Below, in pieces: positions 1-64,000 of a stretch of DNA of 64,000 bases (within the stretch, counting starts at the first letter, position 1; every line of letters begins with the position of its first letter). Made by a program: the position numbers and the translations under genes. This DNA comes from Planctomycetota bacterium (GTDB lineage Bacteria > Planctomycetota > UBA1135 > UBA2386): contig BJHM01000008.1 of NCBI GenBank assembly GCA_014192625.1, positions 66,944-130,943 on the forward strand, in the 5' to 3' direction. Under the pieces are notes generated by a model. The model worked only from the letters and a program-made list of their open reading frames with translations. It was not told the origin of the DNA and searched no databases.

Positions 1-10
1 TGGCACCACC

Positions 11-478
11 GTGGCACCGCTGATGGTGGCGAGCGGCCACGTTCATGTGTTGCTGTTTGTCACACCTGATTGCCCGATTGCCAACAGTTATGCGCCGTTG
101 ATCAGTGCACTTCTGCGACAGGTTGCTGGCACTTTCGTGCAGGTATATCTCGTCTACGTCGATCCCGACCTCACCGCAGCGCAAGCAAACCAGCATGCAC
201 GCGAATATGAGCTCGATCTGCCGCTGTTGCTCGACCGCGAGCAACGCGTTGCCACGGCACTTGGCGTAAAAATCACCCCGTCGGCGGCCGTGCTCACGGC
301 ATTTGGGCTGCAATACATTGGCCGCATCGACGATCGCTGGCGCAAGCTTGGTGTCGACGGACAGGTTGCCGAGCACAACGATCTGTTGGACGCAATCAAC
401 GCAGTGCAAACCGGCAAGCCAGTATTAGAGGCGCGCACCATCGCCGTCGGTTGCCGCCTGCCGCAACGGCTGCCCTGA
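11..478 (+). CDS. thioredoxin-fold (redoxin/TlpA-like) protein; N-terminus may lie left of the window
   Basis: The frame stays open back to base 2, so the start at 11 is provisional. The layout looks like a thioredoxin fold: strand VHVLLFV, then TPDCPIAN where a CxxC site would sit, later GVKITPSAAVL and YIGRIDD. Motif-level recognition only. Confidence 0.5.
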   Translation: MAPLMVASGHVHVLLFVTPDCPIANSYAPLISALLRQVAGTFVQVYLVYVDPDLTAAQANQHAREYELDLPLLLDREQRVATALGVKITPSAAVLTAFGLQYIGRIDDRWRKLGVDGQVAEHNDLLDAINAVQTGKPVLEARTIAVGCRLPQRLP

Positions 479-517
479 GCCTTTCCAAGCTGCGCGCCGT
501 CGCTACCGTTCTACCGC

Positions 518-1453
518 TTGCAACTGCGCCCCCTAGGCTCCACTGGTCTCCGCGTCTCGGCCTTAGGCCTTGGTGCCGCTAGTCTCGGCGGCATTTACGG
601 CGACTATGACGAAGCACAAGGCATCGCCACAGTCCACCGCGCGTTCGATCTCGGCATCAACGTCTTTGACTCGTCCCCTTACTATGGCAATTGGCGCGCC
701 GAGACGATGCTCGGCAAGGCGCTGCAAGGCCTGCCGCGCGATCGCTACGTGCTGATGACGAAATGCGGCCGCTACGGTGCCGACGCGTTTGACTTCTCAC
801 CAAAACGCCTGCAGCAGAGCCTCGATGAGAGCCTGCGCCTTTTGCAGCAAGATCATGTCGACGTGTTGCAGCTGCACGATGTCGAGTTTGGCGATCTCGA
901 TGCAATCCTCTGCGACAGCGTGCCTGCGCTGCAGGCGATGAAGGCTTCAGGCAAGGTCCGATTTATCGGCATCACCGGCCTGCCGCTGCGCAACTTTCGC
1001 CGCGCACTCGAACTCAACGCGCAACTCGACACCATATTGTCGTATTGCCACGCCACGCTCTTCGACAACACGCTGATCGAACTCCTGCCAACGCTTGCGA
1101 CGCGCGGGATCGGCGTCCTGAACGCATCCCCGACCGGCATGGGCTTGTTGAGCAAACACGGCGCGCCGGCGTGGCACCCAGCTCCCGATGCGATCCAGAA
1201 GCTCTGCCGCAAAGCTGCTGCCCACTGTCAAAGTCACGGCACCGAACTCGCAGAACTAGCGGTGCAGTTCAGCTGCGCATTGCCCGGCGTCGCAACCACG
1301 CTTTGTGGCACCACCTCGCCGCGCGAAGTTGAAGCCAACATCGCCGCCATCGCGCGACCGATCGACGCAACGCTGCTCGGCGAAGTACGCACGATGCTGC
1401 TGCCGATCAAAAATCGCACTTGGCAACAAGGCCGTCCGGAGAACAACCTATGA
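518..1453 (+). CDS. aldo/keto reductase (L-fucose / D-threo-aldose 1-dehydrogenase-like)
   Basis: 311-aa ORF with AKR-type motifs LGSTGLRVSALGLGAASLGG, FDSSPYYG and LMTKCGR. Its stop TGA 1451-1453 overlaps the next ATG at 1450. TTG start taken from the ORF track. Confidence 0.85.
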   Translation: MQLRPLGSTGLRVSALGLGAASLGGIYGDYDEAQGIATVHRAFDLGINVFDSSPYYGNWRAETMLGKALQGLPRDRYVLMTKCGRYGADAFDFSPKRLQQSLDESLRLLQQDHVDVLQLHDVEFGDLDAILCDSVPALQAMKASGKVRFIGITGLPLRNFRRALELNAQLDTILSYCHATLFDNTLIELLPTLATRGIGVLNASPTGMGLLSKHGAPAWHPAPDAIQKLCRKAAAHCQSHGTELAELAVQFSCALPGVATTLCGTTSPREVEANIAAIARPIDATLLGEVRTMLLPIKNRTWQQGRPENNL

Positions 1454-2238
1454 CCCTGCCAATGCAGCCGCCGTTTCGTCTCGATGGCAAAGTTGCCGCA
1501 ATCACCGGCGCAGGTTCCGGTATTGGTGCCGCCATTGCATGCCGGTTTGCGCAACAGGGTGCCGCCATCGCGGTGCTTGAGATCGATGCGGCAGCAAGCA
1601 CCGCGATCGTGCAAGAACTGCGTGCGAGCGGCGCTGATGCAGAAGCCTTCGTCTGCGACGTGACCAGCGCAGCTGCGGTCGAGAGCACCTTCGCCGCAGT
1701 GCAACAGCGCTTTGGCAAACTCAACCTGTTGGTCAACAACGCTGGCATCGGCCATGTCGGCAACTGCGAAGCGACCGGCGAAAGCGACTTCGATCGAATG
1801 TTCTCGGTCAACGTGAAGGGCGTCTACCTCTGCACTCGCGCCGCATTGCCGCTGCTGAAAGTTACCAAGGGCACGATCTGCAACCTCGCCTCGATTGCGA
1901 GCCTGATCGGGGTCGCCGATCGCTTCGCATATTCGATGACGAAAGGGGCCGTGCTGACAATGACGAAGTCGATCGCCATCGACTACCTTGTTCACGGCAT
2001 TCGCTGCAACTGCGTTTGTCCCGCTCGTATCCACACGCCCTTCGTCGATGGCTACCTAGCAAAAAACTACCCCGGCAAGGAAGCTCTGATGTTTGCGAAC
2101 TTGGCCGCATGGCAACCGATGGGCCGCATGGGCTCGCCGCAAGAAGTAGCGGACCTCGTGCTGTTTTTGTGCAGTGATGAAGCTGCATTCATCACTGGTC
2201 AAGCGGTGCCGCTCGACGGCGGAAAACTGGTGTTTTGA
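1450..2238 (+). CDS. short-chain dehydrogenase/reductase (2-keto-3-deoxy-L-fuconate/rhamnonate dehydrogenase-like)
   Basis: Rossmann motif TGAGSGIGAA, NNAGI, catalytic YSMTKGA (YxxxK). ATG 1450 forms an ATGA overlap with the upstream stop. Confidence 0.85.
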   Translation: MTLPMQPPFRLDGKVAAITGAGSGIGAAIACRFAQQGAAIAVLEIDAAASTAIVQELRASGADAEAFVCDVTSAAAVESTFAAVQQRFGKLNLLVNNAGIGHVGNCEATGESDFDRMFSVNVKGVYLCTRAALPLLKVTKGTICNLASIASLIGVADRFAYSMTKGAVLTMTKSIAIDYLVHGIRCNCVCPARIHTPFVDGYLAKNYPGKEALMFANLAAWQPMGRMGSPQEVADLVLFLCSDEAAFITGQAVPLDGGKLVF

Positions 2239-2264
2239 TCCATGACCTGCAGGAGACTTTCCGC

Positions 2265-3134
2265 GTGAACGAACTGCGCCTGTTCCGTTTCGGCCCCATC
2301 GACCAAGAACGACCCGCCGTGGAATATCGAGGCGCACGGCTCGACTGTTCCTTGTTTGGCGAGGACTGGGGCCCGTCCTTCTTCGGCCGCGATGGCCTGT
2401 CTCGACTGGCCACCTTTCTTGCTCACAACTACGAGCGCTTGCCAAAGGTCGCCGAAAATGCGCGACTCGCCGCCTGCGTCGCGCGCCCACACAAGCTGAT
2501 TTGCATCGGCCTTAACTACCGGGACCACGCCCGCGAAACGAAAGCCCAGTTGCCGACCGAGCCGGTGGTGTTCTTCAAATCCACCTCTGCGATCTGCGGT
2601 CCCAACGATGACCTCATCATCCCGCGTGACTCGCAAAAGACCGACTGGGAAGTGGAGCTCCTCGTCGTGATCGGCCGGAAGTGCCAATCCCTTGAACCTG
2701 ACCAAGCACTCGCCCACGTTGCTGGCTACGCACTCCACAATGACTACAGCGAACGACACTGGCAGCTCGAACGCGGTGGCCAGTGGGTAAAGGGCAAGAG
2801 CTTCGACACGTTTGCGCCGATCGGCCCGGTGTTTGTGCAAAAGGAGCTGGTCCCAGACCCGCAAAACCTGAACCTCTGGCTCAAAGTCAACGGCGTCACA
2901 AGGCAGCAGAGCAATACGAATGAGATGGTGTTTTCAGTGGCGCAGATCGTTGCCTACCTGAGCCAATGCATGACACTCGAACCCGGCGATTGCATCAGCA
3001 CGGGCACGCCGGCTGGTGTTGGCCTTGGCTGCATTCCGCCTGAATATCTAAAAGTCGGCGACCGCATCGAACTTGGCATCGAAGGACTTGGTGCGCAGAG
3101 CCAACGCGCCATCGCCAGTTTGGGCCAGCGATGA
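2265..3134 (+). CDS. fumarylacetoacetate hydrolase (FAH) family protein (2,4-diketo-3-deoxy-L-fuconate hydrolase-like)
   Basis: FAH-type motifs GLNYRDHA, PVVFFK, DWEVELLVVIG, GDCISTGTPAGVG. GTG 2265 is preceded by AGGAG at 2251-2255. The ORF-track TTG at 2235 is an alternative start. Confidence 0.85.
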   Translation: MNELRLFRFGPIDQERPAVEYRGARLDCSLFGEDWGPSFFGRDGLSRLATFLAHNYERLPKVAENARLAACVARPHKLICIGLNYRDHARETKAQLPTEPVVFFKSTSAICGPNDDLIIPRDSQKTDWEVELLVVIGRKCQSLEPDQALAHVAGYALHNDYSERHWQLERGGQWVKGKSFDTFAPIGPVFVQKELVPDPQNLNLWLKVNGVTRQQSNTNEMVFSVAQIVAYLSQCMTLEPGDCISTGTPAGVGLGCIPPEYLKVGDRIELGIEGLGAQSQRAIASLGQR

Positions 3135-3460
3135 TGCGCTTTGGCCAGCGACTCGGCGTGCTTCCAGAGCGGCTCGCTGAGTATGTCCGGTATCACGTTC
3201 GCATCTGGCCCGAGATCGAAGCCGCGATCGCCTCGGCGGGGATTCGCAACTACTCGATCTACCACTTAGCAGGCGAGCTGTTTAGCTACTACGAATACAT
3301 CGGCCCGCCAACTGAGTATGCCGCGCGAATGGCGACCCTCGCCGATGCGCCACGAATGCGCGAATGGTGGGACATCATGATGGCGATGCAGGTGCCGCAT
3401 CCTTTGCGCCAGCAAGGCCAGTGGTGGGCACAGATGGACGAAGTCTTCCACCAGGACTGA
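3131..3460 (+). CDS. L-rhamnose mutarotase (RhaM) family protein
   Basis: 109 aa, with YHVRIWPEIEAAIASAGIRNYSIY and MREWWDIM resembling the RhaM family. ATGA overlap with the FAH gene stop at 3131-3134. Confidence 0.7.
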   Translation: MMRFGQRLGVLPERLAEYVRYHVRIWPEIEAAIASAGIRNYSIYHLAGELFSYYEYIGPPTEYAARMATLADAPRMREWWDIMMAMQVPHPLRQQGQWWAQMDEVFHQD

Positions 3461-3498
3461 CCCAAGCGAGGAGCAACCGGCGCAAAAGCTGGAGCTCC

Positions 3499-4548
3499 TC
3501 AGTTCGGGAGCGGCAACCGCGCAGCCTGACGGAAGGAAACCATCTGCTGGCTGCCCTCATCCCAGAGCTTCAGCCGCAGCGAAGCCAGAATGTCGCGGAA
3601 GCCAAGCGTGGTGACTACCGGAGCCTGCAACTCGAACACCGCAGCCATTGCCTCGGGCAAACGGTAGAACGGCACCGCCGGGTTCAGGTGATGCACGTGG
3701 TGGTAGCCGATGTTGCCGGTGAACCAGTGCATGATCGCTGGCAGCTTCATGTAGCTGGACGATTGCAACGCGCCAACGTCTGGCGTCCAGACTGCGTCAT
3801 CAATCATCTTCAAGCCGGGCGTGTTGTGCTGTGCGTAGAACAAGTAGGCCCCGACCAAGGCGGCCAACGCTTCTGGCAGCAACACGGAACAGCAGAGCAC
3901 TTGCCAGCCGAACAACATTCCGACGCTGGTCATCAGCGCGGCTTGGAACAAGACCACCAGCAGCGAATCCCAGTAACGACGTGGCTCACGAATGAAACTG
4001 CCGAGGCACACCGACCACAGAAACACCGTCGCCGAGGCCATCATGATGACCAACGGACTGCGCACCATTCGATATCCCACCCGTTGCAACAAAGTGGCCT
4101 TCTGCCACTGAGCCACCGTCAGCATCGGGAATGAGCCGACCGAACTTGCTTCGAGTTGACCGACATGCGCGTGATGGAAATTGTGGCTGTAGCGCCACGA
4201 ACGTGGCGGCACCATCACCATCGCGCCAACGAAGTAGAGGATGCCACGCGCCATCAGCGAGCCCTGCAGGATCGCGCCGTGCATGTAGTCATGGAACAAA
4301 ATGAACGCGCGCACCATCAGGAGTGCTGCGAACGGGACCACGATTGCCTGCAGCGGCCACCACGGCAAAGCGCCGGCAGCCACTTGCGCCGAGAGCATCA
4401 GGCCCACGGTGGACAGCAGCGAATACCAGCTACGCGCCCGGTTTTCTTTTACGAACGGTAGCGTGGCACGCAACAGTTCGCGGCCGCGACGATCGATCGA
4501 GGGCTTCACAACTGCAGCAGAGGGCTTGTTTTGGGTTGCATCCATCAT
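3499..4548 (-). CDS. membrane fatty acid desaturase family protein
   Basis: Three histidine boxes (HDYMHG, HNFHHAH, HHVHHL) spaced by hydrophobic helices. Opposite strand to the surrounding sugar-pathway genes. Confidence 0.85.
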   Translation of the reverse strand: MMDATQNKPSAAVVKPSIDRRGRELLRATLPFVKENRARSWYSLLSTVGLMLSAQVAAGALPWWPLQAIVVPFAALLMVRAFILFHDYMHGAILQGSLMARGILYFVGAMVMVPPRSWRYSHNFHHAHVGQLEASSVGSFPMLTVAQWQKATLLQRVGYRMVRSPLVIMMASATVFLWSVCLGSFIREPRRYWDSLLVVLFQAALMTSVGMLFGWQVLCCSVLLPEALAALVGAYLFYAQHNTPGLKMIDDAVWTPDVGALQSSSYMKLPAIMHWFTGNIGYHHVHHLNPAVPFYRLPEAMAAVFELQAPVVTTLGFRDILASLRLKLWDEGSQQMVSFRQAARLPLPN

Positions 4549-4797
4549 TCAGATTCCACGGCCGACTGAAGCGAGGTTCAAGCCTCCAAAAGTTGGGCCA
4601 TCCAGCGGGGTTTTCGGCGGTAACTATCGCATGAAAGGGGGGCGCAGACCAGCACGCTTTGCCCGTATCTGCATCGACTTCTGAATGCCGCCTGCTTGAC
4701 TGCGGCGGGCCAGATCTGGCTTTGCCAACCGGCGGCCGCAAAGCCTTTGGATCGAGTCCTTGCGACCAAGGCCTGCTGCGGTTCCTGTTCTCGTGCC

Positions 4798-5895
4798 ATG
4801 CGAATCAAAAAGGTCGACACGATCCTGCTGCGGGTACCTCTGCAACAGCGAACCATCACGGACAGTCAAAGCACTGTCACCCACGTTGAGTTCTTGCAGG
4901 TCATCTTGCACACCGACACGAACCTCACCGGCTACGGCATGAACTGGAGCTATACGCCCGGTCTCAAAGCGGCACAGGTGATGGTGCAGGAAAACTACGC
5001 ACCATTGCTGATCGGAGCGGATCCGGCAATGCGCAAGGCGATCGTGCGCGATTGCTTCTTCAGCAACCACTTCATCGGCCGCGTGGGTGCGGCCCGCGTC
5101 GGCATCGCTTCGGTCGAATACGCATTGTGGGATCTCACCTGCAAGCAGGCCAACCAACCGCTGTGGCGCTACCTCGGGGCCTGCCGCGACAAGGTCAAGG
5201 CCTACAGCACGGATGGCGGCTGGCTGTCGTGGAGTCAAGACGACCTGTTGCGCGACTGCCATCGGCTGATCGAGCGCGGCTTTGACGCGGTAAAGATCAA
5301 GCTCGGCCGACAAGACCCGCGCGAAGATCTGCACCGCATCGCCGCGGTGCGCAAATCGATCGGCGACAAGATCGACATCATGACCGATGCCAACTGCGCT
5401 TGGACGCTGGCCACGGCCAAGCAATACGGCAGCCGCTTGCACGACTACGACGTACGCTGGCTGGAAGAGCCAATGAAGCCCGAGGACGTGCGAATGCATG
5501 CAGAACTCGCGCACGCAATAAAGACCCCGATTGCCGTTGGCGAAACGATCTTCACGCGCGAGGCCTTCCGCGACTACATCGCCGCTGGTGCTGTGCACTA
5601 TGTGCAGGCCGACTCGACCAAGTTGCTCGGCATCGACGAGTGGCTCGAAGTAGCGGCTCTTGCCGCCAGCTACAACTTGCCGGTGATCCCGCACACCAAT
5701 GTGCAGCACAAACTGCACGTGCAACTCGCCGCCGCGACCCCCAACTGCATCATGGTCGAAAGCTGCTACGAGTCGATCAACGAGATCTGGGAAGAGCCGA
5801 TCTACGTGACGAACGGCTTCTACAACCTGCCGCAGGAACCTGGCGTTGGCCTGCGCCTCCGCGACGCGGTGGTGGAAGCCCACCGCATCGCATAG
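4798..5895 (+). CDS. enolase-superfamily (mandelate racemase/muconate lactonizing) sugar-acid dehydratase, L-fuconate dehydratase-like
   Basis: Motifs VKIKLG, DANCAW, WLEEP and GE are typical of the MR subgroup. ATG 4798 (MRIKKVDTILLRVPL) is preferred over the ORF-track start at 4696. Confidence 0.8.
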   Translation: MRIKKVDTILLRVPLQQRTITDSQSTVTHVEFLQVILHTDTNLTGYGMNWSYTPGLKAAQVMVQENYAPLLIGADPAMRKAIVRDCFFSNHFIGRVGAARVGIASVEYALWDLTCKQANQPLWRYLGACRDKVKAYSTDGGWLSWSQDDLLRDCHRLIERGFDAVKIKLGRQDPREDLHRIAAVRKSIGDKIDIMTDANCAWTLATAKQYGSRLHDYDVRWLEEPMKPEDVRMHAELAHAIKTPIAVGETIFTREAFRDYIAAGAVHYVQADSTKLLGIDEWLEVAALAASYNLPVIPHTNVQHKLHVQLAAATPNCIMVESCYESINEIWEEPIYVTNGFYNLPQEPGVGLRLRDAVVEAHRIA

Positions 5896-5904
5896 CGCAA
5901 AGTG

Positions 5905-6762
5905 ATGAGCGTCCCGCGCATTGACTGCCACCAGCACTTCTGGCACTACGAGCCATCGCTGTTTGCGTGGATCGACGAACCGATGGCGGTCATCAGGCGC
6001 GACTTTCTGCCTTCGGATCTCGCACCCGAACTTCAGCGCGCGTCGATCGATGGCTGCATCGCCGTGCAGGCCCCGCAGTCGCTCGCAGAGACCCGATTTT
6101 TGCTTTCGTGTGCGCACCAAAACCCCTTCGTGCGCGGCGTCGTTGGCTATGTCGACCTGCGCTCCAAAGAGCTTGGCGAGCAACTGCGGGAGTTCACCAA
6201 GGACCCCCACTTTATCGGCGTCCGCCACATTGCGCAGGCCGAACCCGATCCGCGCTTTCTCATGCAGCCGGACATGCTGCGCGGCATTGCCCTGCTGCAG
6301 TCGTTCGATCTGGCCTACGACCTGCTGGTCTATAAGAACCAATTGCCCGCAGCGATTGAGTTGTGCGCGCGGTTGCCAGGGCAGCGCTTCGTGCTCGACC
6401 ATCTGGCGAAGCCCGGCATCGCCCGCAATGAGTGGCAACCATGGGCAGATCAAATCGCCATGCTCGCAGCTCTGCCCAACGTTGCCGCCAAGCTGTCTGG
6501 CATGGTGACGGAGGCGGACTTTCGCACTTGGTCGCCGGCGCAACTGAAGCCCTATGTCGACCACGCCCTTTGCCACTTTGGCCCCGAACGCTTGATGTTT
6601 GGCAGTGATTGGCCCGTCTGTCTGGTCGCTAGTTCCTACCAACGCTGGGTCGACACTTTGGCATCGCTGCTCGCACATTTGAGCGCCGCCCAACGGGAGC
6701 AAATCTTTGGCGGCAACGCACAGCGGTGGTATCGGCTGCCAGCCAAAAGCTCGCCGCGATAG
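5905..6762 (+). CDS. amidohydrolase-2 family lactonase (L-fucono-1,5-lactonase-like)
   Basis: N-terminal IDCHQHFW metal-binding motif and C-terminal FGSDWPV. The start is ATG 5905 or GTG 5902, 7-10 nt after the upstream stop. Confidence 0.8.
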   Translation: MSVPRIDCHQHFWHYEPSLFAWIDEPMAVIRRDFLPSDLAPELQRASIDGCIAVQAPQSLAETRFLLSCAHQNPFVRGVVGYVDLRSKELGEQLREFTKDPHFIGVRHIAQAEPDPRFLMQPDMLRGIALLQSFDLAYDLLVYKNQLPAAIELCARLPGQRFVLDHLAKPGIARNEWQPWADQIAMLAALPNVAAKLSGMVTEADFRTWSPAQLKPYVDHALCHFGPERLMFGSDWPVCLVASSYQRWVDTLASLLAHLSAAQREQIFGGNAQRWYRLPAKSSPR

Positions 6763-7180
6763 CCAGCCAATCTGCGCGCTTTTCTCGACCAAACCTGAGC
6801 AATAAAAATTGCTCGGCAACCTTTGCGAAACTGTGCCGAACGATCCTGGGGGCGGTGTCCTACCTGCCGATAAAAAAATCATAGCCTTTGGGGTTGCGAC
6901 CCTCCTTCGCACACCATAGATAGTCGTTCTCTCGGTAGTGACCGTGGGGCGCAAAACTTCACAAGTCACTGGCGAGACCGGCAAAGAGTGAACAACTCGA
7001 TGCCTGAAATGCGCCTGCAAAAGGGCTTTCATGTCGTGCCTGCTTCCATGACCCGGTCAGGTCTTGCGAATGTCAGGTTTTGGAAGGAACAGTCAGTAGC
7101 AGTCTACGGTCAAGACGTGCGCAGGTTTTCGCAGCGCCATTAGTGGGTGCTGCGTGGTCTTTGCACGGCATCAACGGCAG

Positions 7181-7201
7181 TTGCGAACGAAACTTTCGCA
7201 A
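7181..7201 (+). promoter_or_regulatory. stem-loop in the nrdJ 5' leader (7-bp stem TTGCGAA/TTCGCAA, 7-nt loop)
   Basis: Perfect inverted repeat read directly from the sequence, about 40 nt upstream of the nrdJ start and just before the GAGGAGGAG Shine-Dalgarno-like run at 7226-7234. Confidence 0.3.
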
Positions 7202-7240
7202 CGCGCCAAATCGGTCAGGACAAGTGAGGAGGAGCCAGCT

Positions 7241-10200
7241 GTGAAGATCCAACGTCGATTCACGAGCGCCAGCAAGTCGCCCTACGAGGGCATCCCGTTC
7301 AACAAACGCAACAGCGAGATCAAGAACCCAAACGGTTCGTTGGTTTTCGAGGCGCGTGACATCGAAGTGCCGGCGCACTGGAGTCAGGTCGCCGTCGACA
7401 TTCTCGCGCAGAAGTATTTCCGCAAGGCCGGCGTGCCGGTCCAGGAGATCCTCGCTGACGGCACCCGCAAAACGCAGCTCGACGAAAATTCCAACCCCGT
7501 GCTTGGCGGCGAGCGCGACGCGCGTCAGGTTTTTTCACGCCTCGCTGGCTGTTGGCGTACTTGGGGTGAACAGCATGGCTACTTTGATGCGGTTACAGAC
7601 GCACAGGCGTTCGAAGACGAACTCAGCCACATGCTCGCCGCGCAGCATGCTGCGCCCAACTCGCCGCAGTGGTTCAACACCGGCCTGCACCACTCCTACG
7701 GCATCACGGGCCCCTCGCAAGGGCACTGGTTTGTCGATCCACAGACCGGCAAGCTGAACAAGAGCCGCAATGCCTACGAGCGGCCGCAGCCACATGCCTG
7801 CTTTATCCAGTCCGTCAGCGACGACCTCGTAAACGAGGGCGGCATCATGGACCTGTGGACCCGCGAAGCCCGCCTGTTCAAATATGGCTCGGGCACCGGC
7901 ACCAACTTTTCCCTGCTGCGCGGCGACAACGAGACGCTGTCGGGCGGCGGCCGTAGTTCCGGCCTCATGAGTTTCCTGCGCATCGGCGACCGCGCGGCAG
8001 GCGCGATCAAGTCGGGCGGCACCACACGCCGCGCCGCCAAGATGGTGTGCCTCGATCTGGACCACCCAGACATCGAGGCGTTCGTCTCGTGGAAGGTAGT
8101 CGAGGAACAAAAAGTTGCGGCGCTGGTCGCCGGCAGCAAACACATCCGTCAGCACATTTCTACGATCCTCGCCACTTGCAAGGTGACCGACGCGAATGGC
8201 GAATCGCGAATCGTCACTGCGCCACGTGAGAATGCAGCCCTACTGCACGCATTGACCGAAGCTCGCAACGCCAACGTCCCCGAGAACTACCTGTTCCGCG
8301 CGCTGCAATTGGCTCAGCAAGGCAACCTCAACATCGAGATGCCGGAGTTTGACACCGACTGGGACGGCGAGGCATACAGCACGGTCTCGGGCCAGAACTC
8401 GAACAACTCGGTACGCATCCCAAATGAGTTCTTCCGCGCCATTGACGAGAGCGGCAAGTGGCGACTGATTCGGCGCACCAACGGCACGGTCGCCAAAGAA
8501 CTTGAAGCCACGGACCTGTGGGACCGGATCGCCTATGCCGCTTGGGCTTGTGCAGATCCGGGTGTCCAATACGACACCACGATCAACGAGTGGCACACCT
8601 GTCCTGAGGACGGTCGCATCAATGCGAGCAACCCGTGCTCGGAATACATGTTCCTCGATGACACGGCCTGCAACCTGGCATCGATCAACCTTGTCAAGTT
8701 TCACAACGCCGACGGCAGCTTTGACATCGACGCCTTCAGGCACGCCACCCGGTTGTGGACCGTGGTGCTCGAAATCAGCGTGCTGATGGCGAGTTTCCCA
8801 AGCCAGGCAATCGCCAAGAAGAGCTACGAGTTCCGCACCCTCGGACTCGGCTTTGCAAACCTCGGCACCTTGCTGATGCGCTCGGGCATTCCGTATGCCT
8901 CGCCAAAGGCCTACGCCATCGCTGCTGCGATCAGCGCGATTCTGTGTGGCGAGTCGTATGCCACCTCAGCGGAGATGTCGAAGGAGCTTGGACCGTTCCC
9001 TGGTTTTGAGAAGAACCGCGAATCAATGCTGCGGGTCATGCGCAACCACCGCCGCGCCGCCTACTGCGCCAGCGCGACTGAATACGAGGGCCTCAGCATC
9101 ACGCCAACCGGGATCGACGCGCAGCAATGCCCCAAGGACTTGCTGGAGTCAGCTCGCAGCGCGTGGGACCGCGCGCTCACGCTCGGCGAGCAATACGGCT
9201 ATCGCAATGCCCAGACGACCGTCATCGCGCCGACCGGCACGATCGGCCTCTTGATGGACTGCGATACGACCGGTGTTGAGCCCGACTTTGCGCTCGTGAA
9301 GTTCAAGAAGCTGGCCGGCGGCGGCTACTTCAAGATCGTCAACCAAAGTCTGCCTTCCGCACTAAAGAAGCTAGGTTACTCACCGGCCCAGATTGACGGC
9401 ATCGTCAGCTACGTGATCGGCCGCAAAACGCTCGCTGGCGCGCCAAGTATCAACCACGAAACGCTTGGCAAGAAGGGCTTCGACGATGCCGCATTGCAAC
9501 GTGTCGAAGAATCACTGAAGGGTGCCTTCGAACTGGCCTACGCGTTCAACAAGCACGTGCTCGGCGAGAGTTTCCTGCGCGACCGCCTCTTGCTCACCGA
9601 CGCGCAGATCAACGACTGGAACTTCGACTTGCTGAAGCACCTCGGGTTCCTAAAGAGCGATGTCCAAGCCGCCAGCGACTACGTCTGCGGCACGATGACG
9701 ATCGAAGGTGCGCCACAGCTAAAGGACGCGCACCTGCCGGTCTTTGACTGCGCCAATCGCTGTGGCCGCATCGGCAAGCGCTACATCCCGTTCCCAGCGC
9801 ACATCCACATGATGGCCGCGGTCCAGCCGTTTATCAGCGGTGCGATCAGCAAGACCATCAACATGCCAAATGATGCCTCGATCGACGACGCCAAACAGGC
9901 CTACCGACTGGGCTGGACGTCAATGCTGAAGGCCGTCGCGCTCTACCGCGACGGCAGCAAGTTGAGCCAGCCACTTGGCACCAGCATGATCGAACTCGAC
10001 AGCGCCACGCCAGCAGCGACGGTGCAAACCCAAGCGATTGCGCAGCGCATCACCGAGCGCGTGGTGCACCGGTATCTCGCCAAGCGCCGCAGGCTGCCCA
10101 ACCGCCGCGCCGGCTACACCCAGAAAGCGGTCGTCGGCGGCCACAAGATCTACCTGCGCACCGGTGAGTACGAAGATGGCACGCTCGGCGAGGTGTTCCT

Positions 10201-10882
10201 CGACATGCACAAGGAAGGTGCTGCGTTCCGGAGCCTGATGAACTGCTTTGCGATCGCCATTTCGCTCGGCCTGCAACACGGCGTGCCGCTCGAAGAGTTC
10301 ACGGATGCATTCGTGTTCACCCGGTTTGAGCCAAACGGCATCGTGCAGGGCCACGACCAAATCAAGATGGTCACCTCGGTGATCGACTACGTGTTCCGCG
10401 AACTTGCGGTGAGCTACCTGGGGCGCAACGACCTTTGCCAGGTGCAGAGCGAAGACCTGCGCAACACCACGACGGGCCAGAAGAGCCCGGAATACACCGA
10501 AGAGGAAGTGATCTCCGAGCAGGTGTTTGAAGGTAAGTCCCCGCCCGCCGACGTGCACGACGATCGCCACCTGCATCCGACCAGCCACGGGATCGTCCGC
10601 ACCACGGAATCGAGCGCAGACGGCGGTCATGCTCGCGGCGACGGTGTTCGCGGCGATGGTGCTCGCGGCGACAGCCATGCGCAAACCGCATCCTCTGCTA
10701 AGGCAACCGTCGAAAGCACCGGATTGGGCAAGGACAGCCGTCAGACGCGACTGAAAGTCGCCGAGGCTCGTCTGAAGGGCTACGAAGGGGATCCATGCGG
10801 CGGTTGCGGCGCCTTCACCTTGGTGCGCAACGGCACCTGCCTAAAGTGCGTGTCCTGCGGCGCGACCAGCGGCTGTAGCTAA
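7241..10882 (+). CDS. nrdJ: adenosylcobalamin-dependent ribonucleotide reductase, class II
   Basis: 1213 aa from GTG 7241, with GAGGAGGAG 7-15 nt upstream. Contains [21 protein letters not shown] and a C-terminal Cys-rich tail, [22 protein letters not shown]. Length and motif order fit long NrdJ enzymes. Confidence 0.95.
10631..10675 (+). repeat. 3 x 15-bp in-frame tandem repeat inside nrdJ (GCTCGCGGCGACGGT / GTTCGCGGCGATGGT / GCTCGCGGCGACAGC)
   Basis: Read directly from the sequence. Encodes [15 protein letters not shown] in the linker before the C-terminal Cys-rich domain. Confidence 0.9.
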
Positions 10883-10890
10883 GCAAGCCG

Positions 10891-10913
10891 CCGGTTTGCG
10901 CGCCGGTTTTTTT
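10891..10913 (+). terminator. possible weak intrinsic terminator after nrdJ
   Basis: CCGG(10891-94)/CCGG(10903-06) short stem with an 8-nt GC-rich loop, followed directly by T7 (10907-10913), 9 nt after the stop. The stem is only 4 bp plus one G-U pair. Confidence 0.25.
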
Positions 10914-10991
10914 GCGTTCCTGTCCACCCATTTTGTGGCGGACATGTTTTGCTTAGTGCGGCAAACGCAACCCGCAAAGCGCAGCTTGCCA

Positions 10992-11018
10992 TGGCAGGTT
11001 ACCAGTGGCAGGTTCACC
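10992..11018. promoter_or_regulatory. direct repeat TGGCAGGTTACC / TGGCAGGTTCACC (period 14 nt)
   Basis: Two near-identical copies at 10992-11003 and 11006-11018, about 240 nt upstream of the 11258 operon. Candidate regulator-binding site; function unproven. Confidence 0.25.
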
Positions 11019-11257
11019 GGACATGTCGAGGGATTCTGCTCGCTGCTCCCTGACAGTCATGCGCGGCACCACTGTGCGTAGCTGTCAGCGAAAAAACTGC
11101 GGCACAAAGCGACAGTCCTAACCAAAAGTGCGGACAACTTCAGCGGTCGACAGCGCAGCTTCGATGGCATCGACAAAAGCCAGACACCCGGGAAGAGACT
11201 TCACTGCTGTCATGATTGCAGTCGAACATGCGATTGCACCTGGGAGAAGCAACTGGC

Positions 11258-14236
11258 ATGTCGATTTATCATATAAGCGCCACATTGGCGTTGGTCATTA
11301 TCACCGCATGCGGCGGCAGCGGCAGTGGCGTAAATAGCACCACCAACGGCAACGCAACGATTGGCGGACTAACACTGTTGTCGCACACCCCAGCCGACCT
11401 GGAAATGCAGGTTGATGTGCATGCTGCGATCCAACTCATTTTTGACAAAGGGGTAGTCATCGAGAGCTTGCGCGATCAAGACACCCATCTCAGAACGGAA
11501 GACAGCGAGACCAATATTGAAGGCACGCTGAGGCTCGCCGAAAATGACCGCGCTGTCAGTTTCACACCGGTTGCGCCGTTGGCACTAGAGGCCAATTACG
11601 TGTTTCAACTTTCGGCGCTCACCTGCGACGCAGAAGGTCATTTGCTTGACACGCAATATCAATTCTCGTTCCGCACGCTCGACAACACTGCGCCAACGAT
11701 TCAAAGCTCCAATCTCACAGGCCAACAGAACCGGAGTCGCTCGACGGCGATACAGGTCACTTTTTCAGAGCCACTCGATATCGCCAGCCTGACCGCCAAC
11801 ACAGTCCAACTGATCGACACGTTTGGTCAGACCTACAACTGCCGACGTGAAATAGCGGCTAACACAATCTCGATCACACCGCAAGCAGAGCTACCTGGCG
11901 ACCGGAATTTCACGCTGACACTTGGCACCGGATTGAGAGACCTTGCCGGCAACACGCTAGCAGTGGCTTTTACGAGCAGCTTCCGAACTGATTCGGACTT
12001 CACCTCGCCTTCCGTCTTCGGCGCTTGGCCCGCAGTTGGCGCGTTGCATATCTCACCCAGCGTCGAGCCGGTGATCGAGTTCAGCGAATCCATGGACCCT
12101 GCCACCGTTGAGCCAGCCTCGGTGTTTTTCCATGACGAGTTCGGCAGCCAGGTGGCGTTCACCGTGATCGCGAACGAGAACCAGCACACTCTGCGCCTAA
12201 AGCCGTTGCAGAACCTGAGCGCCAACCGATCCTTCGAGATCACATTTTTGACGGGCATAGCGGCGGTCACCGACGTAAGCGGCAATCCACTTACTGCGAC
12301 TCAAGCGCTGTCTTTTAGCACTGGCACCGACACGACCACCCCCTGGATCGTGCAAGCACTACCCAGCAGCAACGAAAATCGCGTCAGCATCAACGTGGTG
12401 CCCCTCATCACCTTCAACGAAGCGCTCGATACGGAATGGATCGACGGTGACACGGTAGCGCTCTTCTGTGGCAACGAGCGCACTGCTGCCGTGGTCCAAC
12501 AACTGGCCAGCAACACGATCCGGCTGACGCCATTACTGAGACTTTTGCCATACAAAAGCTATCAGGTGGTGCTTTCCGGCGGCCACCAAGGCATCCGCGA
12601 TCTCGCCGGCAATGTCTTGCCGGAGGATCTAGCTTTTCCATTCGCGACCGCGAATGACAACTCGCTACCGAGCGCCATGCTGCAGCCCTACAACGGCTCC
12701 GCTGGCGTGCCCTCAACCATCCACGCGAGCATCGTCTTTGACTCGAGGATTGATCCCTCAACGGTGTCTGCAGCCACGTGCGAGTTGCGAATGGACAACG
12801 GCGTCCCAGTGGTCGCCACTGTTGCCCTCGACACTTCAAACCGCGTTATTGGCATCACACCAGCGAGTGCTTTGGTGCCTGGCTACTACTACCGCACCTT
12901 CGTGCGTGGCGGTCCACTCGGCGTGCGCGAATCATCCGGCAACTGGCTGGCGAACGATCTCAATGCGCGATTTAGGGTCGGTGCTGGAATCGACAACACG
13001 CCACCAACCGTAAACGTGCAGATCAATCGCATCGCACAGTCGCGCAGTACGGGACTGATAGTGCCAACCAGTGGATTCACGATCGACGTGACGGCATCCG
13101 ATGCCGAACAGTCGCTCGACATGGGCTCGACCAGGATTCGGTTCACTGGCAGCGGGACTGCACCATTCGCCGCAGAGCTGCTTGCCAATGCGGCAATCGG
13201 CTACAACAGCGTGCATCTAACAGTGCCACTCGAGTCGGCAATCACACGAGGCGCGTGGTCTGTGAGTGTCGAAGTAGCAGACCTATCCGGAAATCGCGGC
13301 ACGTCCCAGAGCCTGCAACTGCAGGTCGACGAACCTTCGAGCGAAGCGCTGCCATTTGAGACGACCCAGGTCGTCTGGGTTCGCACCGATCTAGATCGCG
13401 ACGGCAACGGCCGCAGCGATTTTGACGATGACCTCTATCGCATGGGCCTTGCTACCGAAGGTGACAATGCCGGCACCAACTCGCAGGTGCAGAAACTCAT
13501 GCGCGATGCGATTGTCACACGCGCCAGCAATCTATTTGGTCGCGCCGCTGATGGCGAACCGCTGGGCCCGGACTCGATCCAAGTTCGCATTACAACGCGC
13601 GCACCAGGAGCCATCAGACACATGGAGATCGCGCTCGGCGGATACGACCCGGAAGGCAATCGAAATCGTGTCTATGGCGCTACCTCGACAGGCATTCTCG
13701 GTCGCGCTTACTTCGACTACCGCAACGCGAACATGAATGACCGCAACCTGGCGACATCCCCAGGGCTCGGCGTGTTTCCTGGCGAAATGTGGCTCTATCA
13801 AGCCAAATTGCATCAGCAGCTTTATCCGTCGTTCCTAACGATGTTCGCACAACGATTCCTGCCGCTATGCCCAGCCATGGGCGGCACGCCAGCAGGATCG
13901 CACCCAGCAGACCCAGTAGTTCTGCGAGCCTCGTTCCAACCAAGCACTGCCAATAGCGAACAACTAGCGCGCTTTAACGTGTTGATGCAGGCGATCGATG
14001 ACTGGGCGATGGTAAATGGCACCGTGTTGGCACACGAAATCGGCCACAGCCTAGGACTCGTAGCTCCAGGCCCCGCACCCAACGGCCTGTTCGGAGACTC
14101 GAGTCTGCACGACGACAACGCTGGCGCAACAGAAGTCATGGCGGCATCCGTCGGCTACGAATCCATGGTGACATTGAGTTACGCATTCCGTGACATCGAG
14201 CTTGCCTATCTGCGGCAGAGGTTGATTCTTCGATGA
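11258..14236 (+). CDS. large lipoprotein with repeated Ig-like (SbsA/Big_5-type) domains and a C-terminal HExxH zinc-metalloprotease-like module
   Basis: ATG 11258 gives MSIYHISATLALVIITACGG (signal peptide plus lipobox). At least five ~100-aa repeats have similar cores: IQLIFDKGV, IQVTFSEPLDIASLT, IEFSESMDPATVE, ITFNEALDTEW, IVFDSRIDPSTVS. HEIGHSLGL lies near the C-terminus. Confidence 0.7.
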   Translation: MSIYHISATLALVIITACGGSGSGVNSTTNGNATIGGLTLLSHTPADLEMQVDVHAAIQLIFDKGVVIESLRDQDTHLRTEDSETNIEGTLRLAENDRAVSFTPVAPLALEANYVFQLSALTCDAEGHLLDTQYQFSFRTLDNTAPTIQSSNLTGQQNRSRSTAIQVTFSEPLDIASLTANTVQLIDTFGQTYNCRREIAANTISITPQAELPGDRNFTLTLGTGLRDLAGNTLAVAFTSSFRTDSDFTSPSVFGAWPAVGALHISPSVEPVIEFSESMDPATVEPASVFFHDEFGSQVAFTVIANENQHTLRLKPLQNLSANRSFEITFLTGIAAVTDVSGNPLTATQALSFSTGTDTTTPWIVQALPSSNENRVSINVVPLITFNEALDTEWIDGDTVALFCGNERTAAVVQQLASNTIRLTPLLRLLPYKSYQVVLSGGHQGIRDLAGNVLPEDLAFPFATANDNSLPSAMLQPYNGSAGVPSTIHASIVFDSRIDPSTVSAATCELRMDNGVPVVATVALDTSNRVIGITPASALVPGYYYRTFVRGGPLGVRESSGNWLANDLNARFRVGAGIDNTPPTVNVQINRIAQSRSTGLIVPTSGFTIDVTASDAEQSLDMGSTRIRFTGSGTAPFAAELLANAAIGYNSVHLTVPLESAITRGAWSVSVEVADLSGNRGTSQSLQLQVDEPSSEALPFETTQVVWVRTDLDRDGNGRSDFDDDLYRMGLATEGDNAGTNSQVQKLMRDAIVTRASNLFGRAADGEPLGPDSIQVRITTRAPGAIRHMEIALGGYDPEGNRNRVYGATSTGILGRAYFDYRNANMNDRNLATSPGLGVFPGEMWLYQAKLHQQLYPSFLTMFAQRFLPLCPAMGGTPAGSHPADPVVLRASFQPSTANSEQLARFNVLMQAIDDWAMVNGTVLAHEIGHSLGLVAPGPAPNGLFGDSSLHDDNAGATEVMAASVGYESMVTLSYAFRDIELAYLRQRLILR

Positions 14237-15222
14237 AAATATTGCTCGCTAGTTTTTTGCTTTCTGCAGCATCGGCACTGCCCGCTCAGCAGCAGGCCAC
14301 AACACTTTTCACGCTGGCAAAGAGCGCTGACGTGGTTGTCATCGCCACAGCTAACGCGGCGTCTGATCCAAGCGTTGATTTCCATCGCATAGAATTTCAC
14401 ACAGACCAGGTATTGAAAGGCTCGGCAGGTGAAAGCTTCGCGATCTTGGAGCAAGCAGGCCGATGCTGTGGACGCGCTTTGTCAGCAATGACGATCGGCG
14501 ACCAGGTGATCGCATTCCTCGACTATCGCGGCCCTGGTTTGCATCCACTTGGCGGTAGCCGAGGAATCTCACTAGCAACGCCCGAGATAGTTGCGCACGT
14601 CCGCCAGTTGCTCGCTGCACAGAACCAGAAGTCGTATGGGGAAATACTCGCCAGCGGACTAAGCAACCCGGATCAAAGAGTCCGGATCGATGCGGCCCTT
14701 GCACTTGCGGCACTGCCGTCAACAAGACTGGGTGCGACTGCAAATCAGCAAATCTTGTCAGCGCTACAGAACGAACTACAGGCGGCCTCTGCCAGCTTGC
14801 CGGCAATGATCGATGCCTCGGTTCGCTTTCTCGGCGATGCCGCGGCAACCACTCTCGTGCAATCCCTGCTGACGACAGACGATGACAACGTCTCGAACCT
14901 GATGACACGCGGCCTTGCCAGGTTGTCGGGAGACAGTGTGCACCAGAGCCTCATGGTTGCAGCGTTGCCAAACCCACTGGCGCAACAACGAGCCTGCGAA
15001 CTTGCCGCCTGCATCCCAAATGCACTGAGCTTGCCGATGCTGCGCATCCTGCTCACCCAATCGCCAAGGGTCGCCCTTGCAGCGAGCGAAGCACTGCTAG
15101 CCAACGGCGTAAGCGCAGAATCAATCGCACCATTGACAGACTCAGAAGTTCTGAAGGTCGCCATCGAGAGACATTCGCAGTTGCCTAAGCTGCGCGTAGT
15201 TGGCAAAGGAAACCGCCAGTGA
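14233..15222 (+). CDS. secreted HEAT-like repeat protein
   Basis: Signal peptide MKILLASFLLSAASALPAQQ. HEAT-like helices (PDQRVRIDAALALAALP, SPRVALAASEALLANG). ATGA overlap with the upstream stop at 14233-14236. Confidence 0.6.
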   Translation: MKILLASFLLSAASALPAQQQATTLFTLAKSADVVVIATANAASDPSVDFHRIEFHTDQVLKGSAGESFAILEQAGRCCGRALSAMTIGDQVIAFLDYRGPGLHPLGGSRGISLATPEIVAHVRQLLAAQNQKSYGEILASGLSNPDQRVRIDAALALAALPSTRLGATANQQILSALQNELQAASASLPAMIDASVRFLGDAAATTLVQSLLTTDDDNVSNLMTRGLARLSGDSVHQSLMVAALPNPLAQQRACELAACIPNALSLPMLRILLTQSPRVALAASEALLANGVSAESIAPLTDSEVLKVAIERHSQLPKLRVVGKGNRQ

Positions 15223-17312
15223 AAAACTTGGCTCAGAATTTGCCTGAACAGCTTTTTACACCACTGCAAACGGCGAAAAACCAGCCACCTGCAATCAACG
15301 ACCAACGGCGGCTGTTGCCCCTGGTAAAAAGCCGGGCCGCTGCAACCGCATTACTAAAACTTGGCATCACCACAGTTGGCCAGTTTCTTGCGACACCCTA
15401 CGAACGAGTAAGTGGCACCAGAGGATTACGGCTTCGAACCTGGCAAAAAATCGCAGACACGATCACTGCCGGTTCGCACAACCGATCCGTCGCTGGCGAC
15501 CTGCTGCCGGACAGTTTGCGCGGCATGCTTCTGCAACAATTGCAGCTACCACCAGAGCTGTTGGTGTTGCTCGAATCGCTTGGTTGCAAGTCTTTTGGTC
15601 AGGCGATGGGATTAGCCGCAAGCACCTGGAAATCCGGCGGACAGCTTGGCCCATTTGCAGCAGAAGAATTGCGCACGGCACTCGACAAAACCCTCGCGCC
15701 TGTTCTGCATGGCGACACGGCGGCGCAAATCACCAGTGAGCTCGATTGGTCAACCATCTGCGGGCGCTTGCTAGGCCCTCTCGATGAAGATGACCGCGAC
15801 CTGTTCTGCAAACGCACGGGATTTAGGACTGCCATCCGGAGTTCCAGAGAGCAGGCACAATCATCCGGCCACTCGTTGACAGAAGTGTTATTGCAAGAAG
15901 TGAAGATTCGCAGCCAACTAAAACTGCGCGCTCCTTCCATGCTTGCCAAGCTCGCAAGTGAAGCAAGGCAGGAGCTTTCTAGGCATGTTGGAGTTTTGCG
16001 CAACGATCGACTGGCTGCCGGATCTTCTTTGCACACCATCGCAGAAGCGAGTGGGGACCGTGAATTGCCGGTGCGGCTTCTCGCGTTTTTGTTCCCTGAA
16101 GAATTCTATGATCACGGTGGCTGCCTATCAGCACTGCCAGTGTCAGCAAGACTTCAATTCATGCGCGAATTGCGCGCAATGACAGCACCTCGGCTGTTGC
16201 CAAGACCGATCACCGAAATTGAAGCCAGCCTGAAGCGACTTGTGGCAGACGTGCCACGGGGACTCCTACTGCATCTGCTGGCTGATCGATTCAGACTGCA
16301 CCTGCACCGCGACGAACTACGAGGCGAAATGGTGCTGCCGCAACAACCTGAAATCGCAGCACGCATCCGTGAAATGCTGACTGATTCAGGTCGCCCGGCA
16401 CAGCTCGCAGACCTGTTGTTGGACTATCGCGAGCGCTTCCATGTTGCGAGTCGTCAGCGAATCCAATCACACCTACGGCGCGATCCATCCTTTCTCGAAA
16501 TCGGCCCGGACATCTGGAGCCTACGAGGCTGGCACGTGGATGAGTTGGCCGCTGCAAAACCGCTAGCCGAATCGGTCATTAACACCATTTGCGAACGCGG
16601 CGGTCGCCACGCAGTGAGCAAAATGGTCGAAGGCGATTATCGTCTCTGCTTCGTGGTCCTCGATCTCGTGCGCAGCGATCCACGCATCCGCAATCTTGGC
16701 CGTGGCGAAGTATGTTCGGCCGGACAAAAGCATTCGCACCTGCTAGCACAACTGCTTCATTCATTCGGCCAAGCACAAGGCGAAGTGGTCTACAGCCGAT
16801 TCATCGCCAACCAAACGCAAGACAATCGCCGCCTTGTCGAGCGCCTCTTGCATGAGAATCGAATGTTCGTATTTCCAGATTTGGACCGAATCGATTTGCT
16901 CTCGAACTACCCGTTCCATGCCCATCGCCTGGAGCGATTGTTAACAGTGGTCGACAACTACCTAAAAGAGCACGACGGCCACGCGTTGCTTAGCGAAGTA
17001 TTGGTTGAGGTGAACCGCTGCGATCTTGGTGGCAGCTGGCTAAATCCAAAGCTGCTCGGCGAGATCCTCCGCCGCCACGGCGATCACGAAGTTCTGCCAG
17101 GCGACTTCATCGCACGCGGCGAATTGGCACTCGGCAGCTGGCTTTTGCGGCGGGCACGCAATGCGCTGCGCGCGGCAAATCTGCCAATCACGGTTGGCGA
17201 AATCCTCGCTGAGCGACCTGAGCTTGCAAAGTATCGTTCATGCCTGCAACTACTCTTGCAGCGTGATCCGCTAGTGCAAACACCAGATGGAATGCACTTT
17301 CAGATCGCCTAA
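15219..17312 (+). CDS. hypothetical 697-aa cytoplasmic protein with helix-hairpin-helix and winged-helix-like repeats
   Basis: GTGA overlap with the upstream stop at 15219-15222, and no signal peptide. LKLGITTVGQFL and LESLGCKSFGQAMGL resemble RpoA-CTD-type HhH. FLEIGPDIWSLRGW resembles a HARE-HTH. The function call is weak. Confidence 0.55.
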   Translation: MKNLAQNLPEQLFTPLQTAKNQPPAINDQRRLLPLVKSRAAATALLKLGITTVGQFLATPYERVSGTRGLRLRTWQKIADTITAGSHNRSVAGDLLPDSLRGMLLQQLQLPPELLVLLESLGCKSFGQAMGLAASTWKSGGQLGPFAAEELRTALDKTLAPVLHGDTAAQITSELDWSTICGRLLGPLDEDDRDLFCKRTGFRTAIRSSREQAQSSGHSLTEVLLQEVKIRSQLKLRAPSMLAKLASEARQELSRHVGVLRNDRLAAGSSLHTIAEASGDRELPVRLLAFLFPEEFYDHGGCLSALPVSARLQFMRELRAMTAPRLLPRPITEIEASLKRLVADVPRGLLLHLLADRFRLHLHRDELRGEMVLPQQPEIAARIREMLTDSGRPAQLADLLLDYRERFHVASRQRIQSHLRRDPSFLEIGPDIWSLRGWHVDELAAAKPLAESVINTICERGGRHAVSKMVEGDYRLCFVVLDLVRSDPRIRNLGRGEVCSAGQKHSHLLAQLLHSFGQAQGEVVYSRFIANQTQDNRRLVERLLHENRMFVFPDLDRIDLLSNYPFHAHRLERLLTVVDNYLKEHDGHALLSEVLVEVNRCDLGGSWLNPKLLGEILRRHGDHEVLPGDFIARGELALGSWLLRRARNALRAANLPITVGEILAERPELAKYRSCLQLLLQRDPLVQTPDGMHFQIA

Positions 17313-17322
17313 ACGAAACGGT

Positions 17323-18222
17323 TCAAGCTGCTGGTGCGCCATCGCACAAAAGCAAATAGTCGATAATCCAAACTGCCGGCAGTGCGGCCAAAGAACCGGC
17401 AAGCACATCAGCAGTCCAGTGATACCGCAGCAGAATGGTTGCCGCGATCAGGGGAACGGTGACCACAATCATTAACAGGGTAAACGCCCTTGCCCATCGA
17501 TAGACGAGGATCGTGCTGACCAAAGCGAGCATCGTGTGCCCCGAAGGAAAACAGTCCCATGGGTTCGCTTCTGAGTTTTCAATCGCCTGATGCAGCAGCG
17601 CCGGAAAGCCGCGGCCATAAGCCTCAGGGGGCAGTTTATAAACTTGATTGGGTCCAAGCGTCGGGACCAGCAGGTAACCGAGGTAGCTGATCAAAAAGCA
17701 ACCGACGACAATCGTGAGCGACCGGTCAAAAGCAGCAACACTGCCGCGCCTAGCAACGATCAATGCTGCGGCTACCGGCAGCACATAAAACGCGGCATAC
17801 AGGCATTGCAGGAGGAGCAGCGAAAGCGGCGACAAACTCAGAAGACCTCGTTGCGATAAGTCCTCGCCAAACCAGCGCAACTCCAGGCCCAAGAAAAACC
17901 ATTCAAAGGGTTCTGGATGCACCGCCGGCAGGAGCCAGGCAAGCGATGAAAACGTGATGGGACAGGCAATGCAGGCAAAGCAGCCGCGCAATAGCCGCAT
18001 TCGCAACGGCGGCCATCGGCAGGCAAGCAAAACGATCACGCCTTGCATGCCTGCAATGCCGAGATGGAGTGCGATGAACAACCACGGCTGATGGCCCCTG
18101 GTATCACCACCATCGGCGATCAGAGCTACCGCGATCATCGCCGCGCAATAGCCAAGCCAGATCCGTTCCAACGTCAGCACGGCTTGATTGAACCTTCCGC
18201 TTGCAAAACCCGCCAGCGCCAA
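17323..18222 (-). CDS. PAP2-superfamily integral membrane phosphatase/phosphotransferase-like protein
   Basis: Multi-pass hydrophobic protein with CFPSGHTMLAL and RYHWTADVLAG, corresponding to the PSGH and SRxxxxxHxxxD-type PAP2 motifs. TTG start from the ORF track, 19 nt after the spoVR-like stop. Confidence 0.6.
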   Translation of the reverse strand: MALAGFASGRFNQAVLTLERIWLGYCAAMIAVALIADGGDTRGHQPWLFIALHLGIAGMQGVIVLLACRWPPLRMRLLRGCFACIACPITFSSLAWLLPAVHPEPFEWFFLGLELRWFGEDLSQRGLLSLSPLSLLLLQCLYAAFYVLPVAAALIVARRGSVAAFDRSLTIVVGCFLISYLGYLLVPTLGPNQVYKLPPEAYGRGFPALLHQAIENSEANPWDCFPSGHTMLALVSTILVYRWARAFTLLMIVVTVPLIAATILLRYHWTADVLAGSLAALPAVWIIDYLLLCDGAPAA

Positions 18223-18241
18223 TGTTATGGCAGCAGTTCAA

Positions 18242-19768
18242 TCAACTCGGCAAGGTTCCTTGTCCGAGTGCTAATGCCCCGAGGCTACTCGGTGTGATAT
18301 CGGTAGCCGTGGCCTCCTTGCCGTCGTGACTCAATAGCCGCCCTTTGCCGCCATCCTTCGTTTCGATGTGCACCGGCCGTCCCCACAGTCGCTGCAAGTT
18401 ATGCAACGTCAGATGCGCGTGCTCCAACTGCAGATCTGCACCAGCCCAGTCGTGCACCAGATAAAGCTCACCACGGTTACGAAAATTACCATCCACGACA
18501 CGAATGATCGGGTTGCCAAAGTTGGTCAGCGCCGTGAGCAGCTGGTCCTTCACTTTTCGATAGTCGCGATCGACGATTTCCAGTTGGCCGGTCGTCGAGT
18601 TGGTGCCATACACGAACATCTTCTGCGCATTTGCGAACTCAGGCGTCACGAACTCATCAATGAAAGTTACGTCGTTGTAGATCCGCCGCACTTCGAAGAT
18701 CCGCTGCCGACCCTGCATGGTCTTCTGCGACCATTTGCGCCGGACCTCGGGGTCATCACAAGCTTGAAACTCAGGACCAAAACGGCCGTGATCCCAGCGC
18801 TCTTCAATGTCGCGGAATAGTTCGACCCCCATTTTGTAGGGATTGATTTGGCCGGGCCGCGAGGCAAGTGTGCCGCTGTGGGTGTCGCAGTAGTGCACCA
18901 CCTCACTGGCATCGCAAAGATGCCTGGTCATGAGTTTGCTGTGCCAATACACGGCCCAGCCCTCGTTCATAATCTTGGTCATCCCCTGCGGCGCGAAGTA
19001 GTAGGCCTCCTCGCGCAACATCGCGAGAATGTCCTGCTGCCAACTTTGCAGCGGTGCATTATCGAGCAAGAATTTCAGCACGTCGCGCGCTGGCCTCTGC
19101 GGGAAACGAAGCTGTTGCGCCTGTTCCTTCAGCAATCGCTGCTTCTCGCTAGCCAAGAAGGATGGCGGGTTGATGAAGCGATCCATGTAATCCTTGGCCG
19201 CGATCTTTTTGATCACGGTTGGACCGTCCTCGGTCGCCGCTCTGGCCCCATCATCGCGGCGAATGAAAGGCGAATAGGGATCGATCAGGTTGTCGATCGA
19301 ATGCACAACATCGATAAAGTCTTCGACCTGCTCGGCACCGTAGCGATCCATGTATCGCCGGACGTGCGAGCCATGGTTCGCCAGCACGTCCATCATTTTG
19401 CGTGAGGTCTTGCTAAACCACGCGTTGTTCTTGAAGAAGTCACAGTGGCCGTAGACGTGCGCCATCACCAGCTTTTGCTCGGTGACGGAATTGCTGCGCA
19501 TCAGGTACGCATAACAGGGGTCATTGTTGATGACCAGCTCGTAAATCTTCGACAGGCCCCACGCATAGCTCTTGCTGAGTTGCTCATACTCCATGCCAAA
19601 GCGCCAATGCGGATAGCGCGTCGGAAACCCACCATAGCTAGCGACCATGTTGAGCTCATCGTGGTCCACCAGCTCAAAAATCACCTCGTAGCAGTCGAGT
19701 CCGTAACTCCGCGCAAGCTCGCGGGTCTCGTCGCGTAGTTCGCTCAGTTCGGGAGTGAGGTTGCCCAC
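18242..19768 (-). CDS. ycgB: SpoVR/YcgB family protein
   Basis: 508 aa with [19 protein letters not shown] and other SpoVR-like blocks. GTG start 4 nt after the yeaH-like stop. Third gene of the prkA module. Confidence 0.9.
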
Positions 19769-19772
19769 GGCG

Positions 19773-20882
19773 TTATCGCCCTCCGCCGAGGAAAGCTTTG
19801 ATCGATGTCAGGATGCCGTCACGGTCGAGGATGTCGGAAGTGATGACTTTGGGATCGCTCCGAAACACCGCATCCAGGTCTTTCTTGAACTGTCCGCTGC
19901 CGTACGAGCTTTTGACCTGGCCATAACAGAACTGGTTCACGTCCGGCAGGATCGAACTCTTCAGCAGCTCGATGCATCGTTCGGTATCGCGCGAACTCCA
20001 GTTGTCGCCATCACTGAAATGGAACGGATATACGTTCCATTCGCCGGCCGGATATTTGTCGCGGATCTGCTGCTGACACAGTTCGTAGGCAGAACTGATC
20101 TTGGTTCCACCGCTCTCACGCAGGTGAAAAAACGTGTGCTGGTCGACGATGTGAGCTGCGGCATCGTGAACTATGTAGCAGACCTCGATATTTTGATATT
20201 GCTGACGAAGCCAGGTGTCGATCCAGAATGCTTGGATACGAACCATCTCTTTTTGCTCGCGCCCCATCGAGCCTGAGACATCCATCATGTAGATGATCGC
20301 AGCACTTGCTTGCGGCACTTCGCGCGGCTTTTCCGAGCGATAACGCATGTCTTCTCGCACCGGCAGAATGATCGGGTTGTCCTTGTCGTAAGTGCCGGAA
20401 GCAATTTGCCGCTTGAGGGCCTCAATAAACGTGCGGCGAAAGTGGCGCAGCGATTGTGGTCCCGAACGGGATATGCCAGTAAAGCGTCCTGCCGAGGCAC
20501 GGAGGTTTTTCCTGCCCCGCGGCTCGATGTTGGGAAGTTCCAGTTCTTCACCCAAGATCTTCGCAAGATCGGCGAGCGAGACATCCACTTCGAGCGTGTG
20601 CTTGCCTTCAGTTTCGCCAGCAGCACCACTACCCGGTCCTTGTTGCCCAGGAACTGGTTCGCCATTTGCGCCTTCGCCTTGGCCAACGCCATTCTTCTGG
20701 TTGTCGCCGAAACGAAACTTCGGCAGCGCAATCTGCGGCATTGGAATCGAGACGTATTTTTCGCCCTGTTTCCCGATCAACTCGCCAGACGAAATGAACT
20801 GCTTCAGATGCTGTTTGATCTGACCACGGACGATCTTGCGGAATCTAGTGTGATCCTGATCGATCCGCCGCACCTTGGACAC
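19773..20882 (-). CDS. yeaH: YeaH/YhbH (DUF444) family protein with a vWA-like MIDAS motif
   Basis: IYMMDVSGSM (DxSxS) and a DUF444-like N-terminus (RFRKIVRGQIKQHLKQFIS). GTG 20880-20882 sits immediately after the prkA stop at 20884-20886. The ORF-track ATG at 20912 would overlap prkA by 29 nt. Confidence 0.9.
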   Translation of the reverse strand: MSKVRRIDQDHTRFRKIVRGQIKQHLKQFISSGELIGKQGEKYVSIPMPQIALPKFRFGDNQKNGVGQGEGANGEPVPGQQGPGSGAAGETEGKHTLEVDVSLADLAKILGEELELPNIEPRGRKNLRASAGRFTGISRSGPQSLRHFRRTFIEALKRQIASGTYDKDNPIILPVREDMRYRSEKPREVPQASAAIIYMMDVSGSMGREQKEMVRIQAFWIDTWLRQQYQNIEVCYIVHDAAAHIVDQHTFFHLRESGGTKISSAYELCQQQIRDKYPAGEWNVYPFHFSDGDNWSSRDTERCIELLKSSILPDVNQFCYGQVKSSYGSGQFKKDLDAVFRSDPKVITSDILDRDGILTSIKAFLGGGR

Positions 20883-20883
20883 G

Positions 20884-22911
20884 TCATTCTCCCTTGGTGT
20901 CGCCGCGCGCAAAGATTGACGCGACGTAGTTTAGAACATCGGTAGCACTGATTTCGTCGTAGCCGAAATCGCGCATCAGCCGACCCTTGACCACTTCGAT
21001 CTTCTCTTGCGTGTCCTTGTCAACAACAGTGGAGACTAGGCTGGTCAGCTTGATCGAATCCTTCTGGTCCTCGAACAACTTCAACTCGAGCGCGCGATGC
21101 AGTCGCTCGTTGGTCTTGTAGTTGAAGGTCCGACCTTCGACCGCCAACGCGCCGATGTAGTTCATGATCTCACGACGGAAGTCGTCCTTGCGCGTCTCGG
21201 GGATGTTGATTTTGTCCTCGATGCTGCGCATCAGCCGTTCGTCAGGCTCCTCATCTTTGCCCGTGTAGGAATTGCGAACCTTCTCGCTCTGTGTGTAGGC
21301 CTTGACGTTGTCGATGTAATTGCCACACAGTCGGGCAATCGCCTCTTCATCCGCCGAGATTGCCCGCTGCACCTCGTTCTTGATGATCTCCTCGTATTCC
21401 TCACGCACGACCAGCAGCAGGTCCTTGTAGCGCTTCTTGGTTTCCGGATCCGAAATCAAGCTGTGATGATCGAGGCCTTCCTCAATCTCGTTGATCACCA
21501 TGAACGGATTGATGCACGGGATATCGCGCACCAAAACGTTGCTGATCTTGTCCTGAATGTAGCGCGGGCTTATGCCAGCAAGGCCTTCGTGGTGGGCCTC
21601 ATCACGAAGTTCTCGGATGTTGTCGCGGGTATAGCCAGGCAGAGTCTTGCCGTTGTAGAGCTTGAGCTTCTGCAACAGAGTGAGGTTTGCTTTTTTCGGA
21701 TCTTCGAGCCTTGTCAGGATCGCCCACATCGCCGCGATCTCAAGTGTATGCGGCGCGATCTGTTTGCCCGGCACCTGCTTTCGGCCGAAGTCTTTCTCGT
21801 AGATCTTGATCTCGTTCTGCAGCCTCAGGTTGTAGGGGATGTCGATCTTGATGGTGCGATCACGGAACGCCTCCATCAGCTCGTTGTTCTGCAACCGATT
21901 GTATTCTGGCTCGTTGGTGTGCCCGATGATGACCTCATCGATATCTGTCTGCGCAAACTTCTTCGGCTTGATCTTGTGCTCCTGACTTGCCGTCAAGAGG
22001 TCATAGAGAAACGCTACGTCGAGTTTTAGGACTTCGACAAACTCAATGATCCCGCGATTGGCGACGCAGAACTCGCCATCAAAATTGAACGCGCGCGGAT
22101 CGCTGTCAGAGCCTAGCTCTGCAATTCGCCGGTAATTGATGTCACCAGTAAGCTCGGTGCTGTCCTGGTTCTTCTCGTCCTTGGGCTGGAACGTGCCAAT
22201 GCCGCAACGATCCTTCTCCGAGATGATGAGTCGCTTCACCACCACGTGATCCAGCACCTTGGCAAGGTCCCCGTCGTAACGCTTCAGCAGCATCTCAAGG
22301 TAGAAGCGGGACACCGGCGAAAGATCAAAGTCCTGCCGCAGCTTGTAGAAGCTGCGGACCTTTTTCTGCATGTGGGAAAGTACCTTGTTGCGCACATCAC
22401 GCGGCAGCAACAACAGCGGCTCCTCATTCATCGGCGAAGGTACGATCTCGCCGTCTACCTGCCAAGCAAACGTGTAGAGCGCACCCTCAGCACTTCGCGA
22501 GTAGGCCTCGAGGCCCTTCTTCAGCAGGCGCACAATCGTCGACTTGCTGGAGCCAACCGGACCATGCAACAACAGAACACGCCGCTCAGGGCCAAAGCCA
22601 TGCGCCGCAGCTTTCAGCATCGCCATCAGGTTGTGCAGCGATCGCTCCAAACCAAACACGCCGTCGCGACCGTCCTCGATCGGGTCGGTGAAAAAGCGAT
22701 AGGACGGCACCTTTTCCTTGTCGACCTCAACCTCACTACAGCCATGGGTCAAAACCATGTCGTAGAGCCTTTGATGCGACGTGCGCAGCAAAAGCGGGTT
22801 CTGGCTCGCAAGGTCCAGATACTGCTGAAAGGTGCCTTGCCAGTGCTCGTCTTGGAATTGCTTGTTATCCAGGGACTGGCGGATGAGTGCGTGGAGGTCT
22901 AGCTCGCTCAT
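20884..22911 (-). CDS. prkA: PrkA/YeaG family serine protein kinase (AAA-type N-domain)
   Basis: ATG 22909-22911 ([14 protein letters not shown]). Walker [13 protein letters not shown]. Length and block order fit PrkA. Confidence 0.95.
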
Positions 22912-23049
22912 GGGTCCTGCCGTTCGCCGATGCGCCGCACAAAAGTGCGACTGTGAAGCTGATATGTCGATCCTATCGGCCGGTTGCACAAGAACTCTGA
23001 ACTCATCTGTTACGGACTTTCCGTGGCGGGCTCGCTAGGCTGTGCCGCC

Positions 23050-24066
23050 ATGGATTCTTGCACTGCTCTAAAGCACTCGTCGCGCTCGCTAATCCTCGTT
23101 TGTTTACCGCTTTTTTTACTCGCGAGCTGCGGTCATAAAGGCCCGGTCGACGGTGCGGCGGCCATGCGACACGTCGAGGCTCTCGTTGCCATCGGCCCAC
23201 GCCCCTATGGCTCTGCAGCGTTGGGCAGAGCAGCCGACTACATCTGCAATGAGGTGAAAGGGCTGCAGCTTACACCCAAGCGCCATGAAGTGATGGATGA
23301 GAAGGAGCACAAGCTCATCCGCAATCTGTATACCCAGATCGACGGCGAAGATCCGATCAACGGCCCCATCCTGATGATTGGTGCCCACTACGACACCAAA
23401 CTAACCGAAGGGCACAAAGATGCCGGGCACAACTTCCCGTTCGTTGGCGCGATCGACGGCGGCGGCGCGCCAGCTACCCTGATCGAGATCGGTCGCGCGA
23501 TCAAGAATCGCAAAGAGAAACTAACGGTCAACGTCTGGCTCTACTGGATCGATGCGGAGGAATCGATCGACTTCCAGTGGAACAAACAACGTTCCCTGAT
23601 CGGCAGCAAGGCGTTCTGCAAATGGCTCGTGGACAGCAAGGTAAAACAACGCGTCAGAGCGTTTGTGCTGCTCGACCTGATCGGCGACAGGAATATCAAG
23701 ATCGACTACGACGGAAACTCACACAAAGATCTGCAAGAGATCATCCGCGCCGCAGGCAAAGCGATCGGCGAATCAGATCGCGTCTACAAGTATTCTTCCG
23801 CCACCACCGACGACCACGAGGTGTTCCGCGACTATGCCATCCCATCGGTGCTGCTGATCGACTTCTTGCACCGGGTGCCATTTGACCGCCTGAAGGAAAT
23901 GGATCCAAAGGCCGAGGAGCAGGACCCACAGGGCTACGCGCAGTGGTGGCACACGCCTTTTGACACGATCGACAAAATGTCTGCTTCGAGCCTAGCACTT
24001 GCCGGCAACTTGGTCATGCAAGCGTTGCCCGACCTACAAAAGTTCATCCTTCAAGCAAAGCGCTGA
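23050..24066 (+). CDS. M28-family zinc peptidase / glutaminyl-cyclase-like lipoprotein (paralog 1)
   Basis: ATG 23050 gives a signal peptide with lipobox LLASC. Motifs GAHYDTK, GAIDGGGAPATL, WIDAEE. Confidence 0.75.
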   Translation: MDSCTALKHSSRSLILVCLPLFLLASCGHKGPVDGAAAMRHVEALVAIGPRPYGSAALGRAADYICNEVKGLQLTPKRHEVMDEKEHKLIRNLYTQIDGEDPINGPILMIGAHYDTKLTEGHKDAGHNFPFVGAIDGGGAPATLIEIGRAIKNRKEKLTVNVWLYWIDAEESIDFQWNKQRSLIGSKAFCKWLVDSKVKQRVRAFVLLDLIGDRNIKIDYDGNSHKDLQEIIRAAGKAIGESDRVYKYSSATTDDHEVFRDYAIPSVLLIDFLHRVPFDRLKEMDPKAEEQDPQGYAQWWHTPFDTIDKMSASSLALAGNLVMQALPDLQKFILQAKR

Positions 24067-24074
24067 CCGGTCGC

Positions 24075-25112
24075 ATGCGAAGCACCAGCCTGATTTTTGG
24101 CGCGATCGCCGTTCTTGCTGCGTGTTTTGGCGCGAGCTTGAAGAGCCGTTCTGGCGATCCTGCGAACGCGAACTACCTGCAAAAGCAGGATGCCGAAACG
24201 CCGATCGACCAGAAGAAATTGGTGGTTCTCGAGGCGGTGCGCGCGCCACAGGACCTCGGCGAACGGGCGATGGCGCACGCGAGAACGCTGGTCAACTTGG
24301 GGCCGCGGCACAGTGGCGCAGTGCCGACCGAAGGCTATAGCAAGCAACTCGACTTCATCACAGCGGAGCTCAAGCGTTCCGGGGTTAACGCCGTGCGAGA
24401 TACTTGGACCGACCGTCGCGAGTTGGTCACGTTTACCAACATCAGCGCTGTGATCCCTGGCAAGCGCAGCGAACGGATCGTGTTTTCATGTCATCACGAC
24501 ACGAAGTGCGCAAAGGGCCATAAGGACACCGAACACAACTTTGCGTTCGCCGGTGCCAATGACGGTGCCAGCGGCGTTGCGCTGCTACTCGCGCTCGCGC
24601 CAGTGCTGGTGCAAGGGAAGCATGACGCCACCATCGAATTACTGTTCTTCGACGGCGAAGAAAGTATGGATTGGGATTGGAACAACGCCGCGCGCGCGCT
24701 GTTCGGCAGCAAGCACTTCGTCGAGCAACATCGCGACGCAGAGTTGAAGAGTGGCGCACCTAAAATCGCGGCGATGCTGCTACTCGACATGGTTGGTCGC
24801 AAAGACCTGCATATTCAGGAGGAGCTGTATTCCACTGCTCGACTGCGCACGCTGGTCTTTTCTGCCGCGCACTCATGCGGCCACGCGACGCATTTTTTTC
24901 GCGGAGCAGAGGCTGCCAGTGATGATCACCGGCCGTTTCTTGATGTCGGGATTCCCTCGATCGACTTGATCGACCTCAAGGATAACCCTCACTGGCACAA
25001 GCCAACCGACACGATTGACAACCTATCTGCTGTAAGCCTGCAGATCGTGGCGGATGTGGTGCTTACCGCGCTTCCCGCCATCGAGCGCGAGTATCTACTC
25101 GATCCGCGCTAA
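24075..25112 (+). CDS. M28-family zinc peptidase / glutaminyl-cyclase-like lipoprotein (paralog 2)
   Basis: Signal peptide with AVLAAC. Motifs CHHDTK, GANDGASGVALLLAL, FFDGEE, HWHKPTD. Confidence 0.8.
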   Translation: MRSTSLIFGAIAVLAACFGASLKSRSGDPANANYLQKQDAETPIDQKKLVVLEAVRAPQDLGERAMAHARTLVNLGPRHSGAVPTEGYSKQLDFITAELKRSGVNAVRDTWTDRRELVTFTNISAVIPGKRSERIVFSCHHDTKCAKGHKDTEHNFAFAGANDGASGVALLLALAPVLVQGKHDATIELLFFDGEESMDWDWNNAARALFGSKHFVEQHRDAELKSGAPKIAAMLLLDMVGRKDLHIQEELYSTARLRTLVFSAAHSCGHATHFFRGAEAASDDHRPFLDVGIPSIDLIDLKDNPHWHKPTDTIDNLSAVSLQIVADVVLTALPAIEREYLLDPR

Positions 25113-25906
25113 TGCCTGAGATCGCACGCGATGACCGGGTGATTCATTACACCTGTGCGGGTTTTGGGCCAGGCGTTTTGCTGGTGCCAGGGATTGGTTC
25201 TGGTGCGCGGCTGTTTGGCACCCTGCCGCGACGATTCGCGCGCGACGGCTTTACCTGCGCAGCCATTAACCCAGTTGGATTGCCACCATCGAGCCCGCAG
25301 CTTTCTAAACCCTACGACTTCGACGCTGCGGCCAAAGATGTGCTCGCTGTCGCGGCACAGTTGCCGTCGCCAGTCTCACTGGTCGGCACATCCCTCGGCG
25401 GCAAAGTTGCGTTGCTCGCAGCAGCACAGGGCGGCGCAGCCATAGCGACACTCGTGATGCTATGCAGCACAGCACTACAAACAGAGCGGTCCCGCCGCGT
25501 CCACCGCATGTTCTTACAACTCAGCGCAACTGCGGACCCGAACATCCTCGGTGAATGCTTGGCGCCATTCCTGTTCGGCGCTTCCTTTCATGCTGCTCGA
25601 CCGATGGTCGTCAACAGCCTGATCCGGGCGATGCAACCGACGCAGGAGACGCGGCAACTGATGCACGCCCAGGCCCTAGCAATGGCATCTTTCGATGGCA
25701 CGATGGCCGCACGCGGTTGCGCGGTGCAGACCCTTTGTTTAGCGGGCGCTGAAGACACCATTACTCTGCCTGACGAAGTTGTCGCCACGGCAGCATTGCT
25801 GCCACAAGCGCGATACAAGATCCTCGAACGCGCAGGTCATAGCCTGCTACTTGAAAGCCCGCAGGCTTACAAAGAAATCGTCGACTTCCTGCGCTGCAAC
25901 CAGTGA
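25112..25906 (+). CDS. alpha/beta hydrolase fold protein
   Basis: Nucleophile elbow GTSLGG, N-terminal oxyanion-like LLVPGIGSG, C-terminal AGHSLLLE. The start overlaps the upstream stop (TAATG at 25110-25114). Confidence 0.75.
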   Translation: MPEIARDDRVIHYTCAGFGPGVLLVPGIGSGARLFGTLPRRFARDGFTCAAINPVGLPPSSPQLSKPYDFDAAAKDVLAVAAQLPSPVSLVGTSLGGKVALLAAAQGGAAIATLVMLCSTALQTERSRRVHRMFLQLSATADPNILGECLAPFLFGASFHAARPMVVNSLIRAMQPTQETRQLMHAQALAMASFDGTMAARGCAVQTLCLAGAEDTITLPDEVVATAALLPQARYKILERAGHSLLLESPQAYKEIVDFLRCNQ

Positions 25907-25909
25907 CGC

Positions 25910-28450
25910 TTAGTGACCGCTGGACAAGATCACGATTCCATTAGCGGGCACCGTGATGGAGAACGTGCGTTGCTCAGAGTCAAGTACGGTGTAAGCGGCA
26001 GCAGGCACGCCAGACAGCCGCCATCCATCCGCAGCGGTTACCAGACGAAACTGCACCGGCAGGGGACTACGCCCCGGAACAACGGCAGGCTGTAAACGCA
26101 GCATTAGCCGGCCGTCGGCCGGTCGCAGGGGCGGTGCGATTTCAATTTGGCCACCGGCGACGAGCATGAGTGGCAGAATGCGTCCGCCCACCATCACCGA
26201 CTCTGTAGCAGCTCGCGCAATGGCTCCATCTGGGCCGATCGCCAAAAACTCCTGCTCCCCCGGCAGCAGGCTTACGCGCACTGGCACGCTGTCCTGGATG
26301 CCAATGAAGCGCACGCTAGGACCATTGGCCGAGTCATTTTTTAGAGCGAACAACTCCACGTTGGCAACAAGTCGATTGCTGCCCCGGTCGATCACCAGCA
26401 ACTCTGGCGAAGTGATAGGAGTCGCAATAATTTCTTGGTAGCGGGACTCTGAGGACAACAGCACCGAGGTGCCCAAGAGGCTGCTCAGCGGACGGAACAC
26501 CGTCGCCATTTCGCGCGGCAGTTCGCTGGCATAGTTGAATATCAACGGATCCGCCTCACTGGCCGCCAGCAGGCGAATCGTCGGCTGGACCGGAGTGCCG
26601 CCGCGCAACCACAAGCGACCATTGCCCACCGACAATTCGGCTATGCGCCCCATTGAATCGGTCCCAATGCTGAGACGACGAGCACCGCAACCGCCCGGCA
26701 TCCCCGACAGTTCTTCGTAGATCTCGCAATTGCTATTGGCAGGCAAGTTCTGCAGGCCGATCCGGCGCTGACTGGCAAGGCGAACTTGCAGCCCCGTGAA
26801 GGCCTGCACTACTTGCGCGTCACCTGGCAATGGCACGAATGCGACTTGGTGCAGTTCATCGAATACGATGAGACACAGTGACTGATGCTGCTGAAGTTTG
26901 CTTGGTAGTCCGCGCAGTTCGAAATGACCGAACTGATCCGTCTGAATTGCCATGTTCAGCAGGGCTTGAATATGACCAGAAAGATTGTCGTAGAGGCACG
27001 GAACTAGACTCACGCTTACGAGTGCCCTGCCCTCAGCATCGACGACCTGCCCACTGGCCAACGCCGCAGGGTTAAAACTCACGGCGTCATTCAGGATGTG
27101 AGTTGATAATCCAGGATGCAAACGAACGGCATGCGGCACAACCAAGCCGAGGTCCTCGCGGCCCGTTGGCGGCCTTGCTTGGATGATGACCCAATCGCCC
27201 TTCAGGCCGCTACGTGCACCGAGTGCAAACAGCCCCGCTTCGTCGGTGGTCAAGTTTGCTTGACGTTTGCCACTTTCACCTAGGTAATCGACGATCAGAC
27301 TTGCCAATGGCAGCGGGGGAGAACCCACGCTTTGAATGACTGCATAGCCAACCAAGTCTGGCGCCGCTGCTGGCACTGGGTTTGGTGCCGGCTCCCCGGT
27401 GCGCGCCGCTCCTAATGTTGACCCAGACGATGCAATTGATTCGACGGTCCCACTGGCAAAACCACGGTAACTACCGACTTGCCCCATCGTCACCACGGTG
27501 TCTGGCATCCACAAACTACTGTCGCGCACGATAACCGCCGCTTCACCGGCGATGACTTCCACTTGCACCGCAGTGTCGAAAGCACCTGCGCGCAACGCGT
27601 AATCGACCGAACGTTCGGTCCATAAGTCTAAGTTATACACGCCGCTTCCGAGCAATACTCGCGAACCGTCGATGAAGCTCACGGAGAGTGCCCGCTGCGA
27701 ATGCAATTCCATCGAGCCATAGACCAGCAGAGGCATCCCACCCTGCATCTTCACTTCGCTGTGGCTGAGGACGGTCACCTGTGCTACTGGTTGTTCCAGA
27801 TTTCTGCTGCTGTCTAGGAAGTCAAAGACCGCTTTGCCATTCCGGACAATGATCCACGGGCTTTCGCCAAGTCCCTGCCCTTCTTCCAAGTCGACGATGC
27901 GATCCCCATCGTAGTAAAACGAATTCGTCGATTGCGCCACTGACCAGCGGGCGGCACTGGGCCCGATGCCAAACAGCGAACCAGTTTGCCTCTGAACAAG
28001 GATCAAGCCGCAAACGACCAGTAAAACGGCCAACGCGCAATACATCGCGTTGCGCGCCAAGTAGCTGTTCAATCGGCTTGCAGTAAAAAAGCTATGCCCC
28101 GCAGGCTTGGGACCCGAGACGGTCAAAGCAGCATCACCTCTGAGAGCCAGTTCCTGCGTCAATCGCAACATTGTGCGATGGGCAAACCCTGCCATGGGAA
28201 AAGTCGCACTATCCAGTGCAAAGGCGCTATGTAATTGCTTGCTAAAAAACTCTTTGCGACCAAGAGCAAGCGCGCAGGTGCTGCACTCATGGACATGCAG
28301 AGTCACTTCGGCCACAAGCAGTTCCGACAACTCGCCATCCACGTAGTCGCGAAGCATTGCGCGCACCTTGGCGCACTCGGGATTGGTCGGCGGATACCGG
28401 GTCAAATCCGCCGAATCGGGCGGTTCTTGCCATGGCGTTGTGCCGGTCAT
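25910..28450 (-). CDS. membrane anti-sigma factor (zf-HC2) with very large extracytoplasmic domain
   Basis: ATG 28448-28450 overlaps the sigma gene stop (ATGA). HVHECSTCALAL fits H-x3-C-x2-C. One TM segment (AMYCALAVLLVVCGLILV). About 650 extracytoplasmic residues with beta-rich, carboxypeptidase-regulatory-like stretches (GQVVDAEGRALVSVSLV). Confidence 0.75.
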   Translation of the reverse strand: MTGTTPWQEPPDSADLTRYPPTNPECAKVRAMLRDYVDGELSELLVAEVTLHVHECSTCALALGRKEFFSKQLHSAFALDSATFPMAGFAHRTMLRLTQELALRGDAALTVSGPKPAGHSFFTASRLNSYLARNAMYCALAVLLVVCGLILVQRQTGSLFGIGPSAARWSVAQSTNSFYYDGDRIVDLEEGQGLGESPWIIVRNGKAVFDFLDSSRNLEQPVAQVTVLSHSEVKMQGGMPLLVYGSMELHSQRALSVSFIDGSRVLLGSGVYNLDLWTERSVDYALRAGAFDTAVQVEVIAGEAAVIVRDSSLWMPDTVVTMGQVGSYRGFASGTVESIASSGSTLGAARTGEPAPNPVPAAAPDLVGYAVIQSVGSPPLPLASLIVDYLGESGKRQANLTTDEAGLFALGARSGLKGDWVIIQARPPTGREDLGLVVPHAVRLHPGLSTHILNDAVSFNPAALASGQVVDAEGRALVSVSLVPCLYDNLSGHIQALLNMAIQTDQFGHFELRGLPSKLQQHQSLCLIVFDELHQVAFVPLPGDAQVVQAFTGLQVRLASQRRIGLQNLPANSNCEIYEELSGMPGGCGARRLSIGTDSMGRIAELSVGNGRLWLRGGTPVQPTIRLLAASEADPLIFNYASELPREMATVFRPLSSLLGTSVLLSSESRYQEIIATPITSPELLVIDRGSNRLVANVELFALKNDSANGPSVRFIGIQDSVPVRVSLLPGEQEFLAIGPDGAIARAATESVMVGGRILPLMLVAGGQIEIAPPLRPADGRLMLRLQPAVVPGRSPLPVQFRLVTAADGWRLSGVPAAAYTVLDSEQRTFSITVPANGIVILSSGH

Positions 28451-29001
28451 GTGCCTGTCAGCCTTTGCAGGCGATGCTGAAGCAGATCCGTTGCCCGAGC
28501 GATTTGAACCTTCACACTGCTGACCGAGATCCCCAAAACAAGAGCGATCTGAGCGTGACACATGCCGCGCAGATATTTTAGTTCCATCGGCAACCTCAGC
28601 TTGGCATTCATATGAGCTAACTCATTATGAATAATATTGATATGGTTATGACTCGGATTTTCAACCGAACGTTCATCCGAGACCTGTTCGATCAAGCCCT
28701 CGGCCGCATTGTCAGTGACACCCAGCTTTGCTTCGACATGCACGCGACGTCGGCGGTCGCGGCAAACATTGCCAGCAATTTGCAGGAGCCAAGGCTCTAG
28801 TTTACGACTGACATCAAACTGGTCGCGAGCACGAAACAGCTTCAGGAACGTATCCTGTGCCGCTTCTTCTGCGTCTTCGGGACGACGCAAAATGCTCATT
28901 GCAAGTCCATAAACCATAAACTGATATCGCTTGACCAGGCTCTCAAATGCAAGCAGATCCCCTGCTTGAATTCGGACCATCAATTCGTTTTCTTCGCGCA
29001 T
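28447..29001 (-). CDS. ECF-type RNA polymerase sigma-70 family factor
   Basis: 184 aa. Region 2 (FESLVKRYQFMVYGLAMSIL, EDAEEAAQDTFLKLF, PWLLQIAGNVCRDRRR) and a region 4 HTH (MCHAQIALVLGISVSSVKVQIARA). Confidence 0.9.
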   Translation of the reverse strand: MREENELMVRIQAGDLLAFESLVKRYQFMVYGLAMSILRRPEDAEEAAQDTFLKLFRARDQFDVSRKLEPWLLQIAGNVCRDRRRRVHVEAKLGVTDNAAEGLIEQVSDERSVENPSHNHINIIHNELAHMNAKLRLPMELKYLRGMCHAQIALVLGISVSSVKVQIARATDLLQHRLQRLTGT

Positions 29002-29179
29002 AAAATTGATGAGGAAAACCTGTCATAAGTGTCTTTGCCACATTGGCTGCAAAGCCACCTAGGACTAACGATTGCCGTTCTTTTCTATGTGCCAAACAAA
29101 TAATAACAACAACCCAGCAAGGAAATATTACTGCACTTTCCAGAAATGGTGCCGACAAGCCGATCCTAACTGCACCCCC

Positions 29180-29758
29180 ATGGCCAAGATCCCTGACAAG
29201 CAAGGTGTGTTTTTTGAACTCGATGGCGTGCTGGTCCAAAGCCCGGACCTGAACCCATCTGGTGACATCGAGTTTTTACCGGGCAGCCTCGAAGCCCTCG
29301 GTCGCATCGACCCTCGACGCTTCCGGATGTTTATTGCGACCAGCCGGCACGACATCGCTTTTGGCCAGCGGCGTGAACGCGACTTCACCCAATTCTGCGA
29401 GCGCTTTCTGGTGCGCATGCAGGCCGAAAGTATTCCGATCACAAAAATCTACTCCTGCCCCTACCACCCAAAGGGCAAGGGCCGTTTCCGCCGCGAATCG
29501 GTGTTCCGTAAACCCGGACCTGGCATTTTCAAGATGGCCCAGCAGGAGTTCGATCTCAACCTGCACCGCTGCTGGATGATCGGTCACACGACAGCAGACA
29601 TCCTTTCTGGTCAGCGCGCCGAGGTTGGCACCATCTTGGTGCGGACCGGCAAGGGCGGCTTGGACGATGAATACACGATCGATCCAAACTTCACCGAAGA
29701 CGACTTCAGCCAAGCCATTGACCGCGTCAATCAGTTTGAGCACGCGCTGCGCGTCTAG
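29180..29758 (+). CDS. HAD-IIIA (GmhB-like) hydrolase homolog with substituted catalytic residues
   Basis: ATG 29180. Motifs FFELDGVLV, ATS, CPYHP, RKPGPG, MIGHTTAD, ILVRTGKGG follow GmhB order. The motif I nucleophile position reads E and the first Asp of motif IV reads H. Confidence 0.65.
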   Translation: MAKIPDKQGVFFELDGVLVQSPDLNPSGDIEFLPGSLEALGRIDPRRFRMFIATSRHDIAFGQRRERDFTQFCERFLVRMQAESIPITKIYSCPYHPKGKGRFRRESVFRKPGPGIFKMAQQEFDLNLHRCWMIGHTTADILSGQRAEVGTILVRTGKGGLDDEYTIDPNFTEDDFSQAIDRVNQFEHALRV

Positions 29759-29785
29759 CTGCGCAACAAAAATCAGCTTACCACC

Positions 29786-29820
29786 CGCCGCACAAGTGGC
29801 AGCAACGACTCCGTGCGGCG
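29786..29820. terminator. perfect 8-bp inverted repeat (CGCCGCAC ... GTGCGGCG, 19-nt loop) between convergent genes
   Basis: Read directly from the sequence. It lies in the 125-nt gap between the HAD gene stop (29758) and the comF stop (29884). There is no adjacent T-run, so terminator function is uncertain. Confidence 0.3.
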
Positions 29821-29883
29821 ACATACTCGATGATCTTAACCTGCGGTTCGTGAGCGAAGGGTGACCCTCGTTTTGCATGGCGG

Positions 29884-30621
29884 TCAGGCTTGGCAGGCGG
29901 TCACCAGTGCGACTGCGACTGCGCCATTTGCTTGCAGTTGCAAAGCGCAGGCGCGCGCCGTCGCACCCGAAGTAATTACGTCGTCGATCAGCAGCACGTG
30001 CTGGCCACGGATTGCGCGTGCGGCGCGGATCGCAAACGCCCCGTCGATGTTGCTGCTGCGCGAAGTAACTCGCGGGTCGCCCTGCGGCAATGTGGCACGC
30101 ACGCGGCGTAACACGCCGGACGCAACCACGAGGTTGAGTCGGCGGCCGATTTCTATCGCCAAGAACTGCGCCTGATCGAAGCCCCGCTCCCGCAACCTCG
30201 AACGGTGCAGCGGCACGCCGACCAGAACAGCTCGCCGCCATGCGGCAGAACGCACCATTGGCAGAGCGGCAAACGCCATTTCCCGCGCCAACATTTGTCC
30301 GGCAGCAAAATCGCCATCAAACTTCAGGCGGCGAACCAACGCACCGCCGGTGCCCGCATATGCAAATGGCGCGCGCGCCCAACGCATTCCTGCCAAGGCG
30401 CGGTGATCCGAACGGCAAGCCAACCCCAGAACGAGAGTCGGTTCCCCGCAGCGCGGGCAACAATGGCTCGAGCGTTCAACCAAGTGCCGTCGACACAACT
30501 CGCAAAGCCCAGCGACACAGTCACCGCACCCTGGACAATGCGGCGGCAGCAGCAGGTCCGTGACGACGAGCCGAAGTTCGCGCCAAAAACGGCGGATCGC
30601 AGGCAGCTGGGAACGAGGCAC
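29884..30621 (-). CDS. comF: ComF family phosphoribosyltransferase-domain protein
   Basis: N-terminal double CxxC zinc-ribbon (HCPGCG ... CELC ... CCPRCG) and a PRPP-binding loop VLLIDDVITSGAT. Confidence 0.8.
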   Translation of the reverse strand: MPRSQLPAIRRFWRELRLVVTDLLLPPHCPGCGDCVAGLCELCRRHLVERSSHCCPRCGEPTLVLGLACRSDHRALAGMRWARAPFAYAGTGGALVRRLKFDGDFAAGQMLAREMAFAALPMVRSAAWRRAVLVGVPLHRSRLRERGFDQAQFLAIEIGRRLNLVVASGVLRRVRATLPQGDPRVTSRSSNIDGAFAIRAARAIRGQHVLLIDDVITSGATARACALQLQANGAVAVALVTACQA

Positions 30622-30712
30622 GACCTACTGGGAGTGACAGCCACGATTCCCGCCAAGCCAGTGCGTTTTTTCCACCTTTCCGCCGGGTTTACTCGCTTTC
30701 GCTGGGCCCTAG

Positions 30713-31273
30713 TTATCGACCCGGCAACACGATGCGACGCGCTCGGTCCGAGACCGAATTCAGCTTTGGATTGGGCGCTGTCATACCGAGCGCCAAACGC
30801 ACCTGTTGCACATACGCCTCGACCGTCATGTCCGGTGAATCTTGCACGCCGAGAACTGTGCCAACCTCCTTGGTCAGCACCATGTCCTCCGTGAACGACC
30901 AATTGGGCTGCGCCCGGAAAAATTCGCGCAGGAGGCGCTTGAAAGTGCGCCTTGAGGTGTAGGCACCAGCCCCGTAGACCACGACGGCAAACAAAACGAT
31001 GCCAAAGCACATCGCCAGCGTCGTGTATTCGTAATCCCAACGACCGACGATTTGCAGCAAGAAGCCCGTGGTCAAAAACAAGAACCCGATCACCACCTGC
31101 ATGGTGTTTAGGGCGATGTCCCTCACCTTGTCGAGGCTCTTGATGCTGGCGGCCAGCGACTCGGCCAAGGCACGCCTTGGATCGCGGAAGCGAATCGAGT
31201 TCGCAAGAAAGAACACCCCCACGACGTTGCACGTGAGGCCGACCACTGCGAGGGCGGATGGTTCCATATTCAC
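30713..31273 (-). CDS. hypothetical membrane protein
   Basis: 186 aa with three or four hydrophobic helices and a soluble tail. Its composition looks more protein-like than the overlapping 336-aa ORF in another frame. No recognisable family. Confidence 0.5.
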   Translation of the reverse strand: MNMEPSALAVVGLTCNVVGVFFLANSIRFRDPRRALAESLAASIKSLDKVRDIALNTMQVVIGFLFLTTGFLLQIVGRWDYEYTTLAMCFGIVLFAVVVYGAGAYTSRRTFKRLLREFFRAQPNWSFTEDMVLTKEVGTVLGVQDSPDMTVEAYVQQVRLALGMTAPNPKLNSVSDRARRIVLPGR

Positions 31274-31595
31274 TTACCTGCGAGGACTCTGCCAATCGAC
31301 CGGGGCATAACTTGCACCCCGGTTGCCGATGCACGGGAAGTCAAACTGTCCTCCCGCTGCGCGCCAAAAGTCTAACGATGTGTCCTGCCGTGTGCCAATG
31401 CTCCTAGGGCTTCGCTTTTTGCTGGGCTTGCGGGTGGGCCAACCGGTCAGTGCCAAACGCTCACGGCTAGTGCACGAGTCGATCCCGCGCAACGCGATCG
31501 TGAGGCATGTACGAAAGATTCACGGGTTGACAATCTGACCACCATCAGATCGCGCTGGCATGGAGCGTTGGCGGCATTAGAGTCCGCACAATCGC

Positions 31596-31895
31596 ATGCC
31601 CGCAGGCCCCTTTGCTCCCGATCCCCAAGACCTGCGCCGCCTCGTGAAGATGGCTCGGCTCTGCCTCACCGATGACCAGTCTGCTGAGCTTGGCGCCAGA
31701 ATGGCGGTGATCCTGCAGGCGTTCGCGAGTCTGCAGGCAATCGACACGCCGGCAACGCACATTGAAAACCCGGCCCCCGGCAAACCGCTGCGCGACGACA
31801 TCTGTGGCCCGCCACTCCCAGTATCGGTTGCACTCGCGAATGCGCCGCGCACTGCGGCCGACGCATTTCTAGTGCCGCGCATAATCGAAGGATGA
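31596..31895 (+). CDS. gatC: Asp-tRNA(Asn)/Glu-tRNA(Gln) amidotransferase subunit C
   Basis: 99 aa with LVKMARLCLTDDQSAELGARMAVILQAFASLQAIDT, typical of GatC. ATGA overlap with gatA. Confidence 0.85.
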   Translation: MPAGPFAPDPQDLRRLVKMARLCLTDDQSAELGARMAVILQAFASLQAIDTPATHIENPAPGKPLRDDICGPPLPVSVALANAPRTAADAFLVPRIIEG

Positions 31896-33358
31896 GCGTT
31901 TCCCACCAACTCGGTGCGCGCGCAATCGCAGCCAGGGTGCAAAGCGGCGAACTGCGCGCCAGCGACGTCGCGCAGGCCCATCTACAACGCATTCGCGAAC
32001 TCGATCCGCAGCTGCATGCATTCGTGGAACTGTGGCCGGAACGCGCTTTGCAAAGCGCTGCGGCCATCGATCGTGCACAACGTTCTGGCCAAACACTCGG
32101 GCCACTCGCCGGCGTGCCAGTGGCGATCAAAGACAATCTGCTGTGCCAAGGCCAGATCAGCGCCTGCGGCAGCAAGATGCTCGAACGATTCGTTTCGCCC
32201 TACACGGCAACTGCGGTTGCCCGGCTCGAACAACTCGGCGCGATCCTGCTCGGACGCACCAACATGGACGAGTTCGGCATGGGTAGCTCAACCGAACGCT
32301 CGGCGTTTGGTCCAACGCGCAACCCTTGGCAAATGAGCCATGTGCCGGGCGGCAGCAGTGGCGGCAGCGCAGCGGCAGTTGCGGCGGACTTTTGCCCACT
32401 GGCACTTGGTAGCGACACCGGCGGTTCGGTGCGTCAGCCGGCAGCCATGTGTGGCGTGACGGGTTTAAAGCCAACCTATGGCCGCGTGAGCCGTTCTGGA
32501 CTGGTTGCCTACGCCAGTTCGCTCGACTGCGTTGGCGTGATCGGCCGCGCAATCGAAGACGTTGCACTCGGTCTGCAAATCGCCGGTGACGACGAACGTG
32601 ATAGCACCTGCGCAAAACGCACGGTCCCGAACTACCTGCAAGAACTCGACGGACGCAAGGACCTGCGTGGCATCCGGGTTGGCATCGTGCGCGAGTTTGA
32701 AGAAGCCACTGGTGATGAAGGGATCAAGCTCGCAGTGCGCACCGCACAAGAGCAATTGCGTGCCTGCGGCGGAACGATCGTCGAGGTTGCACTGCCGAGC
32801 GTCAAACACGCCGTAGCGACCTACTACCTACTCGCATCCACCGAGGCATCCTCCAACCTCGCCCGCTACGACGGGGTCCGCTACGGCCACCGCACCGCGC
32901 ACACTCGCAGGCTCGATGAACTCTACGAGCAGAGCCGCAGCGAAGGATTTGGTGCGGAAGTGCAATTGCGCATCCTGCTCGGCACCTTCGCGCTGCAGAA
33001 GGGTTATCAAGACCAGATCTACGGTCAGGCAACCCGGGTTCGCGCAATGCTCGCCGCGGACTTTGCGTACGCCTTCACCCAGTGCGATGTGCTGGCGAGT
33101 GCGACATCGCCGATGCCGTCATTTGCACTCGGTAGCAAGCTGCAAGATCCGATTGCAATGTATTGGTGTGACGCGCTAACCGTGCCCGCAAGCCTCGCTG
33201 GACTGCCGGCACTTTCGCTGCCGTGTGGCTTTGCTGTGGAACGACTTCCTGCCGGGCTGCAACTCACGGCACCAAAGTTTGCCGAGTCGCTGCTGCTGCA
33301 AGTCGGATCGGTGTTTCAGCAGCAGACCAATTGGCACTTGCAGCGGCCGCTGTCATGA
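31892..33358 (+). CDS. gatA: Asp-tRNA(Asn)/Glu-tRNA(Gln) amidotransferase subunit A
   Basis: Amidase signature GGSSGGSAAAVA and PVAIKDN. 488 aa. Confidence 0.95.
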   Translation: MSVSHQLGARAIAARVQSGELRASDVAQAHLQRIRELDPQLHAFVELWPERALQSAAAIDRAQRSGQTLGPLAGVPVAIKDNLLCQGQISACGSKMLERFVSPYTATAVARLEQLGAILLGRTNMDEFGMGSSTERSAFGPTRNPWQMSHVPGGSSGGSAAAVAADFCPLALGSDTGGSVRQPAAMCGVTGLKPTYGRVSRSGLVAYASSLDCVGVIGRAIEDVALGLQIAGDDERDSTCAKRTVPNYLQELDGRKDLRGIRVGIVREFEEATGDEGIKLAVRTAQEQLRACGGTIVEVALPSVKHAVATYYLLASTEASSNLARYDGVRYGHRTAHTRRLDELYEQSRSEGFGAEVQLRILLGTFALQKGYQDQIYGQATRVRAMLAADFAYAFTQCDVLASATSPMPSFALGSKLQDPIAMYWCDALTVPASLAGLPALSLPCGFAVERLPAGLQLTAPKFAESLLLQVGSVFQQQTNWHLQRPLS

Positions 33359-34770
33359 GCGGGCTGATCCCAACCATCGGCCTCGAGGTGCACGTGCAAT
33401 TGCGCACGCAATCGAAGTTGTTCTCACCAGCGCCAAACGCCGCCGGCGACCAGCCCAATACTCGCGTGGATGTGGTCGATCTCGGCCTGCCTGGCACGCT
33501 GCCTGTGATCAATGCACGCGCCATCGCCCTCGCCGTGCGCGCGGCAATTGCCTTTGGCGGCGAGGTGCAACCCGTGTCGCACTTTGCGCGCAAACACTAC
33601 TTCTACCCAGACCTCCCCAAGGGCTACCAGATCAGTCAGTATGAGGACCCTTACTGTCGCGGCGGCAGCGTGCCACTGGGCAACAACCGGGCTTGCAAGC
33701 TGACGCGCATTCATCTGGAGGAAGACGCGGGCAAGCTGATCCATACCGACGCTGGCACGCTGATCGACCTGAATCGCGCTGGTGTGCCGCTGATCGAAAT
33801 CGTCGGCGAACCGGAGCTGCATGATCCCGCCGATGCGCATGCGTTCTTGCTGCAGCTACGCGAGATCGTCCGATTTACTGGCGTATCCGATGGCGACATG
33901 GAACTCGGCTCGCTGCGCTGCGACGCCAACATCTCGATGGCAGCCGTTGGTGCGCCCCTCGGCACCAAGGTTGAGATCAAAAACCTCAACTCGCTCAAGA
34001 TGGTACAGCGCGCACTGGAATACGAAATACGCCGGCAGACTGCGGTGCTCGCCACCGGCGGGCTGATCAGGCAGGAAACCAGGCTGTGGAACGATGAGCA
34101 GGCGGAAACGCGACCGATGCGCAGCAAGGAGATGGCCGATGATTATCGCTATTTCCCCGATCCTGACCTATTGCCACTCTGCTGCGACGAATCACTCATT
34201 GCAAACGAACGCGCCAACCTCAGTGAGTTGCCCGCCGCGCGCCGCGAACGGTACCGCACAACTTTTGGCCTGCCCGAACACGATGTCACAGTGCTGACCA
34301 GTGAGCGAGTGCTCGGCGACTACTTCGAGAGTCTTGCCATTGCCGCAGGTGAAGTAAAAGCCGCCAGCAACTGGGTCATGACGGACGTGCTACAGGCGGT
34401 GAGGGATCGAAATCTTGCGTTGGAGAACTTTCCGGTAAAGCCCGCAGCACTCGGCGAACTGCTACGCAGCATCGCTCGCGGCGAGCTGACCATGGTGTCC
34501 GCCAAGCAAGCATTTGCCCGCATGTTGGACCGCGGCGAAGACGCCCATACCGCAATCGAAACTCTCGGACTGCACAAGATCACCGAAGAAAGCGTGCTAG
34601 CGCCGCTGGTCGCCGCCGCCATCGCTGCGTTGCCCGCGGCCACAGCGGACATCAAGCGCGGCCAGATGCGCGCACTCGATGCGCTGAAGGGACACGTCAT
34701 GCGCGCCACCCGCGGTCGCGCCGATCCGACGGCGGTCGATCGACTACTGAAGCAGCAACTCGGCAGTTAA
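33355..34770 (+). CDS. gatB: Asp-tRNA(Asn)/Glu-tRNA(Gln) amidotransferase subunit B
   Basis: ATG 33355 (ATGA overlap with the gatA stop) gives MSGLIPTIGLEVHVQL. Also KHYFYPDLPKGYQISQ and a C-terminal YqeY-like tail. Confidence 0.95.
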   Translation: MSGLIPTIGLEVHVQLRTQSKLFSPAPNAAGDQPNTRVDVVDLGLPGTLPVINARAIALAVRAAIAFGGEVQPVSHFARKHYFYPDLPKGYQISQYEDPYCRGGSVPLGNNRACKLTRIHLEEDAGKLIHTDAGTLIDLNRAGVPLIEIVGEPELHDPADAHAFLLQLREIVRFTGVSDGDMELGSLRCDANISMAAVGAPLGTKVEIKNLNSLKMVQRALEYEIRRQTAVLATGGLIRQETRLWNDEQAETRPMRSKEMADDYRYFPDPDLLPLCCDESLIANERANLSELPAARRERYRTTFGLPEHDVTVLTSERVLGDYFESLAIAAGEVKAASNWVMTDVLQAVRDRNLALENFPVKPAALGELLRSIARGELTMVSAKQAFARMLDRGEDAHTAIETLGLHKITEESVLAPLVAAAIAALPAATADIKRGQMRALDALKGHVMRATRGRADPTAVDRLLKQQLGS

Positions 34771-34881
34771 TAAATTTCCCCAGATCCTCGATGGCGGCGG
34801 TTCGAAAGTGCCCCGCTTTCAACGTCACAAACCAACTGACATTCTCCTTTACTGGCTCGGCATCCGCCGCGCCTCATTCGT

Positions 34882-35820
34882 ATGCAGCACGCGCTCATTC
34901 TCGACGGTGTCACGAAGCGCTTTGGCGACTTCACCGCCGTTGATCAACTCTCCTTGCAGATCCCGAAAGGCTGCATCTACGGCTTCCTCGGCCAGAACGG
35001 CGCCGGCAAGACCACCACCATTCGCATGGTGATGAGCATCTTTCATCCGGATGAAGGTTCCATCACCGTGCTCGGCAAGCCTGATGCTGCGTCGCTGAAG
35101 GATCGGCTTGGCTACCTGCCGGAAGAGAAGGGGCTCTACAAGAAGATGCGGACCGCGGAGATCGTTGCCTACTTCGGCAAGCTGAAGGGCATGGACAGCA
35201 CCACCGCCAATCTGAAAGCGCGCGAGCTGCTGACTACCTATGGCCTAGGCGAGTGGCTCGATAAGAAATGTGAGTCGCTGAGCAAGGGCATGGGCCAGAA
35301 GGTTCAGCTGCTCGGCACGTTGATCCATGATCCCGAACTGGTAATCCTCGATGAACCGTTCAGCGGGCTGGACCCTGTTAATCGCGATTTGATGCGCGAC
35401 ACGATCCTGCGCATGAAGCACGAAGGCCGCACGGTGATCTTCAGCACGCACGTAATGGAGCAGGCAGAACAGCTCTGCGACCATGTGATGATGTTGCACA
35501 GGTCAAAGCTGCAGTTCGCCGGTCCGCTCGGCGAGATCAAGCAGGGCCGCGAGTTCAGTATCCAGCTCGACTACGACGGCGACGGTCGAGTGCTGCAACA
35601 ACTGCCCGGCGCGATCCGCGTCAATGACCACGGCAAGCAGGCTGAAATCTTCCTGCAGCATGGCGATGACCCGCAATTGGCGCTGCGCTGGCTCATCGAA
35701 CGAATCACGATCCGTCGCTTCGAATATCGCGCCCCTACCTTGCACGAAATCTTCGTCCGCACCGTCGAATCTGCGAACCAGAAATTGGCCAACAAGGCCA
35801 GCACTGAAGGAGCGCGCTGA
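34882..35820 (+). CDS. ABC transporter ATP-binding protein (ABC-2/NatA-like)
   Basis: Walker A GQNGAGKTTT, signature LSKGMGQK, Walker B LVILDEP. Confidence 0.9.
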   Translation: MQHALILDGVTKRFGDFTAVDQLSLQIPKGCIYGFLGQNGAGKTTTIRMVMSIFHPDEGSITVLGKPDAASLKDRLGYLPEEKGLYKKMRTAEIVAYFGKLKGMDSTTANLKARELLTTYGLGEWLDKKCESLSKGMGQKVQLLGTLIHDPELVILDEPFSGLDPVNRDLMRDTILRMKHEGRTVIFSTHVMEQAEQLCDHVMMLHRSKLQFAGPLGEIKQGREFSIQLDYDGDGRVLQQLPGAIRVNDHGKQAEIFLQHGDDPQLALRWLIERITIRRFEYRAPTLHEIFVRTVESANQKLANKASTEGAR

Positions 35821-35822
35821 AC

Positions 35823-37319
35823 ATGGCAAACAAAACCATCCTCGTCGCGCAACGCGAATACCTCGAGAACGTCCGCACCAAGACGTTCTGGATCGGCATC
35901 ATCGCATTCCCGGTAATCATCGCGATCTCGATCAGCGCCGGCTGGATCCTCAACAAACTGAAGCAGCAACAGTCGTATGCAGTGCTCGACCTCAGCGCCC
36001 AGAAGATCGCTGATCGGATCGAACGCGCGGCGCGAACTCCAGACCTACTGGCACTTGGCAAACTGCTAAAGAGCAACGAGCAACTACCGGCCGCCTTGCA
36101 GCGCGCCAAGGCCGGCATGAAAAATGCGCTGCCAATCAATGGCAGCAATGAGGAAGCGAACCCGCCGGAGGAAGTGTTGATTGACTTGATGCAGGTCATG
36201 CGAGAGCTACCCGCTTCAGATCTCGACACACTGATTGCGAGCAACAAGGGCATGTCCACGGCCCGCAAATACGAGCACCAGAGCCTGCAGCAACTCGGCC
36301 TCGACACTCTTGAACCGGCCGTGCAGAAAAAGCGCCTCAACGAGCTCGTCGAGAAGGGCACTCTATTCGCGTTCTTCGAAATCGGCGTGGCCCCGCTTAC
36401 CAGCCTCGGCGACTTCAACTACGTCTCCAACAACCTCACTGACGGGGCGCTGCGAGATTGGTACGGCGAAGCGGCGACACGCGTAGTGCAAAGCCTGCGA
36501 ATCAAAGACGCCAAGCTCGATCCGAAAGTCGCCCAGGCGATCGCCGAACAGGTCCGCTTTCGCGAACAAAAGGTCGGCAAGGATGGCGATGCACAAGACG
36601 TGAAGTCCGGCGAGAAGGCCAATAAGTACGCGCCATTTGGCTTCGTCTACCTGTTGTGGGTCGCAATCTTCACGGCAGCACAAATGCTGCTGACCAACAC
36701 CGTCGAAGAGAAAAGCAACCGCATCATCGAGGTGCTGCTCAGCTCGGTATCGCCACTGGAACTGATGTCCGGCAAAATCTGGGGCATCGCGGCAACCGGT
36801 CTCACCATCGTTGGCTCCTGGGTGGTCTGCACCTTGCTCGGCGTTTGGCTCGCGCCACGACTGATCACCGGCATGGATTTTCCGCTCATGGAAGTGATCG
36901 GCGATCCGCTCTATCTGATCTCGTTCGTCGCCTACTTCCTTGGCGGCTACCTACTCTTCGCCGCGATCCTGGTTGGGCTTGGCTCCGTTACCAACAGCCT
37001 GAAAGAAGCGCAAAACCTGCTGCAACCAGTCTTCGTGCTGATGATGGTGCCGCTCGTCTCGATGTTCTTTGTCGTGCAGGAGCCAAACGGCACGGTTGCA
37101 AAGGTGCTGAGCTACATCCCGCTCTTCACGCCATTCACGATGATGAACCGGGCTGGTGGCCCACCTGCAGCCTATGAATATGTGATCACGGGTCTGCTGT
37201 TGCTCGTCAGCGTCATCGTCGCATTCCGACTTGCGGGCAAGGTTTTCCGCATCGGGGTATTGATGACCGGCAACCCACCCAAGTTGCGCGAGATCCTCGG
37301 GTGGCTACGCGCGAAGTGA
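35823..37319 (+). CDS. ABC-2 type transporter permease (NatB-like) with large extracytoplasmic loop
   Basis: Starts 3 nt after the ATPase stop. One N-terminal TM helix, a hydrophilic loop of about 240 aa, then five or six TM helices. Confidence 0.8.
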   Translation: MANKTILVAQREYLENVRTKTFWIGIIAFPVIIAISISAGWILNKLKQQQSYAVLDLSAQKIADRIERAARTPDLLALGKLLKSNEQLPAALQRAKAGMKNALPINGSNEEANPPEEVLIDLMQVMRELPASDLDTLIASNKGMSTARKYEHQSLQQLGLDTLEPAVQKKRLNELVEKGTLFAFFEIGVAPLTSLGDFNYVSNNLTDGALRDWYGEAATRVVQSLRIKDAKLDPKVAQAIAEQVRFREQKVGKDGDAQDVKSGEKANKYAPFGFVYLLWVAIFTAAQMLLTNTVEEKSNRIIEVLLSSVSPLELMSGKIWGIAATGLTIVGSWVVCTLLGVWLAPRLITGMDFPLMEVIGDPLYLISFVAYFLGGYLLFAAILVGLGSVTNSLKEAQNLLQPVFVLMMVPLVSMFFVVQEPNGTVAKVLSYIPLFTPFTMMNRAGGPPAAYEYVITGLLLLVSVIVAFRLAGKVFRIGVLMTGNPPKLREILGWLRAK

Positions 37320-37393
37320 TTCGCGGTCGGGGCTGCGCAGCCGGTAGCCCTTAAGCGGTGCCCCCAGTGCAGCGCTGAATCACCGCCGCTGAA

Positions 37394-38776
37394 TCAGTGC
37401 GGCCGAATAAAGCAGCCATAGAAGTCAATCCGCTGCACGGATTCGACACTGTAGTCGCGCTCTATTAACGACCAAAGGCCTTCAAACGGAGGGCCATAGT
37501 TGCTCAGGATGGCCGCCGCTTCCTTGGTGAACAGGATCGGCATGTCTTGCTTCGTCATCAGTTCGCTAAACCACTGCTTTGGCGTCTTTCCTTCACGTTG
37601 CGCTAGCAGGTAGAAGCCGAGCAGGCGATCCAGTTCGAGGATGACGACTTCATCTACGCGCGATCGTGCCGCATCACGCTCCTTCGTCGTTGCGACCAAC
37701 ACGAAGTTGCCCTCGGTGCGCAACGTCTGCAAACCTTCGCAAAAGCCAACCGAGCCAGGCTGCGGCCAGTGTGGCTTTGCCAGCGCAACACTGAGCAGCG
37801 CGCCAAGGATCATCGCGGCAAACAACGTGCGGCCAGCGAGCAACTGCAACGCGGTAACGACTGCCGGCACCGCAAGCGAAAGAAAATACATGCCATCTTC
37901 GTCGGCACCGATCGAACCAAGTAGCAACACAGAAAGCGGCAGGTGCAACACGACAAACAACAACGTGATCAAGGCAAAGGCGCGACTCCGCTTGGCAAAC
38001 AGGCCGACGATCGCAATCAAAGACCAAGGGGCATACGACAAAAGCCATTCGCGCCAGAACACGATTGCTGTTTTGCTGAGATCCAAAGTATCAAACCGTT
38101 CGAGCAGATGCTGCCATGCATCCACCGCTTGGCCACGCGCACCGACACCAGAAACCACCGCCACAAGCACCGCAACCAGGCCATGCGTCGTCGCAGCAAG
38201 CACCAATGGCACGAGTCGCGCACCGCTTGGGGCAAGGCGCAGCACCGTTGCTGCAATGACAAACATGGGCAGCAAGAGGTGACCAAATGCGTGCACGCCC
38301 GCAGAAAGCCCGGTGCAGAGGCCAAGGATCACCGCAGCAGAGTAAGTGCGGCGTTCACCAAAACGCGCAAAGCTCCACCATGCCAGCCCCGAGGCGCCAG
38401 ATGCAACGCCACCGATCTCTGCGGCAGTGGCAAAGTAAAACAACGAAGGAACGCACACGAGTCCGAGCGGCAGCAGGACTTCGCTTTGGGCAAAGCCGAC
38501 CAGTCGCTTTGCCGCGGCACTCGCAAACGCCAGGCCTGCCGCGGCGGATACCGCCGAAAGCACGAGCAGCGCCGTGTATGGCCTTGCCCCTGGCAGTAGC
38601 AAGATCTGATACATGAACCGCGCCAATTGCATGTAGAGCGGGTGGCGCGGGTATTCCTGATGGCCTTGCTCAAGCCACACCACAAAGAAGTGGGTGTCCA
38701 TTGAGTGCGGCACGCGCTGAGGCAATGCGAGGAACAAAGCGAGACAAGCTAGGAAACACAAAAACGAGCGTCGCAC
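37394..38776 (-). CDS. polytopic membrane protein, possibly GT-C-type glycosyltransferase-like
   Basis: About 12 hydrophobic helices followed by a soluble C-terminal domain of about 110 aa. GTG 38774-38776 shares one base with the upstream methyltransferase stop. The ORF-track start at 38830 would overlap it by 55 nt. The function guess is weak. Confidence 0.5.
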   Translation of the reverse strand: MRRSFLCFLACLALFLALPQRVPHSMDTHFFVVWLEQGHQEYPRHPLYMQLARFMYQILLLPGARPYTALLVLSAVSAAAGLAFASAAAKRLVGFAQSEVLLPLGLVCVPSLFYFATAAEIGGVASGASGLAWWSFARFGERRTYSAAVILGLCTGLSAGVHAFGHLLLPMFVIAATVLRLAPSGARLVPLVLAATTHGLVAVLVAVVSGVGARGQAVDAWQHLLERFDTLDLSKTAIVFWREWLLSYAPWSLIAIVGLFAKRSRAFALITLLFVVLHLPLSVLLLGSIGADEDGMYFLSLAVPAVVTALQLLAGRTLFAAMILGALLSVALAKPHWPQPGSVGFCEGLQTLRTEGNFVLVATTKERDAARSRVDEVVILELDRLLGFYLLAQREGKTPKQWFSELMTKQDMPILFTKEAAAILSNYGPPFEGLWSLIERDYSVESVQRIDFYGCFIRPH

Positions 38777-39480
38777 TACGGCTGCCGCAGCACGCAGTAG
38801 TGCATGCTGCCCCATTCTACGCCTGCCCAAGTATCGGCCTCGGCGTACAAAAGCTCGCCGCCAGCGGCCAAAAATAGGGCCTCTACCGAAGCCTGTGATT
38901 GACCATGGATCTCGATGCAGGCTTCGCCAGCAACTTCGTCTACTCGCGATATTGAGTCGAGGACAGGCGTTGTTGGCACTGTGGGTATCTGCACGAACAG
39001 CACGCCACCAGGGCGCAAAACGCGCAGGAACTCGCGCAAATAGCCCTGCTGGAAATCAGCCCGCATGTGCTGCAGCACGAGCACCGTAAGCACAAAATCA
39101 AACGAGGCAGACGGGAACACCGCCAAGTCAGGCACAGGATTGTAGACGTATGCCACACGCTCGCCAAAGCGGTTGTGTTTGCGTGCGGCTAACACCATTG
39201 CCTCGGCGGCATCCACGCCAACGACCTTGGCAAAGTGGCGCGTCAACGCCTGCGTTAGTCGACCATAGCCGCAACCAAAGTCGAGCGCAGAACCGCGCGC
39301 CACATCGATCCGTCGCTGGTGCAGGGCTTCACCGATGTAGTTGATGAAGCCTTCGCCGCTGCGGAAGAACTCGTCTAGGTTCCAGCGACCGCCTTGCTTG
39401 CCTTCATCAGAAAGAATCGCCCAGAGCGGATCGGTGGTAGCGAGGTTTTGCCAGTTGCGCAAAAGTCGATCGAAGTCCAT
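38776..39480 (-). CDS. class I SAM-dependent methyltransferase
   Basis: ATG 39478-39480, 10 nt after the guaA stop. Motif I ALDFGCGYGRLT and post-I/II blocks (VVGVDAAEAM, FDFVLTVLVLQH). Confidence 0.8.
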   Translation of the reverse strand: MDFDRLLRNWQNLATTDPLWAILSDEGKQGGRWNLDEFFRSGEGFINYIGEALHQRRIDVARGSALDFGCGYGRLTQALTRHFAKVVGVDAAEAMVLAARKHNRFGERVAYVYNPVPDLAVFPSASFDFVLTVLVLQHMRADFQQGYLREFLRVLRPGGVLFVQIPTVPTTPVLDSISRVDEVAGEACIEIHGQSQASVEALFLAAGGELLYAEADTWAGVEWGSMHYCVLRQP

Positions 39481-39490
39481 TTCCCCTCGG

Positions 39491-41071
39491 CTACTCCCAC
39501 TCGATCGTGGCCGGTGGTTTACTGCTGATATCGAGTCCGACGCGCGCAAAGCCCTTCACCTCGTTGAGGATGCGGCTCGAAATCCTGCGCATCGTCTCGA
39601 TCGGCAGCATCTCCCAGTCTGCGGTCATCGCATCAACCGAGCTGACAAAGCGCAGCATGCACACGTCCTCGTAGACCCGGGCATCCCCCTTCACGCCGAC
39701 GGTCTTTTGCGGCACGTAGACCGCGAAGTACTGCCACAGGCGGTGATGATGCCCGCCTTTTTCAGTCTCTTCGCGAACGATCGCATCCGCGGCACGCAGT
39801 GCAAAAAGTTTTTCCTGCGTGATCTCACCAAGGCAACGCACCGAAAGACCAGGGCCTGGGAAAGGTTGGCGATCAATCAACGCGGGCGGCAACCCCATCT
39901 GCCTTCCGATCGCACGCACTTCGTCCTTGAACAAGTCGCGCAGCGGTTCAACCAGCGTCATGTCGAGGTCCTTCGGCAGACCACCGACATTGTGATGGCT
40001 CTTGATCGTCGAGGTGGCGCCACCGTGCGCAGACACCGACTCGATCACGTCGGGATACAGCGTGCCCTGACCGAGAAACTTCGCGTTCTTGATGCCACTG
40101 GCTTCGCTCTTGAAAACATCGACGAAAATCTTGCCGATGATTTTGCGCTTTTGTTCGGGATCAACCACGCCCTTCAACTGGCTGAGGAAGCGTTCGCTGG
40201 CATCAACGACCTTGAGGTCCATGTGATACTCATCGCGAAACAGTGCCTCGACACCCATGCGCTCGTCCTTGCGCAACAGGCCGTTGTCGACGAACACGCA
40301 GTGCAGCCGATTGCCAATCGCACGATGGATGATCACCGCTGCGACAGAACTATCAACGCCACCCGACAGGCCAAGCACCACTTCGCCGGTCGGGGTGACC
40401 AAGTCCTTCACCGCCTGAATTTTGCGCTCGACGATCTGGCCGGGATCCCAGTCCGCTGTGCACTTGGCAATGTTGCGGACGAAGTTCGCCAGCATGAGTT
40501 GACCGTCCTGCGTGTGCGCCACTTCCGGGTGAAACTGCAGGCCATAAAAAAAGCGACTCGGATCCGCTACGACCGCAAAGGGGCACGGTTCACTCTTTGC
40601 CAGCACCTGAAAATGAGGCGGCAATTTGCTGACTTTGTCGCCGTGCGACATCCAGACGATCCCGTTCTTTTGCACGCCCTGGAGGAAACCCTGCGGTTCG
40701 ATGACCTCCAATGCCGTGCGGCCATATTCCGCACCCGATTGCGCTGGCGTCACCTGGCCACCAAGATTTTGCGCCATCCACTGCAGGCCGTAGCAGATGC
40801 CGAGCACTGGCACACCTTGCTGCAGGATCGCGCCATCCAGCTTTGGCGCGTCGTGCTCGTAGACCGAGCGCGGACCACCACTGAGGATCACGGCTTTGGG
40901 CCGCATCGCCGCAAAAGTAAACATCGCGCGCTCAGGCACCGTGATCCGCGAATAGACCCCGAGTTCGCGAACGCGCCGCGCGATCAGTTGGCAGTATTGC
41001 GCGCCGAAATCGACAATCAGGACACCGCCGCTAGGACCTTCGCCGCCATTTACCTGCAAAGGTTGACTCAT
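39491..41071 (-). CDS. guaA: glutamine-hydrolysing GMP synthase
   Basis: GATase Cys GICYGLQ, PP-loop GLSGGVDSSV, C-terminal PPATIEWE. Confidence 0.95.
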   Translation of the reverse strand: MSQPLQVNGGEGPSGGVLIVDFGAQYCQLIARRVRELGVYSRITVPERAMFTFAAMRPKAVILSGGPRSVYEHDAPKLDGAILQQGVPVLGICYGLQWMAQNLGGQVTPAQSGAEYGRTALEVIEPQGFLQGVQKNGIVWMSHGDKVSKLPPHFQVLAKSEPCPFAVVADPSRFFYGLQFHPEVAHTQDGQLMLANFVRNIAKCTADWDPGQIVERKIQAVKDLVTPTGEVVLGLSGGVDSSVAAVIIHRAIGNRLHCVFVDNGLLRKDERMGVEALFRDEYHMDLKVVDASERFLSQLKGVVDPEQKRKIIGKIFVDVFKSEASGIKNAKFLGQGTLYPDVIESVSAHGGATSTIKSHHNVGGLPKDLDMTLVEPLRDLFKDEVRAIGRQMGLPPALIDRQPFPGPGLSVRCLGEITQEKLFALRAADAIVREETEKGGHHHRLWQYFAVYVPQKTVGVKGDARVYEDVCMLRFVSSVDAMTADWEMLPIETMRRISSRILNEVKGFARVGLDISSKPPATIEWE

Positions 41072-42525
41072 GCTTCGCCGCTGTAGTTGGGCGCTTCCTT
41101 AGTGATTTGAATGTCGTGCGGATGCGACTCGCGCAAGCCCGCTGAAGTAACTTTCAAGAAGCGCGCTTTTGCCGCCAACTCGGCCAGCGTGCGTGCGCCG
41201 CAGTAGCCCATGCCCGAGCGCAACCCACCGACTAACTGGTAGACGAAGTCCGACACCGCACCGCGATACGGCACCATGCCTTCTACGCCCTCGGGAACAA
41301 ATTTCATCTTGTCCTTCACATCGCCTTGGGCGTAGCGATCGGCAGAGCCCTGCTCCATGGCGCCGAGCGACCCCATGCCGCGCACTGTCTTGAAGGATCG
41401 GCCGCGGAACAAAATCGTCTCACCGGGCGATTCATCGAGGCCAGCCAGCAGCGAGCCGAGCATCACGCATGAGGCTCCCGCGGCGAGTGCCTTCACAACA
41501 TCACCCGACTGCCGGATGCCGCCATCGGCAATCACCGGCACGCCCGCTTGCGCACAAGCGCGCACCGCTTCGAGCACAGCCGTCATCTGCGGCACGCCGC
41601 AACCGGTCACGATGCGCGTCGTGCATATCGAGCCAGGACCGATGCCGACCTTTATGCCATCGGCACCCGCATCCACAAGGGCCTTTGCACCGTCGTAGGT
41701 GCCGACATTGCCAGCAACGACCGGCACCCTGGTCGCCTTCTTAATCGCAATCACAGTGTCGATCACGTTCTTGCTGTGGCCATGCGCCGTGTCCACGACA
41801 ATCACATCAAGACCAGCTTCTACCAGTTTCTCAACGCGCAGCAGGTCGTGCACACCCACTGCCGCGCCAACGATCAACCGCCCCTGAGCGTCGCGCGCAG
41901 CGAACGGAAACTCCTCAGTGCCGCGGATGTCCCGCATCGTGATCAGGCCTGCGAGCGTGCCATCCAGTTGCACCAAGATCAGCTTCTCGACCTTGTTGCG
42001 CTGCAGGATCGAACGGGCTTGCTCCAGGGTCGTGCCGGGCACCGCAGTGACCAAGTTGAGCGAAGTCATCACGGTGCTGACCGCAGACTCACGGCGATCG
42101 ACGAAACGCAGATCGCGGTGAGTCAGGATGCCGATCACACGCCGCCGCTCATCGACGACGGGCAGGCCACTGATCTTGTGCTTCTGCATCAGATCCTTAG
42201 CAGACCCAACCGTGTCTTCCGCCTTCAGCACAACCGGATCCTGGATCACGCCATTGGCACTGCGCTTTACCTTGTCGACCTCAACAACCTGTTTTTCGAT
42301 TGAGAGATTCTTGTGCACGATGCCGATGCCACCTTGCTGCGCCAGCGCCACCGCCATGTGCGCTTCGGTGACGGTGTCCATTGCCGCAGAGGCAATCGGA
42401 ACTTGCAACTCAACACCACGGCAGAAACGGGTTCGGGTTTGGACGTCGCGCGGCAATGCCGAGGCCATCTGCGGCACCAGCAGGACGTCATCATAGGTGA
42501 GGCCTTCGCCGACAAACTCAGCCAC
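41068..42525 (-). CDS. guaB: IMP dehydrogenase
   Basis: Catalytic loop [11 protein letters not shown] and a tandem CBS insert. GTG start with GGAG about 10 nt upstream. ATGA overlap with guaA. Confidence 0.95.
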
Positions 42526-42747
42526 GGCGTATTGCTCCGTATGGTTTTGGGGAAAGCGTTTGGAGGTTAGCGGCGATCGGCCTGCAATGCCAACGGTTGC
42601 ACAATCCGATTACGACGCAGAACAGCAATACAGTTGGTCGAGAACTGGTGTGAACTCCTGCTCGCAGGTTCGCCAGTCTGTAAAGGTTGCGGGTAACAGT
42701 TTGGGAAAGGGCAAGGGATCGCAGCACAACAGCGTCCGGTATTTGCC

Positions 42748-42772
42748 GTCAAGTAGCAGCGTCAAGTGGCAG
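42748..42772. repeat. tandem 13-nt-period direct repeat GTCAAGTAGCAG / GTCAAGTGGCAG
   Basis: Two adjacent copies, 11 of 12 identical, read directly from the guaB / PSCyt divergent intergenic region. Confidence 0.6.
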
Positions 42773-42814
42773 GCCGGCACAGCAACAGCGATTTTTTACA
42801 GAATGGAAACCCAC

Positions 42815-42837
42815 GTCGTTGCCGTGTTCGGCACGAC
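42815..42837. other. stable stem-loop (9 bp with one bulged T, TGTT loop)
   Basis: GTCGTTGCCG-TGTT-CGGCACGAC read directly from the sequence. A T6 run follows at 42852-42857 on the plus strand. Confidence 0.4.
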
Positions 42838-42866
42838 AAAATCCCACCAGGTTTTTTGCTGCGACT

Positions 42867-42894
42867 AAAAAGGCCGTTTCTGCGGCCAAAAAAA
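42867..42894 (-). terminator. terminator-like element: A5-GGCCG-TTTCTG-CGGCC-A7 (reads T7-hairpin-T5 on the minus strand)
   Basis: 5-bp GC stem flanked by homopolymer runs. There is no annotated minus-strand gene immediately to its right, so it may belong to an unannotated small transcript. Confidence 0.25.
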
Positions 42895-43193
42895 CGGCGG
42901 AATGACTCCATTCTTTACAAGCCGCAAACGGCGAATGTGCCGCACTCACGAGAAGTCAGCCAGCCGTTCGTTTGCACGGACTTTTTTGGCGCCTAAACCT
43001 TGGTCACGATGAGGTGACCACAACACCCACCTAGGTCTTCTGGCGGATCGCACAGCCAACCTTAGTGGCTGGACAAACCGCGCTCGGGAAAAACAACGGG
43101 CAGATAGCGAACCAATGATCGAGTCCGCCAATGGTTGCAAGGCAAAACGTTGGCTAGCATCTGCCGGCCGCGCTACTGCGCGTGCTGTTTCCC

Positions 43194-46100
43194 ATGCACG
43201 CCATTGCCTTGCGCATTTTGCAGATCGCCATTTGCCTCACGTTCGTGGTGCTGGGCAGCGTTCATGCGCAAAGCACCGCCAGCACTTCGGCAACCGCCGC
43301 GGTTGAGTTCTTCGAACGACGCATCCGGCCAGTGCTCGCACAAGATTGCTACGAGTGTCACAGCAGCAACGGCAAACAGCAGGGTGGCCTTGCACTTGAC
43401 CACCGCGCAGCCCTGTTGCGCGGCGGTGACAATGGCCCAGTTATCGCGCCTTCTCTGCCTTTGACCAGCCGGCTGCTGCTGGCGATCCGTCGCTCGAATC
43501 CGCAGCTGCAAATGCCAAAGGGGCGACCGCCACTTGCCGCGAGCGTGATAGCAGACTTCGAGCAATGGCTGCGGGATGGCGCAATGGATCCACGCGATCA
43601 CCCGCCTAGCAAGGAAGAGCTTGCAGCCGACACGGACTGGGACGCGGTAATGCGGCGGCGGCTCACTTGGTGGAGCTTTCAACCAATTCATAAAACCGTG
43701 CCGGCAGATAATGCAAATCCAGCAACGAATAAGCCCATCGATCAATTCGTTTCGCAACAGCAGAAAGAACATCACCTAGTGAAAGCACCCCGCGCCGAGC
43801 CCGCGGTGTTATTGCGGCGCCTGAGCTTTGCGTTGCGCGGACTGCCGCCTTCCAAGGCAGAAATCGCAGCGTTCGCAGAGGCAGAAGGGCAGGACGAATA
43901 CACGCAATGCGTCGACACATGGCTCGCAACGCCTCAGTTCGGCGAACATTGGGCGCGGCACTGGATGGATTGGCTGCGCTATGCCGACTCGCATGGCAGC
44001 GAAGGCGATGCTGCGATTCCATATGCGTGGCGCTACCGCGACTATCTGATTCGCGCGCTCAATCAGGACGTTGGCTATGACCAACTCCTGCGCGAACACC
44101 TAGCTGGCGACCTGCTACCAAGGCCTCGGTTGGACAGGGAGCAAGGCCGCAACGAGTCGGCACTTGGCACTGGGCACTTGCGGATGGTGTTCCATGGCTA
44201 CGCGCCAACCGATCCGCGCGAGGAACTGATCCGCTTCACAGACGATCAGATCGATGTTGTAAGCAAGGCATTCTTAGGTCTCACGGTCTCGTGCGCGCGC
44301 TGCCACGACCACAAGTTCGACCCGATCAGCCAACGCGATTACACAGCACTCTACGGAATCTTCACTTCAAGTTCGCCAGCCGTGATCACCTCAGATGCGC
44401 CGAGTGAGACGCAGCAGCAGTTGCGCGCCAGGTTGACCCGAACAAAAGCAGATCTGCAAGCAAAGCTGGCCGCGCGATTCCGCGATTCTGCGCAGGGGCT
44501 TGTGCAGCAACTGACCAATCCTGACGAGCAGCTGCGAGCGGCGATCTCGCAGGCAAAATCGCCATCGGACCTGCTACACGGATTTGCGGTGCTGAACGAA
44601 GGCAAACACGAAGCACCATTGCAGGATTGGCGCAAAGCAAACGCTGCTGCACGGGCGACAGCGAGCATTAAATATGACCTCGCCTTGCCTGCCGCACTAA
44701 AGCAATGGCGAAGCTCTGGCATTGCCGTGCAAGAGACCAGTGCCGCAGGTGCGTTTGCGATTGCCGACAAAGGGGAAAAATTTTTGCTCGGCATCTATCC
44801 AGCGGGCACCTACTCGCACCTGACCACCATGAAGGACCGAGGTGTCTTGCTGTCGCCGAGCATCGCGCTAGATCGCAGCTATGACCTTTGGCTGCGGGTG
44901 ACTGGCGATGGCGGTGCTGCCGTGCGCTACGTGGTGCAGCACTACCCACGCGATGGTTCGGTGTTTCCGATCACAGAGCTGAACTCTGGGCAATGGCGCT
45001 GGCTTCACTTTTCCCTCAACTACTGGACCGGCGATGAGATCCATGTCGAACTCACGACCGCTGCCGACCAACCAGTGCTCGCTAAGACAGATGTCGCGCG
45101 ATCCTTCTTCGGGGTGCGCGAAGTGCTGGTCATGCCAAGCGGAAAAAGCGCACCAACCGATTCATGCGAGTTTGCACAGCCGATCCTCGATGCGTTTTTG
45201 GCTCGTGAGCCAGCTAGCACCTTGGAGCTAGCAGAGGGCTATGCGGCAGCACTGAGGATCGCTGCGCAAGCGTGGTTGTTGCACAGTGCAACCGACGCAC
45301 AAGCGCTCTACCTCGACGCATTGCTGCGCGCGGACTTGCTGCCAAACCAAACCGACCAACATAAAGAACTCGCCGTGTTGCTGGCCGAATGCCGCAGTCT
45401 GGAAACCGCACTGCTCGTTCCAGAACGCTGCCCGGGAGTGATTGAGATCGAGCCCAACGATGCGCCGTTGCTCCTGCGCGGCAACTACAAGCAGCCGAGC
45501 ACAATCGTGCCGCGCAGAAGCCTCAGCGCGTTCGGCGGCACCATTAGCCCGGCCAAAACGAGTGGCCGTCTCGAACTCGCCGAAGATTGGCTGCGCCGTG
45601 ACAATCCACTCGTAGCAAGGGTGATCGTCAATCGGATTTGGCACCACCTGTTTGGTCGCGGTCTAGTTTTGACGACTGACAATTTTGGCCACATGGGGAC
45701 GCCACCCTCGCATCCAGAGTTACTCGACTATCTCGCCAGCGAGTTTGTCGAACAGGGTTGGTCGCAAAAAACCTTGATCCGCCAGATCGTGCTGTCAGAT
45801 GCATTTCAGCGCAGCAGCACGCCGACCGATGGCGCACTCGAGCGCGATCCCGAAAACATCTATCTGTCGCACTTCGCCGTGCGGCGGATCGAAGCCGAAT
45901 CGATCCGCGATGCGTTGCTCACGGTCGCGGGCGATCTCGACCCTGCGCAATATGGCCAGCCGGTGAGCGGCAATTCCCCGCGGCGCAGCGTCTACGTGCG
46001 CCAGCAACGCAACGATATGGACCCGTTTCTTGCCGCGTTCGATGAGCCGGTACCCGCTAGCACCAAAGGCCAGCGCGATGTGACCAACGTGCCAGCGCAG

Positions 46101-47249
46101 TCACTGGCGATGCTCAACAGCCCGTTTGTTATGCAATGTGCCGAGCACTGGGCAACCCAACTCGATGACGAGCATTCGCAGCAGACACCGGGCACACGCA
46201 TCGACACGATGTATGTCACGGCGCTCGGCCGAATGCCGACGGCGATCGAACGGGACCGGGCACTCGCCTTCGTGCAGCAATCCGCGGCCATGCAAAAAGC
46301 CGATCAACAAACTCGGCTTGAACTCAATAACGCGATTCAACCTGCCGAGCAGCAGCTGCGAAAATTGGATGCGCTTGCCGTCGAACGGCTAAGGGCGCAA
46401 CGCGAAAAGAACAGCCCGCCACCAGCCGGGAGTTTGCCGCAGCCCATCGCCGCATGGGACTTCGACAAAGACACCCGCGACCACGTTGGCGAGATGCACG
46501 GTGAACTGCATGGCGAAGCGAAACTATTCGACAATACACTCGTGCTCGCTGGTGGACAGAGCTACGTGTCGACCGCGCCGCTACGCAAAACAGTGCGCGA
46601 AAAAACTCTTTTGGCGGTGGTCCAAGTCGACAACCTAAGCCAACAAGGCGGTGGCGTAATAAGCCTGCAGGACCTCGAAGGCACGGAGTTTGATGCGTTG
46701 GTGTTCGGCGAACAGGACCCGGGCCAATGGCTCGCTGGCAGCAATCTTTTTACTCGCACCCAATCGTTTCATGGGCCATGGGAATCCTCGGCTAACGATC
46801 GCCCCGTTCATCTAGCACTCGTCTACGCAGACGATGGCACGATCACTGCCTATCGCAATGGTGAACCCTATGGCTCGCCATACAAAACATCGGGTCCCGT
46901 CACCTTCACGCGGGGCAAGGCGCAGATCCTGATCGGCCTGCGCCATGGCACGCCGGCGGAGGGTCGCCTGCTAAAGGGCCGCATTCATCATGCGGCATTG
47001 TTTGACCGCGCCTTGTCGAGCAACGAGGTTCTGTTGCTGGCACAGCAACAGAGCACCGTCATGACGGATGCCTTGTTGCGCGCGAGCCTTTCGCTTGAAG
47101 AGCAAACGTATCGCACCCAGCTTTCAAACTTGATCGCAGCCGACAGACAGCTACTGCAGCAACTTGACCGCCATACTAATGCCTCCTCCCCGTGGGCTTT
47201 GCTAGCCCACGCGATGTGCAACCAAAAAGAGTTCCTCTATCTCCGCTGA
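43194..47249 (+). CDS. PSCyt1/PSCyt2(DUF1549)/PSD1(DUF1553) family protein with heme-binding CxxCH and an inserted LamG-like domain
   Basis: ATG 43194 gives a signal peptide. CYECH at 43347-43361. DUF1549-like NKPIDQFV...LLRRLSFALRGLPPSKAEIAAF. DUF1553-like RRIEAESIRDALLTVAGDL and the terminal NQKEFLYLR. LamG-like block at about 46455-47040 (GRIHHAALFDRALSSNEV). Confidence 0.85.
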   Translation: MHAIALRILQIAICLTFVVLGSVHAQSTASTSATAAVEFFERRIRPVLAQDCYECHSSNGKQQGGLALDHRAALLRGGDNGPVIAPSLPLTSRLLLAIRRSNPQLQMPKGRPPLAASVIADFEQWLRDGAMDPRDHPPSKEELAADTDWDAVMRRRLTWWSFQPIHKTVPADNANPATNKPIDQFVSQQQKEHHLVKAPRAEPAVLLRRLSFALRGLPPSKAEIAAFAEAEGQDEYTQCVDTWLATPQFGEHWARHWMDWLRYADSHGSEGDAAIPYAWRYRDYLIRALNQDVGYDQLLREHLAGDLLPRPRLDREQGRNESALGTGHLRMVFHGYAPTDPREELIRFTDDQIDVVSKAFLGLTVSCARCHDHKFDPISQRDYTALYGIFTSSSPAVITSDAPSETQQQLRARLTRTKADLQAKLAARFRDSAQGLVQQLTNPDEQLRAAISQAKSPSDLLHGFAVLNEGKHEAPLQDWRKANAAARATASIKYDLALPAALKQWRSSGIAVQETSAAGAFAIADKGEKFLLGIYPAGTYSHLTTMKDRGVLLSPSIALDRSYDLWLRVTGDGGAAVRYVVQHYPRDGSVFPITELNSGQWRWLHFSLNYWTGDEIHVELTTAADQPVLAKTDVARSFFGVREVLVMPSGKSAPTDSCEFAQPILDAFLAREPASTLELAEGYAAALRIAAQAWLLHSATDAQALYLDALLRADLLPNQTDQHKELAVLLAECRSLETALLVPERCPGVIEIEPNDAPLLLRGNYKQPSTIVPRRSLSAFGGTISPAKTSGRLELAEDWLRRDNPLVARVIVNRIWHHLFGRGLVLTTDNFGHMGTPPSHPELLDYLASEFVEQGWSQKTLIRQIVLSDAFQRSSTPTDGALERDPENIYLSHFAVRRIEAESIRDALLTVAGDLDPAQYGQPVSGNSPRRSVYVRQQRNDMDPFLAAFDEPVPASTKGQRDVTNVPAQSLAMLNSPFVMQCAEHWATQLDDEHSQQTPGTRIDTMYVTALGRMPTAIERDRALAFVQQSAAMQKADQQTRLELNNAIQPAEQQLRKLDALAVERLRAQREKNSPPPAGSLPQPIAAWDFDKDTRDHVGEMHGELHGEAKLFDNTLVLAGGQSYVSTAPLRKTVREKTLLAVVQVDNLSQQGGGVISLQDLEGTEFDALVFGEQDPGQWLAGSNLFTRTQSFHGPWESSANDRPVHLALVYADDGTITAYRNGEPYGSPYKTSGPVTFTRGKAQILIGLRHGTPAEGRLLKGRIHHAALFDRALSSNEVLLLAQQQSTVMTDALLRASLSLEEQTYRTQLSNLIAADRQLLQQLDRHTNASSPWALLAHAMCNQKEFLYLR

Positions 47250-47267
47250 CCGCGGATCGAGGCCAAA

Positions 47268-48680
47268 ATGATCCCGCCCATCTCTCGCCGCGAGCTGCTG
47301 CGCAGTTGTTCGACTGGCTTTGGCCTCGCTGCATTGTCCGCCTTGTTGCCAAGACTAGAACCCGCGCGAGAAAGGCCCGCGCCCAACTTCCGTCCGCGCG
47401 CTCGCAACGTGATCTTCTGCTACATGTCCGGCGGCGTGTCTCAGGTCGACTCGTTTGACGACAAGCCGCTGCTGAAAAGGCTCGCTGGCAAGCCAATGCC
47501 AGTCAAGGTCGAGCGGACGATGTTCAACGACAACGGCAACATCATGCCGACACCGTTCACATTCGCGCAGCATGGCAAGAGCGGCATGATGATCAGCTCG
47601 ATGTTTCCGTCGCTCGCGCGCCACTGCGCCGACAAGCTCTGCGTGATCCGCTCGATGACCAGCAAGGTCAATGAGCACGCACAGGGCAATTACTTCTTCC
47701 ACACCGGCTTTCCATTCATCGGCCATCCGAGTGCGGGAGCGTGGGTTCACTACGGCCTCGGCACCGAGAATCAAAATCTACCTGGATTCGTGGTGCTGCA
47801 AAGTGGCGGCGCGGTAGCACCGCACGGCGGCGTTGGACTGTTTGGCAACGGGTTTTTACCGGCCCATCATCAGGCATCTATCTTGGTCGCCGATGCACAA
47901 GACCCGGTAGCAAACATAAAGCCGCGCGAGTCGCATTCGAACCAGCGCCGAGGTCTCGATTATCTTGCCGCTGCCGATGCGATGTTTGCCAGCGCGACCG
48001 CGCACGACCCGCAGGTCGAAGCTGCGATTCGCAACTACGAGACTGCGGCGCGGATGCAGACCGCGGTGCCAGAGCTTTGCGACCTGTCCTTGGAGTCTGC
48101 GGATACTCGCGCGCTCTACGGCCTCGATGATCCGGCGCCGCAGAAAGCCGCGTATGCAAGACAGTGCCTGCTCGCCAGGCGGCTAGTTGAGCGCGGCGTG
48201 CGCTTCGTCGAATTGAGTTGCATGACGCACAACATTGGCGCGGGCGGCGCGCCCAACCCCTGGGACCAGCATGGCGAACTGGCCAAGGGACACAAAGCGA
48301 TGGCACATCAAGTGGACCAGCCGATCGCTGCGTTGCTGATGGACCTCGAACGCCGAGGGCTGCTCGACGAGACGCTGGTGATCTGGGCTGGCGAGTTTGG
48401 TCGCACCCCATTTTCACAAGGCAGCAACGGGCGCGATCACAACCCGTACGGCTTCTCGATCTGGCTCGCCGGTGGCGGCACAAAGGGTGGCACGGTCTAC
48501 GGCGGGACGGACGAACTCGGGTATCACGCCATCGACAAGCCCACCACCGTCTACGACCTCTGGGCGACCGTGCTGTTCCTGCTGGGCATCGACCACGTGA
48601 ACCTGACGTTCTTATCTGGCGGCCGCAATCACCGTCTCACCGACGTCTACGGCAGCGTTATCCGCGAAGTCATCGCGTAA
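47268..48680 (+). CDS. DUF1501 (sulfatase/phosphatase-fold) protein with Tat signal
   Basis: N-terminal SRRELLRS twin-arginine motif plus a hydrophobic stretch, then [18 protein letters not shown] and [17 protein letters not shown], typical of DUF1501. Starts 18 nt after the PSCyt gene. Confidence 0.85.
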
Positions 48681-49527
48681 CCGGAACCGCACTCTGCGAG
48701 AATTTCCCTTCGCGCAGGAAATGTAGGACCTGGGTCAACATGGCTTCGCGCTCACTGATCGCGGTGTGACCAAAAGGTAGCGTGACCGAATCGACTGCGC
48801 CCGCGAGCGCTGCCTCACCCGTGCCAACCGTTCCGTCGTCGTGACCTTTGATGGACTCACTGCCCTCGCCGATGTCGCCGATGATGGTGCCCGAGCAATC
48901 GAGGAACAAGATGGGTTGCTGATGAAACGGATCGCCTGGACTGATCTGCATCGCCGCCTCGGTCCCCATGAAAAACGGGTAGGGCCACCAGTTTTTTCGC
49001 AAATCACACAGCATCGCACCGCGGTGCGGCGTAGCGATGTAGATACAGCGGAACGGCGTGCGCGCGCTGGCTAGACGCAAATACTCTTCGATCACCAGAC
49101 CACCCATCGAGTGCCCGACAAAGGCAACGTGCTGATACTCACCATGAGCAGCAATCTGCGCCTCGATCGCATCGCGCAGTCTTAGAGCGTGCGCTGACAA
49201 CGTGCCGTTGGTGCTCGGATAGCAAGGATTCAACACCGAGTAGCCAGCGGCCAACAAGGCCCGCTCCAAACGCCACATGGACCAACTCGACCGCCACAAT
49301 CCGTGCTGCAACACCACCAGCGTGTGCTTCGCATCGGGTCTCTGCAAAAGGTCTACCTCACTGCTAATCGGCGGCAGGTTGACCAGCACGTCGAACGGCG
49401 TTGCGACCGGCATGCCAAGGCCGATGCCTGCCCCGTAAAGCAGCAGCAAGCTGAGCACGCAGTAAAATAGCCGCTTCTGCCGCCAATACCGCGGCCGAGT
49501 TATTGAGGTGGCAAGTTCAGTCGGCAT
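48670..49527 (-). CDS. alpha/beta hydrolase (lipase/esterase-like) with N-terminal membrane anchor
   Basis: GHSMGG nucleophile elbow and an N-terminal TM segment ([19 protein letters not shown]). Start is ATG 49527 or 49542, both overlapping the miaE 3' end. Its 3' end overlaps the convergent DUF1501 gene by 11 nt. Confidence 0.7.
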
Positions 49528-50158
49528 TGCCGTGCCCGCCATGCAGATGAGGAGTGAACGGCAAAGTTGCAAGCGTGTTGGCCTCGTGCAAAGCGAGCAT
49601 TCGAAAGCGCTCCGCCACATTGGTTGCACCCGGCTGGTTCATTGCGGCCTCGACATAAACGAGATGGTGGCGCGCCTCCGCTTCAACCAGATCAAGATAG
49701 AACTCTGCCACAGACGCAAGAGCAGCTGGCAGAGCGCGTGCAAGGCAGCGCATCCGTTCACAAGACCGCGCCTCGATCAAAGCAGACACCAGCAACTCGT
49801 CGACCAATCGTTGCGGCAGGTGACTTTCGCAGGCGACTTTCAGCTGACTCGCGTAGCGACTGGGCGGCATCGACACAAAGGCGATTTGTTGCTGGTCTAT
49901 GACCCGCAGGGTGCGCTCGAAGTGCACGAGTTCTTCGCGCGCCAACTGCGACAACGAACGCTGCACGTTCGCATTCTGTGGCAGCACGAACAAAAACCGG
50001 TTGGCGGCCGCAGCTGCTTTCTTTTCCAACTGCGCCTGCTCAAGCAACAGCGCATGCAGGTGCGGCACAGCGCGAATACCCCAAGTAATAGGAGTGGCAG
50101 AGCGCAGTGAAAACAGCTCAGGATCGAGCTCAGTTTGAGTGTTCAAGTCATTCCCCAA
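49517..50158 (-). CDS. miaE: tRNA-(ms2io6A37)-hydroxylase, diiron ferritin-like
   Basis: 213 aa with EQAQLEKKAA, ELVHFERTLRVI, LIEARSCERM and EAEARHH (paired ExxH-type diiron motifs), matching the MiaE family layout. Confidence 0.8.
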   Translation of the reverse strand: MGNDLNTQTELDPELFSLRSATPITWGIRAVPHLHALLLEQAQLEKKAAAAANRFLFVLPQNANVQRSLSQLAREELVHFERTLRVIDQQQIAFVSMPPSRYASQLKVACESHLPQRLVDELLVSALIEARSCERMRCLARALPAALASVAEFYLDLVEAEARHHLVYVEAAMNQPGATNVAERFRMLALHEANTLATLPFTPHLHGGHGNAD

Positions 50159-52763
50159 CCAACGTCATATTACCCTGCGCAACGCCAATATGGGCGAGTG
50201 CTCCAGTTCTGCGAGCAAGGCTATCCGCATCTATCCGATGCGCCAAAAATTCGCGCCATGCAGCGAGCACTTCACCGGTAGCAGCGCGATCTTCGCGCAC
50301 AAACTCGACGCGAAACCGGCGCACCCCAGCCTTCTGCAAACGTTCTGACCAGCGTGCCGCCTGCTGGGGTTCGTAATGAAACACTGTATTTCGGCAACCC
50401 ACATCAACGATCACCGGGTGCTGCCGGCCCTGATGATCTTGCACCGCGATTTGATGGCGGTCGCAGGGCCGGCCGCATGAATGAAAATCGCGACCATTGC
50501 TGAGCAGGTGAGAATAAAGGCAGTGCTCGGTGTGATACGTGGGGATCCGATGATGCACAACGGCTGCCATCACTTGCGGTGGCACTTGTTTTAGCAGCGC
50601 AAACAACTGCGCTTCGTCGAGATCGAACGAAGCCGTCAGGGTATCAACGCCAAACCCGATCAGATGCATCGCGGTCAACGAGTTGGTGACGTTGAGCGAG
50701 AAGTCGCCGTGCAGCGCAAACTGCATCCCATCCTTGCGCGCCCGCAAGCAACGCATCAGGGCACCCCAGTGCCGGACCAGGACACCATCCGGCCGCAGTT
50801 TTAGAATGTGTTCGTCGAGTTGCTCGTCACCTGGCTTGCCGACGCGCGCCGTTGCGATCACGACCCGCAGGCCTTTTGCACGCGCACGATCGACCGCGCG
50901 ACCAAGCCCTGTGAACTCCATCCAATCAAGTTCCACCTCACGTAGACCAGCAGCAATCACTGCTTCGAGCTGTTCCTCACTGCGCACTAGCGGCACCAGC
51001 AGAGTCTCTTGCGGCAACTCGACCGCCAATGCGGACGGGATCGCGGCCAAGAGCTCTTGCCGCACTTTCGCTTCTACCGGCTCGGTCGCTACAGCATGAA
51101 CCGCGCCGCGCAAAAGTACCGGCAGGAGCTGCGCCACGAGTTCTCGGCGGAGTTCTTTCAGCTCCTGGGGTGCAAGGTGCGAACCCGTAGCCAACCTAGT
51201 TATGTCGAGTGTGGCAACGGTAAACGGCGTGCCGCCAAATCCGCCGAGCTTGTCGTGCAGCAGCTCTGCATCAAGCCCACGACTGCGCGCAACGGCAAGC
51301 AAAGTTTTGCTCTGCAACGTCACCTCGGTCTGATCCATCCTTGCGATCACCTGCAGCGGTTGGCCAAGTTCGCCAGAGACCGTCAGTGCAATTGCCACGC
51401 GCCCGTCTGGCGCAGTCGCTCGCACACCTTTTTCAACCAGAGCAGCAAGCACACCATCACTAGTGACGAACACCCGATCACCAACGCGAACACGCGACAA
51501 ATCAGGGCCGGGCTGGCCAAAACCAAGTTTCAATTCGTCGCCGCATTCATCGACATAGAACAAAGGGCCGCCTTGCTCGTCCTGTTCGGGCCTCCCTTGA
51601 TCAAACACCACGCCCATGCCTGGCCGCACAAGAAGCTCTGCTTGCACCACCTGCGATGCAAGCGGTGAACTGACCTCGCCCACCTTTGCCGCTGGCGGAT
51701 TGTTCATTGCTCGCGCCCCTGTCCAGGAAGCTGCTTGCGCCTCGCGCAGCACCAACACCGCATCGCTCAACACACGCTGGACGCGACCGATAAAAACGCC
51801 ACGATGTTTAGGAAAGCGACCCTCAATCAACGTCTGGTGATCGCTGCCGGCAAAGAATCCGTCGCTGAAACCACGCGTGTAGCTCAACGCCATGTCGAGT
51901 AAATCGCGCGACAACTGTCGCTCCGCTTCACTCCGGTCGCTGCCACTGGCGAGCGCGTCCACCCAACGTCGGTAGCCAGCCGTGGAGGTCGCAACGTATT
52001 GCGCGCTCTTTTGCCGGCCTTCGATCTTGAGGCTGTGCACGCCAATCTGCATCAACTCGGGAACCGCTCGCGCACCTGCGAGATCCTTTGGGCTGAGCAG
52101 ATACTGCACGTCGCCAAGGTCGCGTAATTCGCCATCAACGATCAGCGAATACGGCATACGACAACTCTGCGCGCACTGGCCGCGATTGGCCGAACGTCCG
52201 CCCCATGCTTCGCTCGTCAGGCATTGTCCGCTCCACGACACGCAGAGCGCGCCGTGGATGAACACTTCAAGCTCGAGATCGGTGCCCTCTGCAAACGCCT
52301 TGATCTCCTGCACGGAGAGCTCGCGTGGGACAACTACCCGGGTCACCTTGAGGCCACTGGCAAACAAAGCGCCGAGCGGACTCGAGATCGTCATCTGAGT
52401 GCTGCCATGCAGTTCGAGCGTGGGGCAGATCGCACGCGCGAGAATGCAGACCGCTGGATCCTGGACGATCAGCGCGTCGACGCCGGCTTTAGCAACGGCA
52501 CGCAGCACCACTGCGACGTGTGCCAGTTCGGGCTCAAACACCAAAGTGTTCAGGGTCACATAGGCCCTGGCGCCAGCGCGATGGATCTGCGCAACGGTAG
52601 CTGGCAAATCAGCGAGCGAGAAGTTGGCGGCTCGGGCGCGGGCGTTGAAGCCATCTTGCAAGCCGAAGTAAACCGCGTTGGCCCCGCTCTGGAGCGCGGC
52701 CGCAAGGGCCAAAGGCGAGCCGGCTGGGGCTAGCACTTCAGGTTTGCGAAAGGGCTTCTTCAT
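50148..52763 (-). CDS. tandem U32-family (peptidase U32 / TrhP-RlhA-UbiUV-type Fe-S) protein
   Basis: ATG 52761-52763 (MKKPFRKPEVLAPAGSPLALAAALQSGANAVYFGL, a typical U32 N-terminus). C-x6-C-x15-C-x3-C at 52161-52244. A second U32-like TIM-type module follows, with C-x14-C-x3-C at 50463-50522. 871 aa. Confidence 0.8.
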   Translation of the reverse strand: MKKPFRKPEVLAPAGSPLALAAALQSGANAVYFGLQDGFNARARAANFSLADLPATVAQIHRAGARAYVTLNTLVFEPELAHVAVVLRAVAKAGVDALIVQDPAVCILARAICPTLELHGSTQMTISSPLGALFASGLKVTRVVVPRELSVQEIKAFAEGTDLELEVFIHGALCVSWSGQCLTSEAWGGRSANRGQCAQSCRMPYSLIVDGELRDLGDVQYLLSPKDLAGARAVPELMQIGVHSLKIEGRQKSAQYVATSTAGYRRWVDALASGSDRSEAERQLSRDLLDMALSYTRGFSDGFFAGSDHQTLIEGRFPKHRGVFIGRVQRVLSDAVLVLREAQAASWTGARAMNNPPAAKVGEVSSPLASQVVQAELLVRPGMGVVFDQGRPEQDEQGGPLFYVDECGDELKLGFGQPGPDLSRVRVGDRVFVTSDGVLAALVEKGVRATAPDGRVAIALTVSGELGQPLQVIARMDQTEVTLQSKTLLAVARSRGLDAELLHDKLGGFGGTPFTVATLDITRLATGSHLAPQELKELRRELVAQLLPVLLRGAVHAVATEPVEAKVRQELLAAIPSALAVELPQETLLVPLVRSEEQLEAVIAAGLREVELDWMEFTGLGRAVDRARAKGLRVVIATARVGKPGDEQLDEHILKLRPDGVLVRHWGALMRCLRARKDGMQFALHGDFSLNVTNSLTAMHLIGFGVDTLTASFDLDEAQLFALLKQVPPQVMAAVVHHRIPTYHTEHCLYSHLLSNGRDFHSCGRPCDRHQIAVQDHQGRQHPVIVDVGCRNTVFHYEPQQAARWSERLQKAGVRRFRVEFVREDRAATGEVLAAWREFLAHRIDADSLARRTGALAHIGVAQGNMTLVGE

Positions 52764-52802
52764 TGGGGCGAAGTAGTATCGGGAGCTACCCTTCCCCTCG
52801 CA

Positions 52803-53081
52803 ATGACCACGGACGAACTGCACCAACTCCGCTGCCGCATGGACGCGATCAACTTGCGGCTGTGCGCCGTGCTGGAAGAGCGCGCTCAGCTGTGCCGCGC
52901 GATCGGTGCTTGGAAGCAACTGCACGGCGTTGCTATGGCGGATCCAGCACGCGAAACGGCAATGCTGACCCTATTACTGCAGCACGCGGGCACCGGTTTC
53001 GACGCGAAGGCGTTGGCGCGGATCTTACGCTTGGTGTTCGACGAATCGCGCGCCATCGTGATGCGCGCGACAACCAGCTAG
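52803..53081 (+). CDS. monofunctional chorismate mutase, AroQ (type II) class
   Basis: 92 aa. LRCRMDAINLRLCAVLEERAQLCRAIGAWK ... ADPARETAML ... LRLVFDESR follows the three-helix AroQ pattern. Confidence 0.75.
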   Translation: MTTDELHQLRCRMDAINLRLCAVLEERAQLCRAIGAWKQLHGVAMADPARETAMLTLLLQHAGTGFDAKALARILRLVFDESRAIVMRATTS

Positions 53082-53782
53082 TCGTCGATCGGTGATGCTG
53101 CGTTGCTGGTCTTTGCAGTCGGCACAGAAAGCACAGCAGGGACCATGAGCGGCAAGCCACTTCGCCCGACGTTGCTGCCATCAATACTGCGGACCAGCTT
53201 CTGCATGGTCGAAGTGAGCACGCGACCAGTGAGCATCACGCGACTTGGCGGGCGCATTGCGGGATCGGTGAGCTGACGTTCACCGTAAAGGCGTTCAAAC
53301 AAAACCGTGCGCTGACCGTCAAAACCAATGCTGCCCAGCACCTGAAGTTTCATGCCAAGCTCGCTGAGCGCCCGCGAGCCGGATTCCAGCTCCATGGAAC
53401 CCGTAAGGAAGGTGATCAGCGTCGGCTGGATCACGACATCGGCGTTGGCTGCACTATCGACAAAAGACGAAAACACATGGCTCTGCTGAAGGTCCTTGTG
53501 CAGCACATCATCGAGCATCTCTGCGACGGTCCGATTCCAGCGACTCTCATCGTCATAAACGATCGGGTAAGCGCCCTGCGTTGCTGGCAGCCCATCCTGC
53601 TCCCGATTATCGACGATCGGGGCCAAGAACAGCGTCCGATCACCAGGCATCCTTGAGGTGTAGGTGGTGCCTTTGTAGATCAAGTCGTTGAGGGCAAAGT
53701 CGGCGAGCTTGCTGTCGGTGGAACTACAAGCCGAAACAGCCAGTGCTAGCACGAGCGAACCCATGGTGAGGGGATGGTTCAT
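53078..53782 (-). CDS. hypothetical lipoprotein
   Basis: ATG 53780-53782 gives MNHPLTMGSLVLALAVSACSS (lipobox). No family recognised. Its stop shares the tetranucleotide CTAG (53078-53081) with the convergent chorismate mutase stop. Confidence 0.6.
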   Translation of the reverse strand: MNHPLTMGSLVLALAVSACSSTDSKLADFALNDLIYKGTTYTSRMPGDRTLFLAPIVDNREQDGLPATQGAYPIVYDDESRWNRTVAEMLDDVLHKDLQQSHVFSSFVDSAANADVVIQPTLITFLTGSMELESGSRALSELGMKLQVLGSIGFDGQRTVLFERLYGERQLTDPAMRPPSRVMLTGRVLTSTMQKLVRSIDGSNVGRSGLPLMVPAVLSVPTAKTSNAASPIDD

Positions 53783-53885
53783 GCCGGTGCCATCGGCATT
53801 TGGCAGCCTATACTTGAGTATGAACCGCACGAAACCGCGGCTTTGATCCGCGCCGCACAGATGGGTAGAAACATGCGCCTTCACC

Positions 53886-56885
<3,000 letters not shown>

Positions 56886-56900
56886 TGCGGCGGCACAGCA

Positions 56901-57941
56901 TCACTTCGCGAGTTTCAAAAGCTTGGTGATGCGGCCCACACTGTTCCAGTCCATCACGAACAGATTGCCCTGCGAATCGGCACAGACCGAGTGTGGCGCG
57001 AAGAACATGCCGTCCTCCCAGAGGTCGCGGGCAACCCCATTGACTCCTTGCAGCGCTTTGCTGGCGGTATCGCCAAGCTGCACCATGACCTTGTCGTCCT
57101 TGCCGAGGATCGAAACGCGCCCCTCAAGGTCCGCGACCGCGAGTTCGCCATCCGCCAATGGCCAAGCGTTGCACGGCAGGCGCAGGTCCTTGTCCATCAT
57201 GCGAACGTAGGTGCCATCGAGCGTGAACCACTGCAAACGGTGATTGGCGCGATCGCAGACCAATAACAGCGGCTCCTTGCCGCGGTTGTCCAACAACAGG
57301 CCGTGCGGGGTTTGAAACTTGCCCTTGTCCGTGCCTGGGCCACCGAACGACTTCAAATACTTGCGCTGCGAATCATAGCTGTGCACCCACGACCTGCCGT
57401 AGCCATCGGCGACAAAGATGCGGCCATCCGCGGCAACCGCGATGGCGGTCGGGTTGTATTGATCTTCCTTCTCGTAGATGCCGGATGCCTCGGGCCAACC
57501 GATCGTCCACAACACTTTGCCTTCGATCGTGGCCTTCAGAACTTCGTGCCGGCTGGTGTGGGCTAGGTAGAGCACTTCATGCTGGTCCTCGACACGCAGG
57601 CACATGCCATGCATGCCGCCGCCATATTCTTTACCGAACGAGCCTACGACTTCGCCCGCAGGCGAGAACATCAACACCGCATGCTCGGTGTCGGTATTGA
57701 CAAGGATCCGGCCACTCTTGTCGATGACCATGCAACCGTGCGTGTTGCCGATCTCCTTGCCACTTGGCAAGCGGCCCCAGTCATGCACCCAGCGATACCG
57801 ATGCGCCCCACTGCCTAGTTCGACGACTGCAACGGAAGCAGCAACCGAAGCAACAACCGGAGCAGTTTCCTTGGTGCCTTCCTGACTAATGAGCGCGCTC
57901 GCTGCAGCGAGTGCGAAGAGGACTGAATGTGTCTTGTACAT
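56901..57941 (-). CDS. secreted NHL-repeat / six-bladed beta-propeller protein (peptidyl-alpha-hydroxyglycine lyase-like)
   Basis: Signal peptide MYKTHSVLFALAAASALI. Repeated blade motifs (PHG.. / ..VAD....R...F), for example IFVADGYGRSWVHSY, LLVCDRANHRLQWF, LFVMDWNSVGRITKL. Confidence 0.7.
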   Translation of the reverse strand: MYKTHSVLFALAAASALISQEGTKETAPVVASVAASVAVVELGSGAHRYRWVHDWGRLPSGKEIGNTHGCMVIDKSGRILVNTDTEHAVLMFSPAGEVVGSFGKEYGGGMHGMCLRVEDQHEVLYLAHTSRHEVLKATIEGKVLWTIGWPEASGIYEKEDQYNPTAIAVAADGRIFVADGYGRSWVHSYDSQRKYLKSFGGPGTDKGKFQTPHGLLLDNRGKEPLLLVCDRANHRLQWFTLDGTYVRMMDKDLRLPCNAWPLADGELAVADLEGRVSILGKDDKVMVQLGDTASKALQGVNGVARDLWEDGMFFAPHSVCADSQGNLFVMDWNSVGRITKLLKLAK

Positions 57942-57959
57942 GTGGCTCTATTCCGTAAG

Positions 57960-58916
57960 TCAGTGAGTGTGACCCTGAACTGGATTCTGGATGTGATTTC
58001 GAGTGTGCCGCGCAGCACCCTCAAAAGTTGAACCTGTGCCTTCTGCAATCAGCGAATCTAGCACCCGCATGGCCTCAATTTCTGCGCCAGTCTCGTGAAG
58101 TGCCTTGGCCAAGAATAATAGTGTGCGCTGCCGATCCAAACCGAGATCGGGGCGAGCAAGTGCAGCACTCAATACCAGCACCGCTTCGGCATGGCGCCGC
58201 TCTTTGAATCGCAGGTAGCCCTCGGTGCATGCGCTCGCCGCAGAGTCGGGTGCTTTCGCCAGGTAATCCCGAGCCTTTTCCAATTGACCTGAGAGCACTG
58301 CAAGCCGAGCGAGCTGCTGCCACGCATCTGCAATACCAACATCAGCAGCCAACAGCAGAGCGGCTTCCGTGCCGATCCGACAGCCGAGCTCCAGTGACAG
58401 GCAACCCAGCTGGTAATTGGCTGCTGCACTGAACGGCATGGCAGCAACCGCGGCGCGGGCCTTCTGCAGCGCCGACCGACGATTTGCCACCAGGTCGATC
58501 CATGCCGCAAGCTCGGGCGGATCTTGCGGACCAGGACGCGCAGCGATCAATCGCCCTGCCGCATCCAACACGCAGACTCCCATGCCTTCGCCACCACAAA
58601 GCCAAGCGTCGTAGCAATCCGCTCGACGAAAGCCATCGAGCCACGCAGTGCAAAAGTCGCCGCGCTGCAACGCCGCAAGTACCAAAGTTGAGTTGAGCGT
58701 GCCCTGCTCCATCCGATCGCTGAGTTCACGCCCAGGCAAGGCAAAGTAAACGATCGTATCGCGGCCATCCGAGCGCAAAAAAACCGAGGCAGGATCGGCA
58801 GCCACTCGCCAAGGCACCGCCACAGCACAGCCAGACAGCACGGCAGCGAGAAACAGCACCACCAAGCTAGCAACGCCACGCGCACGAGAGCGACTTGCCC
58901 CGAAGCTTAAACGCAT
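57960..58916 (-). CDS. hypothetical lipoprotein with TPR-like helical C-terminal region
   Basis: Signal peptide plus lipobox (LAAVLSGC). The C-terminal half is made of helical-repeat-like segments. ATG 58914-58916 overlaps the upstream stop by 1 nt. Confidence 0.55.
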   Translation of the reverse strand: MRLSFGASRSRARGVASLVVLFLAAVLSGCAVAVPWRVAADPASVFLRSDGRDTIVYFALPGRELSDRMEQGTLNSTLVLAALQRGDFCTAWLDGFRRADCYDAWLCGGEGMGVCVLDAAGRLIAARPGPQDPPELAAWIDLVANRRSALQKARAAVAAMPFSAAANYQLGCLSLELGCRIGTEAALLLAADVGIADAWQQLARLAVLSGQLEKARDYLAKAPDSAASACTEGYLRFKERRHAEAVLVLSAALARPDLGLDRQRTLLFLAKALHETGAEIEAMRVLDSLIAEGTGSTFEGAARHTRNHIQNPVQGHTH

Positions 58917-60265
58917 CACTGCTTGCGGATCGCGAGTGCCCGGAACTCAACCGGATCATTGTGGCCACAGAAGCCGAAGAACCCCTCTTTTCGCGACTGT
59001 CCTGGATGCGGCTGACCGCCAATCGGCGCCGCCTTGGCCGAGTCGGCATCCGTGATGGTCGTGCCATTCAGCGTGACGGTGATCCGCGTGCCGCGCACCA
59101 TCACTTCCTGATAGTTCCACTCGCCCTGGGCTCTGAGGTAGCCGCGATGCGCAGGCACTAGCGCATACAAGGAGCCATGCGCCTGGTATGGCTTCAAGTC
59201 CGCGTATTTTGGATCGCCGTCGTCGAGCACCTGCACCTCAACCGCGTCATAGGCGGCATCGCCCTTGCCCGGATAGTGGATCGCCAGCCCATTGTTGCCT
59301 CCCGGCGGCAAGCGGAACTGCAGACGCACCGTGAAGTCCATGTAGGACGCATCGGTGAACAGGTTGCCACCGCGATCTTTCCGGCAGCGGATCGCCTCGT
59401 CCTCGACTTCGTAGCTGTCCTTGTCGCCTTGCCAGCCAGCCAGCGACTTGCCATCGAAGATGACGGCAAAGTCTTCGCCACAATGCGACGTGAGAATCTG
59501 GTTCGCCTCAGCAACATTGAGTTCGCGCAGCATGAGATTGCGAAAGCGGATCTCGCCACCATGAGTCTGCAGCTGGATCGGGCCACGCGCACGCAATGGC
59601 AGCTCCCGGTTCCAGAAGTTCTCCATTACCACCCAGTCCACAATGCAAGTGCCGTTAAGCCAGACTGAGGTCCGCTCACCCACCTGCTGGATACGGAGTC
59701 GGTTCCATTCGCCAAACGGCAGGTCTTTCAGCAACGACGGGAAACGCGAGTTGTGCAGGCCATTCCATGCGCCTTTGTCCTCGTTATTCCACAGACCACC
59801 ACTGCCTTTGTCGGAGCCCAGGTTCCACTTGCCGCCCTTCTCGGTGGTATCCCAGATCTGCACCTGCGGCGTGCCACGCAGATAAATCCCTGAGTCGGCG
59901 AGCGCAAGAGTCTGATATTCGAGCTGCAAGTCGATATCGCCGTAGTCCCTGTCCGTCGTCAAGTATGCGCCTTCGCCATCGTTGACCAGATCACCTTGCA
60001 AAACGCGCCAGTGCGTGAGCGTCGCGTCATCCTCGCTGCGAAGTTTGGCGCGCTCCGCAGCGTCCATTGCCGCAAGTTTGTAAGGATCGAAGTGACGCTG
60101 GCCGTGCCACCCGCTCAGGTCTTTGCCATTTAACAGGGGAGTTCGCTCCGGCGTTGAAACGGCAATCGGTGCTGCAACCGGCGCGGGAATTGGAGCAGAC
60201 ACAGGCGTAGTGGTGCAGGCGGCGAGCAGAATCAGGACCAGGGGTTGCAAAACGCGCATTGCCAA
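58916..60265 (-). CDS. lipoprotein with two DUF1080 (3-keto-disaccharide hydrolase-like, jelly-roll) domains
   Basis: Signal peptide plus lipobox (LILLAAC). Two copies of the DUF1080 pattern: LFNGKDLSGW...W.V..G.L...G.L.T...Y.D..L..E......NSG.... Confidence 0.75.
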   Translation of the reverse strand: MAMRVLQPLVLILLAACTTTPVSAPIPAPVAAPIAVSTPERTPLLNGKDLSGWHGQRHFDPYKLAAMDAAERAKLRSEDDATLTHWRVLQGDLVNDGEGAYLTTDRDYGDIDLQLEYQTLALADSGIYLRGTPQVQIWDTTEKGGKWNLGSDKGSGGLWNNEDKGAWNGLHNSRFPSLLKDLPFGEWNRLRIQQVGERTSVWLNGTCIVDWVVMENFWNRELPLRARGPIQLQTHGGEIRFRNLMLRELNVAEANQILTSHCGEDFAVIFDGKSLAGWQGDKDSYEVEDEAIRCRKDRGGNLFTDASYMDFTVRLQFRLPPGGNNGLAIHYPGKGDAAYDAVEVQVLDDGDPKYADLKPYQAHGSLYALVPAHRGYLRAQGEWNYQEVMVRGTRITVTLNGTTITDADSAKAAPIGGQPHPGQSRKEGFFGFCGHNDPVEFRALAIRKQ

Positions 60266-60355
60266 AAGCTAACCTGAATAACCATGCCGCGCACCAACGA
60301 CTAACAGGCCCGATAAAGAACCCGGCTCAGGCATTTTGTTAGCACGTAATCTGAC

Positions 60356-61216
60356 TCAGCGAGCGACCGCCGAAGCGAAGGCCCCCGCAGTACAGGCATC
60401 ACTCGCAACCGATGGGGTTGTCATCGGCTGGTTTACCGCAAACTGCTCTTGGATCTCGAACAGCACGTTGCGTGACGGTGCCGTTTTCGCCAGCGGATCC
60501 TCACCCTGCGATGCCATATCGTTCTCCAGCATCTTCTGCGCGACATCGAGACGCTTCTGAACTTGCGTGAGTGCGGCACGCGCCTGACTCAGGGCACTAT
60601 CATCGAGATCGAAGCGCTGCTGGTTTGCGGCCATGGCTGAAACCCACTGTTGCTGCGTCTTCAGCATCCGAACCTGATCAGTCAGGTTCTCACGCTCCGC
60701 ACGCACCGCCAACAGCCGCTGCTTGGCGACCGACACCGACTCGGTTTGACGATCAATCAACGCGCGCTTGGTCTTCAAGATCGAGTGATTGTTGCGAAAC
60801 GAATCGATGGTCCGCTGCAAGTCCAACTCAACCTTACGCCGAGTCAGCGCATCGCTCGCGAGCACGATTTGCGCATCGCCATCGCCGGACAAGATCCGTG
60901 CACCACTCTTTAGCTTCTTCTCCTCATTGATGGTGACTTTTTCCAACCCCACCACCGAGCCCTGAAGCTCTTCGAGTTCTACTTCTGCACGCGCGACATC
61001 ACGCTTGCAGGATTCGATTTGCGGATCAATCTTTTGGATCAGTCCTTCGGCGCGCTTGATCTCAAAGTCAACCGGGATCGACTCGTTCACCTTGTCCTGC
61101 ACTGAGGTCGCAACCGTGCCGAGGTAGCTCCCGAGATTGGTGCCGAACAGGAGGTAACCCGCAGTTCCCAGCACCACCGTGGTTAAAACCACCAACTTGA
61201 CCGCTTTGAATAACAT
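60356..61216 (-). CDS. membrane-anchored coiled-coil protein (possibly PspA/IM30-like)
   Basis: ATG 61214-61216. One N-terminal TM segment (VKLVVLTTVVLGTAGYLLF) followed by about 230 aa of heptad-like, E/K/Q/R/L-rich sequence. The PspA resemblance is impressionistic. Confidence 0.55.
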   Translation of the reverse strand: MLFKAVKLVVLTTVVLGTAGYLLFGTNLGSYLGTVATSVQDKVNESIPVDFEIKRAEGLIQKIDPQIESCKRDVARAEVELEELQGSVVGLEKVTINEEKKLKSGARILSGDGDAQIVLASDALTRRKVELDLQRTIDSFRNNHSILKTKRALIDRQTESVSVAKQRLLAVRAERENLTDQVRMLKTQQQWVSAMAANQQRFDLDDSALSQARAALTQVQKRLDVAQKMLENDMASQGEDPLAKTAPSRNVLFEIQEQFAVNQPMTTPSVASDACTAGAFASAVAR

Positions 61217-61323
61217 GTCGTCTGCTCCCTGGATTTTGCTTCGCAGAACCGGGACTCGGCTCCACACCAGAATGGCTGCGAACGACTGGCGGATTTATTT
61301 GCGCCATGCTGAAAAATAGTGAT

Positions 61324-61623
61324 TCACGGCCGCTTGCTGCGCAGCGCCGACATGGTTGAGCGCAGCAGGTTGTCGCGCAGCTTTGCGAGCTCCGGCGACG
61401 CGACCTGCGACTCCTTGGCACGCAAGTCTTCGAGCACCGCATTGCAGTACGGACACTGACTCTCACGCAGGTGAAAGTCGAGGAACTCGGCGGCACCACC
61501 GTCGAGTGCGCCTGCATGATAACTAGCCAGCAGGTCAGGATGCGGACATGAGATGCGCTCCTGCCGCCAAACGGTAGCGACCGTGAACGCCAATGCATAG
61601 TCGAGGTCTTTGGCATCACTCAT
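61324..61623 (-). CDS. small soluble zinc-finger (ZAS-like) putative anti-sigma factor
   Basis: ATGA overlap with the sigma stop at 61620-61623. 99 aa with no TM segment. Cys/His cluster CPHP ... FHLRESQCPYC (H-x5-C-x2-C, a variant of H-x3-C-x2-C). Confidence 0.55.
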   Translation of the reverse strand: MSDAKDLDYALAFTVATVWRQERISCPHPDLLASYHAGALDGGAAEFLDFHLRESQCPYCNAVLEDLRAKESQVASPELAKLRDNLLRSTMSALRSKRP

Positions 61624-62270
61624 CGCGCACCGGGCTCCCACAGGCCAAGGAACAGCGAATGATTGGGGTCGTGCAGCCGCGCCAGACTACGCAGCTTGTC
61701 GATCGCACGAAACTTGATGCCCGCAACAATCTTTTCATCCGCGAGCGAGAAGCGTTCGGCAGCAGCTTTGTTGCGGCCACCAAGCACGAACAAGTATTCG
61801 AGCACCATCAGCTTTTGAAACTCACCTTGCTGCCACAGTTCCCCGACCAATTCGCGCAGGATCTTGGCCATCACCTGCTGCCGCCGGCCAAGATCTTCGC
61901 CGTTCACAACCTGGTCCTTGGCGGCTTTGGCTGCGGGATTGGGCATATTCTCAAGCCACAGATTACTCGCATCGCCGTCATCACCCTTCCCCGGTATGAA
62001 TGCAATCCGATGCTTGCGGAAGTGGTCAATCACTCGGTTACGGGCGATACCGAACAAGAACTGTTCGAGCGTGAAGGTCGAATCAAACGTCGGCATCCCG
62101 CGCACCGCCCCAAGGAACACCTCCTGCGTAAGGTCCTCCGCAGTCTGGTGGTTTGGCACATAACGCTTCACATAGAAAAAAATGCGGCGGAAGTAGTCAT
62201 CTTGAAGTCGTGACCAAGCTTCCTCCTGCATCGCTTGCAGCTGCGTGATGTAGTCAGGATGCGCCGTCAT
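61620..62270 (-). CDS. ECF-type RNA polymerase sigma factor
   Basis: ATG 62268-62270 (ATGA overlap with the kinase stop). Region 2 (DYFRRIFFYVKRYV, AEDLTQEVFLGAV, FLFGIARNRVIDHFRK) and a region 4-like C-terminus. Confidence 0.8.
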   Translation of the reverse strand: MTAHPDYITQLQAMQEEAWSRLQDDYFRRIFFYVKRYVPNHQTAEDLTQEVFLGAVRGMPTFDSTFTLEQFLFGIARNRVIDHFRKHRIAFIPGKGDDGDASNLWLENMPNPAAKAAKDQVVNGEDLGRRQQVMAKILRELVGELWQQGEFQKLMVLEYLFVLGGRNKAAAERFSLADEKIVAGIKFRAIDKLRSLARLHDPNHSLFLGLWEPGAR

Positions 62271-63553
62271 CGCACGGGACCCAGCGTGGCAGGCAAGTGC
62301 CGCCAAAAAAAGATGACCAGGATGATGAGCAGAATTGCCAACATGACGCGGAACGACCGACTGAGCCGGCCGAATGCGCGGATCGACAGCAACAGGTGCG
62401 AAAAAGGTCCACTGCTGACCAGCGAACTGACCAAGCGGACCGGCAGCAGAATGCAAAAGATCACCAAGTCGAACACGCGAAACAATTGCCTGACAAGGAA
62501 GGCCATCAGACCGCGCGGCGCGGCTTCTTTTCGCCACGGCAAGCCATAGGGACTAAGACTCGAGTCCCGCGGCAATGCTGGCGCCATTTGAGCGCTGCTA
62601 CGTACGGCAGTCGGGCGTGGCACATGGCCCGCAGCCAGCGCATCAGGTGCGGGCTTTGGCAGCATAAAACTCTCCCCCAATGCCACTGGCGCATGTAGAT
62701 CGCGCAGCAGTTCTGCCGCCGAGGCATAGCGGGCCTCGGGCTTTTTATGCAGGCAACGCTGCAGGACCCGTCGATCGGCATCGAGCATCGAAGCGGGGAA
62801 GGCCGGTGATTCGACTTCGTGCTTTTTCAGCACCTCCCACTCTGAGTCGCCCTTGAACGGGACATCCCCGCATAAGCACTCGTAAAGCATGATGCCCAGC
62901 GAATAGATATCGCTGCGCGAGTCGCCACGCCGTTGCAGCATCTCAGGTGCCATGTAGTAGGGCGTGCCTCGGCCGAACGAGAGCGAGTTGCGAGACTCCG
63001 TCACCAACTTGCTGAGCCCGAAGTCGCCGACCCGTGCAACCTCACCCTTGAGAAAAATGTTTGCGGGCTTCAGGTCGAAATGCACCAGCGATCGTTCATG
63101 CAGCGCCTGCACACCGCGCGCGACCTGGATGAAGATCTTCAGCGCATCTTCGCGCTGCATCGGCCCTGCACTGATGCGCTTTTGCAGTGTCTCTTGGCCG
63201 GCATAGCTCATTACCAAATACGGGATGCCATCGACCTCGCCTTTGTCCTCAATCGAAACCAGGTTGGGATGATCAATCTGCGCGAAGTGTTGCACCGAGT
63301 CGATCTCGCGCAAAACGGCGTCGCGCACCGACTCGTCATCGACCTTCAAGAACTTGATCGCATAGTCCTTGCCGATGGATTCTTTTCGCGCCTTGTAGAC
63401 CAGTCCAAACATGCCGCCGCCGAGCTTGTTGATGATCTCAAAGCCCTGCACATAACCTGGCTTGCGATAGTTGCGATAGAACGCCTCCCAATCGATGCTC
63501 GGCGATGGTTCTTTTGCAGGCTGATTCATGGGACTTCGGGCGAACGAGGCCAC
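62267..63553 (-). CDS. Hanks-type Ser/Thr protein kinase with C-terminal transmembrane region
   Basis: GGGMFGLVYKA, AIKFLK, HFDLKPANIFL, DFGLSK, GTPYYMAPE. Two hydrophobic helices at the C-terminus. GTG 63553 or ATG 63529 as start. Confidence 0.9.
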   Translation of the reverse strand: MASFARSPMNQPAKEPSPSIDWEAFYRNYRKPGYVQGFEIINKLGGGMFGLVYKARKESIGKDYAIKFLKVDDESVRDAVLREIDSVQHFAQIDHPNLVSIEDKGEVDGIPYLVMSYAGQETLQKRISAGPMQREDALKIFIQVARGVQALHERSLVHFDLKPANIFLKGEVARVGDFGLSKLVTESRNSLSFGRGTPYYMAPEMLQRRGDSRSDIYSLGIMLYECLCGDVPFKGDSEWEVLKKHEVESPAFPASMLDADRRVLQRCLHKKPEARYASAAELLRDLHAPVALGESFMLPKPAPDALAAGHVPRPTAVRSSAQMAPALPRDSSLSPYGLPWRKEAAPRGLMAFLVRQLFRVFDLVIFCILLPVRLVSSLVSSGPFSHLLLSIRAFGRLSRSFRVMLAILLIILVIFFWRHLPATLGPVR

Positions 63554-63559
63554 TGGATG

Positions 63560-63991
63560 CTACAGAGCAAACGCCAAGGCCGGGATCGTTGAGCCGAGCA
63601 ACAGACCCGCCATTTGCAATCGGCCGGTCATGTAGCCACGCGAGAGTCGATCAAGCCAGCCAATGCCCATCGCCAGCATGGTCCAGAACACCACGGTTCC
63701 ACCGGAGGTCATCAGCAGACGATGATTGAGCCGCGACAGCGCACTGCGCAATTGGCCTTCGCCTTTGGTTATCTGTAATGGTTCCTCGCGAACCCAAAGA
63801 GTGGTCTGAAAACTACTGCCAAACTCATGCTCGCGGCGGCGGTCTTCACGGTCGACGACGCACATTCCTGTCATGGCCTGCTCGCTCTGCCCCCATTGCA
63901 GAATAGTTTTTTCGGCCAACATCGTCGGCACCCAGAACGGGCTCATCTCGGCAATCAACGGCTTTGCGCGCATAAGCCAGCGTTCTTGCAT
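63560..63991 (-). CDS. hypothetical membrane protein (5' end may lie beyond the window)
   Basis: The frame stays open to base 64000. C-terminal hydrophobic helices (VVFWTMLAMGIGWL, LLLGSTIPALAFAL). The stop lies 6 nt before the kinase start. No family recognised. Confidence 0.45.
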   Translation of the reverse strand: MQERWLMRAKPLIAEMSPFWVPTMLAEKTILQWGQSEQAMTGMCVVDREDRRREHEFGSSFQTTLWVREEPLQITKGEGQLRSALSRLNHRLLMTSGGTVVFWTMLAMGIGWLDRLSRGYMTGRLQMAGLLLGSTIPALAFAL

Positions 63992-64000
63992 TTGCGCATG

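Follow-up and report, generated by a model that had tools for sequence, protein, structure and literature searches.

Three overlapping genes downstream of nrdJ

The window, the whole 64,000-nucleotide stretch of DNA analyzed here, carries three consecutive genes on the same strand (Table 1). The ORF list and translations place the start of the first at 11216 or 11258. Each gene runs into the next. The gene 1/gene 2 junction reads TTCGATGAAA, with ATGA at 14233–14236, and the gene 2/gene 3 junction reads CCAGTGAAAA, with GTGA at 15219–15222. An earlier note on this DNA had described three ORFs joined by 4-nt overlaps, and the ORF list and junction letters confirm it. The upstream neighbor is nrdJ, and its intrinsic terminator sets the 5′ limit of the trio's transcription unit.

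Table 1. Features of the three-gene locus and its upstream DNA (window positions; residue numbers are those of the encoded protein)
Feature	Position	Strand	Remark or source
nrdJ, class II ribonucleotide reductase	7154–10882		Upstream of the trio; identified by Pfam
Intrinsic terminator of nrdJ	10890..10917	+	GCCGGTTTGCGCGCCGGT then TTTTTTT
Conserved upstream blocks, candidate promoter or operator	11165..11226	+	Ortholog alignment
Block TGGCATCG	11165–11172	+	Upstream of gene 1
Block GAGACTTCA	11195–11203	+	Upstream of gene 1
Block GTCGAA	11221–11226	+	Upstream of gene 1
Gene 1	11258..14236	+	992-aa lipoprotein
Gene 1 C-terminal domain, ~300 residues	13316..14233	+	Alignment, AF2 model
Ca-binding-like loop DLDRDGNGxxDFDDD, gene 1 C-domain	about 13391–13435	+	
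HEIGH, gene 1 C-domain	14033–14047	+	
Invariant His, gene 1 C-domain	14108–14110	+	
Invariant Met, gene 1 C-domain	14138–14140	+	
Gene 2	14233..15222	+	329-aa secreted protein
Gene 3	15219..17312	+	697-aa cytoplasmic protein
HhH-A, gene 3	residues 30–92, 15306–15494	+	AF2 model
HhH-B, gene 3	residues 93–165, 15495–15713	+	AF2 model
Sigma-region-4-like HTH, gene 3	residues 175–257, 15741–15989	+	AF2 model
Five winged-helix modules, gene 3	residues 268–697, 16020–17309	+	AF2 model
Second winged helix, gene 3, HARE-HTH/RpoE-delta-like	residues 377–445	+	AF2 model, Foldseek, PDB phmmer

At least three other same-strand gene pairs in the window have a 4-nt overlap. Because such overlaps are common in the genome, two consecutive ones in the trio are unremarkable alone. 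The overlaps are also conserved. Across 29 loci, the window counted, the NTGA overlap is kept in 27 at the gene 1/gene 2 junction and in 23 at the gene 2/gene 3 junction, and the junctions without it are gaps of 3–12 nt. The trio thus has the conserved stop/start overlaps by which a translationally coupled operon is recognized.

The three proteins occur only in uncultured Planctomycetota and are unannotated or generically named ("hypothetical", "Ig-like domain-containing", "alpha C-terminal domain-containing"). None has an NCBIfam match. Literature searches on HARE-HTH with sigma/RNAP, on alpha-CTD paralogs in Planctomycetes and on Big_5 lipoproteins found no description of the trio.

Gene 1 encodes a lipoprotein with an Ig-like stalk and a candidate zincin domain

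Gene 1 likely starts at the ATG at 11258, giving 992 aa. This ATG is preceded by a Shine–Dalgarno run, GGGAGAA (11242–11248), and orthologs start at the equivalent position ("MFSIR...SAC/GGGG"). Also on record is a protein of 992 aa whose C-terminal domain is identical. The signal peptide and lipobox, MSIYHISATLALVIITAC/GGSGSG, fit the lipoprotein pattern [LVI][ASTVI][GAS]C, with I-T-A-C ending at Cys18 (11309–11311) and a Gly-rich linker behind it. Most orthologs share the ...AC/GGGG arrangement. Pfam assigns Big_5 (PF13205) to five stretches (E 5e-67, 223.6 bits against a cut-off of 23.6 bits) and gives a sub-threshold match to Big_13. Overall, the protein has five Big_5 Ig-like domains and one further Ig-like domain, and it ends in a zincin-like domain. 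Compared with the PDB, its sequence gives chance-level matches only. The lipobox, the Big_5 domains and the HEIGH motif bear out the earlier description of an Ig-repeat lipoprotein with an HExxH site.

The calcium-type loop, HEIGH, His and Met of the C-terminal domain are invariant in a 22-sequence alignment, and the catalytic-type residues are unchanged down to 44% identity. Metzincins (reprolysin/ADAM M12B, matrixin M10, pappalysin M43) resemble the domain in carrying HExxHxxG on a long helix, with a His and a Met further downstream, in having a loop of calcium type and in lying outside the cytoplasm. The invariant Met, a candidate for the Met-turn residue of metzincins, follows the invariant His by 10 residues. 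The domain differs from metzincins at the third zinc ligand. Their motif is HExxHxxGxxH/D, whereas the sequence here, HEIGHSLGLVA, has Ala at that position, and the next invariant His lies 21 residues past the second His of the invariant HExxHxxG.

The domain also differs from metzincins in database searches, although its AF2 model is confident (pLDDT 83, pTM 0.87). The best Pfam match, Reprolysin_4, is under the cut-off (E 0.007–0.036), and the best PDB profile match has an E of 0.28. In Foldseek the model finds nothing below E 1, the best metzincin being ADAMTS4 (E 1.3, TM 0.25). No known peptidase family or solved fold is thus matched significantly in Pfam, the PDB or Foldseek. The weak profile matches all land on the metzincin active-site helix. 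The motif and these sub-threshold matches are what the putative peptidase assignment is built on. We consider the domain a candidate new zincin family. Well conserved and confidently modeled, this putative zinc hydrolase lacks both a Pfam family and a significant structural neighbor.

Gene 2 encodes a secreted, likely helical-repeat protein

The gene 2 product begins with a hydrophobic leader, MKILLASFLLSAASALPA/QQQ, and its mature N-terminus, QQQATTL, is conserved. An N-terminal domain of ~110 aa with invariant E73 and C79-G80 (14467–14472) is followed by HEAT-like repeats with a conserved signature, RVRxDAALAL. The Pfam match to HEAT_2 is sub-threshold (E 0.004, 17.7 bits against a cut-off of 27.7 bits), and the PDB yields only designed repeat (armadillo) proteins (E 0.0035). 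The protein is likely of helical-repeat type. The earlier note had called it secreted with HEAT-like repeats, which holds for a secreted helical-repeat protein, the HEAT matches themselves being weak.

Gene 3 models as a string of RNA polymerase-type modules

The gene 3 product has a pI of 9.1 and no 19-residue window with a Kyte–Doolittle value of 1.6 or above. Its AF2 model (pLDDT 80) shows two helix-hairpin-helix modules, a sigma-region-4-like HTH and five winged helices. The HhH modules resemble the C-terminal domain of the RNA polymerase alpha subunit (alpha-CTD) in pattern and fold. Local Foldseek matches to alpha-CTD structures (3gfk_B, 4mex_A, 2max) have probabilities of 0.96–0.98, and the CTD of the genome's own RpoA aligns to the first module of the gene 3 family (hhalign E 0.009). 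RNA_pol_A_CTD (PF03118) is found at E≤0.01 in 29 of 49 family representatives (best 6e-26), with some full-length homologs well above the Pfam cut-off; gene 3 of this genome itself has no Pfam match, PF03118 included. These alpha-CTD-like modules are tandem, with 0 to 3 copies between genera. Gene 3 differs from RpoA in lacking the alpha N-terminal (assembly) domain, and the true rpoA lies elsewhere (C2:94374).

The HTH at residues 175–257 is similar to sigma-70 region 4 in the model, and several relatives pass Sigma70_r4 (PF04545). We asked whether gene 3 might be a sigma-70 family factor. The model and relatives give a region-4-like HTH only, and Sigma70_r2 is found in none of the 49 family members. 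Because it has no sigma region 2, gene 3 cannot be a sigma factor.

Among the winged helices, residues ~377–445 resemble the RNA polymerase delta subunit, RpoE, and the related HARE-HTH domain. Compared with S. aureus RpoE (8x6g_E), phmmer against the PDB gives E 0.4, and Foldseek gives a TM of 0.69, an rmsd of 2.8 Å over 77 columns and a probability of 1.0. HARE-HTH (PF05066) is detected at E≤0.01 in 5 of 49 relatives (best 26.2 bits, cut-off 25.9 bits), with no match at this locus in the scan of its own genome. Unlike delta, gene 3 has no acidic C-terminal tail, and its delta-like domain shares a 697-aa protein with four other winged helices. Delta is known in Firmicutes, and Planctomycetota lie outside that phylum.

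Foldseek also finds sigma-4 chimeras and tandem winged-helix arrays. The best whole-chain matches are to the arrays (SelB C-terminal WH1-4, UFL1 and RPC62/TFIIE-type proteins), with E 1e-4 for UFL1 (8qfc_B) and probabilities of 0.99–1.0 for SelB (1lva/2uwm). Such strings of winged helices serve as nucleic-acid or partner-binding scaffolds. Gene 3 differs from them in a whole-chain TM of 0.1–0.4 and in having no GTPase or ligase context, and the likeness is architectural, not evidence for a shared function.

Foldseek and the Pfam matches of relatives therefore uphold the earlier view of gene 3 as an HhH/winged-helix protein of nucleic-acid or RNA polymerase type, and its modules model as nucleic-acid-binding folds. 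The family is compact, falling into ~80 clusters at 50% identity. It is part of a much larger uncharacterized class in which alpha-CTD and sigma-4 modules are re-used in proteins other than RpoA and sigma factors, and knowing what one such protein does would help in understanding transcription in a phylum that has few genetic tools.

The trio is conserved and gene 3 is separable

Throughout one family of freshwater Planctomycetota, which are uncultured, the three genes stay together; this answers the earlier note's concern that they might not co-occur outside this genome. Each of the 28 related loci with sufficient flanking sequence has the order gene 1–gene 2–gene 3, and the flanks vary. Gene 3 is single-copy and present in 39 of 43 sampled genomes of family f1 and in 3 of 3 of family f3. 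Because the surrounding neighborhood (nrdJ ... PAP2-SpoVR-DUF444-PrkA) is syntenic as well, adjacency of the trio alone is weak evidence.

The pairing of genes 1 and 2 is the older one, and three further families of the order (f7, f8 and f4) have the pair but not gene 3. This genome has a possible second pair on contig C12 in a similar arrangement, again without gene 3; its secreted partner aligns colinearly but not significantly with gene 2 (hhalign E 0.06), which makes their homology marginal. Gene 3, in turn, is a separate transcription unit in f3, and a distant full-length homolog stands alone between a peroxiredoxin gene with its own terminator and an H+-PPase gene. In one relative (G014) gene 3 is reduced to an HhH-only protein of 254 aa, and in another (G009) it is left as a 503-aa open frame without either protein end. 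The full protein is therefore dispensable for genes 1 and 2.

These patterns could be attributed to hitch-hiking. Gene 3 would then be a factor acting generally on the chromosome or on transcription, functionally unrelated to genes 1 and 2 and caught in a stable syntenic block where compaction made overlaps that persist since they are hard to undo. The independent occurrence of the pair and of gene 3, the syntenic flanks and the frequency of 4-nt overlaps in the genome are all consistent with this, as is the single-copy, near-universal presence of gene 3 in the family, which resembles that of a housekeeping factor. However, gene 3 adjoins genes 1 and 2 in both families that have it, despite differing flanks and, in f3, separate transcription. 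The overlap has been retained while gene 2 diverged to 26–46% identity, and even the truncated G014 gene 3 still overlaps gene 2 by 4 nt. We regard hitch-hiking as doubtful, while giving it real weight.

Family f3 also bears on how the envelope and cytoplasmic proteins might communicate. There, a 270-aa protein lies between genes 2 and 3, divergent from gene 3. It combines a zf-HC2 motif of anti-sigma type with a single TM segment and a tail outside the cytoplasm. This is the type of link that a trans-envelope, proteolysis-linked control pathway needs. In such a pathway the gene 1 protease and gene 2 would sense or process something outside, and the signal would reach gene 3, acting as a sigma-4/alpha-CTD mimic that rewires RNA polymerase. 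The retention of a protease-like envelope protein and an RNA polymerase-module protein in one coupled operon is also in keeping with it. ECF sigma/anti-sigma (zf-HC2) signaling is alike in having an envelope protease-like gene and, in f3, the zf-HC2 membrane neighbor. It differs in that gene 3 lacks sigma regions 2 and 3 and the trio has no anti-sigma or site-2 protease. The membrane-spanning anti-sigma or equivalent that marks an ECF-type module appears only as the f3 protein, and no homolog of it was found in this genome.

Apart from two signal peptides, the trio here has no TM segment, so that a membrane-spanning link is missing, and the gene 1–gene 2 pair occurs elsewhere without gene 3. 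Together with the absence of sigma region 2, this makes the trans-envelope pathway improbable. The earlier note's proposal of surface-sensing or proteolysis-linked transcription control is thus unsupported, given the missing membrane link, the pairs lacking gene 3 and the separability of gene 3. A better fit is its other proposal, a cell-envelope system that has a regulator of its own, and it is this option that we infer. The boldest version is a new envelope-to-RNA polymerase pathway. Gene 3, as a sigma-4/alpha-CTD mimic on a winged-helix scaffold, would take the place of canonical modules on RNA polymerase or on promoter DNA, and the surface metallopeptidase pair would set its level or activity; in some lineages it would be routed via the anti-sigma-like membrane protein. 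This pathway is a long shot. If true, it would give a Planctomycetota family a non-sigma, modular appropriator of RNA polymerase tied to envelope proteolysis.

Remote relatives of gene 3 point in another direction. Proteins with an N-terminal architecture of three alpha-CTD modules and Sigma70_r4, some with HARE-HTH, reside in mobile or defense-like islands. The neighbors of one are an integrase, a TrwB-like ATPase, a SNF2 helicase and an SMC-like ATPase, and another adjoins a TGT/DpdA-like gene. On this view gene 3 would not regulate genes but would sense or read the state of DNA, such as its modification or foreign origin, a frequent role of HARE-HTH proteins, and its place in the operon would be incidental. 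We consider this highly improbable: the island relatives match gene 3 over the N-terminal 300–390 residues only, none of the three proteins has a PADLOC match, and the locus is not island-like but chromosomal and syntenic, and part of the family's core.

An envelope pair that may have gained its own regulator

We lean, tentatively, toward an envelope metallopeptidase pair that gained a dedicated cytoplasmic regulator. Genes 1 and 2 would form an old extracytoplasmic pair. The gene 1 lipoprotein would be anchored in the membrane, its five to six Ig-like domains forming a stalk that bears the Ca/Zn metallopeptidase-like head (HExxH..G..H..M). Gene 2, probably translated by re-initiation at the gene 1 stop, would supply the secreted helical-repeat partner that probably binds or controls this head. 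Gene 3 may have settled next to genes 1 and 2 in a shared ancestor of two families and become part of the operon itself in this family. It is most likely the locus's own DNA-binding, possibly RNA polymerase-contacting, regulator, and it is unlikely to associate physically with the secreted proteins. The operon is robust and undescribed, and over evolution its cytoplasmic member has been separable from the envelope pair; no unusual mechanism is demonstrated.

Conserved DNA upstream of gene 1

As a dedicated regulator, gene 3 would act on the conserved DNA blocks that precede gene 1 and are specific to this locus, and so may regulate its own operon. These blocks are invariant or almost so across 13 aligned orthologous upstream regions from different genera. 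The 8-mer TGGCATCG is present in 13 of 20 loci, compared with a maximum of 8 in shuffles. The GTCGAT block is the deepest-conserved and is also seen upstream of gene 1 in families that lack gene 3, while the GGGACTTCA block is absent from f3, although f3 has gene 3.

Other readings of this DNA were rejected. A conserved 5′ leader RNA is not indicated, as RNAalifold gives just 3 pairs (−1.3 kcal/mol), and an Rfam scan of the window returned no RNA family. For a regulon-wide (ECF-type) promoter, the composite motif has 3 matches in this genome, compared with 6–9 in shuffles. Inspected by eye, TGGCATCG does not have the GG-N10-GC spacing of a sigma-54 promoter. No sigma-70-like promoter was found on the + strand within the trio. 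Among metatranscriptome contigs covering parts of the three genes, none crosses 14233 or 15219; fragments of all three genes are present in metatranscriptome assemblies from two separate studies.

Organization and conservation of the trio

The trio comprises three genes on one strand, linked as the earlier note described by 4-nt start/stop overlaps (ATGA at 14233-14236 and GTGA at 15219-15222 in the window sequence). Such overlaps alone are unremarkable, because they are frequent in this genome. Gene 1 most likely begins at ATG 11258 and then encodes 992 aa. This codon follows a GGGAGAA Shine-Dalgarno run (11242-11248), orthologue starts match its position, and a recorded 992-aa protein has an identical C-terminal domain. 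The unit is limited upstream by a strong terminator and downstream by a convergent PAP2-SpoVR-DUF444-PrkA block.

All relatives of the trio are uncultured Planctomycetota MAGs, mostly from freshwater. The gene order was found in 28/28 related loci with enough flank. With the window counted, the NTGA overlap is kept at the gene 1/gene 2 junction in 27 of 29 loci and at the gene 2/gene 3 junction in 23 of 29; the other junctions have gaps of 3-12 nt. An amidohydrolase is sometimes inserted between the trio and nrdJ, the class II ribonucleotide reductase gene upstream. Downstream, most loci have PAP2-SpoVR and some have MarR-GNAT/AspRS or other insertions. The whole block is fairly syntenic even though its flanks vary, which makes adjacency weaker as evidence. 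In one relative (locus L003:1-3805) the reductase barrel domain of the nrdJ orthologue is interrupted by an intein containing a LAGLIDADG endonuclease.

Coordinates of the trio and associated features
Feature	Position	Strand or context
Gene 1 (ORF)	11216/11258..14236	same strand as genes 2 and 3
Gene 2 (ORF)	14233..15222	same strand as genes 1 and 3
Gene 3 (ORF)	15219..17312	same strand as genes 1 and 2
Strong intrinsic terminator	10890-10917	3' of nrdJ; upstream limit of the unit
Upstream block TGGCATCG	11165-11172	window
Upstream block GAGACTTCA	11195-11203	window
Upstream block GTCGAA	11221-11226	window
Gene 3, two HhH modules	residues 30-165	AF2 model
Gene 3, four-to-five-helix HTH	residues 175-257	AF2 model
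Gene 3, five winged-helix modules (helix-helix-helix-strand-strand)	residues 268-697	AF2 model
Second possible gene 1-gene 2-like pair	contig C12:10153-12949	window's genome, outside the window
270-aa protein of family f3	L050:5403-6215 (-); L048:2372-3181	between genes 2 and 3, divergent from gene 3

Genes 1 and 2 encode extracytoplasmic proteins

Gene 1 is the Ig-repeat lipoprotein with a C-terminal HExxH that had been read from the sequence. It opens with a lipoprotein signal, MSIYHISATLALVIITAC|GGSGSG, and a lipobox (...AC|GGGG) with a Gly-rich linker recurs in most orthologues. In Pfam, gene 1 has five Big_5 Ig-like domains (E 5e-67) and a sixth Ig-like match below threshold; no family covers its last ~300 residues. 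Across 22 orthologues, with identity down to 44%, this C-terminus has an invariant calcium-type loop (DxDRDxxG...DxxxD), an invariant H-E-x-x-H-x-x-G-L, an invariant His 21 residues past the second His of HExxH, and an invariant Met 10 residues further on. Its AF2 model is confident (pLDDT 83, pTM 0.87) and places HExxH at the end of a long helix. Peptidase profile matches (Reprolysin_4, Peptidase_M10, M43, Zincin_1) and matches to ADAM and MMP chains in the PDB were all sub-threshold and confined to the active-site helix, and Foldseek gave no match below E 1. The domain is therefore probably a zincin of unassigned family; on the same results, assignment to a named metzincin family was rejected.

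The signal peptide and HEAT-like repeats claimed for gene 2 were both seen. After the signal peptide come the conserved start of the mature protein (A|QQQATTL), a ~110-residue domain with an invariant Glu and Cys-Gly (EPAGRCCGR), and helical repeats with the HEAT-type signature RVRxDAALAL. The Pfam HEAT_2 match itself is below threshold, and the only PDB sequence matches are designed armadillo proteins. The gene evolves fast, with 26-46% identity within the family. The predicted mature N-terminus (within 14233-14300) begins with Gln, Q19, which is invariant in 19 sequences and could possibly form pyroglutamate. Two genes for M28-family lipoproteins (22984-25112) are found 6-8 kb downstream.

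Gene 3 encodes a multi-HTH protein

Gene 3 matched no Pfam, NCBIfam or PADLOC model. Its family is nevertheless well defined: it has 16 close clusters in a set of 5.8 billion proteins and 83 representatives at E<1e-30 in a library of 1.8 billion. At E<=0.01, 29/49 family representatives match RNA_pol_A_CTD (best 6e-26), 24/49 HHH_5, 5/49 HARE-HTH and 4/49 Sigma70_r4. The AF2 model (pLDDT 80) has three parts. Foldseek matches it to tandem winged-helix arrays (UFL1, E 1e-4; SelB WH1-4), S. aureus RpoE delta (TM 0.69, rmsd 2.8 A), alpha-CTD structures and sigma-4/beta-flap chimeras, and PDB phmmer matches RpoE at E 0.4 over residues 386-443. Model and matches agree with the suggested HhH/winged-helix protein resembling nucleic-acid- or RNA polymerase-binding proteins, and no signal peptide or other hydrophobic segment is present (pI 9.1). 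Gene 3 lacks sigma region 2 and is therefore no sigma factor.

Members of the family carry 0 to 3 HhH modules at the N-terminus. The first of these modules aligns with the RpoA CTD of the window's genome (hhalign E 0.009) and is missing from that genome's own gene 3. The true rpoA lies at C2:94374. Two strong alpha-CTD domains (E 3e-23 and 5e-17) are also present in a further protein, at most 462 aa long (C17:8906-9382, minus strand), and the genome therefore encodes several alpha-CTD proteins besides RpoA.

Within its C-terminal 300 residues the family has invariant polar motifs of its own (LGRGxxC, NQ, DRIDxLxNYPF). Remote relatives lack them and share only the N-terminal modules. Two such relatives (1100-1265 aa; L054:6001-9408 and L055:298-4095) share just the alpha-CTD x3 + Sigma70_r4 (+HARE-HTH) architecture and lie in mobile or defence-like contexts. 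One occurs with an integrase, a TrwB-like ATPase, an HTH_17 gene, an SNF2 helicase and an SMC-like ATPase; the other adjoins a TGT/DpdA-like gene. These islands are all that suggests gene 3 to be a DNA-state sensor, a reading we find highly improbable.

Separability of gene 3 from genes 1 and 2

Whole-genome searches found gene 3, as a single copy, in 39/43 of the genomes sampled from the window's family and in 3/3 from family f3; a full-length copy is absent from the other families of the order. In three of these (f7, f8, f4), profile searches show gene 1 followed directly by gene 2, then unrelated genes or ORFs without a gene 3 match. The window's genome has a second possible pair. Here a 599-aa lipoprotein combines Ig-like domains with the C-terminal domain known from gene 1 (HECGHSMGL...H...M), and a 331-aa secreted helical-repeat protein, only marginally homologous to gene 2, starts 1 nt past its stop. 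No gene 3-like gene follows. In one related genome (G014:C65, 2807-3571; L052) gene 3 encodes only HhH modules, in a protein of 254 aa, and retains the 4-nt overlap with gene 2. In another (G009:C220, 3143-4651; L053) it is a 503-aa open frame, with a reported in-frame TAG, lacking the N-terminal HhH modules and the last ~70 profile positions. One distant homologue, full-length and 18% identical, is a stand-alone gene flanked by an H+-PPase and by a peroxiredoxin gene that has a terminator of its own.

The best-supported reading is that genes 1 and 2 are an old extracytoplasmic pair to which a multi-HTH cytoplasmic protein was appended in one lineage. Gene 1 would be an Ig-stalked, lipid-anchored putative Ca/Zn metallopeptidase and gene 2 its secreted helical-repeat partner. 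The trio is a real, conserved feature of now defined domain content, and we found no description of it in the literature. Its module types are known and their combination is undescribed; one domain, the gene 1 C-terminus, lacks a family assignment. The trio is not demonstrably a new mechanism.

In f3 a divergent gene separates genes 2 and 3, so gene 3 there is its own transcription unit. The intervening protein (two copies, 91% identical) combines a zf-HC2 motif of the anti-sigma type (HxxxCxxC) with a single TM segment and a ~160-aa extracytoplasmic tail. This neighbour speaks for the proteolysis-linked signalling proposed in the earlier note. However, the membrane link that such signalling requires is absent in the window's family, and the window's genome has no homologue of the f3 protein; we consider the proposal improbable.

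Upstream region and expression

Three DNA blocks, followed by the Shine-Dalgarno run, are common to 13 orthologous upstream regions from different genera. The region has no conserved RNA structure. Elsewhere in the window's genome the composite motif shows no enrichment, and it is therefore locus-specific. A GTCGAT block is present also in families without gene 3; GGGACTTCA is restricted to the window's family. The blocks are compatible with a dedicated regulator and do not identify it. The simplest role for gene 3 is, tentatively, that of dedicated regulator of the trio locus. The main rival, that gene 3 is a general factor hitch-hiking in the block, seems rather unlikely.

Low-depth contigs from the freshwater metatranscriptome assemblies of separate studies cover each of the three genes in part (95-100% match); DNA carry-over is possible for them, and no contig spans either gene junction. 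One contig (run X1; 11117-11453) reaches at least as far upstream as 11117, beyond all three blocks. Were it of RNA origin, transcription would either start further upstream or read through from nrdJ. An 883-aa protein encoded 8.6 kb downstream of gene 3 (25910-28561, minus strand) carries a zf-HC2 anti-sigma motif at its N-terminus, a single TM segment and a large extracytoplasmic domain.

Follow-up and report, generated by a model that had tools for sequence, protein, structure and literature searches.

A long RlhA-type U32 protein gene divergent from a chorismate mutase gene at a planctomycete locus

Organization of the locus

In the window, a stretch of 64,000 nt, the locus consists of two conserved gene pairs, aroQ/U32 and miaE/hydrolase, lying one after the other (Table 1). 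All four ORFs are present where the initial annotation had placed them, separated by an exact 39-nt spacer in the case of the chorismate mutase (CM) and U32 genes, and Pfam searches agree with the families it had named: U32 in two stretches plus DUF3656, MiaE, CM_2, and alpha/beta hydrolase. Over all junctions the window is matched at 99.97-99.98% identity by two further assemblies, L002 and L003, which excludes an assembly artefact.

The U32 gene ends at a TGA codon (50150-50148), and two TTG codons are candidate starts for miaE. With TTG 50158, giving 213 aa, the 11-nt overlap with U32 that was first described stands; with TTG 50146, which has GGGGAA before it and is the start that public gene calls adopt (209 aa), it becomes a 1-nt gap. 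The two genes are tightly coupled whichever start is used. The hydrolase ORF can be extended to 48670-49629 on the minus strand. Its start is most likely ATG 49542 (290 aa), from which the previously noted overlap with miaE measures 26 nt.

Table 1. Coordinates of genes, protein domains and spacer within the window
Feature	Position	Strand	Evidence
Alpha/beta hydrolase, ~290 aa	48670..49542	-	Pfam Abhydrolase_6 E 2.4e-11, DUF676 E 2e-5
MiaE, 209 aa	49517..50146	-	Pfam MiaE PF06175 E 1.9e-41
Long RlhA-type U32 Fe-S protein (predicted), 871 aa	50148..52763	-	Pfam Peptidase_U32 + DUF3656
Second U32-like barrel, RlhA2-type, aa ~585-855	50199..51011	-	Second Pfam U32 stretch (marked weak)
DUF3656 domain, aa 431-547	51123..51473	-	Pfam E 1e-13; inside collinear hhalign match to RlhA
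N-terminal U32 barrel, aa 1-320	51804..52763	-	BLASTP alignment, Cys positions, AF2 model
Divergent spacer, 39 nt	52764..52802	.	Sequence
AroQ-type chorismate mutase (CM_2), stand-alone, 92 aa	52803..53081	+	Pfam CM_2 PF01817

Read on the minus strand, the region between the divergent genes comprises TTGCGA (52803-52798), 17 nt, GATACT (52780-52775), 11 nt, and the U32 ATG. From its sequence this is likely a sigma-70-type promoter with a very short leader, the candidate -35 element sharing one base, the first, with the CM start codon. With only 8/12 positions matching, it escaped a generic promoter scan. The motif GATACTAC is present a single time in the window's 64 kb and is found again 13-32 nt 5' of the U32 start at seven other loci (L090, L093, L006, L010, L014, L178 and, as a variant, L015); ATACTAC is unique within the locus in the first five of these. 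In close planctomycete relatives the 39-nt divergent spacer is fixed and the motif conserved.

Architecture and family of the U32 protein

The U32 protein matches Peptidase_U32 in two stretches (Pfam E 4.8e-82) and DUF3656. Against the E. coli U32 paralogues it scores highest with RlhA (198 bits), followed by TrhP (151) and UbiU (124), and its N-terminal domain, too, is nearest to RlhA among the four E. coli paralogues. It falls far under the cutoffs of the NCBIfam UbiU, UbiV, and TrhP equivalogs. Profile alignment with hhalign pairs residues 1-559 with E. coli RlhA 1-516 (probability 100, E 9.5e-53), a collinearity of ~560 residues that spans the U32 domain, the middle domain, and DUF3656. 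DUF3656 is the hallmark of the RlhA subfamily, and its combination with U32 is reported to be unique to RlhA (PMC5727448).

The N-terminal barrel carries the canonical cluster C174-x6-C181-x15-C197-x3-C201 along with E166, H170, and Q180. The counterparts of these motif residues in E. coli RlhA are E161, H165, C169, Q175, and C176, for which mutational data are given in PMC5727448, and the motif residues are invariant columns among 12 homologues. The AF2 model has a barrel at 1-320, with the Cys loop (172-205) at low confidence. The C-terminal part holds four further invariant cysteines (C748, C763, C767, and C790) and is modelled as a (beta/alpha) barrel at 585-855. Foldseek matches it to TIM barrels, the U32 peptidase 5d88 among them, and BLASTP relates it to the U32 domains of E. 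coli RlhA (E 5.5e-4) and TrhP (E 2e-3).

This tandem arrangement is the long RlhA architecture, RlhA1 + DUF3656 + RlhA2, published by Kimura et al. 2017 (PMC5727448), according to whom around half of the RlhA1 homologues have a second U32 motif (RlhA2a/b) at the C-terminus; it is thus already known and cannot be counted as novel. Clustering at 50% identity gives more than 150 clusters whose lengths are roughly 780-900 aa. P0207, one long relative, is a fusion of the U32 protein with FAST_1 and RAP domains. FAST_1 and RAP are RNA-binding modules, and the fusion points to RNA as the U32 substrate.

Going by the name of the Pfam family and by the source annotations, "putative protease" in public records, the protein would be a collagenase-type peptidase. 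Its Fe-S Cys motif, however, is shared with RlhA and TrhP, as are its catalytic residues, the nearest characterised members are hydroxylation factors, and a protease would offer no rationale for linkage to a CM. We give the peptidase reading next to no weight.

The chorismate mutase and its linkage to U32 genes

The small divergent gene product matches CM_2 at E 2.7e-15 (56.8 bits vs cutoff 27) and is under cutoff for all NCBIfam CM equivalogs. Aligned with the CM domains of E. coli PheA and TyrA, it retains R10, R27, K38, D47, R50, E51, and S82 and has Val86 in place of Gln88 of EcCM or Gln86 of BsCM_2 (residue equivalences from PMC5526877). Among solved sequences it comes nearest to the CM domains of the DAH7PS-CM fusions 5j6f, 5gmu, and 3nvt. 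CMs linked to U32 genes have no equivalent of the catalytic Gln88, which makes their autonomous activity uncertain, and this absence may hint at dependence on a partner. AroQ proteins working with a partner enzyme are exemplified by MtCM (AroQ-delta, activated by DAHP synthase; PMC7762937) and by the regulatory CM domains of Bacillus, Listeria, and Geobacillus DAH7PS (PMC5526877). MtCM and the myxobacterial U32-coupled CMs have in common the missing Gln88 equivalent and a shortened helix 3; the window CM differs from MtCM in keeping Lys38 where MtCM has Arg46, and its candidate partner would be the U32 hydroxylase instead of DAHP synthase.

A CM_2 gene lies within 8 kb of U32 in 26 of 80 species-level genomes (binomial P 5e-32 against a generous 1% null), these genomes being phylogenetically related and the counts not independent events. 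The same set is recovered when the E. coli CM domains serve as queries. Since no CM was present within 8 kb at the other 54 of the 80 related loci, the pairing is optional. CM is nonetheless the only neighbour family of U32 that recurs across phyla, in Planctomycetota and Myxococcota. In the former it is divergent from U32; in the latter it is either co-directional, with an ATGA/GTGA 4-nt start/stop overlap between CM and U32 at eight loci, or a fusion of prephenate dehydrogenase with CM (PDH-CM). These three arrangements correspond to three U32 clades. Every close relative examined (P0002, P0003, P0006, P0008, and L178) has CM adjoining U32. Pairwise distances of CM and U32 are correlated (Mantel r 0.75, reached in 0/5000 permutations), in part due to species phylogeny. 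MAGs labelled Archangium are distributed over two U32 clades with different CM arrangements and may carry paralogues.

The linkage could also be incidental, the CM being a housekeeping AroQ for Phe/Tyr whose place beside U32 is inherited synteny without function. Consistent with this are the many loci where it is missing, the kinship among CM-positive genomes, and the Myxococcaceae, in which the neighbouring CM is the PDH-CM fusion, typical of tyrosine biosynthesis and to all appearances a housekeeping enzyme. Such a reading does not account well for a neighbour conserved between phyla at a frequency far beyond chance, in arrangements each bound to one U32 clade, with overlapping start and stop codons at eight loci and a fixed spacer with a conserved motif in close planctomycete relatives; the prephenate dependence of RlhA is, moreover, genetically established. 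We regard it as improbable. Most likely the small CM supplies prephenate to U32, and the proposal in the initial annotation of a U32 hydroxylase with a dedicated prephenate supply gains from the recurrence in two phyla. No paper on U32-chorismate mutase gene linkage was found in the literature.

The miaE/hydrolase cassette and its junction with U32

The window MiaE matches the solved MiaE structures 8fhc, 6zma, and 2itb (E 1e-24 to 3e-27), and E41, E72-x2-H75, E125, and E157-x2-H160 are invariant among 15 homologues, which by sequence places it in the diiron tRNA ms2i6A37 hydroxylase family. It resembles MiaE of Salmonella and Pseudomonas putida (PMC7515727) in belonging to PF06175, in length (~200 aa), and in its two ExxH motifs; unlike these, its clade always has an alpha/beta hydrolase downstream and it is under the NCBIfam MiaE equivalog cutoff (97.7 vs 320). 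The hydrolase is DUF676/PGAP1-like with a hydrophobic N-terminal segment. A homologue lies directly 3' of miaE in 25/25 close MiaE loci (>=50% identity with >=300 nt of downstream DNA); the hydrolase is thus a fixed partner of this MiaE clade and stands outside the U32/CM unit.

The U32-miaE junction is restricted to the window lineage and the two relatives nearest to it, L178 and L177, one small clade that implies a single event. It was absent at 80/80 other species-level U32 loci and in the next-nearest relatives (70-75% identity). Conversely, none of 80 MiaE loci showed a U32, including the 63 with >=500 nt of upstream DNA (0/63 with the junction), and none was found 5' of the MiaE relatives at 64-68% identity. 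The clade also keeps DUF1501 and CM synteny around the junction, so shared ancestry is a sufficient reason for the adjacency. Beside U32, miaE is a recent addition confined to this narrow clade.

The initial annotation had proposed that U32 is an O2-independent, prephenate-fed maker of ms2io6A37 under anoxia beside its aerobic counterpart MiaE. RNA hydroxylation is common to the two enzymes, aerobic/anaerobic pairs exist in other U32 systems (TrhP/TrhO, UbiUV/UbiIHF), and the closely abutting genes have stayed together in two related lineages diverged to about 77% (U32) and 68% (MiaE) identity. Against this, the junction is restricted as above, miaE sits in its own hydrolase cassette, and the U32 is RlhA-type, with DUF3656 and collinearity to E. 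coli RlhA. The methyl group hydroxylated by MiaE is allylic. The proposed U32/prephenate chemistry, in contrast, targets aromatic ring carbons (PMC10990095). The TrhP/TrhO analogy (Sakai et al. 2019, PMC6599085) extends to a U32 enzyme and an O2-dependent enzyme occurring together; there they yield one product, whereas the window U32 and MiaE families differ in product and chemistry and adjoin in a single clade. A shared role in ms2io6A37 formation is very improbable, and we do not take U32 to be the anaerobic twin of MiaE. Within the U32/miaE/aroQ grouping, CM-U32 adjacency recurs beyond chance (26/80) and miaE-U32 adjacency is confined to the one clade (0/80 other loci); what was first observed at the locus is confirmed, and its interpretation partly supported.

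Proposed function of the long U32 protein

With moderate confidence, we favour a prephenate-dependent RNA hydroxylase paired with a dedicated chorismate mutase, the miaE/hydrolase genes forming an independent cassette. Two independent conserved two-gene units would have been joined in the ancestor of the narrow planctomycete clade. In the first, AroQ would turn chorismate into prephenate, and U32, with DUF3656 between two barrels whose four invariant Cys each are presumed [4Fe-4S] sites, would take oxygen from prephenate and hydroxylate pyrimidine C5 in RNA; the 39 nt between aroQ and U32 would be their common control region. The second, miaE with the alpha/beta hydrolase, would serve O2-dependent ms2io6A37 formation in tRNA and may have been inserted right after the U32 stop codon, to be co-transcribed with U32.

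Formation of ho5C2501 requires prephenate and Fe-S, on both of which RlhA depends genetically (PMC5727448). Prephenate has been shown to be the oxygen donor for UbiU/V and has been proposed as such for all U32 proteins (PMC10990095). The target of the window U32 is probably C2501 of 23S rRNA, with ho5C2501 as the likeliest product judging from homology to E. coli RlhA. The C-terminal part is a second barrel in place of the short Cys-rich tail of the E. coli protein, so that C2501 is a putative target assigned by homology.

For the same reason the U32/CM pair could act, with local prephenate, on a substrate other than C2501, such as a different pyrimidine in rRNA or tRNA, or a small aromatic metabolite. 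U32 subfamilies are for the most part uncharacterised (PMC10990095), and the possible paralogues in Archangium-labelled MAGs would fit such a role. Yet collinearity with RlhA covers DUF3656 and the 560 N-terminal residues, the literature groups RlhA1, RlhA2a, and RlhA2b as RlhA proteins, and the FAST/RAP fusion speaks for RNA. We consider a substrate different from C2501 unlikely.

The RlhA-type hydroxylase favoured here shares with E. coli RlhA (YdcP) the E/H/C/Q/C motif residues, the C-x6-C-x15-C-x3-C cluster, and DUF3656. E. coli rlhA has no CM neighbour and its prephenate comes from PheA/TyrA, whereas the window U32 is paired with a small CM gene. The UbiU-UbiV-UbiT and TrhP1-TrhP2 systems are similar in bringing together two U32 modules, each with Cys ligands, in O2-independent prephenate-dependent hydroxylation (predicted for the window protein), and in having an accessory gene adjoin the U32 genes. 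They differ in that both modules of the window protein are in a single polypeptide and in the accessory itself, a chorismate mutase here, an SCP2 lipid carrier in UbiT, and a methyltransferase in TrmR.

Gene layout of the locus

The U32 gene, a long RlhA-type gene (RlhA being the E. coli U32 protein for 23S rRNA ho5C2501), the divergent AroQ-type chorismate mutase (CM) gene, miaE and the alpha/beta hydrolase gene 3' of miaE are listed below with the neighbouring features discussed in the text.

Features of the U32 locus and of related loci (L-numbers)
Feature	Sequence	Coordinates	Strand	Product or content
U32	window	50148-52763	-	871 aa; Peptidase_U32 E 4.8e-82, two stretches; DUF3656 E 1e-13 (Pfam)
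miaE	window	49517-50158	-	213 aa; MiaE E 1.9e-41 (Pfam)
CM	window	52803-53081	+	92 aa; CM_2 E 2.7e-15 (Pfam)
Hydrolase	window	48670-49629	-	319 aa; Abhydrolase_6 / DUF676 (Pfam)
miaE partner region	window	48670-50146	-	DUF676/PGAP1-like hydrolase
miaE partner region	L178	2929-4399		DUF676/PGAP1-like hydrolase
Conserved spacer motif	window	52775-52803	-	TTGCGA, 17 nt, GATACT(AC)
ORF converging on CM	window	53078-53944	-	269-288 aa; no Pfam or NCBIfam match
Aconitase	window	53886-56885	+	999 aa
PDH_N-CM_2 fusion	L009	9223-10281		about 350 aa
PDH_N-CM_2 fusion	L176	8862-9932		about 350 aa

An ORF check confirmed all of the ORF coordinates in the initial annotation, Pfam profiles agree with its families (Peptidase_U32, DUF3656, MiaE and CM_2), and the 39 nt that it placed between CM and U32 were verified. 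The 11-nt overlap that it described between U32 and miaE, where the U32 stop codon is TGA at 50150-50148, holds with a miaE start at TTG 50158 and becomes a 1-nt gap with TTG 50146. The latter start is more likely; it is preceded by GGGGAA and is the one used in public gene calls, which also start the hydrolase at ATG 49542. Two other assemblies match the window at 99.97-99.98% identity across every junction, which rules out an assembly artefact. Flanking genes in the window are PSCyt/PSD1 and DUF1501, a gene pair typical of Planctomycetota, and the U32 relatives carry Planctomycetota annotation. No tRNA or rRNA gene is found in the 64-kb window.

On the other side of CM, the converging ORF overlaps the CM stop by 4 nt, and the order aconitase, ORF, CM, U32 is also syntenic on the contig of P0006, a homologous U32 protein. 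The aconitase ends in a basic Lys/Ala/Thr/Gln-rich C-terminal tail of about 100 residues, resembling histone H1-like or nucleic-acid-binding tails.

Identity of the U32 protein

Among U32 proteins DUF3656 is unique to RlhA (Kimura et al. 2017, PMC5727448). In the window protein this domain (PF12392) lies downstream of the U32 domain with 52.4 bits against a Pfam cutoff of 22.1, and falls inside a collinear hhalign match between residues 1-559 of a 12-homologue profile and E. coli RlhA 1-516 (probability 100, E 9.5e-53). By BLASTP against the four E. coli paralogues, the N-terminal domain scores 198 bits with RlhA (44% identity over 263 aa), 151 with TrhP, 124 with UbiU and 23.5 with UbiV. Residues E166, H170, C174, Q180 and C181 align with RlhA E161, H165, C169, Q175 and C176, of which E161, C169 and C176 are essential in E. 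coli (PMC5727448). The motif C174-x6-C181-x15-C197-x3-C201 and E166 are invariant in the 12 homologues.

The C-terminal 290 residues are predicted in an AF2 model to form a second (beta/alpha) barrel, carrying four cysteines (C748, C763, C767 and C790) that are invariant in the same homologues. E. coli RlhA has essential C-terminal cysteines at C580 and C611, whereas the window protein has a full second U32-like barrel instead; its C-terminus matches the E. coli tail only locally, over short stretches, without one-to-one mapping of cysteines. A second C-terminal U32 motif (RlhA2a/b) has been described in about half of RlhA1 homologues (PMC5727448), and the C-terminal barrel corresponds to this published RlhA2 type. 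The tandem U32 arrangement named in the initial annotation is therefore no new architecture but the already published long RlhA form (RlhA1, DUF3656 and RlhA2), with which our own tests agree. The long form comprises >150 clusters at 50% identity, with lengths of roughly 780-900 aa. No PDB chain matching the protein by sequence was found. The AF2 model (pLDDT 71) retrieves generic TIM barrels and U32 peptidase 5d88 in Foldseek, matches that add nothing on the substrate.

Other assignments were considered and rejected. As TrhP, the protein reaches 204.3 bits with NF011996 against a cutoff of 534, over residues 6-218 only, and DUF3656 is present. As a UbiU/UbiV-like quinone hydroxylase it misses both NCBIfam equivalog cutoffs (177.4 against 440 for UbiU, 43.7 against 275 for UbiV), and no SCP2/UbiT-like gene is present among the called neighbours of the window U32. 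The collagenase reading was likewise rejected.

One relative of 1699 aa, P0207, combines two U32 domains and DUF3656 with DUF1601, FAST_1 and RAP, which are eukaryotic organellar RNA-binding modules. Its fusion to FAST_1 and RAP fits an RNA substrate, and this domain string suggests a eukaryote with an RlhA-type hydroxylase that may be targeted to organellar RNA.

Linkage of chorismate mutase and U32 genes across genomes

Relatives of the long U32 protein at 39-67% identity were collected from one genome per GTDB species, giving 80 loci, with scan patterns aimed at the clade of the window U32 only. The 8 kb flanking each U32 gene on both sides were searched, as stop-to-stop ORFs, with iteratively built HMMs. 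CM_2 was present within this distance at 26 of the 80 loci (P = 5e-32 against a generous 1% chance), and the CM domains of E. coli PheA and TyrA as queries recover exactly the same set. In all-against-all clustering of neighbours, CM is the only family recurring across phyla. The arrangements of the pair are given below.

Arrangements of CM relative to U32 in related loci
Arrangement	Loci	Taxa
CM divergent, directly upstream of U32	L010, L014, L015, L026, L027, L029, L042, L052	Planctomycetota and allies
CM divergent, 1-2.5 kb upstream of U32	L011, L012, L038	
CM co-directional, downstream of U32	L025, L031-L033, L036, L037, L039, L044, L045, L048, L055, L065	Myxococcota
PDH_N-CM_2 fusion adjoining U32	L017, L022, L023 in scan; L009, L176 besides	Myxococcaceae

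Eight of the co-directional loci have 4 nt (ATGA or GTGA) common to the U32 stop and the CM start, an overlap that implies translational coupling. Every CM arrangement falls in its own clade of the U32 tree; one myxobacterial clade has the co-directional downstream CM in 11/11 members, eight of them start/stop-coupled. Pairwise identities of CM and U32 correlate (Mantel r 0.75, reached by 0/5000 permutations), a correlation partly confounded by species phylogeny and consistent with co-inheritance of the two genes. The closest U32 relatives (70-77% identity) share the divergent CM, and the 39-nt spacer is kept with the U32 proteins P0003 and P0006 and on contigs L177 and L178. A CM_2 domain is absent from all 18 over-long relatives inspected (913-1699 aa), and a Rosetta-stone fusion was thus not found.

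Over 870 residues, the long U32 proteins at L010-L065, from Planctomycetota and Myxococcota, share 52-67% identity with that of the window, and a neighbour-joining tree intermixes members of both phyla. Together these suggest horizontal transfer of the long U32 gene, possibly along with CM.

The region between CM and U32

Read on the minus strand, the spacer contains TTGCGA-N17-GATACT, the last base of which is separated from the U32 ATG by 11 nt. The spacer string GATACTAC occurs as a single copy in the 64-kb window. Comparison of loci identified a conserved TTGCxx-N15-17-GATACT motif 5' of the U32 start codon at seven related loci (L090, L093, L006, L010, L014, L178 and, as a variant, L015); in the first five of these, ATACTAC is the sole copy in the locus and occupies the same position. 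A generic promoter/terminator scan flagged no promoter in the 39-nt spacer. TTGCGA-N17-GATACT is likely a promoter giving a near-leaderless U32 mRNA, and its putative -35 element would overlap the CM start codon on the opposite strand.

The U32-linked chorismate mutases

The window CM has the expected fold by profile (PF01817, 56.8 bits against 27, with 78/80 model positions covered) and lies under the cutoff of all NCBIfam CM equivalogs. A word-indexed protein search with the 92-aa sequence gave two near-identical matches only. The polar active-site residues of E. coli CM (EcCM) are R11', R28, K39, D48, R51, E52 and Q88 (PMC5526877). In the window CM, the residue numbering of which equals that of BsCM_2, the first six correspond to R10, R27, K38, D47, R50 and E51, and S82 aligns with EcCM S84. 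The full set is incomplete: all but the Gln88 equivalent are present, position 86 being Val where EcCM has Gln88 and BsCM_2 has Gln86. Neither Gln nor Glu occupies this position in any of 28 U32-linked CMs from other loci (0/29 with the window). In the coupled myxobacterial CMs helix 3 is truncated, the proteins ending shortly past the helix-3 Gly.

Among solved sequences, the window CM is nearest to the CM domains of DAH7PS-CM fusions, regulatory domains to which chorismate or prephenate binds (PMC5526877). MtCM of M. tuberculosis, with a short C-terminus and likewise without a Gln88 equivalent, has little activity before DAHP synthase binds it (PMC7762937). Given the absence of Gln88, the parallel with MtCM and the proximity to DAH7PS CM domains, partner dependence of the U32-linked CMs is plausible, and these proteins would define an AroQ subclass without Gln88. 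A more specific and rather doubtful idea, drawn by analogy, is that this distinct subclass would be weak alone, dock as a subunit on the two-barrel U32 protein and either make prephenate at its active site or pass it on there directly. If true, U32 and AroQ would be a self-contained machine that transfers one oxygen atom of chorismate to RNA, and CM/U32 could become the first U32 system simple enough for in vitro reconstitution.

The PDH_N-CM_2 fusions of Myxococcaceae and Archangiaceae carry the CM at the C-terminus of a prephenate dehydrogenase, the reverse of the domain order in E. coli TyrA. In their CM domain, too, Val replaces Gln88.

Proposed reaction and relation to previous work

RlhA forms ho5C2501 and requires prephenate and Fe-S clusters (PMC5727448); membership in its subfamily would also entail binding to pre-50S particles. 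For UbiU/V the oxygen donor is prephenate, and in the chemistry proposed for U32 enzymes an aromatic ring first undergoes two-electron oxidation and then receives hydroxide in a step coupled to prephenate decarboxylation, Fe-S clusters serving as the electron relay (PMC10990095). The window U32, with its two barrels in one chain, parallels UbiU-UbiV and TrhP1-TrhP2, which also use two U32 modules. By analogy, the AroQ protein would convert chorismate to prephenate, the two-barrel U32 would use it to hydroxylate an RNA pyrimidine at C5, most likely 23S rRNA C2501, and phenylpyruvate would be released.

Both the U32 enzyme family and its dependence on prephenate were described before. Evidence for prephenate as the organic oxygen donor comes from E. 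coli genetics and isotope labelling (PMC10990095, PMC6599085); direct catalysis of hydroxylation by RlhA or TrhP was still without evidence in the 2019 TrhP paper (PMC6599085), and in vitro assays were still to be developed according to the 2024 PNAS paper (PMC10990095). The conserved pairing of U32 with a dedicated Gln88-less AroQ, translationally coupled in places, appears to be new; in the openly readable literature that was searched, the core U32 papers say nothing of gene neighbourhood. Coming from two phyla only remotely related to E. coli, the recurrent pairing lends independent support from comparative genomics to the prephenate link, and the locus offers a natural two-protein test system of chorismate, CM and U32.

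The junction with miaE

The miaE product matches PF06175 at 142.5 bits against 27 and solved MiaE chains at E 1e-24 to 3e-27, with 97.7 against a cutoff of 320 for the NCBIfam MiaE equivalog. Its diiron motifs E72-x2-H75 and E157-x2-H160, with E41 and E125, are invariant. The closest homologue, P0272, is found on L178, L179 and L180, contigs of one population. L178 has the gene order of the window, i.e. CM, divergent U32, miaE, hydrolase and a convergent DUF1501 gene, with identities of 76.6% (U32), 70% (CM), 68% (MiaE) and 69.5% (hydrolase). The alignment of L177, which has a U32 77% identical to that of the window, with L178 runs across the U32 stop codon and continues for 88 nt within miaE. 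The window, L178 and L177 lineages form one clade in the tree; the sisters P0003/P0005 and P0006 are without miaE.

Outside this clade the junction was not found from either side. MiaE was absent within 8 kb of U32 at all 80 other species-level U32 loci searched by HMM. Scanning metagenomes with a MiaE alignment yielded 80 MiaE loci, 63 with at least 500 nt 5' of miaE, and none had a U32 or CM homologue; likewise, no U32 lies upstream of the MiaE relatives (64-68% identity) on contigs L094 and L181. A hydrolase homologue directly follows miaE at 25/25 loci where MiaE identity is 50% or higher and 300 nt or more lie downstream, and at 4/38 more distant ones. With the hydrolase at 25/25 and U32 or CM at 0/80, miaE and the hydrolase are a fixed cassette of their own. 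A single juxtaposition within a narrow clade accounts for the U32-miaE junction, and the adjacency is no evidence of functional coupling, since flanking synteny is also kept in the same clade.

The U32-MiaE-AroQ adjacency of the initial annotation is thus conserved in its AroQ-U32 part (26/80, and all close relatives examined), and its miaE part is limited to one clade. MiaE carries out an O2-dependent hydroxylation of an allylic methyl group, and because this chemistry differs U32 is unlikely as its anaerobic substitute. The earlier view of U32 as the O2-independent counterpart of MiaE is very unlikely on both grounds, the chemistry and the confinement of the junction; the miaE adjacency reflects a local fusion of operons and gives no evidence of an anaerobic route to ms2io6A.

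The hydrolase partner of miaE, in the window, L095-L126 and L178, is an esterase- or lipase-like protein of DUF676/PGAP1 type with a hydrophobic N-terminus, and its gene often overlaps miaE where MiaE identity is 50% or higher.
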